This document shows positions 1 through 64,000 of a DNA stretch of 64,000 nucleotides, in pieces. Each line of letters starts with the position of its first letter. Position 1 is the first letter of the stretch. Source of the stretch: Malacoraja senta (Eukaryota). Made by a program: the position numbers and the translations under genes. The DNA is taken from the NCBI GenBank assembly GCA_038087875.1, contig CM075977.1, positions 356,128,001 to 356,192,000 of the forward strand, in the 5' to 3' direction. Below the pieces are notes generated by a model. That model saw only the letters and a list, made by a program, of their open reading frames with translations. It did no database searches and had not been told where the DNA came from.

Positions 1-1321
1 ACCACATACATCTGTTACTTTAAGAAATCCTTAGCAGTAATGCTCATATACAGGCTGCATCATTTGGGGAATTCAAAACTTTGCTGCTCGAAATCTGGAG
101 TGTAAATATGAACTGAAGATAGAGGTCAAATTTACTACTTACGTCTGGACCCTAAAACCTGCAGAATCTTCAGCATGTCAAGTTTGCAACCTGCATCCAT
201 TTGAGTACAATGAGCAATTCCACAGTGCCATTCTGGCATTGAATTGATAAACAGGCCAAAATGGTGTGGCTAAAATATCTGCCACACACTGAGCTTGCTG
301 CATGACTATGCAGGCAAAGATTAGACCACACCAATAGAAAGTCACTCAGAACTGTGAAAGAAAACCCTGGGGAGAGAGTTCAATGCAAAATTAGAAATCT
401 AGATTAACAACATAGTGTTAAATAACAATTACAACATAAATGAAAGAATCACAATAATTGCTTTCCAAAGCTACAGACATGCTTCCTGTTGTGAAAAACT
501 ACAGTAAGGTGTTTCACTAACTGTCTCCATTATTAGATGCAAATGTCTTCAAATTGCTTAGTGTAAAACCTGCCTCACAGGAGGAACAGCACATACCTGT
601 AGAATTCCAGGTTTAGTCTCTAGCCTGTTACATGCTTTCTGAAACAGCACAAATGCTGATAAACAGAAAAATCCATTTAAAATAGGAAGTTTTAAGCCCA
701 CCCCTAGAAGGTAGTTTAATACCACTTGACTTGCTTTAGCTGTAAAAGCTGTAGTGGTGTAACTATTGCCTGAAAGTGTAAACTTAAGGGCTCAGACTGA
801 AAGTCTGTTTGATGCTACAAATTATTTTTATTTTCCATTCGTTGTCGATAGAAAGTAAAATCAGCTGTGTTATTCCAGGTGACTAATATAAACCGGTAGT
901 TTCCCACCAGAGAAAATTACAATCTACATTTAAACAGTTAATAAAAGCATGGGTTGGTAACCAGAGAACAAAGATTTTTGGTGATTAGCAAATGAGCTAA
1001 AGGCAACACGAGGAAACTTTAAAAAAAAAATACAAATAGGTTGTTCGATCTGGAATGCACTTCCTGGTGGAAACATGTAATGATAACTTTTAGATGTGAG
1101 CTGCATAAATACTTGAAGGAAAAGATCACAGGACTATAGGAAAAGAGTCGGGGAACCAGTTTATTGAGTAGCTTTACCACAGAACCAGCAGGGACTTGGT
1201 GAGCTGAGAGGCAGCATTCTGAAGGCACACGAGACTACAGATGTTAGAATCCTGAGCAAGAAAAAATAGTGCTGGAGGAACTCAGCAGGTCAGGCATTAT
1301 AAGCCATGTCATTCAATGATT

Positions 1322-1462
1322 ATAGACACAAATGCTGGAGTAATTAAACGGGACAGTCAGCATTTCTGGGGAGAAGGAATGGGTGACTTTTCCAGAGATG
1401 CTGCCTGTCCTGCATTTTGTGTCTATCTTCGATGGAAACCAGCATCTGCAGTTCTTTCCTAC
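1322..1462. repeat. Penelope-derived palindromic short repeat
   Basis: tagacacaaatgctggagt...ccagagatgctgcctgtc...tgtgtctatc...ccagcatctgcagttctttcctac; same family as 27420-27643. Confidence 0.7.
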
Positions 1463-1789
1463 TCATCAATGATGATTTTGTTTTACTACCGACATGTCAG
1501 AAGTGGTACAAAAGTAAAACTGGGACAAAACAGGTTAGGTTAATATTATGACCTGAATTTAGATTATTTTAAATATTAATAGAAAGCTCAAATTCCATCT
1601 GGCTCTTTCCTAACATTGAAATTAATTAACATTGACACGTTAATGAACATGTGCAGACAGACCTTTACTGACACTGGGTGAGAGCAACTTGAAAATGTAA
1701 TTCAGTGCATCTCCAATATTCCCAGCTCCAAATATCCCAGTGAAAGTTGACAATCAAAGAGCCACCCTCCAATCTCATTTCAGAAGAGA

Positions 1790-1950
1790 CTGAGTCTGAA
1801 GAAGGGTTCCACCCTGAAACATCTACTATCCATGTTACTTCAGCACTTTAGACAGACACAACAGCATCTCTGGAGAGAAGGAATGGCTGACGTTTTGGGA
1901 CGAGAACCTTCTTCAGACACGTTACCCATTCCTTCTCTCCAGAGATGCTT
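1790..1950. repeat. Penelope-derived repeat with hammerhead-like cores on both strands
   Basis: CTGAAGA...GAAACATC at 1796-1823 (+) and the reverse-complement motif at ~1888-1918. Confidence 0.65.
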
Positions 1951-2134
1951 CAGGTTTTTGACCTGAAGTAAGTATCTTAGAAGAGTGTACAAAGTCAGGA
2001 CCAGTGAAGCTGTCAGAGATCAGCCATTCAGGAATGACAGCTCCCAGGCTCAGGAGGAAGGCAGGCATTAGCAGAGCAGCCTATTAGTAGGTGGTAGTCA
2101 TTTTAGAGGATAGAGTATGGATAGAATCATACGA

Positions 2135-2520
2135 CAAAGAGTGCCCAAAGTGGATCATCTTGCAGTTATCCAGATTATATCCAGTTATCTGCCATTTCTT
2201 TGGCCACATTTCCAACTGGTCATTATCCTTCTGAATCTTTTGGCAACCTTTCTCACTATTACCAACTTTTTCCAGTCTTTTTCTCATCTGCAAACTTACC
2301 CAACAGCCCACCAATATTTTCATCCAAATCATTTATCAATATCATAAACAATAGAGGACCCAACATTGATCCTTCTGGAACACCACTAGTCACAGACATC
2401 GAGTCAAAATAATGCCTGTCCACTGCTATCTCTCTCTTCTATGGCCAAACCAATTTTGAATCCAATCTACCAAGTCTTCATGGATTTTATGTGGCTGAAT
2501 ATTCTATTTCAACCAATGGT
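2135..2520 (-). mobile_element. Old CR1 LINE RT fragment
   Basis: Reverse complement encodes [25 protein letters not shown]-like RT motifs. Confidence 0.75.
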
Positions 2521-2689
2521 TCTCAATGGTACTTTATGGTCATATCCTAGGAACAGTGAATAAATGTTTTCCACACAATTCCATAAAAACCTAACATATT
2601 TAAAGCACAATCATACCCAATCATATCCAAGTACAAGAGTGTAAGAAGAGTAGATTACACTGAGGCGGTACATAAGAGTCACCGCAATT

Positions 2690-3448
2690 TACAATGCAAT
2701 ACATTATACAATACAATAATACTTTATTAGCCAAGTATGTTTTGCAACATATGTGGAATTTCATTTGTCAAGTCAGTCATACAAATAAAAAGCAGCAGAA
2801 CAACAAAATGCATTTTAACATTTAACATCCACCACAGTGACTCCTCCACATTCCTCAATGTGATGGAAGTCAAAAAAAAGTTCAATCTCTTCCCTTCTTC
2901 GTTCTCCCGCGGTTGGGAGCCTCGAGCCTTCCGGTGACGGGACGACCTTGACTCCCGTGGCCGGCAGTCGGGCCCTCCACGTCAGGGCGATCAAGCTCCT
3001 GCATAGGGGGGGAATCTCAGCTCCCTGCGCTGAGCGATCTGACCCCGGGTCGGGGCTGGTCGAACCTTCTACATCATTGGAGCTCCCGACATCTACGGTC
3101 TCTACCCGACACTGCGAGCTATCGATGGCAAAGTCCGCAGACCACGGTTGGCGCTATTCCAGGCAATGGATCAGCTCCGATGGTAAGTCCACGCCCCGCG
3201 GTGAGGCTCAAAGTCAGGCCTCAAGCTCCACGATGTTAGTCCGCAGAGTGACTGGACATACGACCCGGAAAACAATCGCATCTCCAGCAGGGTAAAAAAA
3301 GTTTCCACCGACCCCCTCCCCCTCCCTCACATAAAACAAACCAGAGAACATTAACACATACTTTAAAAACACAATAAAAATAACAAAAAAAACCCCGGAA
3401 AAACAGACTGTTGGCGAGGCTGCCAATTGTGCAGTGCCCCTAGTGGTC
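2690..3448 (-). mobile_element. Non-autonomous retroelement, CpG-rich body with LINE-like 3' end and (TTGTA)n tail
   Basis: Minus-strand AATAAA followed by a microsatellite tail near 2700; shares the aacatccaccacagtga...gtgatgga block with 4733-5618. Confidence 0.6.
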
Positions 3449-3651
3449 ACCAAGACATTTTCGGCACTTCTTAAAAATGTAGTCTTAACTTGGTCTTAAA
3501 AGGCCTGTTGTCGTGGTGGCAGCACTGGGTCGCAGTTGCAGACATTGCCTACCATGAGGTACTTGTTAAAAGCTTTACTACAGTCCACATGTTCAATACC
3601 CTCAATCTTCTTCATTGTCTCCTCAAAAACCTCAATCAAGTTTACAGGACC

Positions 3652-4173
3652 TTGATACTTAAATTCTGGAAAAACGCTCCCACACCAACGATAAAAATGT
3701 GGATTTCAAATATGTCCGAACTGTTACACCTGGAAGACATGAGATTCCTCTTAGCAAGCAAATCAGACCATTTCCAAAAGATTTGGTCTCCATTTATCGA
3801 CTTATTACAAGCATAGGGTGCAACATAACTTTGAAAATAAATGGTTTCAGGAGCTGGTGAGGGGTGTGTAAAGATACAAAGTAGGTACATCCCTTTTATC
3901 TTATTTTACTTTCTTATATCTTCTGTTCTCTATTTTTCTCTTTCTTTTTCTTTGGTTTTCTTTTTAACTCGTGGTTTACGTTCCTAGGGTTTCTCCTGAT
4001 CACTCTTTCACGCACTTACTATCTTATCTAACTCTTTCTATTTTTCTTCTTTTTAAAGTTTAAAATAAGAAGTGGTACAGGAACTGTATTATGTTATTTT
4101 TGGCTGATATCACTGCAATGTACAATACTTCTAATAAATAAAATATATATTTTTTTAAATAAAAAATGAAAAA
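3652..4173 (+). mobile_element. 5'-truncated L1 (ORF2 C-terminus, 3'UTR, A-rich tail)
   Basis: LILKFWKN...PTIKMWI...KIWSPFIDLL*; AATAAA plus A-tail; 14-bp TSD aagtttacaggacc at 3638-3651 and 4174-4187. Confidence 0.9.
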
Positions 4174-4732
4174 AAGTTTACAGGACCCGACCTAACCTGC
4201 ACAAAGCCATAAAACAGTAACAGGAAAAACTGTCATGGAACAAGAGATGATCTTCAAGAATGAAGTGTTTCAGCTCTGGGATCCTAATGTCCCACAAGAG
4301 GGAAAAGTGAGGGAACCAAAGCCACGGGTTCTTGGATAATATAGCAGATGGAGAGTAGAAAATATGATCCAATAATAATAGCATGCCTGAAGCATGCCAA
4401 GTGAATTACTTAAACAAGAATCACAGGCTAAATATAAATTAAGAGGAAGCAAAGAGGAAACCTATTCTGTTAAATAGTGCATATGAGAATAGGATAATAG
4501 CTAATATACAAGGACACAAAAAATCTTCAAGTGTCAAGCGAGCAAAATGCTGCCAATTTAGAGATGGGATGAGCTCTACAAGAGTTTACTAAGGAACAGG
4601 AAGCCAAGAGGGTAGAGATAATGAATGGGGTGAAACCTAATAGCAGAATACACTGGCAATGCTTACAGTGGACTAATAATGCTTACACTTAACTATAACA
4701 TCAATTGCACTTTATCTGTTTATTTATGTATA

Positions 4733-5618
4733 TTAGATTAGATTAGATTAGATAGCCCTTTATTGTCATTCAGACCGAAGTCTGAACGAAATTGCAACAG
4801 TCATACATAAAACAACAATAAACACATATTAACATCCACCACAGTGAGTCCACCCCAACATCTCCTCACTGTGATGGAGGCAAAAGTCTTAGGTCTGCAG
4901 TCTCTTCCCTCCTCTTCTCCCTCTGCGCTGAGGCGATACCCCCCGGGCGATGTTTCCCGCGGCTCAAACACCACGGCCCGCGGTGGTCGAAGCTGCCGCC
5001 CACCACCTTCCTGCAGACGCAGCCGCTGGCCCGCGGCCGAACCCCGGACTCAGGCCACCACCGCCAGAACACCGCCCCAGCCACCCCCACGTGAGTACCG
5101 TGCCGTCTTCAGCCTCGGGCTGGGCCGCCCCGACATGGGCGCCGAACCTCCCTCTGGCCGGGCTGCCCCGACATGGGCGTCGCTTCTTCCCCGGGCCGGG
5201 CCGCCCCGACTTGGGCGCGAACTTCCCCGGGCCGGGCCGCTCCGACTTGGGCGTCGCTTCTCCCTCGGGCCGGGCCGCCCCGACTTGGGCGCTCACGGGA
5301 GCACTGTTCCAGCCCTGAGCCGGACCACCCTCACGGGAGCGAGCTTAGGGCGAGTCCTGACGGGCTCTGCCTCCGGAGTCTCGAGGTCATCAGCTCCATT
5401 AGGCCTCAGCGCAGACGGAGGCAGAGAAGGGGAATACGACCAAAAGTCACATTCCCCCGCAGGGAGAGACTGCAAACCCCGTTACAACCCCCCACCTCCC
5501 CAAAACACAAACTAAAAACCAAAAACTAGACTAACCAAAACGAAATAAACAACCCAAAAAACACAAACAAACAGGACTGCCGATGAGCCGCTGCAGCCAG
5601 TGCCGCGCCGCCACTTCC
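4733..5618 (-). mobile_element. Non-autonomous GC-rich retroelement, apparently full-length, with internal ~37-bp tandem repeats and (CTAAT)n tail
   Basis: Near-identical partial copy in the opposite orientation at 36931-37325; gggccgccccgacttgggcg repeats at ~5115-5292; begins GGAAGTGGCG on minus. Confidence 0.75.
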
Positions 5619-5714
5619 AATATATGGTCTATGCTATATAGACACAATGAACTGTTCTGTATTTATGCTTACTATATTCTGATGTGCTGCAGCAAGCAAG
5701 CAAGCAAGCAAGCA

Positions 5715-6449
5715 ACCTTGGCGTGATCCTTGACTCAACCCTCTCCTTGAGCTCACATCCGCCATGTTGTCAAAACATCATTTTTCACCTCCGCAACATT
5801 GCAAAAATCAGATCGTCTCTCACACCCCCCGCTGCTGAAAGACTCATCCATGCCTTCATCTCCTCCCGACTGGACTACTGTAACTCTCTTCTTTTCGAAT
5901 CAATTCCAGCAGCATCAAACGACTCCAACTGGTCAAAATGCAGCCGCTCGACTCATTACCCACACCAAATCCTGGCACCACATCACCCCAGTTCTCAAAG
6001 AACTTCACTGGCTTCCCATTTCCCACCGGATCACCTACAAAATCCTGGTCCTCACCTACAAAGCCCTCAACAACCTGGCCCCCCCTTATCTCATTGACCT
6101 CCTCTCCCCCTACCAACCCTCACCGGTCCCTCAGATCCACATCAGCTGGTCTCCTCTCCACTCCGAAATCAAACCTCTGCACTTTTGGAGGCAGAGCCTT
6201 CTCCAGGGCAGCTCCAGGCTCTGGAATTCCCTCCCACAACCGGTCCGAAATTCTGAGTCCCTCACCATCTTCCAGTCCCGCCTCAAGACCCATCTCTTCA
6301 CCTCTGCATACCCTTAGTCCCATGTTTCCCCCCCCCCTCTGTCTTACTGCTCTATTTTGTTTCGTTTATTCCTGACTCTCAATTGTAAAGCGACTTTGAG
6401 TCCTGAAAAGCGCTATATAAATAAAATCTATTATTATTATTATTATTAT
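5715..6449 (+). mobile_element. L2 LINE 3' fragment
   Basis: NLGVILDSTLS...HAFISSRLDYCNSL...HITPVLKELHWLPI...RLWNSLP...LKTHLF; aaagcgctatataaataaa plus (TTA)n tail. Confidence 0.9.
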
Positions 6450-6619
6450 TGTCCTATCTGGGACACATGACAATAAACTCTCTTGACTTGACTTGAACCT
6501 GGACTAGATTGCTTGCATCCCAGATGGTTAAGAAAATTGGTATTGACATTTTGTCTTTTTGCAATTTCAGGATGGTCCCCAATTTGAAAATGTGACACAT
6601 TTTTACAAGAAAGGATAAA

Positions 6620-7020
6620 TAAGCCATTCCAGGTAACTATACTAGTCCCACTCCCATCAGGCAAAATGTATAGAAGTGTGAAAACACACACCATCAGATT
6701 CAGGGACAGTTTCTTCCCAGCTATTATCAGGCAACTGAATCATCCTACCACAACCAGAGCAGTGCTGAACTACTATCTACCTCTTTGATGTCCCTCGGAC
6801 TATCCTTGACTAAGTTTTACACTTCTTAAAAATGTGGAGTCTTAACTTGGTCGGACTTTGCTGGATTTACCTTGCACAAAATGTTATTCCCTTATTATGT
6901 TTCTATACACTGTAAATTAATTGATTGTTATATGTATTGTTTTTCTGCTGACTGGTTAGCATGAAACAAAAAGCTTTTCACTGTACCTCAATACATGTGA
7001 CATTAAACTAAACTGAAACT
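6620..7020 (+). mobile_element. Rex1/Babar LINE 3' end
   Basis: LPSGK-YRSVKTHTIRFRDSFFP-AIRQLN followed by a 3'UTR and (AAACT)n tail. Confidence 0.75.
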
Positions 7021-7039
7021 AGTCCAGATTAATGTTGGA

Positions 7040-7900
7040 AGTGGAAAAACACAGGCACTTAAAAGTGGTTTGAGTTTAAGTAGAGCCAGCACAGATTTGT
7101 AAACGGCAGATCATGTTTGACTTACCTAATTGATTTTTTTTTCCATTCAGTAACAGAGAAGGTTGATCAAAGGAATGCAGTAAATATTGTCGATATGAAT
7201 TTTAAGAAAGTACCACATAAAAGGTTGATTAACAAAACTGATGCTCATGGAATACATGTCTGAGTGTCAGATTACATTTTTTTTAAAGCTGCCTTAAAGG
7301 GATCGAAAACCAAAATCAGTCATGGTAAATGGTTATTTTTCAGAGTGGAGGATGGTGGCTTAAATGTTCCCAGGGATAAGTGCCAGGACCCCCACTTTTT
7401 CTGGCACAACATCATGTCTGGGTTGTAGGAAAAGAGTAAAGTTTCATAATTTGCTGATGTAGCAACCGGTGAGCATGCTACTAATCACTGCAAAAATACA
7501 TAGTTACGCTCGCAAACAGGGTAAATAAGTGGGAGGGGTAATTTATTACAGATAAGTGTGTCCCAGTGTATTTTAATAGAGGTGATGGAAAGAGACAATT
7601 TAAGCTTAATGGCACATAATCAAAGCATGCTCAGGTACAGATGGTCCTGGGAGTCCATGTGCACAGATCTTTGAAGGTGGTAGGACATATTGAGAGGGTA
7701 GTTAGTTATGTATAAGGGATCATGGGCTGTATAGATTGACCTGAGAAAAAGGTAGGAAAATGATGCAATAGTTTTATAAAGCTGTTTGAGTCACAATTAC
7801 AGCATACAGTTCTGGTTATGAAAGTTCTTGAAATGGAGCAGGGGATTTATCAGAAGAGTTTAAAAATGAGGGGTTCTGGCATCATGGTTAGACTTTTGAG
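7040..7900 (+). mobile_element. Highly degraded CR1 RT fragment
   Basis: Remnants of the QHGF...SCLTNL, DF-KVPHKRL, VPQG and LGV-V motifs. Confidence 0.6.
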
Positions 7901-8043
7901 ATACAGTGTGGAAATGGACTTTGCCGCCCCTAGGTAACTATGTCTTAGGATGGAGATGATGGGAGTGTTCTCTCTGCAGCAAGTATATCAAGAAGAAATT
8001 ATTATGGAAAGAAGATTTAGACAAAGAAAATCTCTTGCCATTA

Positions 8044-8390
8044 GGCAGCCTGGTGGCACAGCGGTAGAGTTGCTGTCTTACAGCACCAGAGACCCGGGTT
8101 CAATCCTGACTATGGGTGCTTGTCTGTACAGAGTTTGTACGTTCTCCCCGTGACCTGCATAGATTTTCTACAAGATCTCCTGTTTCCTCCCACACTCCAA
8201 TGACATTCAGGTTTGTAGGTTAAATGACTTGGTATAAATGTAAAATTGTCCCTAGTGTGTGTAGGATAATTGGCTTGGTATAATTGTAAATTATCTCTAG
8301 TGTGTAGGATAATGTTAGTGTGTAAGTATCGTTGGTTGACATGGACTCGGTAGGCCAAAGGGCCTGTTTTGCACTGTATCTCTAAATTAG
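8044..8390 (+). mobile_element. tRNA-derived V-SINE (HE1-like)
   Basis: A box tggcacagcgg, B box ggttcaatcc, V-domain gagtttgtacgttctccccgtg...tttcctcccaca and CR1-like tail gggcctgttt; internal ~45-bp tandem duplication at ~8222-8312. Confidence 0.85.
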
Positions 8391-8874
8391 CTGATATTAA
8401 AAAGAGAGATTTAAGATTTGGGTAGATTTGGATAAAAGGAGGAACGTTATCATACAATGAGTGGTAAAGACCTGGTACTCACTGGCTATGAGGAAGGAGG
8501 AACTGGAGCCAACAAAACATTTCAAAATAAAATTAGGATAGGATTTTTAAAAATAATGTTACAGTGCAACAAGGATACAGTGTGGATATGGAACTAACTA
8601 AATTGTCTGTAGAGCACCGTGTTGTACTGATGTGAATGGCCTCCTTCTGTGCCATTGCCAGATGCCAGTCTTTCACCTCCCCTAATCTCAAAGACAATTG
8701 CCTGTCTTCCCATTTCACAATCCCCCCCCCCCCCCCTCCCCCTCCAATGTGTTCTGGGAAAGGAAAAGTGAAATTCTAAAACAAATCCCTATAAACAAAA
8801 CAAACAAAGCCAAAGTAGCAGAGAAAGGATTTCTGGATCTCAGTGGGATATTTTAATTTCCACTGGCCAGAGTC

Positions 8875-9935
8875 AGGTACCAGGTGATTGGAGGACAGCA
8901 AATTTTCAGGAAGGGTAGGAAGAAAAAGCCCAATTATAGACCTGTGAGCCTAACATCAGTAATGGGGAAGTTTCTGGATGGTGTAAAAGATTTAGAGCAA
9001 GTTGAAAAACGGGACACAAAACTGGTTTGGCAAAAGGTGACAAAGAGTGATGGTAGAGGATTATTTTTTGCGATTAATTTCCTGCGACTAGTCGTGTCCC
9101 ACAAGGATCAATGCTGGGATCTTTGCTGTTTGCAATAAACGTGAATGATCTAAATGTGGAAGAAGGATGCAGAGATTGACAGATTGTGTGGAGGATTGTC
9201 TTAGGTTACAGGACGATATCTGCGCATCATGAATGGTAGGATCCAAGAGAGTATTGAAGAACAGAGGGACGTCACATTAGTGTATGTAGTGTACATGTCC
9301 AAAGATCCGTGAAGTGCCAATGCAGATAGATTCAGATGCCTTATGGGATGCTGACAGTCAGGCACTGAAATGCAAGAGCCGAGAGGTTATGCTCCAACAT
9401 TTTAAAGCACTGGTTAAATCTCAACTGGAGTACTGCATGCAGTTCTAGACCCAAAACTATTAAAAATATGTGAAAATGCTAGAAGGGGTGCAGAGGAGAT
9501 CCATCACAATGTTGCTTGGGATGGAGCAGTTCAGCTTTGACGAGGGCCTGAAGAAGCTATGTTGGTTTACATGGAGCAGAGGTGGATAACAGATCACATG
9601 ACCCAGATGTCTGAGGGGTATAGATAGAATAAATTGCAGCAAACTATTCCCCATATCAGAGGTAGATAAAAATTGATTTAGGATAAGGAACAAGAGATAT
9701 AGAAGAGATCTTAGGGAGATCACCAAACGAGAATGGCGAGTACCTGGAATACACAGCCTGATTGGTACCAGTTGGGTCACTGACAGCATTTAGGATGTGT
9801 CTAAAGAGCACTTAAATCTTTTATATGTAGAAGGTTACGGGCCAAGTGCTGGAAAGTGAGATTGATGCAGATGGGTCCTCACTCGTCGACATATTCACGA
9901 TGGGTTGAATGATCTTTACCATGCTTTAGGACTCT
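8875..9935 (+). mobile_element. Degraded CR1 ORF2/3'UTR with internal deletions
   Basis: NYRPVSLTSVMGK, VPQGSMLG, QLEYCMQF, LEGVQRR. Confidence 0.75.
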
Positions 9936-9984
9936 AAACGTCCCCACCAAACATCTGCTTGGTCTCATTAAGCCTTGAACCATT

Positions 9985-10235
9985 GTAATGGAGTTTGCAT
10001 GTTGTTCCTGAGACTACATGAGCTCTTCTCGGCAGTGTAGTTCCTCCCACATCCCAAAACACAGTAATAAATTAATTGGCTGCTCTAAATTATCCCTAGT
10101 TTAAGGTGGGGGGGGGGGGGGGGGGGAAGAACTAATGGCAGTTGATGGGTATGTGAGACAGAGTAACAGGACCGATGGGATGACTCTGTAAGACGATTGA
10201 CTGAATGAATGGCTTCCTTCCATGTTTCCAGAAAA
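9985..10235 (+). mobile_element. Degraded V-SINE fragment
   Basis: ggagtttgcatgtt...ttcctcccacatcccaaa...ttaattggctgctctaaattatccctagt. Confidence 0.55.
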
Positions 10236-12318
10236 TGAGAAATAAGAAATTGATACACCACCAACATATCGCAACTTATCTTTAACGGATTCATTTGAAT
10301 AAGGAAGAATAGAAAAAATAGATATAAAATTATCTTTCCCCAAAACTGCTGTAACTATAATTGAATACCAAACACAAAATTGCCTGTTTCAAATATGAAC
10401 TGACTAAATGTGCAGCAAAATCTGCTTCCAGGTGTGCAAAGATGCAATGAGATTAATTGTTAATGTATCGACTTTGCTGGAAATCACACGCCAAAAATTA
10501 TACTTTTAAAAAGTGGTTTAAAAACTCTGCATTTTCTAACACATCACCATGCCACAAGTAACCTCAGTCCCTCCCCAAAGGATTCGGAGAGACAGCGCAA
10601 CAGAAAGGAGACATTCATTACTGATACGAATCTCTTATTTTTGCAGCAGGAAAGTAATCTTAACCTGTTAACCATTAACTCAATCTGTGATCAGACTTAA
10701 ATTAACCCGTGTCATGTGAGTGTAATTTTCCATCTGATTAACATTTTTTAGCATTCCAAAGTTTTACCAGATTGATTCCCAAATTGTGGGTTTGTCATGT
10801 GTGGAAAGATTAAGCCGATTAGAGCTGTGCTATCTTGAGTTTAGAAAATATTGAAAAAGATGAAACCAAATAAATACTAGAATATAAGGATTGGTAAATA
10901 TGTACTTGCCCTCTGGAATTTCCCCAGATGCAGTGAATAGTTACAATAGGTATTCATTGTCACACCCTAATATAGGTGAAAGCTCATTTGATGATCCCAG
11001 ATCCAGAGTAGGCAGTATCTATGTTATGTTAAAAAGTGCAAATTTTAAAAACACATTGTCATCTTACCAACACGTCTAAAAGTCCATAATATTCCAGGAA
11101 AATTAGATTAGAAATAAACCTCTCCAAGTAACATGGAGACACAAGATACTGCAAATGCTGGAATCTTGAGAAATATTAAACTACTGGAGGTTTCAGTGGG
11201 TCAGGCAGCAACTGTGGAGGGAAATGGACTGATGACAGGGACAGGTCTCTTCAGTCTGTCTTTTTTTGCTCTCTAAGTTACAAATTACTTTAAAATAATT
11301 GAATAAAAGGAATACTTCTACAGGGATTGCTTGTCTTATCAATGTTCAACTTGAGAATTGTTCCTACAATACCATTGATACTTTGCACCACCTTCCACTT
11401 CAGAATACACGACTAAAATAACACAATAGATGTTACCCTACCTCTTTGATTCACAACATTTTGCTTAATGAAATGTTTTCCAGGGCTCTAAAACACGAAC
11501 ACAAATCACTCCTCCAAAGACTATAATGCACATTACTTTATCAATAATGCTCAATAGACGCAGCTCAAATTCAAGTGAGAATTTCTTGCCAACTTTCAGC
11601 ATTTAATACAATAATAAAAAAATTAAACCTCAATTACATTGTCGCATGTGTTGTAAAGGAGCCAAAGGGAATTATCTTTTGATTGTAGAAGTTATTCATG
11701 AATGACTGAATATTGATATCCCAGTGACATGGGTGGAGGTAATAATTATGCAGAAATATCTGACGAGTCCCTAACCAGCAGCTGAAGTGTCTTATGTCTT
11801 CATGCAGAAACGTTGCTGGTTGATCAATGAAAACCACGAATTCTCTCCCAAGAAACAATACAACATTGTTGAATGTCTATCACATTATTCATTCGTATCA
11901 CTATATAATGAATAAAATATGATGCATCCCATGTCATGTGAGAGCTGCTCACCCAACTTAGGACGAGAGCAAATCCTTCTCTTCCAAACAAAATGAAAAA
12001 CAATTTTACTCAAACACTAAAAGCCAGATAGCTCAAGTGCCAGAATTTTATCATTTGTTAAAAATGACCTCTATACCACCTTCAGTTACATTAACCTGGT
12101 GCGAGGAAAGATCGCAATAACAGTTCTGAGTAATAAAAAGTCAATGGAAGTCAATGAAGTCAATCTATCTTTATTGATCGATGCACACCTATTCACTTCC
12201 AATTATTATTATTACTTGCCACGTTATGAGCAAAGCCACATTTACTGCTTAATCTAGTCATCACTACAGGGTGTTTGTTTACCCCACAGGCTATCCACTT
12301 AAGTACACATATTGTACT

Positions 12319-12509
12319 TCAAAGAACATTATGAGATCAATATTTACTGAGACATGTTTTCCAAGTCAGTAGGGAGTACCTTACTCCAACAAACACAGTA
12401 TTATATATTCTTGGGAGTTAAACTATGTTAAAGGTTCTCTGGAATAAGGTTGTCCCTACTGACTTGGAAAACCTGCCCCAGTAAATATTGGTCCCTTAAT
12501 GTTCTTTGA
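12319..12509. repeat. Imperfect inverted repeat, ~70-bp arms and ~50-nt loop
   Basis: 12319-12388 is the near reverse complement of 12440-12509. Confidence 0.85.
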
Positions 12510-12890
12510 TATCTATATAACTAAAAGACTCACCTTGACCACTTCCTGTCTGCGCTGTATATTGATTTTAGAAAAAACACTACTCTATATCGCTACGATT
12601 TTTGGCCATCTTACTCACAGTTCTCCTCCGCTGAGGCAGCCCCGAGGATTTTTCCGAACGATGCAAAATAAAAAAGTTATGAGTGTTTAAAAAATCTTGA
12701 GATCAGCTGATTGGTCCTCTCGCCTGTCAATCACCACGATGAAGGTAATGCCCCTTCCAGTGGGGGGGAGGGGGGGGGCAGGACTATAATACCCCGGATG
12801 CCTGGACATGAGTCAGTCACTCTGGAAGATCGCGAGGGAGAGACCACAACTATGATTCTGCTGTGAGTCAACTGAACTGTGAGTCTACTT

Positions 12891-13497
12891 AGAAACATAG
12901 AAACATAGAAACATAGTAAATAGGTGCAGGAGTAGGCCATTTGGCCCTTTGAGCCTGCACCGCCATTCAATATGATCATGGCTGATCATCCAACTCAGTA
13001 TCACGTACCTGCATTCTCTCCATACCCCCTGATCCCCACAAGGGCCACATCTAACTCCCTCTTAAATATAGCCAATGAACTGGCCTCAACTACCTTCTGT
13101 GGCAGAGAGTTCCAGAGATTCACCACTCTCTGTGTGAAAACAGTTTTTCTCATCTCGGTCCTAAAGGATTTCCCCTCTATCCTTAAGCTGTGACCCCTTG
13201 TCCTGGACTTCCCCAACATCGGGAACAATCTTCCTGCATCTAACCTGTCCAACCCCTTGAGAATTTTGTAAGTTTCTATAAGATCCCCCCTCAATCTCCT
13301 AAATTCTAGCGAGTACAAACCGAGTCTATCCAGTCTTTCTTCATATGAAAGTCCTGACATCCCAGGAATCAGTCTGGTGAACCTTCTCTGCACTCCCTCC
13401 ATGGCAATAATGTCTTTCCTCAGATTTGGAGACCAAAACTGTACGCAATACTCCAGGTGTGGTCTCACCAAGACCCTGTACAACTGCAGTAGAACTA
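12891..13497 (-). mobile_element. CR1 (HER1-type) 3' fragment
   Basis: ORF 13001-13483 RPHLEYCVQFWSP...VVNLWNSLP; (TTTCTATG)n tail. Confidence 0.95.
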
Positions 13498-13684
13498 CAG
13501 TACTGAATTGTGAGTCTGCAATGTATTTGCAAAAAATGATTTGTTAGCCCTTAATGAAAATAAAATGAGCTGTTTGGTCTGCCCTGAGCTTAAAACTGAA
13601 ATGGCAATGGAAATGAAATGAAAATGAGATGAGTTGTTTGGCCTGCCCTGTGCTTGAAACTGAAATGGCACTGGAAATGAAATG

Positions 13685-14044
13685 AACTGAACTGAACTTT
13701 ATTTATAGAGCACTTTAAAAACAACCACTGTTGCAACAAAGTGCTGTACATGACTAATCATAAACATAAAACAAAACATTAAAAGACATTAAAAACAATT
13801 TAAAAAAAACAATAGAAACACTAAAACAGGAGCAAAGTCTCATGCAGGGTCAAAAGCCAAGGAATAGAAAAGGGTTTTAAGACTAGTTTTGAAAATGGAC
13901 AGTGAAGGGGCCTGTCTAATGTGCAAAGGTAGAGTGTGCCATAATGTCGGAGCAGCAACAGAGAAGGCTCTATCCCCTCTGAGCTTCCGCTTAGACCTCG
14001 GTACCTCCAGGCGCAGCTGATCAGCTGACCTGAGGCACCGAGCA
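13685..14044 (-). mobile_element. L2 LINE 3' end inserted in the minisatellite
   Basis: Minus strand reads KRKLRGDRAFSVAAPTLW...FKTSLKT; tgctctataaataaa plus (GTTCA)n tail; flanked by atgaaatgaa. Confidence 0.8.
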
Positions 14045-14380
14045 TGAAATGAAAAAGAGATGAGTTGTTTGGCCTGCCCTGTGCTTGAAACTGAAATGGC
14101 AATGGAAATTAAATGAAATGAGTTGTTTGGCCTGCCTGAAACCGTTCATTTTGGCCCACAAGGCCTCTATTAGCCGAGAAACCAGTCCCTTTTGGCCAAA
14201 TTGCCCGTATTAGCCCAGGAAGAGCATTTTGGCCCAAAAGGCTCGTGCCAGGCTTGGAAAAGTACAGAAAAAGTGAATTTCACTGAGAACTTGCTCAGAT
14301 TTTTTTTTTAAGTCCCTTCAGCCCATCAGGCCTGTACTAGCCAAGGAGGAGTCCCTGTGGCCCATTAGTAAGTATTCCCC

Positions 14381-14478
14381 CTGTCTGTGTCTGTGTCTGT
14401 GTCTGTGTCTGTCTGTCTCTCTCTCCTCCCCCCCCCCCTATCTCTCCTCCCCCCCCCATCTCTCTCCCCTCTCTCCCT
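14381..14478. repeat. (CTGTGT)n / CT-rich simple repeat
   Basis: Directly visible. Confidence 0.9.
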
Positions 14479-14565
14479 AAGAAGTCACTACCCTGGAGTA
14501 AATAGATTTTGTGCGCCCCAGAGAAGCGAGAAACACAACTGCAGCTTCTTTCCACTATAGCACTT

Positions 14566-14697
14566 TCTGAAGAAGTGTCTCGACCTGAAACATCATCTAT
14601 TCCTTTTCCCCAGTGATGTTGTCTGACCCGCTGAGCTACTCCAGCTTTTTGTGTCTATCTTCGGTATAAACCAGCATCTGCAGTTCCTTCCTACACT
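14566..14697 (+). repeat. Penelope-derived repeat with hammerhead-like core
   Basis: ctgaagaagtgtctcgacctgaaacatc...ccagcatctgcagttccttcctacac. Confidence 0.7.
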
Positions 14698-15096
14698 ACT
14701 TGAAAAGCTTTCTTGCTTATTCCATGTAGCTATTCATACCTCAGAACCATACAGTACAGAAACAGGCCCTCAGGCCCACTACATCCATGTTGATTAACCA
14801 TCTGTTATAATTAGCACTTGGATCATAATCTTCTATGCCTTGCAGTTTGAAGTATTAGTCTAGATTATTCTTAAGTGTTGCTGGAATACCAGCCTCCTAC
14901 ACTCATTCAGGCTGTATGTCATCTTCAGAGAGAAAAGATTATTCTCCAAAGCCCCTATAATCACCTTATCCCTTACACTAAATCTGTGGCCTCTCGTTTT
15001 AGATTTTTTCCGATTTGGGGAAAGGTTTACTCCTATCTACCCTATTCATCCCCCCTCATGATCACTTCCTGTGGAAGGAGGGAAAGAGAAAGCAGG

Positions 15097-16587
15097 GAAT
15101 TGTAGACCAGCCTGACATCAGTGGTGGGGAAGATGTTGGAGTCAATTATTAAAGATGTAATAGCGGTATATTGGGGCTCATGTTGTCGACCACTCCGTGG
15201 TGAGCCCTGTCAACTGACCTCAGTCAGGCGAATGACAACAAGCAGAGACAGCAGCAGCGCAGCAGCTTGGCGCCAACCCGGAGGATGCGCCCTTTTTAGG
15301 GCGGGCACCTACGGATGTCGAACTGGATGGCATCATCCTGCTGCAGACTTCTGCTGCCTCAAACGCAAGAAGAAGAAGCAGCGCATTTGGCTAGCAGTAA
15401 CAGGATCGGTCCGAGTCAGCATGGATTTACAAATGGGAAATCTTGCTTGACTAACCTTCTGGAATTTTTTGAGGATGTAACAAGAAAAATGGATAAGGGA
15501 GAGCCAGTGGTTGTAGTGTATCTGGACTTTCAGAAAGCCTTTGATAAGGTCCCGCACAGAAGATTATTGGACAAAATTAGAGTACATGGTATTGGGGGTA
15601 GGGTATTGACATGGATAGAAAATTGGTTGGCAGACAGGAAACAAAGAATAGGGATTAACGGGTCCATTTCAGAATGGCAGGCAGTGACTAGTGGGGTGCC
15701 GCAAGGCTCGGTGTTGGGACTACAGCTATTTACAATATATATTAATGATTTAGATAAAGGAATTAAAAGTAACATTAGCAAATCTGCAGACGACACAAAG
15801 CTGGGTGGCAGTGTGACTTGGAAAATTTGGGTGAGTGGGCAGATGCATGGCAGATGCAGTATAATGTGGATAAATGTGAGGTTATCCACTTTGGTGGCAA
15901 GAACAAAAAGGCAGATTATTATCTGTATGCTGTCAGAATAGGAAAAGGGGAAGTGCAACGAGACCTGGGTGTCATTGACATCAGTCTCTGAAAGTAAGCA
16001 TGCAGGTACAGCAGGCATTGAATAAAGCTAATGGCATGCTGGCCTTCATAACGAGTGGATTTGAGTATAGGAGCAAAGAGATCCTTTTGCAGTTGTACAG
16101 GGTCCTGATGAGACCACACCTGTAGTATTTTGTGCAGTTATGGTCTCCTAATTTGAGCAAGGACATTCTTGCTATTGAGGGAGTGCAGCAGAGGTTCACG
16201 AGGTTAATTCCCAGGATGGAGGGATTGTCATATGATGAAAGAATGGAACCACTGGGCTTGTATTCACAGGAATTTTGAAGAATGAGAGGGGATTTTATAG
16301 AAACATATAAAATGAATGAAGGTTTGGACAAGCTAAATTCAGGAAACAAGTTCCCGATGTTGGTCACCCAGAGAGTTGTGAATTTGCGGAATTCTCTGCC
16401 TCATAAGGCAGTGAAGGCCGATTCACTAGATGCATTCAAAAGAGAGTTAGATAGAGCTCTTAGGGCTAGCGGAATTGAGGGATATGGGGAGAAGGCGGGA
16501 ACTGGGTACTGATTGTGGATGATCAGCCATGATCACATTGAATGGCGGTGCTGGCTAGAAGGGCTGAATGGCCTACACCTGCATCTA
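15097..16587 (+). mobile_element. CR1 ORF2 3' half with internal deletions, interrupted at 15167-15376
   Basis: [18 protein letters not shown]...[12 protein letters not shown]...[10 protein letters not shown]...ADDTKLGG. Confidence 0.95.
15167..15376 (+). mobile_element. Short GC-rich retro-insertion with (AAG)4 tail inside CR1
   Basis: Interrupts the CR1 sequence gtaatagc/agcgcatttgg and ends aagaagaagaag, an RTE-type tail. Confidence 0.55.
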
Positions 16588-17423
16588 ATGTGGATACATG
16601 TGAGGTTATCCACTGGTAGCAAAAAGGAGAAGGCAGATTATTATCTAAATGGTGTTGTTGGGAAAAGGGGAAGTACAATGGGATCTGGGGGTCCTTGTTC
16701 ATCAGTCAATGAAAGTAAGCATGCAGGTACAGCAGGCAGTGAAGAAAGCGAATGGCATGTTGGCTTTCATAACAAGAGGAGTCGAGTATAGGAGCAAAGA
16801 GGTCCTTCTGCAGTTGCATAGGGCCCTAGTGAGACCACAACTGGAGTATTATGTGCAGTTTTGGTCCCTAATTTGAGGAAGGACATTATTGCTATTGAAG
16901 GAGTGCAGCGTAGGATTACAAGGTTAATTCCCGGGATGGCGGGACTGTCATATGCTGAGAGAATGGAGCAGCTGGGCTTGTACACTCTGGAGTTTAGAAG
17001 GATGAAAGGGAATCTTATTGAAACATATAAGATTAATAAGTGTTTGGACACGCTAGAGGCATGAAACATGTTCCCGATGTTGGGGGGGGGGGGGGGGGGG
17101 GTGTCCAGAACCAGGGGCCATTGTTTAAGAATAAGGGGTAAGCCATTTAGAACGGAGATGAGGAAACACTTTTTCACACAGCGAGTTGAGAGTCTGTGGA
17201 ATTCCCTGCCGCAGAGGGCGGTGGAGGCCAGTTCTCTGGATACTTTCAAGGGAGAGCTAGATAGGGCTCTTAAAGATAGTGGAGTCAGGGGATATGGGGA
17301 GAAGGCAGGAACGGGGTATTGATTGGGGATGATGAGCCATGATCACATTGAATGGCGGTGCTGGCTCGAAGGGCCGAATGACCTACTCCTGCACCTATTG
17401 TCTATTTTCTATGTATCTATGTA
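16585..17423 (+). mobile_element. Second CR1 3' fragment in tandem
   Basis: QQAVKKANGMLAFI...HFFTQRVESLWNSLP; ttctatgt-type tail. Confidence 0.95.
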
Positions 17424-17776
17424 ATTATAATAGTGTACACCATCATTAGACCCCCTCTCAGTCTCCTTCTCTCAGAGAAAAACAAATCCAGCACATCACG
17501 CCTCCCCTCATAGATGAAATGCTCCACCCCCAACAATATCCTGGTGAATCTCCACTCTATCACACTACCTAAAGAGGAAAAACAAGATCATATCCTACAT
17601 TGCAAGACCATGAGAGTAGGCCAATTGGCTTCGTATTTCTAATCCACAATTTAAAGAGAAAATATCTTGTACTTCACCTCAGCGCTACTGTCCTGCACAA
17701 ACCCCATGATCTTTGGTTCCCATAATTAACAAAATAAATCCAGTAACTTGTGTCTTGAATACACCAAAGGACAGAT

Positions 17777-18281
17777 ATTGGAAAGATATTGTCAAGCTTG
17801 TCAAGCTTGAAAGGGTTCAGAGGAGATTTACGAGGATGTTGCCAGGAGGGAGGGAGTGACCAAAAGAGAGAGGTTGAGTAGGCTGGGTCTCTATTCCTTG
17901 GAGCGCAGGAGGATAAGGTGTGATCTTATAGAGGTGTACAAAATCATGAGATGAATAGATCGGGTAGATGCACAGAATTTCTTGCCTAGAGTAGGTGAAT
18001 CGAGGACCAGAGGACATAGGTTCAAGGTGAAGGGGAAAATAATTAATAGGAATCAGAGGGGTAACCTTTTGGGTGTATGGAACAAGCTGCCAGAGGAGGT
18101 AGTTGAGGCTGGGACTATCCCAACGTTTAAGAAGCATTTAGACAGGTACAAGGATAGGACAAGTTTGGAGGGATATGCACCAGGCACAGGCAGGTGGGAC
18201 TAGTGTAGCTGGGACAGGTTGGCCGGTGTGAGCAAGTTGGGCCGAACGGCCCATTTCCACACTGTATCACTTTATGACTCT
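17777..18281 (+). mobile_element. CR1 3' fragment (different subfamily)
   Basis: PRVGESRTRGHRFKV...WNKLPEEVVEAGT; 3'UTR shared with 37565-37740 and 58430-58700. Confidence 0.9.
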
Positions 18282-18282
18282 G

Positions 18283-18660
18283 ACCCACACCACCCTGACC
18301 ACACCCTCATCTTGCTGCTACCATTGGGAAGGTGTTACAGAAGCCCGAGAACCACATCCTCCAGTTTTAAGAACAGCTTCTTCCCATCAGCATCAGGCTC
18401 TTGAACCACACTGCACAGCCCTGTCCATAACACTACCTCAGCAACGATCTACGATGGACTTTGTTTCAGTTAACCACCATAATTTGATTTGCACTATTTT
18501 GATGTGGTTAACAAGTATCACTGATAGAATGTATTATTGATCAATATATATTTATTTATTGTGTCGTCGTGTTAATGTCCCTGTAAAGCTGTAGCAAGTA
18601 AGAATGTCCTTGTTGCATTCCCAATGCATATGATAATTAAACACTCTTGATTCTTGACAA
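18283..18660 (+). mobile_element. Rex1/Babar 3' end
   Basis: DPHHPDH-L...LPLGRCYRS...FKNSFFP; tail aaacactcttgattcttga. Confidence 0.7.
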
Positions 18661-21600
18661 CTCCCTTGGCAAAGAATTCCAAGAATTCATTGAAGAAATT
18701 TCTTCGGTCTCGGTGATAAAGCGCTATGGTATTATTCTGAGACACAGAATCTTGGCTCCAAGTGCCTCAAGCCAGACAGACAAACATCTTGTCTTGCCCT
18801 GTACAATTTGTTTGAATTTTTCAATGAGATCACCCTCTTGTTCTTTGAAACTCAAAATCTCACCTCACATTGGCAAACCTACAACTCAGAAATCAATCTG
18901 GTAAACTTTTGAAAACTCCTACCATGCCTCTACATGGTTTTAAATGACCAATAAAAATCCACAACTTCTGGCTATTCCCATAGCTTGAATCACCAAAAAC
19001 AAATTATCTTTTGATTTATCTCTCTGCTGTTTGCGAAACTTTGCTGCTGGCAAATTTACAACCACATTTTCCCATAATGCAATAGTAACCACACTTCGTA
19101 TAAAATGTATTTTATTGGCTAAATTATCCTGAAATGTCTTGAGGAAATGCATACCAACACAAGCTATTTCTTAAACTCTCTTAACCATGCATCAGGCTGA
19201 ATTATCTGATGAAGTTTATTTTAATGCAAGTGGTAATTCATTTACAATAATTACCTTTATACTTGTGGCAACAATTTTAATTCAAGGAGCCACAGGGTTG
19301 ATTCGGGTAATGCATAAATTTTCAGGCTATTTTAATATAAATAAAATTTTCTAAATTAGACAATTTATCATTAGATTTGAAATTAAATTTAAAAAAAACA
19401 ATATGTTATGGTCACACATTTACAAACATCCTGCGATCAGTGCTATTCCTTTAAAATGGCCTATCATTGTTAAAGGCCTACTGTCTCAATCTTTGACAAG
19501 CCATCTTTAAATTACTGAAGAGAAATGAACCATATCAGCTGTGTTTTATTTCCAGTAAAATAACCCATCATAAGAGATAATTTGATGCTTTTCTTCAATT
19601 ATATGTTTACAAAATAGCTTGTAAATGTTGTTTTCCCCATCAAAAATGTGCTGCTTTAAATACCAGGCAACACTATAAATATCACAAGTTCCTTGGTTAA
19701 GAACAAACGTATTAAGTCATCTAACAGGAATTTTCATCATGTCAATGATACGATATTGTTGTGTTACAATGACTTGACATTTATATCTTTAGTGAGGTTG
19801 TGGATTCTGGTAACTTGGTTTCATAGCAAGAGAATGTAATAGTAACCAATGTTCAGCATGACTAATAAGTTTTTAAAAACATTTTGCTCTTTATACCATA
19901 TACAGTTGAAATAAAAAGCAGTAGCGGCAAAGGTGAATGAAGAGGGGAATACATACTTGTCACCAAGAGTTGGCTATTTGTTTTGGATTTATACAATACA
20001 GAAGTCAGCATATATCAGATTCAATTATCTATTGCATCTCACATATGTAACCTCTGATTGAGAATATAAATATTTGATAATCAAGAAAAGCACTGCAGAT
20101 TTCTACTTTATTGAATGCCATCATTCCAGGTACAGATTTTATATAACCATTGGGTCTATGTTATAACCAAAGTGTTGGAGGAACAGGTCTGTGGAAACCT
20201 ACACATACACAAAGCTATTAATTACCAAAGTCCTTTCATTTTGTGTACTGAAGGAAAGCTTATCTGAAACTGATCTAGAGCTTTAATATAACAAAGACAG
20301 CAACAAGGGCAGCTCAGTGTCATAGCTGATTGACCCTATCGGGTTTCGTTGCCAAACTCAATACCAATGTAAGGTAGTGAAAGTCAATACACTGCCTGTC
20401 AGCTTCCATCAACTCTCAGTGCAATGTATAGCAAGATGGTTGTTATTCATTAAAGCAATTGTTATTGCAAAATATTACGAGCTTAGGTAATGCATATGTA
20501 ATTGCATGCTATTCATTAACATCTGTTCATTAACATTATCTTGCATAAATACATTACAGGCAAAATTACATCTTGAGCAGCAATTCACAACCTGTAAATG
20601 TTATCATCTTGTTTCTGTACTTCCAGAAGATTGTGTAAACAAGTCAACGTGTTTAAGACCAACAAAGAAAATACAACCTTCATTAACTCGCAAGCAAATC
20701 AACCTTTAAAAATCAGACAGTTTTACCCGATATACTGTAAGCATTCATTTTTAGTGATGATCAAATTCAGTTAATTTTGTGCAATGAACCAATAATCTAA
20801 TCTGCAACATTGCACAACCTCACAGGATATCAAACACTCTGTAAAATGTCATGATATAGTGACTTTCTCACAACTGTTGCCAATCATTAATTCCTAAACA
20901 TCATGAAAAAAGGTTTCTGGTAAATGGATATGTAAATCCTTTGTGGTACCTTCATAAAGTTTGTAAAGTGATATTATCTCCTATACTCAGCAGAATAAAG
21001 ACAGGCACACATGAACTGAAGTCTTTTTGCAATGTAACCGAAGAGTACGTCTGATAATCCCCCATTCTACAATGTAACCACACGAATCAAAATTCAGTGT
21101 GCTTCAGAACATCCAAAGGAGTATAAAACATTCTGTCACACTCGTCCCGCACATAAAAGTCCTTAATGCCTTGCTTGCTTGTAGGGTTCAGCTCACTCTC
21201 CCTATAATAACTTTATGTTTGCATGCTACTCCTCCACGGTTTACTCAGGCTCAGTCTTTGAGCCAGGGAATATCAATTTAATCATAACATTGCCATGTAG
21301 CATAACAAATGTGAATACCAATCAGGAATGGTCCATTGGAGATAAGATGCTAGGTGCTAAAAGTTTGACCAAAACAAAGTGCTGGAGGAACTCAGCGGGC
21401 CAGACAACATCTACGTATGGAATGGACAGATACAATGGACAGAATGGTATATTTCCAGTATACAGTATTTGAGTAGATGCAAAAATAATCCATGGTGCTG
21501 TTCGAAGAAATATACATGTTTTCACAATGTCCTGACCAGCCTTTATCTCCCAACAAATGCTGCCTGAAAAAAACCCTCAGGATTATTTATACATGTCTAT

Positions 21601-24576
21601 GCCCCCACCATAACAATATCCACATTCCAAAAGTATATCAATTGTGTGAGCCACTTTGGAGTACTTTATTGTTGAGAATTGTGCGGCAGGACTGCTTGAA
21701 TTTTTCCTTTTTAGTTCTTCCAATGTGATAGTAAAGGGACATGGAACCTCTTGGTTATGTTCCAGGTTTCTATATGGCTGCTTTGCAACATCTGTATCCA
21801 GACTCTAGCTACAGAACAAGATCATTAAAATTAGTATCTAATAACCACTAGGTTTGACATGAATTTATCATTTTCAAAAATTCTCAAAATACAAATTAAC
21901 ATCTTTAAACATGGACAAATTTAACCCATGGCCCACCTTCCAAAAGTATATTTTTGTTTCAAATAGATATGTTGCAAAGTATGGTTAGTCAAAGAAAGTT
22001 GCATTCTAAAACAGGAGTGTTTGATATTACAGTACAGCACATGTTATTAAATCAAACAATTAAAAAAAAAAATCATCTGAACTTATCGCTCACAAAAATT
22101 CCAATTGAAAGGGTTGGTTTGTATGTGGGAAGCTCTTTAACGAAATAAAAGACTCATTATACATGTTACACTTAATAGGCATTTAAATATCTGAATCATG
22201 AACTGCATAAGACTCAATGATGCCGCTTAACCTTCATACGTACAGAAATCATTAATTTTGATTAATTTCATATAAATTAACCACAGCTACATTTCCAATA
22301 CTCTCTCCTTCACAGAGTATATGATGCAATGCATGATGCTTTTAATACTTTTTCAGTTCCTTTAATTGCCTTTCATGCAGTGGAACCTTTTTGATCAAAT
22401 GCATTTGGATACAGACATGGAATTAAAAAAAGACTAGGTAAAAAAAGGCTAGAAATGGCTTTACTACTTTTTAGATACATTAAGAGAGCATTGTGTGTCA
22501 TAAAGACCATCAAGCATAACAGTTAAAAGCATTCAAGGGAGGTCTCTGTAAGGACATGTGTGCAGTCTGTTCATGTTTGCACTTTAAAAAAAACTGCAAT
22601 ACAACTAAATGCCTGTGCATGTTAGGCTTATTCCTGTGAATTGAAGGAAAAGTAAAAGATTCTCTCCTGAAGTATGGACCACCCTAATGAAGCTGTGAAC
22701 AATGAGTGATATGTGGCAACAGCAGCCTGGAATAATCCCAAGGCTAGGAAACTGAGAATGACCATAACCCTGAATTCCATGGCCAAAACAGTCCTTTGTT
22801 AGGTCAGAGTGCAATTTGAGTGTTGGCCTTTTAATTATCAGGTTTAAGGGAAACAGAGTTAGTACGTTGGTTGTTCTGCAAGTAAATAAACACTGCCATT
22901 TTTCTGACCAGTAAGTTTTAAAATCTCACTACTGATGAATTTTGTACAATTAGCACGATTTGGAGATATTTTATCGCAGAAAATAATCGCTGACATAACT
23001 AAAAAATCCACCAAATAGATTAGAAGCCAAATTTACTGGCACAATTCAATATACATACATATACACACACACACATATAATGTATATTTTAGTGTAATCA
23101 GCAAACAAGCCGCAAATAACTGAAGCCGAGTTTGACTGATTTTAACACATTTAGCAAACTGTCTACTTAGAATAACAAACAGTTCTAACATAAATCACCA
23201 TTTTTTTTTTAAATGGCTAAGAATTTTTGAAATAGCACTAATACTTTCAGGCTGTGCCTGAGCACTAAATTCATGTGCCGTGGCTACATTTTGCTTTGGA
23301 CTTTAGATAAGCAAAGACATGTCACTCCAAAGGTTCCCATCCCTACAACATCACAGTATGAAATACATTTTCAGAACATTTTTTCAGGTCAGAATAAATC
23401 AATGCTTGAGACAGTTTGAAGCAAGACGATAAGTTGCCATCTCTGGGTGAGTTCACTTAGCAGTTTTAATTTTAGTAATAACTACTGGGAACAGATTCTC
23501 TCTTAACAGTAATCAATAGCGTAGGTGTACCTCTGGCCTGAGGTCACTGCACTTCACTGTGTGCATCAACTGAGATACAGCTCATTTGCTGCTTTATGTG
23601 GTGTGGTAATGCCTTGTAAGTGTAAAGATTGCAACCCAGTCATACTTAGATATGTCACACAACCAGCAAGCTATGAATTCCCCGCCCATAGGGAGGAATG
23701 GAAACGTCTGTGACACATCACAAGTCTCACGAGTGCAAATTTGCAATTGCTTCCTCATAAAAAAAACCTGTTCAAGGTGATATTTTATATTCTGCTGTGG
23801 TTTGGTTGGCATCAACAGCAAAAAAGGATCAAAATAAGTTTGACTAGTTCACCTAAACAAGCCACACCATAAAGACTGATGGATCATTGTAGCTGACAAC
23901 TAAATAACATCCTGATGTAATAATGGTAGAATCAGAAAATTGTGCCAAGTGTGCAGAAAATGTGCATTTATTTGGCTTTAGTTACATATGATGGCTGACA
24001 AAAGTTTAAACTGTGAGCCTGATATCAGTCTTAAAGTCCCTGAACCTCAATTTTCTGAAAGCTGCCCATTGTCAAATTTTGGGTCCTGGATGCTTGTCTA
24101 TCCCAATGATATAATTAAATTGTGATTCTAAGCTGATGGGGTGATGGCAGCATCATAGATTGCATCCACCTGAGTCAGTATACTTGCTCACCTCAGCCCT
24201 TTCAAGAGGTTTCTACATCCATGCTTCAATTTTTGCTATGATTGCACTCTTCTTTATCACCTCTCGTAGATGGGAATTGCATGGAGCAAGAGGTTACCAC
24301 AGCAATCCAACACCCTTCAGTCCTTTACATTATTTACACAGAGAAACTGCTTGAAATTTGCTCAAGCTATTTTAGCAGCAAATTAACTTTTACCACGAGT
24401 AGCATAAAACCTCTGTAAGAATTAATCATTCATAAAATAAAGCAATGGATTTTACATTTACATATTTCCATCATGTTCTGTTGTATTGTGAGACTCTTTG
24501 GATTGTCCAATGTTCTTTATTTCAATTTACACAAATGAAAAATATTATGGAGAGAGACGATTACAACCATAACCTT

Positions 24577-26157
24577 AGAAATATAGAACATAGGTGCAGG
24601 AGGAGGCTATTTGGCCCTTTGAGCCTGCACCACCATTCATTGTGACCATGGCTGATCATCCACTATCAGTAACCCGTGTGCCTGCCTTCTCCCTTGATTC
24701 CGTTAGCCCCTAGAGCTCTATCTAAAGGGCCAGTCCCACTTAGGCGATTTTTAGGCAACTGTGGCGACAGTCACTGTCACGGCGTGACGCCGGAAATGCA
24801 CCCACCCCACGATAATGTCCATGACAAGCTACCACCTAGTCGATGTAAAGTCACGACAAGTTACGTCAACCAGCGAAACAATTCCTCGCGACTTAGGACG
24901 TCCACCTACGACCACACCTACGACCACACAGGCGACAACCTACGACAAGTGATTGAGTATATACGAAGTCAACCTACCTCCACCAGCAACAAGCTACGAC
25001 CCTGAAGAAACTGAATACCTCTCTTGACGCTGGAACTGTCGCTGGCTGACGTAGGTTGTCGCCAATGGAATTCACCGAGGTTATGACCCGGTGACAACCA
25101 ACGTCACTTGGCGTCATCCTGGCGAAAACCTACGACAAACTACAATAGCACCAATGACGACAGGAGAAGACAAGCAGCATCAGGCAACGTCAAGCCCACT
25201 GGCGCCGAGAGGTTTTGAACCTTTCAAAATCCAACAGTGACAAGAAATATGTAACGACACTTGAGGAGACCGCTCACGACAATACAGGCGTCACCCCGCG
25301 ACCATGTGGTGACAGCCTATTTTTCGGCTGTCGCCGGAAATAAAATCGCCTAAGTGGGACAGGCCCTTAACTCGCTTTTAAATTTATCCAGTGAATTGAC
25401 CTCTACTGCCGTCTGTGGCAGAGAATTCCACACATTCACAACTCTCTGGGTGAAAAAGTTTTTTCTCATCTCAGTTTAAATGGCCTCCACTTTATTCTTA
25501 GACTGTGGCCCCTGGATCTGGACCGCCCCCACCCCCCCCTCCATCCCATCATTGGGAACAGTTTTCCTGCATCGAGTTTGTCCAGTTCTTTTATAAGTTT
25601 CTATAAGATCCCCATTCATCTAAAGCCCACTCTTTCCAATCTTTCCTCAAATGACAGTCCCGCCATCCTGGGGATTAACCTCGTGAACGCTGCACTGTTT
25701 CAATAGCAAGGATGTCTTTCCTCAAATTAGGAGACCAAAACTGCACACAATAATCCGGATGTGGTCTCACCAGGGCCCTGTACAACTGCAGAAGGACCAC
25801 TTTACTCCTATACTCATACCCTCTCGTTATGAAGGCCAACATGCCATGAGCTTTCTTCACTGCCTGCTGTACCTGCATGTTTACTTTCAGTGACTAGTGC
25901 ACTAGGACACCCAGGTCTCGTTGCACTTCCCTTTTCCTAATCTGACACCATTGAGATAATAATCTGCTTGTTCTTGCCGCCAAAGTGGATAACCTCACAT
26001 TTATCTGCATTATACTGCATCTGCCATGCATCTGCCCACTCACTCAACCTGTCCAAGTCACCCTGCAACCTCCTAGCACCCACTTCGCAGTTCACAATGC
26101 CACCCAGCTTTGTATCATCTGCAAATTCGCTAGTGTTACTTTTAATCACATCATCTG
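24577..26157 (-). mobile_element. CR1 3' fragment interrupted by a Harbinger MITE
   Basis: FADDTKLGG...QQAVKKAHGMLAFI...; 3'UTR at 24577-24720. Confidence 0.9.
24726..25367. mobile_element. PIF/Harbinger-type non-autonomous DNA transposon (MITE)
   Basis: TIRs agggcc(a/t)gtcccacttaggcgatttt; 3-bp TAA TSD at 24723-25 and 25368-70; interior rich in CGAC motifs. Confidence 0.85.
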
Positions 26158-26424
26158 AACCTTGCTGTTTTGCATTAGTTGGTTGTTGACACAGGAACAA
26201 TAACAACATTTAAAAGAAATTTGGACAGGTACATGGATAGGAAAGATTTAGAGAGATGTGGGACGAATGGAACAAACGTAGTTAGGACATTCTGATTGAC
26301 ACGAGCAAATTGGGCTAAAGGTCCTGTTTCCATGCTGTATGGCTCTAGAAGAGATTATGAGGTCATTATCAGGTTAATGCCATAGTTCCTATATACTCAA
26401 TCACGTTCTGCAAGTTATAGTCAT

Positions 26425-27235
26425 AATCATACAGCATGGAAACTGGCCCTTCGGCCAAACTTGTCCATGCCCACCAACATGCTTCATCCACACTAGTCCC
26501 ACCTGCCTGTGTTTGTCCCATGTCCCTCCAAATCTCTCCTATCCATGTACTTGCCCAAATGTCTTCTAAACATTGTGATAGAACCTGCCCCAACTACCTC
26601 CTCCAGCAGCTCGTTCCATATACATACCACCCTTTGTGTAAAAAAGGTTGCCCCTCAGGTTCTTATGAAATCTTCCCCCTTCCCCCTCCCCCACTTTAAA
26701 CCTATGTCCTCTGATTCTTGATTCCTCTACTCTCTCTCGTGCAACTGTAACATGACCTCCCAACTTCTATACTCAATACTCTGACTGATGAAAGCCAATG
26801 TGCCTAAAACCTTCTTGACCACCCTATCTACCTATGATACCTCTCTCAAGGAATTATGTACCTGCACTCCTACATCCCTCTGCACTACAACACACCCCAG
26901 AGCCCAGTTATTCACTGTGTAGATCCTGCCTGTGTTTGACTTCCCAAAATGCAACACCTCACTTATCTGTATTGTCCAAAACAACCTTCCACCATCACCA
27001 TCTGCTTCCTTCCATGAAGCCAAATTTCTATCTAATCAACTAGCTCTCCTTGGGTCCCATGCGATCTAACCTTTCAGAGCAACCTACTATACAGAACCTT
27101 GTCAAATGCCTTGCTGGGATCCATAAATAGATCTACAGCTCCACCCTCAACTACCTTTTTACTCATATAATCAAAAATCTCAGATTTGTGAGACACGATC
27201 TCCCATGTACAAAACCATGCTAACTATCCATAAAG
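26425..27235 (-). mobile_element. CR1 3' fragment with deletions
   Basis: EVLHFGKSN..., SRIRGHRFKV; CR1 3'UTR. Confidence 0.85.
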
Positions 27236-27419
27236 CCTGTAGATTTGTGTCAATCAGAACACCACACAATGGCTCAGGCAAAATCCATGTAAAAATGTAC
27301 AAATCCATGTGGTTAAGATCACAGATGAGCAATGGAATGTCTTCAAAAATGAAATTCATGTGATACAGAGCCTGATCCTGAGGAGAAAGGCCTCTAGAAC
27401 CTGTCATGGAAAAAGTTAA

Positions 27420-27643
27420 GTGTAGGAAAGAACTGCAGATGCGGGTTTAAATCGAAGGTAGACACAAAATGCTGGAGTAACTCAGCGGGTGAGGCAGCAT
27501 CTCTGGAGAGAAGGAATGGGCGACGTTTTGGGTCGAGACCCTTCTTCAGTCTTAAGAATGGTCTCTACCCAAAACGTCGCTCATTCCTTCTCTCCAAAGA
27601 TGCTGACTCACCGGCTGAGTAACTCCAGCATTTAGTGTCTACC
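27420..27643. repeat. Penelope-derived palindrome with two divergent hammerhead-like cores
   Basis: Arms ~27457-27549 and ~27551-27643 are reverse complements; core ctgaagaagggtctcgaccc(g/a)aaacgtc. Confidence 0.8.
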
Positions 27644-27743
27644 TATGGCAAAACCTAATATGGGTGAAAAAGACAGCTGACCAATGAGAAAGGAAATGAG
27701 CCTGAGGGAAGACAGTAAAAAGATGCACATTAGATCCCACATA

Positions 27744-29267
<1,524 letters not shown>

Positions 29268-30331
29268 TATTCGTGAATCATATTTAAAATTCAAGTTCAT
29301 ATTTGAGACATTAACTTGTAAACGTCTTAAAGCCAAATGACTTGAAAAAGAAGCAAGTTGCAGTTGACCAGCATATGTAACTACAGCATGAGTGTCCTTC
29401 GGCAGAACATTTTCTGAATGCAGAAATCATGGGACAACTGATGCAAAGTGCAGCAGAAAATTATAAAAAATAAAGCCGCACAATGGCACAAAAGATTTTG
29501 GAAGAACCTGTCCAATTGGGACACAGTAAACGACAGAATCCTTTGGTATCCATAGATGTTTTAAGAGATCGTTGAATGCAAGTCCATAGATCCCTGGGAG
29601 TGACACCACGTGGAAAGGATGGTAAAGAACGCATGCTTACCTTTATTGGCATGGGCAATTAGTAAAATGTCGGGTTGCATAGGAAATGATATTTTAATCA
29701 GGCAATGCTTGTGTGCTGTTCTGGTCATCTCATTTAAGGAAGAATGTGGAGGATTAGGAGTGGGTGATAAGAGTTTCACCAGGATGTTACGTGGATTACT
29801 GAGTATTTGCTATAAGGAATGGTTGGACAAACTTAGATTGTTTTTATTGAAGCATCAGGGTGACGTAATAGTACATAAAATTATGAGAAGCATTGACCAG
29901 CTAAATAGTGAGTCTGACTCCCCTACTCTTTCGCAACACCCTTTGACATTTCTCTTTGCCAAGTGTATACCATTCCCTTTTGAAAGTTGTCGTTGAACTG
30001 TCCTCAACTCCATATTTGTACAGTCTGATTATAACAGCAGATAAGAACTTGTTCTGTGACAAAATTCTACTCAAAGTTTGATTAATACATTTCTCAAGGC
30101 AATGACCTAGACAGCAACGACACTGAGATTGGCACCAACTTTACGTTTTCCTCACGTGAACAGCTTGGGAGTGATTCAGAGATCCCCAACAGGATATAAT
30201 GTTGCAGAATTCTCCATTGTAATTGAGTGTTGGGGAGTAGAGAGACAATTGTAGTTAAGGAAGGAACTGCAGATGCTGGTTTAAATTGAAGATAGACAGA
30301 ATAAGCTGGAGTAACTCAGCGGGACAGACAA

Positions 30332-32247
30332 CATAGTCCCCCCATTTCAGGGCACCATCATGTTTGGGACACATGGCTTCATAGGTGTTTGTAATTGCTC
30401 AGGTGTATTTAAATGCCTCCTTAATGCAGATATAAGAGAGCTCTCAGCACCTAGTCTTTGCTCCAGTCTTTCCAGCACCTTTGGAAACTTTTATTGCTGT
30501 TTATCAACATGAGGACCAAAAGTGTGCCAATGAAAGTCAAAGAAGCAAGTATGAGACTGAGAAACAAGAATAAAACTGGTAGAGAAATCAGCTAAACCTT
30601 AGCCTTACCAAAATCAACTGTTTGGAACATTATTAAGAAGAAAGAGAGCACTGGTGAGCAAAGCGACTGGCAGGCCAAGGAAGTCCTCCACAGCTGATGA
30701 CAAAAGAATTCTATCTATAATAAAGAAAAATCCCCAAACACCTGTCCGACAGATCAGAAACACTCTTCAGGAGTCAGGTGTGGATTTGTCAATGACCACT
30801 GTCCGCAGAAGACTTCATGAACAGAAATACTGACTCTACACTGCAAGATGCAAACCACTGCTTAGCCGCAAAAATAGGATGGCCGGGTTACAGTTTGCCA
30901 AGAAGTACTTAAAAGAGCAATCACAGTTGGTGGGAGTGTTATGGCCTGGGCATGTATGGCTGCTGAAGGTACTTGCTTATTTATCGTCATTGATGATATA
31001 ACTGCTGATGGTAGTAGCATAATGAATTCTGAAGTGTATAGACACATCCTATCTGCTCAAGTTCAAACAAATGCCTCAAAACTCATTGGCTGGCGGTTCA
31101 TTCTACAGCAAGACAATTATCCCAAACAAACTGCTAAAGCAACAAAGGAGTTTTATCAAAGCTAAGAAATGGTCAATTCTTGAGTGGCCAAGTCAATCAC
31201 CTGATCTGAACCCAATTGAGCACGACCTTTATATGCTGAAGAGAAAACTGAAGGGGACTAGCCCCCAAAACAAGCATAAGCTAAAGATGGCTGCAATACA
31301 GGCCTGGCAGAGCATCACCAGAGAAGACACCCAGCAACTGGTGATGTCTATGAATTGCCGACTTCATGCAAAGGATATTCAACAAAATACTAAACATGAC
31401 TTCCGTATTTCCCGGCGTCCAAGACGCTATTTTTTAGTCTAAAATAAGGCCCGAAAATTTTCCTGCATCTTGGAGGTCGATGGTTAGGCCGAGCAATGCC
31501 ACTCTCGTAGCGACTGCTCCTCATAACCTGCCACGCCTTCGACCCTGGAACTGTGTGAAGTGGGAAGCGGCTGTAAAAGGACAGCGCCACTGGGGGGGGG
31601 GGTGGGGGGAAGAGTTCCTTTCCACAGCGTGTGGGGAGTCTGGCCTGGGTCAACACGGCCAGGGCTACACAAAGTAGTAAACTTGGCTGGGCCGCCAGGG
31701 GTAAAGTTGCGGGGAGGGCAGGAGCGTTGAAAAGGCAAGGGTCGGAGATCATGCCAGCAACTCAGTCACTCACTGCTGCCGCGGAGCCACCACATTGTGG
31801 CCGGCGAGGGAAATAGCTCAGGTGGCTGCGAGCAGCCGCCGGGTCTGGACAGCGGAACCGGCCACCACCTCAGCGCCTTTTGCCGGCCGGCCCGCCAGCT
31901 AGCCAGACAGACATGATGTCCTTCGGCACAGGCGCAATCGGTGGAGGTGGTTGGGTGCGTCTTCGACACATGTGCATCTTCATTGCCGGGAAATACGGTA
32001 CTTTCATTTGCATTACATTGCTGTGTCCCAAACATTATGGTGCCCAGAAATGGGGGGGACTTATGTATAAACACAGCTGTAATTACTACATGGTGAAACC
32101 AAAATGTATAAAAATACCCCTTAATAAAATCTGACAATGTGCACTTTAACCACATGTGATTTTTTCTATTACAAATCTCAAATTGTGGAGTACAGAGGCA
32201 AATAAATAAATGATGGGTCTTTGTCCCAAACATTATGTGGGGCACAG
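30332..32247 (+). mobile_element. Second-family Tc1-like transposon, left TIR truncated, internally deleted
   Basis: MAWACMAA, QQDNYPK, WPSQSPDLNPIEH; right TIR ends gtcccaaacattatgtggggcacag|ta. Confidence 0.9.
31403..31998. mobile_element. Tc1/mariner-pogo-type MITE nested in Tc1
   Basis: 14-bp perfect TIR ccgtatttcccggc/gccgggaaatacgg; TA on the right, TT on the left; GC-rich interior. Confidence 0.8.
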
Positions 32248-33199
32248 TATAATTGCTTATTTATCTATGCACATATTTTCTCTGGATTCGGGTGATTTTC
32301 TTCCTATCACCAATGAAATATTAAAGAGAAGTTGGCTTTGCACTACCAACTTAGCTATACTTGAACTTATTATCTTGTTTAGTTCATCTGTGTGAGGTAT
32401 TATGAATGCCGTGATCTCAGTCGTACATAATTATATTTTCTTGCAAGCCTGAAAACATAGTTAAATGAGTTTTTTTTAAACAATATGTCTTGAATTTGAT
32501 TGGTGTTTAATTCGAGATAACAGGTTTCCAATTCCTTCATTTATTTATCTTTATATAAATAAATATCCCAATTATATGTTACATTTTTTGCATGTTTCAG
32601 AAGTGTTGTTTGGAATCCAGAAATATTAATTGCACTAAGTGTGTGAAGGATATTATGTTGTATTTAAAACACATTCAGTTCGAATGTGTATCTTGGATAA
32701 TAAGTTACATCTGGTGATTATTGTGATTGATTGCTGCAGTAAAGTTCTTGCTGGAATGTGGGCTGTTGTGTTGCTGCCTTAGGACTGACATAATTCCTTC
32801 CTTACCTTAGGCACTTCTGTAGAACTACCTTTGCCTGCAAGATATATGTAGCACCTAACTTTTTTGGAAAAACCTCTCTTTAATCTTTTGAAGTAATTTG
32901 TTTTATAATCATGACACAGTTTTGACTTGATTTTTGGAAAATAATGTTAGAAATACACGATCAGCCTCTGGACTGTTTAAACAAAGCTTGTGTATGAAGT
33001 TCAAAATCCACTCACTGAAGAAACGGGTTTGTGCCTGTTACTTCAATCTTTTTATCCTGGCCCCTATCTCCCATTCCCTAACTTTCATTTTATCGTATTG
33101 GGTTGAGCAGATCTTACTGTGCTGCTGCTTTACTGGGCTATTTTCTTTTTGTTCTAAAGATCCATATTTGACATTTCCGTCCTCCCTAATTCGCATTCT

Positions 33200-34000
33200 T
33201 GGTGAGTCCAAAATGCTGATTGTTGACTTCAGGCAGGGAAGGCTGAGGGTCCATGCAACCAATGTCATTGGTGAGACTACAGTGAAGAGAGTCAACAGCT
33301 TCAAGTTCCTGGGTGTACACATTTCTGATACTTTTCCTGGGCTCAGCACATTGATGGATTCACCAATGCCACTACTTCCTCAGACGTTTGAGGAGATTCA
33401 GCATGTCACTAAATACTCAATTAAATTCTGCAGGTTCACAGTGGAAAGCATGCTAACTGATGGCTTCATGGCCTAGTTCAGAAATTTGAATGCTCAAGAT
33501 CGAAGAAGGCTGCAGTAGGTTTTGGACATTACCTGGTCCATCATGGGCCAATCTCCACCTGACCTCCCCACCATCAAAGATATCAACAGGAAGCGCTGCT
33601 TTAAGTATCCAGCTAATATCATTGAATACCCACACCACCCTGACTACACTCTCTTCTTGCTCCTTCTATTGGGATGAAGGTACAGGAGCCAAACAGCCAG
33701 TACCGCCAGGTTCAGAACAGCTCCCTCCAGCAGGTTCTTGAACCACCCTGCACAACCCTAACCATAATCCTTCCTTGTCATCGAACTACTATGGACTTTG
33801 CACCACTTGTGGTTGCTCTAGCAACTATGGTTTTTATACCATCATGGTCTCATTTGCTTAAAATAACTGGTAATTTATTGTGTTTTGTTTTGTTGTTGCA
33901 TCTAATGTATCTGAAAAACGATAGCAACTAAGAATGTAATTATTCCGGTTCATATCCAGTGCATTTGACAAATAAACACTCTTGACTAATGATTCTTGAC
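33200..34000 (+). mobile_element. Degraded Rex1/Babar 3' fragment
   Basis: IVDFR...[15 protein letters not shown]...FCRFTVESMLT; tail aaacactcttgac. Confidence 0.8.
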
Positions 34001-34054
34001 ATTCTCAATGTTAAAATCAAAACACAGGTTACAGTTTCCTGTTAAACAATATGC

Positions 34055-34281
34055 TGTAGCGGTGCCTGCCGGCATACGCAGAGATCGAACCCGCCGTTCG
34101 GAAGCCGCGGTCACGTGATTCGGGAGGGGCCGTTGTTTTCGCGCTGTCTTCACTTGCGCGTGTTAGTTCAGCGCTGACCACCGTTGTGGGCAGACGTGTC
34201 TGAAGAACCTGTAATCGGGAAATTGGATTTTCGAATAAAGATCTGTTGAAAAACCCAGTTGTCGTTCCTTAGACCGCCAAA
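34055..34281 (+). repeat. 5' LTR
   Basis: TGTAGCGGT...AATAAA...ACCGCCAAA; last 52 bp repeated at 36108-36159. Confidence 0.85.
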
Positions 34282-34282
34282 T

Positions 34283-34295
34283 TGGTGACCCCGAC
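34283..34295 (+). promoter_or_regulatory. Primer binding site, tRNA-Trp
   Basis: TGGTGACCCCGAC is complementary to the 3' end of eukaryotic tRNA-Trp. Confidence 0.85.
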
Positions 34296-34325
34296 CTGTC
34301 TAGCCGTCGTTAGACAAGAAGAATT

Positions 34326-35072
34326 ATGCAGGAAGAGAGTGTTCCCGCAGAATCGGCCAGCACGAGGCAGGGCTCACCGGTCTTCAAACTCCCAGCCTTT
34401 TGGCCTGATCAACCTCAGGTGTGGTTCGCCCATGTTGAGGCACAGTTCCACCTTCATCGCATCGTGACAGACGACACAATGTATTTCCATGTGGTGGGGG
34501 CTTTGCCGCAGGACTGTGCCTCGAGGTTGTTGCCTTACATCAGGGACCCGCCGTCAATCGGCAAATACGAAGGGCTGAAGGCCCTGTTGTTCCACGCTTA
34601 CGGTCTCAGCTGCAGAGACAGGGCAGCGAGGCTGCTGCACATGGACTGTGTTGGCGATCGACGGCCATCCACCATCATGGCGAAGATGTTAGCCCTGATG
34701 GACGGGCACCGCCCATGCTTACTTTTCGAACAGGTGTTCCTGGAGCAGATGCCTGACGAAGTCCAGCTAATGCTCGCCGGAGCCAATTTCAGCGACCCGC
34801 GACAACTCGCGGAGAGAGCTGATGAACTGTGGGCGCACAGGCGGCGGGACGTGTTTGCTTTCGCCCGCCCCCTGGTCACACAACGGGTGCAGCCGAACCG
34901 ACATCGAGGAGAGGAGGAAGAAGCCCAGCCCAGCGCCGAAGAAGAATCGCCGCGGCCAGTGGTCTACAGACAACGCAGATGGTGCTACTACCACCAATGA
35001 TACGGACCCGAAGCCCGAAGATGCTGGAGCCCCTGTTCGTTTCCGGGAAACTCCCCGGCCTATCGTCCATAG
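34326..35072 (+). pseudogene. gag: Gypsy gag with a premature stop in the zinc knuckle
   Basis: KLPAFWPDQPQVWFAHVEAQF...WCYYHQ*YGPEARRCWSPC; natural stop just after the slippery site. Confidence 0.85.
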
Positions 35073-36112
35073 AGGCGAATGCGATTGGCACAAACGAACG
35101 CCTCTATGTCCGCGATCGCCATTCCGGCCACCGTTTCCTGGTGGACTCCGGTGCCCATGCCAGTATCCTGCCTCCGAGCGCCCGAGATATTCACGTCGGT
35201 AAGGTAGGACCCGTCCTCTCGGCTGTTAACGGGAGCGATATTCGCACGTACGGTACGCGGACCGCGAACCTAAATTTCGACTCCCGCCAGTACAGGTGGA
35301 AGTTTATCGTTGCTGACGTCGCCCAACCGATCCTGGGGGCCGATTTCTTGTGCGCATTCTCCTTGTTAGTCGATGTGCGAGGTGGAAGCATGGTCCCTGT
35401 GACGGACTCATGCCCTGCCAAGCTGCGCAATCCGTCAACACCCCTACAGCAATTCGACGAGGTAGCTGAGATCCAGCAACCTTTTTCAGCCCTGCTCGCC
35501 GACTTCCCTGGGTTGCTCATGCCCCGGTTCGACGGAGACGTGCACCGTCATGGCGTGGTCCACCACATTCTCACCGAGGGCCCGCCCCATAAACTGCGCA
35601 TCGCACGAGACGAGTTCCAGCTTATGGAGGACCTAGGGATCGTCCGGCGGTCGGATAGCCCCTGGGCTTCCCCGTTACACACGGTGCCCAAAGCGTCCGG
35701 GGGTTGGAGACCTTGCGGTGATTACAGGCGATTGAACGCGGTAACCACAGCCGATCGGTACCCAGTCCCGAACATCCAGGATTTCTCGGCCCATCTGGAA
35801 GGTGCGACCTTCTTCTCGAAGGTTGACCTTATTCGCGGGTATAATCAAATCCCGGTTCACCCCGACGATGTCCCCAAAACGGCCACCATTCCCCCTTTCG
35901 GCCTCTTTGAATGGCTCAGAATGCCTTTTGGTTTGAAGAACGCTGCTCAGGCGTTCCAAAGGCTAATGGATCAGGTCGGTCGGGTTTGCCGTTCATTTTC
36001 ATCTACCTGGATGATATCCTGGTAGCCAGCAGCTCACAGGCGGAGCATGTCAGGCACCTCCGCCTTCTCTTCGAACAGCTGCGCAAACACGGGTTGGTGA
36101 TCAACCCTTCGA
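35045..36112 (+). pseudogene. pol: Gypsy pol (protease plus RT), truncated
   Basis: FLVDSGA, ILGADFL, SPWASP, WRPCGDYRRLN, RMPFGLKNA, frameshifted YLDD; ends at GLVINPS. Confidence 0.92.
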
Positions 36113-36930
36113 ATAAAGATCTGTTGAAAAACCCAGTTGTAGTTCCTTAGACTGCCAAAATGTTCAAAAAACGTGTCAAAGGAAACTGGCAACAGCAAAG
36201 TTAAAGAAAGGTCAGGTATAATTTGGTCAATCAAGAAGAAGGGAGCGTGTGTGGTTTTTTTGGTGTTATAAACGTGGGAATTGTCAGATTTGGGAGTATG
36301 AAGTTCCATAATGTTAAATTCATGGCAAACAATGCACAAAATGGTGTGATTTATTCCACTCAGATATAGCTAGTAAAAAAACAGCATTGTGTCATTAATT
36401 TTTTCATCAACTTTGTCTTTTGATGTCTTCAGCAAAACAAGCAAAGTGTACACTGCTGTTCAGGTGGCATTTGTGGAGAGGTAAGCAACTGTGCTGAAAG
36501 GTCATTGATCTGACACTTTAACTTTCTCTCCGCAGATGCTGCCTCGCCTGCTGAGTGTTTCCAGCTGCTTTGATTTCAAATGTCATTATTTTTCTGGTGT
36601 GCAGTTGTGGAAACAGGCGCAACCTTTTTGCCTGATCATTCTGTCGATAGAACATTGGCCTGTGATGTTCTAGGTCGCAAAGTAGTTCCATTTTGTGTTG
36701 TGCAGAAAGTAGAAAGATATTACAATAGATACCAGTGCTCATTGATGATGAAAAGAGAAAAACAAGCACTTGTCATCAAGTGAGTATTGCTGGATAATGT
36801 ACTTAGAAGGACAGAATTTGACTAGGCTACAAAGACTTCCTTGGTGAATGGCCTGCAGATATTGTACTTGCGGATACAGAATGACAATTTGTATTGAGTG
36901 CCTAATGGAATCTGGCTGCAATACAACTAT

Positions 36931-37325
36931 TGTCGGGGCGGCCCAGCCCGAGGCTGAAGACGGCACGGAACTCACGTGAGGGTGGCTGGGACGGGGTTCT
37001 GGCGGTGGTGGCCTGAGTCCGGGGTTCGGCCGCGGGCCAGCGGCTGCGTCTGCAGGACTGGTGGGCGGCAGCTTTGAGCCGCGGGACTGATTTATAACAT
37101 CGCCCGGGGGGTATCGCCTCAGCGCAGAGGGAGAAGAGGAGGGAAGAGACTGCAGACCTAAGACTTTTGCCTCCATCACAGTGAGGAGATGCTGGGTGGA
37201 CTCACTGTGGTGGATGTTAATATGTGTTTATTGTTGTTTTTATTGTATTATATGTATGACTGCTGCAATTTCGTCCAGACTTCGGTCTGAATGACAATAA
37301 AGGCATATCTATCTATCTATCTATA
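36931..37325 (+). mobile_element. 5'-truncated copy of the 4733-5618 element
   Basis: Reverse complement of ~4755-5135; AATAAA plus (CTAT)n tail. Confidence 0.85.
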
Positions 37326-37564
37326 TACTGCTTTAAGAGAGGGTAAAATAAAATTGGGATGAAGAAATTCATAATCTAGCCGTAACGTCCCTAGAATTAA
37401 CAACACCAATCCAAAATCCTTGCCTGCCACAGGTTAGAAACTGCCCCTGCTTAAATTTTATATTTCTAATAATCATGTTATTTTAGTTAATTTGGTGCAC
37501 TGTTATTTATCTTTAATTGGATTCATGTTGATTAAATTTACTGAGATCATTTACTGAAATTTAT

Positions 37565-37740
37565 TGAGGCTGGGACTATCCCAGCAGATAAGAAACAGTT
37601 AGACAGGTACATGAATAGGACAAGTTTGGAGGGATATGGACCAAACGCAGGCAGGTGGGACTAGTGTAGCTGGGACATGTTGGCGGTGTGGGCAAGTTGG
37701 GCTGAAGGGCCTGTTTCCACACTATCAGTCTATGACTCTA
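37565..37740 (+). mobile_element. CR1 3' end
   Basis: Matches 18103-18281. Confidence 0.85.
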
Positions 37741-38214
37741 ATCAAAATACTAGGAGTAGCTAATCTTAAATTTGTAGAATAATTTAAGTGGATTGTAAAT
37801 CTGTTTGTAACTTGAGCAAATTACGTAAAGATCCGAATATAATAGAGACATAATGAACTACAGCGATGGAGTGAATTTCTGAGTATTGAAGTTAATTTAA
37901 AACAAATAAAAAACTCTTGACATATTGAGTCTGTCAAGCAGTTATTCACATGGACCAAAATGATTCTGTAAGCACTTAAGTAAGTATTTTTGCAGGTGTT
38001 TGTTGGAGAAGAGAGAAATTTGACAATATTAATCCACCAGGACCTACTAATGATCAACAGTAAGGGTGATACAGATGGTGCAAAAATACATTTTGCATAC
38101 ACAACTATCTTGTGATTTTTCAAACTGATCACAGTTTGTGACTATCATTACATTTGGAAGTAATGTGAAATTGGCTCTTGCTTAGTCAGTGGTTCACATA
38201 TTAACTACGATTGT

Positions 38215-38380
38215 TGAAGATAGACACAAAAATCTGGAGTAACTCAGCAGGTCAGACAGCATCTCTGGAGAAAAAGAACAGGTGACATTTTGGGCCGAGG
38301 CCCTTCTGCAAACTGGGAGTCGGGGAAAGGGAAACGAGGGCAGGAGAAAGGTCATGACCCAAAACATCACCTATTCCTTT
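38215..38380. repeat. Penelope-derived repeat
   Basis: gaagatagacacaaaa..ctggagtaactcagc...ggtgacattttggg. Confidence 0.7.
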
Positions 38381-38621
38381 ATACATAGTCCCCCCATTTC
38401 AGGGCACCATAATGTTTAGGACACAGCAATGTCATGTAAACACTGCTGTAATCTCTACATGGTGAAACCAAAATATATATAAATGGCCTTTATTAAAATC
38501 TGACAATGTGCACTTTAACCACATGTGATTTTTTTTTTTCAACTACAAATCTCAAATTGTGGAGTACAGAGGCAAATAAATAAATGATGAGTCTTTGTCC
38601 CAAACATTACGGAGGGCACTG
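38381..38621 (+). mobile_element. Solo right TIR of the second Tc1 family with its inner ~60 bp inverted
   Basis: 38440-38621 matches 32070-32247; 38381-38440 is the reverse complement of ~32005-32068. Confidence 0.75.
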
Positions 38622-41600
38622 TATAGGGAAGGTACAGTTAGAAAAGGACATGTAAATATAAAAATGCTCAGGTGGCATCTATGAGAGAGGATGCATGATA
38701 ACACTTACCTCTCTGTGATGGCCCTTTGTTTCAATAATGTGTACCACCAAAACCAATTGTCTAAAACGTACAACACATGCACAAGAGATTGTCCAAGCAT
38801 TATTCTAAAATTGAAATACTTACCCGAGTGGTACTTGCAGAGAGAATTTGGTTAAAATGGATTGATGCAATTATTGGATCACATGGCAGCAAATCATTTA
38901 TTACATTATGATTCATCTCCATAACATTGAAGCAAGTTATTGGAAATTAAAATAGAAAATAAATACAATGAAGTATATCCTAGTGCACAATTTCATGACA
39001 TCTGTATCAAGGAAAACTGTAGGAATTGTTATTGCAACTTAATAATTTCTGCCCTGTTACTAATATGATGCATCTGCAAAAAGGCTAAATATGGAAACAA
39101 AACTGGGGAAGGAAAAGGGAATTGCAGAAGAGGAATTTTATTAACATACAAAAACAAACTTCCAATAATCTCTCTTCATAGTATGTCATACAGACAAAAA
39201 GACAACTATATTCAGGTACTGTTAAAAATCATTCTGCTATTCAGATACAAATTGCCATTTATTCCATTCACTGGTCGCCCCAATCCTGCACAATTTATTT
39301 TCTTAAGAAACAACCCTTGCACTGGAAGAGGTGGCAAAATGGAAGAAGGTTAATCAGCTTAGCAGGGAAGAAAACGGAAACCCAAACCTGTGCCAATTAA
39401 AGGAAATTGCAGTTATTATTCAGAATCAAACTAGGGACTGCAGTGAGATTCCTGGAAGGCTAATGACAAACAGGAGGCGTAGTCACTGTGCTCTTCATTG
39501 CCCTACTCAATGGTAAAGACTCAGGAAGCAATTACTATAATCCTAGCAGGAGCTGACAGGAACTGGTCAGCCACAGCTATTAGCGGCCTACATAGTGTGA
39601 CTCAACTCAGATTCAATACAACAGCTGAGAGTCCCATTGCTAGTGCTCTCCTGAGGGGGCAAGACATCATCAAGAGTGTCATCTAAGCAAAAAAGCACAT
39701 CTCAAGACGACAGGGGCCATTTATCTACAAGGCAAAGGACAAATGCTTCTGGTGGCAATATGATGTCATGTACTGATTTTCAGAACTTGTAGGACAACAC
39801 TAGTATGCCTGCAATTAATACAACCCCAGCTGTTTGCGGCATTGGGAAAAAAAAACTTTTTCTTGTGGAGAAAATGTATCTGGGCAAAACAAAGAGAGGA
39901 AATCTCACCTTCTTGCCTGCACACATAAATACTTGTAATTGGTTGATATGCTTTACTAGAAATTGATATATCCAGTCCTTATAGTGATATAATTTGAGTG
40001 AGATTAAATTGTTAATGATATGAAAGTATATGCATCTGCCAATTTCAATTATTATAATACGTCACTAATGTAGTCAGTATATATTTCAAAAACACAATGG
40101 AATGTGTTCTTGTCTCAAATTTCAGAGAGATTTAAAAAGTGAAAACAAGGGTTGCCATTAATTTGCCTATTCTCATCTCCTATACCTTCACCCTTTTGAA
40201 AAACCATCTAAGCTCTTTATACTGGCTTCACTCTCTCACAGCGGTGACCAAGTGGACTGACAGCTGGTGTTTGGGTGGTGGTAAATCACCCTGAAACAAG
40301 ACTCTTCCCCGACTGAATGGGGAGAACAACAAAAGGAGGCACGGTTTGGAGTCAGCCAGCGACATAAATGATGGCTTCATTCAGAACCTGGAGCTGTGCA
40401 GCCCTGAAAAAAAATACCACAGCAAACCTCAGACAATGGCCCATCGCGACTAATGCTAGAGTTGAGCAGATTTCCTATACGTAAATTCTCCTGCCCTTTT
40501 GGAACAAAGACACGGCAGAAAGGTGGCACATGAATATTTATTAACTAGAACGTACATGTTACGTTACTATCACCTAAAGTTTTAGTACACTAGCCTGACA
40601 TTACTACATTGATTATTACAATCATTTACCTGGAGAGGAAAATACACAAATACACTCTTCTCCCCTCCCCCCCCCCCCCCTTCCCCCACCCGCCCTCCAC
40701 CACCCCCAACTTCTATATTCCAAAGGCTATAATTTAAAAACTAATGGTTAAACATTACGGGTTGTAACATATTCTTTTATCTGAAACATATATTACTGTC
40801 ACACTCTATGACTGTTTTCACTATTTGAATATTTAAGCACATGATGCTTTCACTGTTTTAGAATTTTTGTTATTTTCAGTTAGTTAAAACTCTTCTTTGA
40901 TATATTAGAGCAGAAAGCCCACCTGCATCACCTTTCTATAAGATCCAGTACAGGATCTCTCTATTCCCTCACGTGTTCAGGTCTTTGTAGCATTAACCTA
41001 TGTGAACAGGCTTTCACTGGTCCCTAAAATGCCATATTGCATCTAATTTCCCTCCAACCTTGCTGTATTTTTCTGCTGTAACTCGAACCCTCAGCAGGAG
41101 CTGAAATTAAACAGGCCACCCATATGCCATGCCTCACTTGTTGTCCTTTCCTTACTACCATCTGGCATATTTGTTCAGCCTAAAATCCAGACACAATGAC
41201 ATGGGAGCCACTGATGTTGTCTGCCCCATCTGCTCACAGCAGAATCCTCAACCTTACCGGACAGACAGCAATGCTTAACCCTAACACTGCAAAATGTATT
41301 TAACCTGTTAATTCGGATCAGCTTTCACACTGTTGGCTGTCACTATGGTAGTTTATACCAGCCTATAAAAACAAAATTGTCAAATAAAAGTTAAGACATT
41401 AAAAACACTTCATGAAAATTCACATTTCTGGCACTCTTTAACTCATCCAAAATCTCCCGCAAAGAATTTGATGAAATAAAAATTAGGCAATTTCAACTAT
41501 TTGTTTTGCAGTTGAGGCCATAGAACAAATAGGTTTTAACTGCATTCATGTGACTTAACTGATCTTAAGTGTACAATACTCTTCTAAATCATGTTTCTTG

Positions 41601-42111
41601 ACTGAACAGGTAATTTGTGACTACATTCATCAACAACCAATCTCTCTAGTATTGTTCCTTACAGTACATAATGTAGGCAAAAAAACAATGATGAGAGTAT
41701 GAAATTGGATTTCTTTTTGCCCATTTCCCTCTCATTGGGAAATACAGACAAACATTTTCAAAAGGGATTCTTGGTTTTGCTTCAAGGGTCATTTATGGAG
41801 AATACTAAAAATAAAAGATTTTTTTTTTGCCAAGGTATTTCTTATAATAACATTCATCAGTGCTAAGTATCAATTGAACATTTGTTCATAAAATATAAAC
41901 CAGCGTGCTCAAACCAGAGCACAATACTCCAAATATGACCTCACCAACGTCTTGTACAACTTTAACACAGCATCCCAACTTGTATACTCAATACTCAAAG
42001 ACACCAATGTATCCAAAAGCATGGTGCCACCCTATCTATCTGTGATATCTCTAATACCTTTATTAACAGGGGGGCAATGTTGTGCAGATCCTTTGAAGAC
42101 CTTGCCTTAAT

Positions 42112-44250
42112 CAGGCTTCGTACATTTGGAACAGCTATAAATTCAAGGACTTTCAAGGTCCAAAAATCCTATTTTCAAGGATCAAAATCCAGCAAACATT
42201 GATGGTTTATCGGAGATTTGTATATAAATTGCTTGGTATTGGATGATTTGATTCTCTACCAAATAAAAAGTAAGAAGGTTGGCTGGTCACCATCTCAGGA
42301 TTAAAAATCATGTTTTGCACACCTCTGGCACAAAGAACACAGCAGAAACAACTTTCAACACAAATTTCCTTCGAAGTTATGAACCATTGATATGGCTCGA
42401 ATAATTGCCAAAAGCCAATTGGAATTTGGAGTTGAGACCTTGTTTTCTGTTGCGTTACTTGTGTACAGACTCTAATTTCCAGGGAAATCTGAGAAGGTGA
42501 TCAGTCAATCCATTAGTCCAAGTGGCACAGAACGACAGGAAACTACATAATAATTACATACAAGATGGTTAACTTATCTATATTCGTACTTCAATAGAGC
42601 ACTGATGGTCCATTTTCAACCAGTCCCTGCAAACCTGTACTGTCCCTGCCTGATTCAAAGTGTCCACTATTGTCCCAGTACCCAAAAAGTCAAGGATTAC
42701 TGGTCTTAATGACTACAGGCCTGTTGCACTGACCTTTGTATTCATCAGGCATGAGACAGGAAAAAACTGAAAAAAGAGGAAGAGAAATGGAAATTTTTTG
42801 ATAATTGTACCTTGAATTGACAACATTTTCTTGCTTGTTTACCCTTAATTTATACTGTAATTTTGTTTATTGTACTTTAAAATAACACATTTTACTTCCT
42901 TGTCACTTCCAGCATCTGCAGTTCTTTCTTAAACATTTTACTTGCTTGTCATTTCTTAATTTACACAAAAAAATGTGATAATCATACCTTAAAATGACCC
43001 CAACTGGTTGCTTGTTTACACTTGTCATATTGAAAATATTTTATATTAAACCTATACCTACTTGTAACATGATACCTGTTCCTTGCTTGTTTACTCTAAT
43101 TAGAGAGAAGTATCCTTTACGCAGGAAATTTTTGATAATTTTCTTGATAATTATACCTTGAAATAACCATTTCCTTGCTTGTTTACCCTTAATTTATACA
43201 GATTTTTTTAAATTATACCTTACAACAGGGGCCTCCAAACTTTTCAGCATGAGGGCCACATTATATATTTGGCACATTTTTGAGGGCCGTAGGAAAAAAT
43301 GAAGAAATGTCAGTTTTACAAATGTAATTAACTCAAAAAAGAACTTAAGTAAAACAAATGGAAGAAATTCAATAAAAAACGTAGCCATCAATCAAGGTTA
43401 GCCAACAAAATCATAAAGCTTTATGCAACCACATTAATGGGAAGGATGGAACTGTTTTTTTTATTTCAAAATTTCATTGAAATCCTCAACCTGATAGCCT
43501 ATGGCAAACTGACGTGCAAATTCCTGCGCTACCCAGTGTTGCAGCGCTAATTTTTTAGGTGCCGGAGTTGTCAAACAGGGGCATCATTTCAGGTTTTGCT
43601 TGGGAGGCAAGCTAGTCTCCCAAGAGGGTCAAACAGGATTATAGCCCATTACTACATCCCATTGTATAACTAGTACAATAAAACATATAATACTTAATTT
43701 AATAATATGACAAAATATTGCATGGTTGCACTCATTAATTATCATGAAATATAATTATCAAGCAAGTAAAGAAAAAGACAGTGATCATGTATTTTTACAG
43801 AGGTGCCGGACCAGCACCAACTCGCCCCGATTCTCCCGCAGCTCTGGGCCTTCACACACACACACACACTCGCACACACCCACACCCACATACCCACTCG
43901 ACCCTCGCCTCTCCACCGGCCACCAGCGGACCAGAGCCGTCACCTCAACAGAGTTCCAGGCACCAGGCCCACAACCTCCATGATGCAGACAGCACGTGGT
44001 CTGACTATGCTGTGTCCTGGTGCTCCTCCCCTCCCTCCTACAGGGAACGTCGTTAGCAAACATATTTAACAATGCTTCCCGACTTTTAATAAAAATACTC
44101 ATTATAAACGATGAAAAAACGCCACATTACTCTGCATGAATTAAAACTTTTATCATACAACATGAATCTCCAAGGACTTTCAAGGACCTATGACAAATAA
44201 GGCCTTGAAAAACCGAGTTTTAAATTCCATGACTTTCAAGGACCCTACTT
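42112..44250. mobile_element. Probable composite non-autonomous hAT-like DNA transposon remnants
   Basis: caggcttcgtac start, repeated ttcaaggactttcaagg motifs at both ends, and an internal caggggcctccaaact start at ~43225. Confidence 0.4.
42590..42745 (+). mobile_element. Internal Rex1/Babar RT fragment
   Basis: [38 protein letters not shown]. Confidence 0.75.
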
Positions 44251-44569
44251 AATGGTGTTAGGGTGAGGCTCGTTTTGCTTTATGCTTCAGTGTACACATG
44301 AACAATAATTTGGGGCTCAGCCTCCATACGTGTTCATACCCAAGCATAGTCTACATGCTGTAGCTTAGCAACTGAGGTTGGAATGACCTTGGTTTTAGAT
44401 TGGAGTGCCAAAGTAAAGATGTTTTCCATTCACTCTGAAGATTCCAGTGAGAAGCTTGCTTGAGGTGAGATGCAATAATGCAAAGCTGAGAAGCGAGTTG
44501 GAGCAATGACAGAATCTTGCAACTGGACCCCCCGATAGACCCATTGGTTAGAGTCACCGTTTGCACATC

Positions 44570-45464
44570 ATCAGGATGCTAGGAGGCTGCAAGGTGACTT
44601 GGATAGGCTGGGTGAGTGGGCAAATGCATGGCAGATGCAGTATAATGTGGATAAATGTGAGGTTATCCACTTTGGTGGCAAGAACAGGAAAGTAGACTAT
44701 AATCTAAATGGTGGCCGATTAGGAAAAGGGGAGGTGCAACGAGACCTGGGTGTCATGGTACATCAGTCATTGAAAGTAGGCATGCAGGTGCAGCAGGCAG
44801 TGAAGAAAGTGAATGGTATGTTAGCATTCATAGCGAAAGGATTTGAGTATAGGTGCAGGGAGGTTCTACTGCACTTGTACAGGGTCTTGGTGAGACACCT
44901 GGAGTATTGCGTACAGTTTTGGTCTCCAAATCTGAGGAAAGACATTCTTGCCATAGAGGGAGTACAGAGAAGGTTCACCAGACTGATTCCTGGGATGTCA
45001 GGACTTTCATATGAAGAAAGACTGGATAGACTCGGCTTGTACTCGCTAGAATTTAGAAGATTGAGGGGGGAATCTTATAGAAACGTACAAAATTCTTAAG
45101 GGGTTGGACAGACTAGATGCAGGAAGATTGTTCCCGATGTTGGAGAAGTCCAGGACAAGGGGTCACAGTTTAACGATAAAGGGGAAATCCTTTAGGACCG
45201 AGATGAGAAAAACATTTTTCACACAGAGAGTGATGAATCTCTGGAACTCTCTGCCGCAGAAGGTAGTTGAGGCCAGTTCATTGGCTATATTTAAGAGGGA
45301 GTTAGATGTGGCCCTTGTAGCTAAAGGGATCAGGGGGTATGGAGAGAAGGCAGGTACAGGATACCGAGTTGGATGATCAGCCATGATCATATTGAATGGT
45401 GGTGCAGGCTCGAAGGGCCGAATGGCCTACTCCTGCACCTATTTTCTATGTGTCTATGTGTCTA
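44570..45464 (+). mobile_element. CR1 3' fragment nested in RTE
   Basis: ORFs 44599-45099 and 45104-45376; tail (atgtgtct)n; atcat on both flanks. Confidence 0.95.
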
Positions 45465-45743
45465 TCATGCATAAGTATCTCTCAGCTAATAAGATTCAAA
45501 GGCATTTATGAGAATGAAAAAGCCATGTATAATGGCAGATGCTACTACTTATAGCCCAACAAAAAACATGTCCATTCTGCCTCTTGACACATAGAATCCG
45601 CATTGCAACTCCGTAAGAAGATCTTGAGCAATTGGAGGTAGCAGCTGAGGAGAACACTTGCAATGACTTTGCCTATGACAAACAGCATATGGATACCGGT
45701 TTGGTTTCCACAACTGGAAATGGCTCCTTTCTTGCAGATTATC

Positions 45744-46700
45744 ATAGAAACATAGAAAATAGGTGCAGGAGGAGGCCATTCGGCCCTTGTGATCATGGCT
45801 GATCGTCCCCTATCAATAACCCGTGCCTGCCTTCTCCCCGTATCCCTTGACTCCACTAGCCCCTAGAGCTCTATCTAACTCTCTCTTAAATCCATCCAGT
45901 GATTTGGCCTCCACTGCCCTCTGTGGCAGGGAATTCCATAAATTCACAACTCCCTGGGTGAAAACGTTTTTTCTCACCTCAGTCTTAAATGACCTCCCCT
46001 TTATTCTAAGACTGTGGCCCCTGGTTCTGGACTCGCCCAACATTGGGAACATTTTTCCTGCATCTAGCTTGTCCAGTCCTTTTATAATTTTATATGTTTC
46101 TATAAGATCCCCCCTCATCCTTCTAAACTCCAGTGAATACAAGCCTAGTCTTTTCAATCTTTCCTCATATGACAGTCCCTCCATCCCAGGGATCAATCTC
46201 GTGAATCTATGCTGCACTGCCTCAATCACAAGGATGTCCTTCCTCAAATTAGAAGACCAAAACTGTACACAATACTCCAGATGTGGTCTCACCAGAGCCC
46301 TATACAACTGCAGAAGAACCTCTTTACTCCTATACTGAAATCCTCTTGTTATGAAGGCCAACATTCCATTAGCTTTCTTCACTGCCTGCTGTACCTGCAC
46401 ACCAACTTTCAGTGACCAGTGTACAAGGACACCCAGGTCTTGCTGTACCTCCCCCTTACCTAACCTAACCCCATTGAGATAATAATCTGCCCCCTTGTTT
46501 TTGCCACCAAAGTGGATAACCTCACATTTATCTATATTATACTGCATCTGCTACGCATCTGCCCACTCACTCAACCTGTCCAGGTCACCCTGCAACCTCC
46601 TAACATCCTCTTCACAGTTCACACTGCCACCCAGCTTTGTGTCATCTGCAAACTTGCTAGTGTTGCTCCTAATTCCCTCTTCCAAATCATTAATATATAT
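45744..46700 (-). mobile_element. CR1 3' fragment nested in RTE, open frame of at least 244 aa
   Basis: ORF 45813-46547. Confidence 0.95.
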
Positions 46701-47019
46701 GGTTTCATGATCATGTTCATATATCATGATGACAGCTCCTCAATCCCCTGCTGTGCTCTCCGTTTCCCCCAATGAAAGATAGAAGTCTGTGAATTCATAC
46801 CAAATGCTTCTATTTGCTAAGTTTTAGAACTTCAACTGGGATGCCATCAGCTCCAGAGACCTTGTATATTTGGCGTATCAGAGGTAACAGCAAGACCAGA
46901 CTAGAAAGAAGTGCGGGATGCCAAGATGTTCCTTGCTGTAAGGATGGACTGTCTCTGGGTCCTCAAAAAGCCAGTCTCGGTTCTTGGCTCTCAGCGGGAC
47001 TGGTAATTGTATGCGGGCT

Positions 47020-47385
47020 GCAGATGTAATTGTCAGGAAGGCCAACTCCGTCCTGGGGACGGTTGGATTCATGGGAGGTGGTCTTGGAGGGGAGGATGCT
47101 CCTCAAACTGCGGAGCATCCTGGACAATACAGCTCACCCCCTCCATGACACACTGGTCAACCAGAGGAGTACCTTCAGCAACAGATTGGTTCTACGAAGA
47201 TGCAGAACAGAACGCCACAGGAGATCCTTCTTCTCTGCGGCTATCAAACTGTACAACTCCTCCCATTTCTGTTGTGGGGTAGACTGAGACTGATTACCCT
47301 TCCCCCCTCCACCCCAATCTTTGCACATCCCCAAACCTTTCCACTCGTCACTTTAATTTCATGTTGCATGCATTTTGCGTTTTGC
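47020..47385 (+). mobile_element. Rex1/Babar-type LINE 3' fragment
   Basis: KLRSILDNTAHPLH...RCRTERHRRSFFSAAIKLYN. Confidence 0.8.
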
Positions 47386-47463
47386 AGATCAAATTCCCTC
47401 TATCGTACCGTATCGTTATCGATGACTGCTGGAATTCCTTTGCTCTGTCCATCAACCAGCTAT

Positions 47464-47565
47464 GTCTGAAGAAGAGTCTCAACCCGAAACATCACCTATT
47501 CCTTTTCTCTAGAGATTCTGCCTGACCCATAAACTTACTCCAGCATTTTGTGTCTATTCTTCAGG
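47464..47565 (+). repeat. Penelope-derived repeat with hammerhead-like core
   Basis: gtCTGAAGAagagtctcaacccGAAACATCacc. Confidence 0.7.
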
Positions 47566-48678
47566 CCATATATGTTTTCTATTGGACATTGGCTTTCAGG
47601 TGCCCATCGATCTGGAATTTTTTCTCCCATGAGGCATAATGGAGTTTCCATTGCAAGAATACATTGTGTGATTAATATGTCCCTGGATATCTTCAAATCA
47701 CTCCCTGTTTTTTTCTTGTTGCAAAGTTGCAAATGTTGCACACATTGACAACAGATAAAAATGACCTGCTACCCAATCTCCTATTTTTTTGCGCAAGATC
47801 AGGAACTGCAGATCTGCTCTGTGCATGACCTCTTTTAAAACTGGTTCTTATTGTGCATTGCATCATAAAGATAACCCTGCTTTCTACTAGTAAATGGCAC
47901 TTTCACAATTGGACATCCTTGTTGTTACAAAAATTGCAGTTTTCTAATATTCTTAGAGATATAATACAAAGCCTCTATTTTTGCATCTCAACCTTTACAA
48001 CTGTCGGGTAACATTTTGCATTCAAAATGTGGGTGTGCGTACAAGATAATGAGGAAAAATGCTGAAAATTGAAATAACAGAAAAAATAATAACCACACAA
48101 TAAATCTAACACCATCAAAAATAATACAAGGTGGAATATTAGTGCTTTGGGGCATAAGCTTGATAACAATCCCCTTCTCTGCTAAATGGGTGCACAGATC
48201 ACAATGCATAATTAATTCACGCCTGTTAGTAGCGATGTTACAAAACTCTACCATCAGTGGTGCTCCAGATCTGCCCACTGCCTGTGAGTGCGATTACGGA
48301 GGCTTTGGGGGGGGGGGGGGGGGGGGTTAAATGCAGGCTTGCATTGGTTGTCGGAGAGGGATTTGCTCGGACTGCTAGCTGATGAAGAAAATTTGTTCTG
48401 AGCTTCCGTTCCCGTTTTTTTAATTTAAAAGTTGCTGGTCGATTGCATCGCTGGATTGAAGTTAAATGCGCCTTCTAACACCTACAACATCACGGATCGC
48501 AAGTGCAGGACAAAACAAAAGGTATGTCATTTATTTAACATATCTTGCTTTTTGGTGTGGTTTCATTTTAATATGATGATGCGAAAGATATTATTTAGGC
48601 CCCGATACGATATCGGCCGTGTCTTGCCTGCCGATAGGGGCTTAAATCATGGCAGCAGCCACATTCCAATCTATAACG

Positions 48679-50401
48679 ATCCAGAAACATCCACTCTCAA
48701 GATAATCAAATTCATTATTTTTATGCACAATCAAGTCTTAAGAACATCTAAAGCATCTATATTTTGTGTTATTGTCCATCCATGATCAATATTTTCATAC
48801 TAAATATCCACAGTCGGAGTGGATAAGAATGGAAAAAGAGGAGTGTTTCCCGTACGATATAGGAACGATCTTGTTCTCACCAATAAAATTGAATAGTATA
48901 ATATATAAGAAGAACCCAATTATTCACAATACAATAAGAATTTGTAAAACAAATAAAATTATCCTTGAAATTAAATAATCTATCAGTATTAACCCCAATT
49001 CTGAATAATCCTGCATTCAAACCATCTCTTATCGACAAAACATATAAACAATGGGATAGATTGGGGATTGGGAAAGTAGGAGATATGTATGAACTGGGCA
49101 AATTGTTATCATTTCAACAATTAAAATTAAAATTTAAACTGAATGATAATCAATATTTTAAATATATACAGATATGTGACTTTATGAAGAAATATATACA
49201 TAGATCTCAAACTATATTTTTAGACCCTTTAGAAGAAGCAATGAATATTAAGGCTGATTCAGGAAAACTAATATCATATTTTTATAATAGTATATTAAAT
49301 AGAGAATTACCCTCAACAGAGGCACTAAGAGAAGATTGGGAACATGAACTAATGATAAAGATCCCGAAAGATAGATGGGAAAAGTATCTGATGAATACAC
49401 ATAATTGTTCCATTAATGCAAGACATAATTTAATTCAATTTAAATTATTACATAGACTATATTATTCAAAAACGAGGTTGAATAAATTTTACCCAAATGT
49501 CTCTCCCAGATGCGATAAATGTTTGTTTCAAAATGCCAATATAACACATTCATTTGTAGGATGTACAAAGTTGAATACATTTTGGAGCGATATATTTGAT
49601 ATATTTACAAAGCTCTTCAAGTCAAGAATAGAACCTAATATGGAATGGATTATATTTGGAATAATATTAGAAGATAGCAATTTAAACAAAGACCAAAAAG
49701 TATTCTTTAATTATGGGTTAATAATTGGAAAGAAATTGATACTTAAATTTTGGAAAAATACAGCTATACCAACTATTAAAATGTGGATTAGGAATATGAC
49801 GGACATAGCACACCTAGAAGAAATGAGACTCCGTCTAATAGATAAATATGACCAATTCTTAAGGAGTTGGTCACCTTTCATCGACTTTTTGGAATCATGT
49901 GATGCAGCAGTACCGTAAAGATTACTGATTTCAGGTCAGGTCGTGGATAGATTTACATCTCCAAACAAAGATTTGAAAATTTCTTTTTTAAGGGTCTTTT
50001 TCTACTATTTCTACTTTCTATTTTTTCTTTTCTTATATACACACTTCACGTTTTTCTATTTTCTACTATTTATTTTTCCTCTTTCTTTTCTCTATTTTTT
50101 TTTCTTTCTTTTATTTTTTATTTTTTACCTTCTTTTCAAAAACATAAAACTAGAGGTTGTACATAGAATGCATTACGTTATGACATAGTTGGCACCTAAA
50201 ATTAGGTGCCACTGTATTGTTTTGTATTGTATTAACTTCTAATAAAATAAACAAAACAACAACAAAATATCCACAGTACAGTTTTAGTCAGGTATACATG
50301 GATAGACAATTACACAAAATATAGATAATTTAGATGTTCTTATGACATGATTGTGCAAAAAATAATGATTTTGATTATCTTGAGAGTGAATGTTTCTGGA
50401 T
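48679..50401. repeat. ~105-bp inverted repeat arms (48679-48784 and 50297-50401) flanking the L1
   Basis: atccagaaacatccactctcaagataatcaaa... versus ...tttgattatcttgagagtgaatgtttctggat. Confidence 0.85.
48815..50264 (+). mobile_element. 5'-truncated L1 with an open ORF2 C-terminus
   Basis: IQFKLLHRLYY...RCDKC...THSFVGC zinc motif...WSPFIDFL; 13-bp TSD aaatatccacagt at 48802-48814 and 50265-50277. Confidence 0.95.
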
Positions 50402-50857
50402 TTTGAACAAATGTCTGTGTAAAACGACCCTTGCCAACTGCAGTTTATAAACCAACAGAGTAAAATTAATGAGAATTAAACATTCAATTCCTTCCATTTG
50501 GCATAGAAATTCATGACAAAGTGAGATTGAAAAATCATGTTATATTGTGAATTCTTGTGTGAATGGGATCAATTTGTTATTTGGATACTTTGGCTATCAA
50601 AAAAAATATTTTTAGCCTTTTCTTAAGAATGGGATAGATGTTTAGATCTAGTAATTGAATTTAGATGAATTTAATTGATTTGATGATACTGATGAATATG
50701 ATTTTTTTGTTGGGTATTTACTATTTGTTTAAACGTTTAACTTGTGTTAGGCATTTTGTTGAACAAAAACATTTCAACTTTTTTTTTCTAAAACTGCAAA
50801 TAATAACTTGTTTCTGTTAATGCTGCTCCGTGTTTTTTTTCTTTACATTTTGAACAG

Positions 50858-53785
50858 ATGTCTCCGAAGAAGAAATGCAAAATTGTCAATCCAAATGCTC
50901 AGACTGGCATAGCTAGAGCTCACCTTGAAGTGGATTTTTCCATCATGCCCGAGTCTAAGAGGGATCTTAAAAAGGGACACATCTTGTACTTGCATACCTC
51001 GTTTGCAAAAAATCTGTCTGAAACTGAGAGACGGTTGAGTTCACATTTCTCTTTGTCGGATGCAGAAGGCTATTCATTTGGTACTGTTAACTCAAGGATG
51101 AGGACTCTCGGGAACCGGACTTTGCTTAAGTTTAAAAAACTCAGCAATCCCAAGGAACTTGGAACAGTTATGAAAATTTGTGATGAAACTTTTAAACTTC
51201 CAGAAGGCAGTCAACACATTTCTTTAGATGACATTCCACCGCCTGGTGCTCAAGATCCTGAATCCTTGACATCAGCCGAAAGTCAAGTGCCCATATTTCA
51301 AGACACGGAGGACATGGGCAATGACAGTCATAGTCTGCATCCTCCACTGAATCTGGCAACGCCAGCGACAGCTGCTGCCTCTTCTGAACCAATGCCATCG
51401 ACATCTAGTTGTTTCAACAAGATGTAGCAGAGAACTTCTAAGTCTTACACCAAGGAAACAGAAAATGAAAAGACTAAACTTTCTGTCCACATCCAAGGTC
51501 GCTCTTACACTAAAGTATCGCACAAAGATCAGTGAACATAGGGCACAGTTGAAAACTCCCAAATGTGTAGTTAATCAAGCCTTAAAGAGAAAGCAAAACC
51601 AAATAGATTTAAAGGACAGAAAGATTCAGGAACTCACAACCAAATTACATGGGAATACTTTGGCACGAGAGCTTGCTGAAACCAAGGCAGAGTTTTTGAG
51701 ACTTAAAAAAGCACACAGACAATGGCTCAAGTTTCGTGGCAGTAAGAAAGAGGAAAACTGTTTCAATTCACCAGTACAGAAAAGTTCATGGAAAAACTAA
51801 AGGACTGGGAAGAGGATGTGAGACGCCACGAATTTGACAATCTTGTCCAAAGAAACAATCGAAACTCTGGAGGCTGCCAGTATTGTCAAGTCAAAGGTGG
51901 ACCAGAAGACTTACTCCTCAACAACAAGGATGCATTTGTTTGACTGTATTGTAAACAAAACTCCCACAGCAAACATTCCAATCCTGATAAGCCAGTTCTA
52001 CAAGCGGAGTTGACTTAATCTGGATTGTGTTCCTCGACGCAGTGCAGTTGAAGTTCTGGCCCGAGAATTGGGAGCTATTGCTGAGTTGCAGACAGCAGAG
52101 ATGATCCTAGCAACAAAGGATTTGACTGTTGGTTTTGATGCAACCACCCAAGAAGAGACCCATATTAACAGTGTACTCTTCACCACCACAAATGAATGTC
52201 TTTCTGCAGCAGTCGATGAATTGGCTGGTGGGACTGCTGAGGACTATGCGCAACATATATTTGCGATACTGTTGACAATGTGTAAAACGTACACGTATTT
52301 CAATGAGCAAGCGGATAGCCAAGACACCAGGCAAAAGATAATAGACAACATTACAAATACACTGAGTGACAGGTGTGCAGCTAATCATGCTGCTATTAGG
52401 ATTGTGAACAGTGAGTGGGGTAAATCTTTGAATGAGCTCCACTGCCACTTGCATCCTCTTGACTCCATCGCAACATCAGCTCGCTCAGCCCTCAAAATGC
52501 ACAAACAATCCAGAGGAAAATTCTTGTTTGGGAAAGACTGTCTAGCAGTAAATGTCATACTGCAGATGAACAAACTTCGGTACAAGAATGGAAAAGGGGA
52601 CCCAAAAGGATTTGTTGCAATTTTGGATGAAAGGAACATCCCCAGAGTTGTCCTCCCATGGTACCGTGGCAACAGATTACATATACTTTTCCATATTAGT
52701 GGCAAGCTCATAGAACATTATGATGACTTTGTTACCCTGCTGAATAGCGGAACATCCTGTGGGGGGTTGAGAAGCGCCATCCTCTATGACTTCACCCAGG
52801 CTGAAGCAAAAGTAGAACTTCAGATATTAGGCTTACTTGGCAAATATCTGACTGGGCCTTGGATGAAGCGCTTCTACACTTCAAGCCAGAATCAGATCAA
52901 CCACGCTGATGGCATCAAAGTGGTTAAAGGGGTGATTGCTGCTCTAAAGGAAGCCACAGAAAATCCAGAGAACTTGATATTGGCAAGGGAAGATTTCTTC
53001 AGTGAGGAGACGCATCTTGATGCCACTTTGACAAAACTTCGGGAGCTACCAGCACATCCACAGTTCAAAGATGAGGAGCTGTCTTCAAGCTGTCATCACT
53101 GTATTGGAAAGGCAGTATAGTAAATACTTTGAATTTGATGTAACTGAGAAACTGAAGGAGGAGACTGCACCAGCAAGATCACACATTGATGTGGAGGAGA
53201 TAATGGGGATGTTTAGCTCATCGAAACAGAAATCTCCCAATGCCACCATGTGTTATTTGTCATGTAGAATGCGGACCTGCAAGAATAGAACAGTCAACTT
53301 CCTTGATAATCTCGAGGAGCAACGTAGAGAGGAGGTGCTCTGTAAGGCAGTGACATGTGGGAGAGTGCAGAGGAACAGACGGAAGTAAAAACAGAAGGAA
53401 TTGGGAGCAGAAATCATCAAGGGACAGAAAGACAAGGAGCATGCTCGGGACACGAAAGAGAGGAAAAGACTAGGAAAAAAAATTGAAAGAGACCGATTTA
53501 AACAGCATTCACAGAGATTATCCGAATTTGGACTACTCCAAATGTGATGATCTACAGGACATTCTTAATGGGAAAGTAGTGGGCAGAAAGGCATGTCATG
53601 TGTGGTTTGAAGAGCAAAAACTTGTAGTTTACAATGCCAAAATTGAAAAGTTGAGGAAAAACAAGGTGTACAGAGTTGCATATTGGTTGCAATCTGAGGA
53701 GTATGATGATGCTACTGATTATGATATGCCAATGTACCAGCTAGCAGCTGATCTTCTCCATAAAGACTTGCTAGAAATTTGCTAG
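50858..53785 (+). pseudogene. hAT-like DDE transposase, frameshifted (roughly 950 codons)
   Basis: MSPKKK start after a tttgaacAG acceptor; GFDATT (D1), LSDR (D2), CHLH (CxxH), YRGNRLHILF, DVEEIMGMFS (E); spread over five or more ORF pieces. Confidence 0.8.
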
Positions 53786-55339
53786 AAATTTGTAATTTTG
53801 CTAGTAATTGTAATTTCTTTACCTATCTGTTACGGACTTACAGCATAAAATACAATAATATTAAAGTTCTCATCTTGAGAATATCACATTTTTTAATTTT
53901 CAAGGCAGTCTCGGTGTTTATTACTATTTCCGTCACAACGGTCAATTTTGTAATTAGCTAGAATTAGGTAACTAACTAATTATATGCTTTAATTTCAGGT
54001 CATCCAAGTAATGTTTCATGTTTGTTTTAGAATGCTTTAATCTATAATAACTGAAAATTCCATTCAGTTCTCTTAATTTTTAAGAAAGTTATGGGCTTTT
54101 ATGTCAATTGACTGTCCTCGATCACAGCTTTTGTGTTAAGTTAATGGAAAAGCAATAGGGAACAAGATGTTAATTTCCGAGTATGAAAATGACCATAACT
54201 TTGTTAATACTGAAGATATGAAAGTGAATTAGGTATCAAATTAAAGTTATTTTATGCTTTATTTGATGGGATAAATTACAGGCTTGATTTTTAAAATCTC
54301 AAAATTTTGTAACATTCCTACTGTTAGTTGCAATATCAGCAACACACCAGCTTCAGCAGACGTCAACACTGTGAGTACCTCACATCTGATAACATTCATC
54401 TCCTCAGCTTAGGATAGCCCTAAAGAAAAAATGCCTAAGAATCTGAAAGGCATATCATGGAAAACAGTGGTCTCCAAAGCTTTCTGATGCCGCAATAAAA
54501 GCCATAGAAGAGACACTGCAGTAAGTAATGGGGCAACAATTTTAAAATCTGTGTTATACGTGGAATAGCTCAGGTTCAGGAATAGCAGCGGCTCCATGGA
54601 GCTCCAGTTCCAAAACCATTCTCCAAAGTCTTCTGCAATCTACTCAATGAAAGTCAGCAACCTTTCACCAGGCAAGCTGCAACCACAGGAGCAGCATCAA
54701 ACAGGAGAATGTTTAGATAAACACACAGATAAGGAGCAGTGTACAGGAAATCATTCGGGTATATAGTTGACGCCTATTCATTTAAGTTATAGATATGCTT
54801 TTAAATGTCAGTTTTATGCTGATGAAACCTGAGCTGGTCAGGAAATGGTGATGTGTAGAACTGTTGTTAAGTGGGGAATGCGGGTTGTGGCAATCGATGG
54901 TGAACTCAGATGAGTTACACATGTTCACGCAGGCAGTAAAGGGCTGTCTAATTCTCCTCCTGGCTTCTTCTTTCTCCTCCATGCTTGTGATTCTAAGTTG
55001 CTTATCATAGTTGGCAATAAAGATGGCTTCCAGTTGAGTTGTTTGCTCTCTGCTCATGTTTATATCATGCTAAAAAATGTGCTGTCCAGCATGAGTGACA
55101 ACAATAACATGAAAAAACAATATTTTGAATCTCAAGGATAGCTGCAAAACCCTAAAAAAACAGAGCCAATGATTCCAATTGCTCACAGTGTGTCAACATT
55201 GTCAAATAAACTATCACCATTCATCCATAAGTATTGTCATTTAAAGATGTAGCAGTGAATGGGCTCACGGCAAAGACTGTCATGTGGTCATGCATATGCT
55301 TAGAGCTCAGAATCGTCAAAACTTCCTCAACTGACATGT

Positions 55340-55640
55340 ATGATCCTTTCCTTCATGTCCCCTTCCAAATATATCCCTCCCTCTGGATTCACATTTAACT
55401 GCTCTTCTCTCCTTCTCTGACTCTTTCGTCACTTTCATCCCTTTGTCCTACCATCTGCCAACCAACCCTCTCACCTGTATCCACCTATCACTTGCCACAC
55501 TTTGTCCCACCCCCATCTGTATCCCAGTTTTGTCCCTTGTACTAGTCAGTCTGAAGAAGGGTCTGACCCCAAATGTCACCTGTCCACATCCTCCAGAGGT
55601 GCTGCCTGACTAAGTTACTCCAGCACGTTTGTGCTTTTTA
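55340..55640 (+). repeat. Penelope-type 3' region with hammerhead-like core
   Basis: Pyrimidine-rich ctcacctgtatccacctatcac tract followed by cagtctgaagaagggtctgaccccaaatgtcacc. Confidence 0.6.
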
Positions 55641-55809
55641 ATAAAAACACATGTCTGCTATGTGCACTGTCACTAATAGCCATGATCCAGATTGTACTCC
55701 AGTTGCCCTCAGGCAGGCTCCAAATGTTCTCCCCATGGAGCACCTTGCTTAAATCGTCTCTTTACTAGTTAGAGTAGATGCCTCGTAAAAATAGGAACAG
55801 CGGAAATTG

Positions 55810-56215
55810 GTTATTCTTAGACTGCCTCTCGGGATTGAGAATGATTTTTGTTTCTCTCACTCCGGTTTCCTGAGGTGGCCAATGAGGCCAATGTTAGATC
55901 TGCAGGCTCTTCCACAGATGAGGAGGGTGATGGCAAGAAGCAAGGGCTGGGTAATTTGTGAGGTGGTTTGCTTGGACCAGTGCTTCAAACACATGATCTC
56001 AAGATATCAAATACCATCCCAAATGTGCCTTCTCCACTTTCAGTTCTCTTGGCCAGTGATTTCCAGGATTCAGTGGGAAATATTGCAGTTTTTCAAGGAA
56101 GCTTTGTGCACATTGTTGAATCTTTTCCTATCTCCCTACTAATTCCCTCCCATTACATTGTTCAGAATGGCATGTCTTTTTCAGGAATCTGGTGTTTGGC
56201 ATTCAAATAGCATGA
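55810..56215 (-). mobile_element. RTE LINE 3' end
   Basis: RKRFNNVHKASLKNCNI..ESWKSLA...ICGRACRSNIGLIGHLR zinc motif. Confidence 0.75.
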
Positions 56216-56264
56216 CCTGTTTAACATAATGTACTGTGTACAGCAGTATGCTCAATATCAGGGA

Positions 56265-56580
56265 TATGTAGGAAGGAAACCAAAGATAGACACAAAAAGC
56301 TGGGTGACTTTTCGTCACCTATTCCTTCGCTCCATAGATGTTGCCTCACCCGCTGAGTTTCTCCAGCATTTTTGTCTACCTTCGATTTTTCCCGCATCTG
56401 CAGTTCTTTCTTAAACACAAAAAGCTGGAGTCACTCAGCGGGTCAGACAGCATCTCTGAAGAAAATAAATAGGTGACATTTGAGGTCGACACCGTTCTTC
56501 AGACTGAGAGTCAGGGGAAAGGGAAACAAGAGATATAGATGGTGATCTAGAACAAATGAATGAAAGATATGCAAAATTAT
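56265..56580. repeat. Compound Penelope-derived repeats in both orientations
   Basis: Palindrome at 56265-56415 followed by a further arm with a minus-strand core at ~56473-56503. Confidence 0.7.
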
Positions 56581-58429
56581 ACTAGGGATGTTGACCTGGG
56601 AGAAGATACTGACATTGATTTGTTTGTCATTCCACGGAATTTGAATGTGTTCCTCGACATAATTGCTGTCTTTTTCCAGTTTTTAAATAACCACCAATGC
56701 AACAGAATAGCAGAAATGATTGCACTGCACAAGGCATATTTAATATGATTATCCAATTCTCAATTAATTTTATGAACTAATGATTTTCCTTCCTATATCT
56801 TAGAATCTACGACATTTTAACCATAATCGCTAGATCAGTTGGCTTGCAAAGTAAAATGATACACAACACGTTACTAAATGGGAGATTTCATATTATTAAT
56901 TTTCACACTCATTCTAATAAAATCTGAAACATTTTGAAAATAAGCCATAGTTAAAAGACATTCATACAAAAGACTGGCTTTTTCAGCCAATGATACATTT
57001 CACATTGGCTAGTCGGTTACTTAACCAATAGAACCTGATGAAATGCCACAAATAGTCATTAGTGACTAACCATTAAACATTAAAAAAAATTCTATCCTAA
57101 TCTGGATCACTTTAAAATCTTATTTATGGCTCATTTTGCATCCAAGATAGGATCAAGAGCACCTCAGATAATTAACAATGCCAGCACTTCTTTTTCACAC
57201 TTAATGATTAGGGAATGGATATATTCATGTATCTCTTAATGAGGTCTAGCATTCAATGATGGCTAATTACTTTTGACACTCCTACACTGTTTTTCCTTAC
57301 ATTAAAAGAAAACCGAAATTAGTCCAGATGCAAGACTAGTCCATTGTACAAAAGATATTAACACCTTCCTGCCTAGGTGTTCTACAATGGTGTGAAAGCA
57401 AGCCACTCAGCTGATAATTAAAAATGTGCGCAGAGAAGATGGAAAGAGACATTAAGCAATGGCAGTCTGAGAATGTAATCCTGTTGCACAAACATAAAAT
57501 GAGTAGTAAAACTCCTTTTCATCACATTTTCAACTGTGTGGACATTAAAAACAAATATATTAATTGCGTTCAGTAACAGAATTTGACACTGAAGTCAATG
57601 GAGTGTTAATTTAGATAGTAACAACTAGCCAAAAAGATTCTCAATTCAACAATTCTCAAGACTTTGCTTCCCTTTCATTTAAGTGGAGAATGAAAGGTAT
57701 ACCCTCCTTACCACTTGGATCTCTGCTATCCCATCAATTGCTTCAGATCTTTCAGATAATTACCTTTGTACAAATTCAGTAGCAACTAACATTCTGACAT
57801 GATCTGACATTTTACAATAGTCTAGTCTCTAGAATACGTTTTTCTATTACCGTGGGCTAGTTGACTCAATTCCACATTGTCAAGTTATTCCTTCATATTA
57901 CGTCACTGAATTGCATCATCATTTCTCACTTTTGTAGCAGTATCCAATCCAATATAGTAAACAACATGATAAATATAAATCCAATTACATGACAGTACAA
58001 AGATATAATACAACAGGAATAATGAAGATTTGTTGACAGAAATGAACACGATTGAATGATGTATGTATTTATGTCGAAAGAAAAACATGAAATATTAGCT
58101 CACAGGTTAAAGAATTTATATCCGAGCTGAAATTGATGTTATGTGACACAGAAAAATATGAAGCAACCTCCCTACTGTTCTTCAGCATAGTGACTGGCTG
58201 CTGGGAGAGGGGTGCATCAATTAAGTGGATTTCACTCTATTTCTTACAAGGAGCTCAGGATCCAATTAAAGTCAACGGTACATGACGTTTTATCCGCTTC
58301 AGAGTATGGCAGAGAAATCAAATCATCAGCACCTGCGGATATCGTTCCCTCTGCTGCAGATTTTGACTCAATTTAATGCATTTAATTGAAATCATGGTCC
58401 AATTTTAAGTTCAAATCTGTGGTCCAAAG

Positions 58430-58700
58430 TCATACAGTGTGGAAACAGGCCCTTCGGCCCAACTTGCCCACACTGGCCAACATGTCACAGCTACACTAGT
58501 CCCACCTGCATGCGCTTGGTCCATATCCCTCCAAACTTGTCCTATCCAAGTACCTGTCTAACAGTTTCTTAAGCGTTGGGATAGTCCCAGCCTCAACTAC
58601 CTCCTCTGGCAGCTTGTTCCACACACCCACCACCCTTTGTCACCCCTCAGTTTCCTATTAAATCGTTTCCCCTTCACCTTGAACCTTTGTACTCTGGGCA
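58430..58700 (-). mobile_element. CR1 3' end
   Basis: Reverse complement of 18010-18281. Confidence 0.85.
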
Positions 58701-59139
58701 CTCCCCAGATTCCCCTACTTTTGGTCCATTAGCGGATCAAAATCAGATTCCAGTTTGGGCACTAACTTGGGTCACTTTTACCTTTCAACAGTTGACTTGG
58801 GTTCATTTACATGGGGAGGAAAAAACTGAGGAAGAAATTATTTCTCGCCAATGAGATGTTTAAATAACAAAATTAAACGTGGCCAGCACTCTTCAGTTAG
58901 GTTCACCGGGAAAAGGAAAAGCATTATTTGGACAACATACAAGAGTGTCATCATTCAACTACAACCAAATGCCAGAAAGTCAAGAAAGAACATACAAAAA
59001 TTGGTAAGGAAAACAGATCCCAACTTAATAATTGAAGGACAGATATCAGTCTGTAAGTGTTTATTAAAATAATTAATGTTTATTTCATCTACCATATTGT
59101 AGCACAAAGTAGTATTCACCTTTACCTTCTCCCTTACCT

Positions 59140-59480
59140 TCATCCAGTGACCCCAGCAGTCCTTCTAGGTACGACAGAGGTTCATGTGCTCTCCTTAAAC
59201 CTCATCTACTGCATCTGTTGTGCCCGATGTGGCCATCTATACATTGGCGAGACCAAGCGTAGACGTGGCGAGTGATTTGCCAAACACATGCACTTGTCCA
59301 CCAAGGCCTACTGGATATCCCGGTTGCTAACCATTTTAACTTTTCTTCTTATTCCCATACTGACCTTTCTGTCCTGAGCCTCCTCCATTGCTGGGGTAAG
59401 GCCACTGCAAACTAATCTGCTTTGGAAGCTTATAACCCAACTGTATGACCATTGAATTCTCCAATTTTAGGTAACTTCAA
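59140..59480 (+). mobile_element. Penelope-like element GIY-YIG endonuclease fragment
   Basis: NLIYCICCARCGHLYIGETKRRRGE*FAKH...PVANHFN. Confidence 0.85.
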
Positions 59481-60164
59481 CACACTACCCACTTCCCAGT
59501 GCCCCACCTGGACACCCCTCCCCCTACCTTTCCTCCATCATTCCTTCCATCTTATTTTTGTAAACCAGCATCTGCATTTCCCTTTTCCAGCATTCACCTA
59601 CATTGTTTCAACACTATGCATAATCAGTCCATTCACTTTTCAGATGCAATCCACCTAGTAAAAATTGTCTTCCATAGACAGAATCAAATCTATTCACTTT
59701 TCGATTTCATCTGTAAATTTTACATATTCAAGATAATTTGGGATTTATGATGCAAAACTGGAGTAGGAAGAGGTTTAAGATGCCCCAAAATACTCCTGGC
59801 AGGTCCTGGATGCAGCTGGGAATCCATCTGGGCTGAGACACAAGAAGGGTTTCGTCCCGGAACGTAACCCATTCCTTCTCTCCAGAGATGTCTGAATGTC
59901 TGTTTTTATTTCAATTACTAGACCTATTTTAAATATGGTAATTTTAATTTTTAAAGCTATATGTATTTATTCTGTTTTTATTAACTGCACTGACGGGAAC
60001 TGATTAAGAAACAATTTTTCGTTTCATCTGTGTATGTAAGTACTCAGTTAAAATGACATTAAAGTAAATACTGAAATACTGAGATGCTGCCTGACCCGCT
60101 GAATTATTCCAGCATTTTGTGTCTACTATCCATCTGGGCTGGTTGCTTTCCGTGCTGCGCCATG

Positions 60165-61580
60165 CACGGCAATGGCCTACTGCCACACCAGGTCCACAGG
60201 CGACACTATCACCCTGCCCCTACACTCAATCCCGGAACATCTGGATAACAAGGACACAAATACTAGAATCCTATTTATTGACTATAGCTCGGTCTTCAAC
60301 ACCGTAATTCCAAACCAACAAATTTCCAAAATCCTGGACCTAAGACACAGCACTCTCCTTTGCCTCTGGATCTTCGACTTCCTGATCCCAATCAGTCAGG
60401 ACAGGTGACAAAACCTCCTCCATGATAATAAGCGAGTTTGGTATTCCAACTGTGCATGCCCAGGTCATAGGTTACAAGCAATAAAAACTCTCGGCAGCCG
60501 TGCCGCTGCGTGGACACAGACCTGCGCCTCATCTACAGCCAGGATCGATCCCGGGTCACCGGCGCCGCAATCGCTGCCGAACCACTGGGCTGGTGACCTT
60601 TGACAAATCCCATGATTCCTTGCATTTTTCGGAATACCGAACTCGGTTATTCTCAACGTCATGATAATTCTCAAAACCACTGTCCAAGTCCATTTACAGA
60701 TGCCACCACCGTACTGGGCCAGATCTCAAAGAATTACGAGGCAGAGTTCAGGAAGGGAATAGAGAGCTCAGTAACTTGGTGTCAAGACAACTATCACTCC
60801 CTCAATGTCAGAAAAACAAAGAAGCTAGTTATTGTATTCAGGAAACAGGTGGCATACATGCCCCAGGCAACATCTAAGGTGCTAATGTGGAGATACTTAA
60901 GAGCCTCAAGTTCTTAAGAGGTTTAATATTTTTTTGTAAGAGGCGGAAATATCACCAACAATTTGTCATGGTCTAACTTTCTCAAATACTGAGGAAATTC
61001 AACATGTCTCAATGACTCTTACTGATTTCTACAGATGCACCATAGAAAGCATCATATTGGGATGCAACAGCATGGTAACTGCTCTGCTGCAATACATTAA
61101 GAGAGATGAGGATGCAGTCCAGTACATCACGTCTAATCACCTCCCCTTAATCGATGCCATCTACACTTCATTCTAACATAATCAAGGACCCCCCCCCCAC
61201 ACCCCCATCCTTCCCCCCATCCCCAATCTCCCTTGATCATTCCCTCTTCCCTTTCCCATCAGACAAAATATACAAAAGCTTGAAGGCACGTACCATCAGA
61301 TTCAGGAAGAGCTTCCACCCTGCCGTTATCAGAATATTAAATGGACCTCTCATAAACAGACGCGAGGTCCCAATCTCCCAATTTACCACGTGTGGTCCTT
61401 CAGAGTTTCTTTTTAATCTGCACTTTCTTTGTAGCTGTAACACCATATTCTTCACACTATTTTTGTCTTTGCACTACCTGTTATTCATGTAGTTTGATTC
61501 ATGTGTGGCATTTGGCTGCAAAGCACACAAAACAAAGTTTCTCACTATGTCTCGGTGCACGAGACTGTAATAAACGATTA
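60165..61580 (+). mobile_element. Degraded Rex1/Babar RT to 3'UTR with a short GC-rich insertion at ~60430-60670
   Basis: AYCHTRSTGD, RILFIDYSSVFNTVIP, FTDATTVLG, YKSLKARTIRFRKSF. Confidence 0.75.
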
Positions 61581-61747
61581 TGTTCTTGAACTGCATTGTG
61601 TTTTGAATCAACTCTGTGAGAATCACATTTGGGGTTTTGACTGCACACGTGCCAAGAAAACAATTTCCATAATGTTGGTTTCTTAGCATTAATCAACTTC
61701 TCTGGTCATTTCTCAGTTGAATCATTATGCTGGCCGGCAGCTTTGTA

Positions 61748-62623
61748 GGGCCGGCAGCTTTGTGCTCATTCACCTTGCTCAGTGCATCTTGTACAGCAGA
61801 GGTGGAGAGACTGAGGGGTTGTTCGTTCGGGGGTGGAGCAACTTTGATGGCTGGAGTTTTGTTGTCCCGGTCGAAGCGAGCATAGAAGTGGTTTAGCTCG
61901 TCAGGAAGGGAGGCGTTATCTGGGGGTGGTGTTAACTTTATGGTAATCGGCAATGGATTTGATTCCTTGCCACATGCGCCTAGGGTCGGAGTTGTTTTGG
62001 AAATGCTCCTCGATCCGCCGTTTGTGATTGTTTAGCATTCCTAATTCCCCTTTTCAGATTGGCCCTGGATGAGCTGTATCCCTCAGCGTCGCCAGATCTG
62101 AAAGAGGCATCGCGAGCCTTCAGCAGGAGTCTGACCTCCCTGCTCATCCACGGCTTCTGGTTAGGGAAGGTCTTTATCTCTTTGTGGGTAGTGACGTTGT
62201 CAGTGCAGAATTTTATATAGTCCAAGACGGTTGAGGTGTATGAGTCGATGTCCACTTGGGAGTCAAGGGTGGCCTGGGTGGCAAACAGACTCCAGTCTGT
62301 TTGCTGAAACTGTTCCTGTAAACCAGAGACAGCCCCCTCAGGCCAAACCTTCACTGTCTTCACGGTAGGTTTCACACGTCTGATCCGAGGTGTGTATTTG
62401 GGGAGCAGGAACAGAGAGAGGTGGTCAGACTGTCCCAGGTGGGGGAGGGGGAGGGCTTTGTAGGCCTCAGTAATATTAGTATATACTAAGTCCAGAGTAT
62501 TGTTTCCTCTGGTTGGACAGGAGACATGCTGGTGAAATCTGGGGAGTACAGTTTTAAGGTTGGAGTGGTTAAAATCACCCGCAACAATAAAAGCCCCCTC
62601 TGGGTGTGCAGTTAGTTGTTTGC
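61748..62623 (-). mobile_element. Inverted 5' segment of a Rex1/Babar LINE (APE endonuclease C-terminus and linker)
   Basis: [14 protein letters not shown]...CPTRGNNTLD...HLGQSDH...NQKPWMSREVR...ELNHFYARFD...KAAGP. Confidence 0.9.
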
Positions 62624-63946
62624 ATCCCCGGGCGGGTGCTCAGGGCATGTGCTGGACAACTATCCATGGTCTTCACTGACATTTTCAATCTGTCACTGGC
62701 CCAGGGTGTCGTCCCCACTTGCCTCAAGACATCAACCACTGTGCCAGTGCCCAAACAATCAGCTACAGGGTGTCTCAACGACTTCCGCCCAGTGGCACTC
62801 ACCCCTGTCATTGCAAAGTGCTTTGAGCGGCTGATCCTGGCTCACCTCAAAGCCAGCCTCCCCCCCACACTGGACCCCCATCAGTTTGCCTACCGGACCA
62901 ACAGGTCTACAGAGGACGCCATATCGGCGGCCCTACACTCTGCCCTGACCCACCTGGACAGCAATAATACCTACATCAGGCTGCTGTTTATTGATTTCAG
63001 CTCCGCCTTTAACACTGCCATCCCCGCTAGCTTGATCACCAAACTCAGCGGACTTGGCATCTCCACCTCCCTCTGCAATTGGACACTGGATTTCCTCACC
63101 AACAGACCACAGTCTGTTAGGGTCAACAACCTCACCTCCTCCACTATAACACTGAACACTGGCGTGCCACAGGGCTGTGTGCTCAGCCCTCTCCTCTACT
63201 CCCTCTTCACCCATGACTGCATCCCCAAGAATGGCTCCAACGCCATCATTAAATTTGCCGACGATACCATGGTGGTAGGACTGATCAGTGACAACGACGA
63301 GTCAGCCTACAGGGAGGAGGTCCAGCACCTGGCAGTCTGGTGTGCCAACAATAACCTCGTCCTCAACTCCATGAAGACAAAGGAAATTATTGTTGACTTC
63401 AGGAAGAACAGAGGGGGCAGACATACCCCCATACATATAAACGGGACTGAGGTGGAGCGCGTCTCCAACTACAAATTCCTCGGGGTACACATCTCGGAGG
63501 ATTTGTCCTGGTCCCTCAATACCTCCAAACTGATCAAGAAGGCACAGCAGCGCCTTTACTTCCTGAGGAGGCTCAAGAAAGCTCACCTGTCCCCCCAGAT
63601 CCTGACCAACTTTTACCGCTGTACCATCAAAAGCATCCTGACCACCTGCATCACGGTATGGTACAGTAGTTGCACGGTAGCTGACAGGAAGGCACTACAA
63701 CGGGTGGTGAAGACCTCTCAGTACATCATCGGTGCCCCGCTCCCTGCAATGGATGCCCTCCACCGAAAACGGGGTCTGAGACGGGCCGGGAAGATCATCA
63801 AGGACCCCTCCCACCCTAACCATGGACTGTTTGCCCTCCTCCCATCAGGGAGGCGGTACAGAAGCCTCAGGTCTCGTACAAGTAGGATGAGGAACAGCTT
63901 CTTCAACAACACTATCACATTGCTGAACTCGGAGTCCCGCCGATAG
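62622..63946 (+). CDS. Rex1/Babar reverse transcriptase, uninterrupted frame (5'-truncated by the inversion)
   Basis: [45 protein letters not shown]; 3'UTR runs off the window. Confidence 0.9.
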
Positions 63947-64000
63947 ATTTCTCCAGTCTCTCCGTCCACATTGTTTGCTTATTCTGTATTTTATTCTGTA

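Follow-up and report, generated by a model that had tools for sequence, protein, structure and literature searches.

A full-length but decayed transposon copy in a skate genome probably belongs to a large aquatic-animal family with a hAT-like fold and 7-bp target-site duplications

The 64,000 nucleotides of Malacoraja senta DNA analysed here (the window) contain an element that raises two questions: what kind of DNA transposon combines hAT-like features with a 7-bp target-site duplication, and how such an element came to lie in a vertebrate genome. A first-pass annotation had described it as a complete, autonomous-type, hAT-like DNA transposon and as a candidate for horizontal transfer. The former description is supported by the present analysis, and we are confident that it represents a full-length copy, now dead, of an autonomous DDE cut-and-paste transposon from a large family of aquatic animals with a hAT-like fold and 7-bp duplications; the latter description has fared less well, as discussed below.

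The element spans positions 48230-54320 (6,091 bp) and terminates in 16-nt inverted repeats that start with TAG and finish with CTA. The left repeat (48230-48245, forward strand) reads TAGCGATGTTACAAAA and the right repeat (54305-54320, reverse strand) reads TAGGAATGTTACAAAA as its reverse complement, the two agreeing at 14 of 16 positions. The exact pattern TAGNNATGTTACAAAA occurs at only two sites in the 64 kb, both strands counted, and these are the two element ends. Directly outside them stand two copies of CTGTTAG, at 48223-48229 and 54321-54327. A scan in which duplications were sought first and inverted ends second, over a 3.8 kb by 2.7 kb area surrounding the gene, returned this CTGTTAG pair as its sole result at k=7 and found no pair at k=8 or k=9 in the same area. 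Both the inverted repeats and the perfect 7-bp duplication reported by the first-pass annotation are thus confirmed. Its further remark that 8 bp does not fit needs a small correction; counting the initial T of the left end as flanking sequence makes CTGTTAGT at 48223-48230 equal to 54321-54328, and because this longer sequence repeats too, the single copy is ambiguous between 7 and 8 bp.

It might therefore be argued that we are dealing with an ordinary hAT element with the 8-bp duplication CTGTTAGT, 8 bp being usual for hAT elements (PMC12730594), and that the 7 bp are an artefact of treating the initial T as part of the inverted repeat. We regard this as highly improbable. Such a reading would leave the element with unequal ends, AGCG... 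on one side and TAGG... on the other, whereas seven relatives from four other lineages (L001; L005 and L013; L009, L011 and L012; and L010, from the sea urchin S. purpuratus) start with TAGG at both ends, conform to TAGG[T/G]A[T/C]GT and are each flanked by an exact 7-bp duplication. Taking these seven together with the window copy, an 8-bp duplication is impossible for five of the eight elements, and the extra matching base seen in the other three is at chance level (the expectation being about 1 in 4 per side). As the relatives' ends are all TAG-first, the 7-bp reading was chosen for the window copy as well. The 7-bp duplication characterises the family as a whole, being found in 8/8 elements with both canonical ends. 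Among the remaining loci, L002, L003 and L004, copies of one family, have damaged or rearranged ends; no recognisable ends were found for L006 (a Scleropages gene model) or for L007 and L008 (two identical 4,942-bp copies), which consequently yield no duplication length. We note that the hAT terminal-repeat consensus is 5'-YARNG; the first four bases of the family's ends fit it, and the fifth is usually T, not G.

The eight target sites have sequences unrelated to one another, and this bears on whether the element could be of the Dada type. Dada elements make duplications of 6-7 bp and inhabit fishes, molluscs and annelids, and their DDE enzyme, again from aquatic animal hosts, is distantly related to those of hAT, P, MuDR and Kolobok (PMC3706591). 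They have no terminal inverted repeats, however, and the window element does; they insert inside U6, U1 or tRNA genes, whereas no Rfam family or tRNA was found at the target in the window. With eight unrelated target sites in addition, we give a Dada identity a negligible probability.

Between the ends lies an intronless transposase pseudogene of about 975 codons (50858-53785, forward strand). Its pieces, in frames 2, 0, 1 and 2, are colinear with homologues of 960-978 aa and align with them end to end, at 62% identity in the case of P0125. The gene is interrupted by three in-frame stops (51798, 51819 and 52011) and three frameshifts (about 51406-51411, 53066-53071 and 53454-53489), and so this copy cannot make transposase. 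To call it reconstructable to a nearly intact open reading frame, as had been done, is therefore an overstatement in view of six disabling lesions and the insertion of a LINE. All searches used either the unmended transposase pieces or intact natural homologues.

The LINE in question is a nested, 5'-truncated L1-like element with an A-rich tail (48815-50264, forward strand), situated in the 5' non-coding region and flanked by its own duplication of 10-13 bp, (AAA)TATCCACAGT, at 48802-48814 and 50265-50277. An open reading frame within it (48965-49918) has a weak zf-RVT match (E 9e-5) that falls under the Pfam cut-off. As a separate observation, a search with a LINE reverse-transcriptase reading frame had teleost sequences at 70-77% as its best matches, a vertebrate-type result. 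The nested LINE splits a palindrome, either native to the transposon or a nested foldback element, of which the left arm (48679-48784, 106 nt) is 91.5% complementary to the right arm (50297-50401). No other match to this palindrome was found within the window, and comparison in the window ruled out that it is a copy of the hammerhead-bearing palindromic repeat at 27420-27643.

All the catalytic motifs that the first-pass annotation had named are present, together with a conserved tryptophan. They lie in a region (51912-53278, forward strand) which, from a structural model of a homologue and from alignment A3, comprises a predicted RNase H-like core and helical insertion domain: an aspartate at 52137-52139 (GFDATT), a second at 52368-52370 (SDRCAANH), CxxH at 52443-52454, tryptophan at 52860-52862 (TGPWM) and EE at 53194-53199. 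The corresponding residues D42, D118, C143, H146, W285 and E401 are invariant or at least 90% conserved among the 30 diverse members of A3. Upstream of the catalytic region, a conserved N-terminal domain (50858-51206, forward strand; alignment A2) has a basic start followed by helices, five of them in the model of P0125 residues 1-118 (pLDDT 80), for which neither the PDB nor the Atlas offered a significant structural match (Foldseek E at least 2.9; best VIA wide Z 4.1). A2 contains no Cys/His zinc-finger pattern, with just one His and one Cys conserved, and neither the pieces of the window gene nor 8 full-length homologues gave a zf-BED match in Pfam. With the helical N-terminal model, these results agree with the earlier view that a BED finger is absent. 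A basic, probably coiled-coil region follows on the forward strand (51411-51910), positioned by the domain layout of 62 full-length homologues and having weak Pfam matches to coiled-coil families only. Downstream of the catalytic region, a small beta-rich C-terminal domain (53507-53782, forward strand) is predicted from strands at residues 532-595 of the P0006 model; it is possibly Tudor-like, a lead that comes from Atlas feature scores of 0.77-0.78 to Tudor and Spin/Ssty clusters, where the trust level is 0.9.

Is this enzyme, then, a hAT transposase? By sequence alone no kinship with hAT is visible. Pfam, NCBIfam and PDB sequence searches with the transposase pieces gave no match; Dimer_Tnp_hAT and related Pfam models matched neither the window pieces nor 8 full-length homologues; 30 members searched with a cut-off as loose as E <= 10 showed no Pfam hAT, BED or dimerisation domain; and the family profile (A1) retrieved no Hermes chain and no transposase from the PDB sequences. 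The structural comparison speaks more clearly. The model of P0006, a homologue 52% identical to the window's broken protein (which was not itself modelled), has a pLDDT of 93, and its residues 1-437 match Hermes 136-609 with Z 19.7 over 341 aligned residues (rmsd 3.8). The second-best fold class among the matches listed, retroviral integrase cores, reaches Z 9.8 at most, about half the Hermes score. This comparison reaches superfamilies with solved structures; Kolobok, MuDR, Dada and KDZ are without one. The P element superfamily was considered and rejected: Pfam found no THAP domain in full-length homologues, the Foldseek match to P element transposase is weaker than that to Hermes (E 2.7e-4 against 2.2e-6), and P element transposase is not among the best 50 VIA matches (lowest Z 9.0). 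The model thus shows the structural hallmark of hAT, an RNase H-like DDE core with an all-helical insertion between the second D and the E, and the motifs D, D, C/DxxH, W and E follow one another as they do in hAT; recognition by sequence models, an 8-bp duplication and an N-terminal BED zinc finger are absent. We take the family's D, D, W and E to be equivalent to Hermes D180, D248, W319 and E572, a correspondence drawn from the fold match and from what is known of Hermes, not from a residue-level alignment.

Alternatively, the family might constitute a separate hAT-related superfamily, or a deep sister lineage, with only the fold in common with hAT. Typical hAT transposases are about 300 aa shorter than the family protein, and in addition to this greater length one may point to the missing Pfam or PDB sequence link to hAT, the absent BED finger, the 7-bp rather than 8-bp duplication, and the new N-terminal domain and the added coiled-coil and beta domains as hallmarks of its own. 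Nevertheless, the match to Hermes takes in the helical insertion domain and the C-terminal helices as well as the RNase H core; the TAG...CTA termini and the succession of motifs (D, D, CxxH, W, E) resemble those of hAT; and hAT is accepted to include groups whose duplications are 5, 6 or 7 bp long (PMC12730594). We therefore judge a separate superfamily unlikely and prefer a family of hAT-like fold.

The family is large. An exhaustive profile search returned 2,598 clusters (50% identity, E <= 0.001), 471 of them at E <= 1e-30, and the best 150 matches listed are all clear family members. Every host named in the sources is an aquatic animal, several vertebrates among them, and some assemblies carry identical intact proteins at 2-4 loci, which points to recent activity in those assemblies. 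By protein, the nearest relatives of the window copy are P0125, at the 62% given above, and P0002 (73% over part); the nearest named one is the sea-urchin element, at 72% over 340 codons. The skate copy falls with the sea-urchin element and three others in a clade with an SH-aLRT of 99. Vertebrate sequences occupy at least six places in the tree, and a tree in which they are monophyletic is rejected (delta lnL 367, p-AU 1e-69); the family tree is strongly at odds with host phylogeny.

It is tempting to conclude from this clade and this scatter that the window copy stems from an aquatic invertebrate and crossed horizontally into the vertebrate lineage fairly recently, the more so as the last 300 nt of the element, a conserved 3' subterminal non-coding module (54021-54320, forward strand), show 76% identity with L010 of the sea urchin across 305 nt. 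We nonetheless consider a recent transfer improbable. Beyond the 72% protein identity, third codon positions of the two copies are 41% identical and four-fold sites 35%, against 26% expected; synonymous sites are saturated and the NG86 dS is undefined, so that the divergence from the sea-urchin copy stands at the limit of what such sites record. Moreover, blocks of the 3' module recur in three more families, and a 14-nt inverted repeat within it (inside 54071-54100 and 54187-54216) is kept there with some two-sided changes; partial retention in far more distant families is a sign of constraint, not of youth. Finally, the patchy tree fits old parallel lineages with losses and old transfers equally well. 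For the window copy, therefore, the suggestion of a recent horizontal transfer is unsupported.

If the analogy with Hermes holds, a transposase of about 920-1030 aa would recognise TAGG[T/G]A[T/C]GT at the short ends, with the conserved 3' subterminal sequences as a probable second target. Excision would be carried out by a D, D, E active site of RNase H type, together with the CxxH motif and the conserved Trp, and the two 3' ends would be joined to target phosphates 7 nt apart, gap repair then giving the 7-bp duplication. The small helical N-terminal domain, which presumably binds DNA, and the basic, probably coiled-coil region behind it would take the place of the BED finger, and a small beta-rich domain would follow the catalytic part. 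As to the history of this copy, it appears to have inserted at CTGTTAG and later to have received the truncated L1-like LINE in its 5' region as well as three stops and three frameshifts; it could at best be mobilised by intact relatives. More tentatively, and with considerable doubt, we speculate that the family is a deep, formally undescribed hAT-like branch spread across aquatic Metazoa, possibly a superfamily of its own, with a fixed 7-nt stagger, ends bound by a new helical domain instead of BED, a possible Tudor-like chromatin-reading tail and a 3' module with a covarying inverted repeat, its host-discordant phylogeny reflecting repeated old transfers among marine animals.

Taken alone, this decayed transposon has no particular importance, and a single copy is insufficient to fix the ends and stagger of a family. 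Its value is as an independent two-ended example which, with seven elements of four other lineages, fixes the TAGG[T/G]A[T/C]GT ends and the 7-bp stagger. Because domain libraries miss the family, its genes are labelled "uncharacterized protein" in many animal genomes, and a family profile would improve the annotation of such hAT-shaped enzymes. An enzyme with the Hermes fold, a 7-nt stagger and no BED finger could help to reveal what determines the distance between the two strand-transfer sites, and how ends are recognised in the absence of a zinc finger.

Among known systems, Hermes and the other hAT elements (hobo, Ac, Tam3) share with the family the DDE core with its large helical insertion, the motif order and short terminal repeats that start with TAG. 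Their 8-bp duplication is close to, but not equal to, the family's 7 bp, and the family differs further in having no BED zinc finger and no recognised Pfam hAT domain, and in its protein, some 920-1030 aa long, which starts with a helical domain, continues with a long basic segment that is probably a coiled coil, and carries a beta domain at its C-terminus. The first-pass annotation had favoured hATw. The Repbase/RepeatMasker labels hATw, hATm and hATx are used for Hydra, Caligus, molluscs and amphioxus, and the first three of these carry the family too, a likeness of hosts and not of compared sequences; in the literature found, hATw is a RepeatMasker class label only, with no duplication length stated. 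That some Repbase hAT entries are annotated "7-bp TSD" is implied by Bao et al. 2015 (PMC4455052). The hAT7 elements of rust fungi are likewise classed as hAT and make 7-bp duplications (Kojima 2025, PMC12730594), but they are fungal and cluster by sequence with Ac/Tam3-type transposases, whereas the present family is animal and unseen by the Pfam hAT models. On these grounds membership in hAT7 is unlikely, and the 7-bp stagger probably arose independently in the two. As described, hAT5 and hAT6 are animal hAT lineages whose duplications are also shorter than 8 bp, at 5 or 6 (PMC12730594), where the family described here has 7.

The element spans 6,091 bp (48230-54320). Its left end (TAGCGATGTTACAAAA) agrees with the reverse complement of its right end (TAGGAATGTTACAAAA) at 14 of 16 bases, and CTGTTAG abuts both ends, at 48223-48229 and 54321-54327. 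An end scan in which identical flanking k-mers were sought first, and the adjoining inverted repeat scored second, returned the CTGTTAG pair alone at k=7 and no pair at k=8 or k=9. Across the whole window TAGNNATGTTACAAAA has exact matches at the two element ends only, and this unique match together with the sole k=7 pair puts the inverted ends and abutting duplication far beyond chance. The 16-bp terminal inverted repeats and 7-bp duplication of the first-pass annotation are thereby borne out. Its further statement that 8 bp does not fit holds only in part: the relatives speak for 7 bp, but CTGTTAGT is likewise repeated when the initial T of the left end is assigned to the flank, so that the window copy by itself gives no decision between the two lengths.

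Relatives were found by word searches, with a 350-aa window ORF first and a 596-aa homologue second, which returned hundreds of animal proteins, uncharacterised and in many cases 920-1030 aa long; duplication length was read on those whose encoding contigs were retrievable. Both canonical ends are present in seven elements from four further lineages (L001; L005 and L013; L009, L011 and L012; and L010, from the sea urchin Strongylocentrotus purpuratus). All seven carry TAGG[T/G]A[T/C]GT at both termini and an exact 7-bp duplication (CACTATG, GTTCTTT, TACACTT, CAGAATA, CTATATA, TCAAATG and CAAGGTA), and an 8-bp reading is impossible in five of the eight elements formed by these and the window copy. 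The TAGG ends and exact duplications of the relatives thus assign the first T to the element and set the stagger of the family at 7; the comparison across copies that had been proposed as a check gave 7 bp in every related element with both ends. No duplication length could be taken from L002, L003 and L004, where the ends are damaged or rearranged. Recognisable ends were not found at L006, and L007:3757-8698 and L008:3757-8698 show neither inverted repeats nor a duplication where similarity stops. These last two copies, of 4,942 bp each, are 99.98% identical and have an intact 942-aa transposase gene. We note also that the related-family copy at L002:4004-8966, whose own left end is missing, lies inside another element; the inverted repeats of that outer element are perfect over 16 nt (CGGGCGGGTCTAAACG), and a repeat of 7-9 bp flanks it.

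The intronless transposase gene (50858-53785) runs colinear with homologues of 960-978 aa, among which P0125 gives the best match at 62% identity. To call it reconstructable to a nearly intact ORF, as the first reading did, overstates its condition: there are three in-frame stops (51798, 51819 and 52011) and three frameshifts (near 51406-51411, 53066-53071 and 53454-53489), and the window copy is dead. The catalytic motifs reported in it are still present in the broken gene, and searches used either its pieces separately or natural intact homologues.

Neither the window pieces nor full-length homologues gave a match in sequence searches of Pfam, NCBIfam and the PDB, and a sequence-level bridge from the family to hAT was not obtained. 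An AlphaFold model of P0006, a homologue with 52% identity to the window ORF (pLDDT 93, pTM 0.83), matched the Hermes hAT transposase with a Foldseek E of 2.2e-6 and a VIA-align Z of 19.7. The latter alignment covers 341 residues (model 1-437, Hermes 136-609) at an rmsd of 3.8. Retroviral integrase cores were not significant in Foldseek and reached a Z of at most 9.8, and the P element transposase gave an E of 2.7e-4 and fell outside the best 50 VIA-align matches. In 30 diverse members, residues D42, D118, C143, H146, W285 and E401 are fully or nearly invariant. Fold, motif order and TAG ends together point to a hAT-type enzyme, within a fold comparison that reaches only superfamilies with a solved structure, and there is good support for the first-pass reading of a hAT-like element that duplicates 7 bp.

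The layout drawn from 62 full-length proteins (P0125 numbering) comprises a moderately conserved N-terminal domain (1-115), a variable linker (116-175), a basic stretch, probably coiled-coil (176-335), the catalytic part (336-800), a long basic helix (800-870) and a small beta-rich domain (870-960; window 53507-53782). The N-terminal domain yielded no Cys/His pattern, and its model of five helices (pLDDT 80) found no significant structural neighbour, so that the first reading, which saw no obvious BED finger, is right on this point; the domain is putatively DNA-binding. For the beta domain, Tudor and Spin/Ssty clusters scored 0.77-0.78 in Atlas, below threshold, and serve as leads only.

The element ends in 300 non-coding nt (54021-54320) that are 76% identical to their sea-urchin counterpart (L010:8369-8672), as compared to 69% for the coding region. 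Three more distant families share blocks of this module (alignments A4 and A5); one such block is a 14-nt inverted repeat (within 54071-54100 and 54187-54216, about 125 nt apart), kept in four of five families and with pairing-preserving two-sided changes in one. The module further includes a TAGGTAT, which repeats the terminal motif. Such identity despite saturated synonymous sites points to selection on cis-acting sequence, and the module may contain candidate transposase-binding sites or a hairpin.

The 5' non-coding region holds a run of about 23 G at 48300-48326 and a 5'-truncated L1-like LINE (48815-50264) with an A-rich tail, an AATAAA signal, its own intact 10-13 bp duplication and an open 317-aa C-terminal ORF weakly matching zf-RVT. 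The LINE was inserted later than the transposon; without it the element measures about 4.6 kb, and intact relatives measure 4.5-5.7 kb. It sits between the 106-nt arms of a palindrome (48679-48784 and 50297-50401, 91.5% complementary) for which further matches were not found in the window, and which may belong to the transposon itself or be a foldback element nested in it. LINE fragments fill the window, which is repeat-rich throughout, with reverse-transcriptase ORFs at 62606-63943, 34829-36022 and 15315-15938; one LINE ORF has RVT_1 and ALKBH8_N, and its best named matches are teleosts (70-77%, vertebrate-type). No host gene was recognised among window ORFs of at least 130 aa, eight of which were scanned against Pfam.

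The hosts named by the sources are all aquatic animals: Hydra, molluscs, annelids, echinoderms, a sponge, a priapulid, a sea spider, the copepod Caligus, hagfish and several teleosts. A tree of 43 rows groups the window ORF with a sea-urchin protein and three further sequences (SH-aLRT 99), and in it vertebrate sequences fall at six places or more. A tree holding the vertebrates together was rejected (delta lnL 367, p-AU 1e-69), the group, though a natural one, having been picked after the tree was seen; a single vertical vertebrate lineage is rejected, which does not demonstrate transfer. Over 340 codons the window and sea-urchin genes share 72% protein identity, and their third codon positions are 41% identical. 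At four-fold sites in conserved residues identity is 35%, where composition predicts 26%. Synonymous sites are saturated for this pair (NG86 dS undefined), there is no sign of recent shared ancestry, and recent horizontal transfer, for which the element had been put forward as a candidate, is unsupported.

How does this family stand among known systems? The usual hAT duplication is 8 bp, with 5 bp in hAT5 and 6 bp in hAT6, and "hAT7" denotes fungal families with a 7-bp duplication that cluster with Ac/Tam3 (Kojima 2025, PMC12730594). Dada elements, of another DDE superfamily, resemble ours in duplicating 6-7 bp, but they are without inverted repeats and insert in small RNA genes (PMC3706591); the present element has inverted repeats and no Rfam or tRNA hit lies at its target, and we reject that identity. 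The window copy is one more member of its family, which curators have probably catalogued already but which is not described in standard domain libraries or in the literature found. Repbase held hAT entries with 7-bp duplications by 2015, as a command extracting 'hAT ... 7-bp TSD' entries attests (Bao et al. 2015, PMC4455052). The literature found uses 'hAT-hATw' for Hydra, Caligus, Lymnaea and amphioxus, each time as a RepeatMasker label alone; by its hosts, this range is compatible with the hATw label first given to the element.
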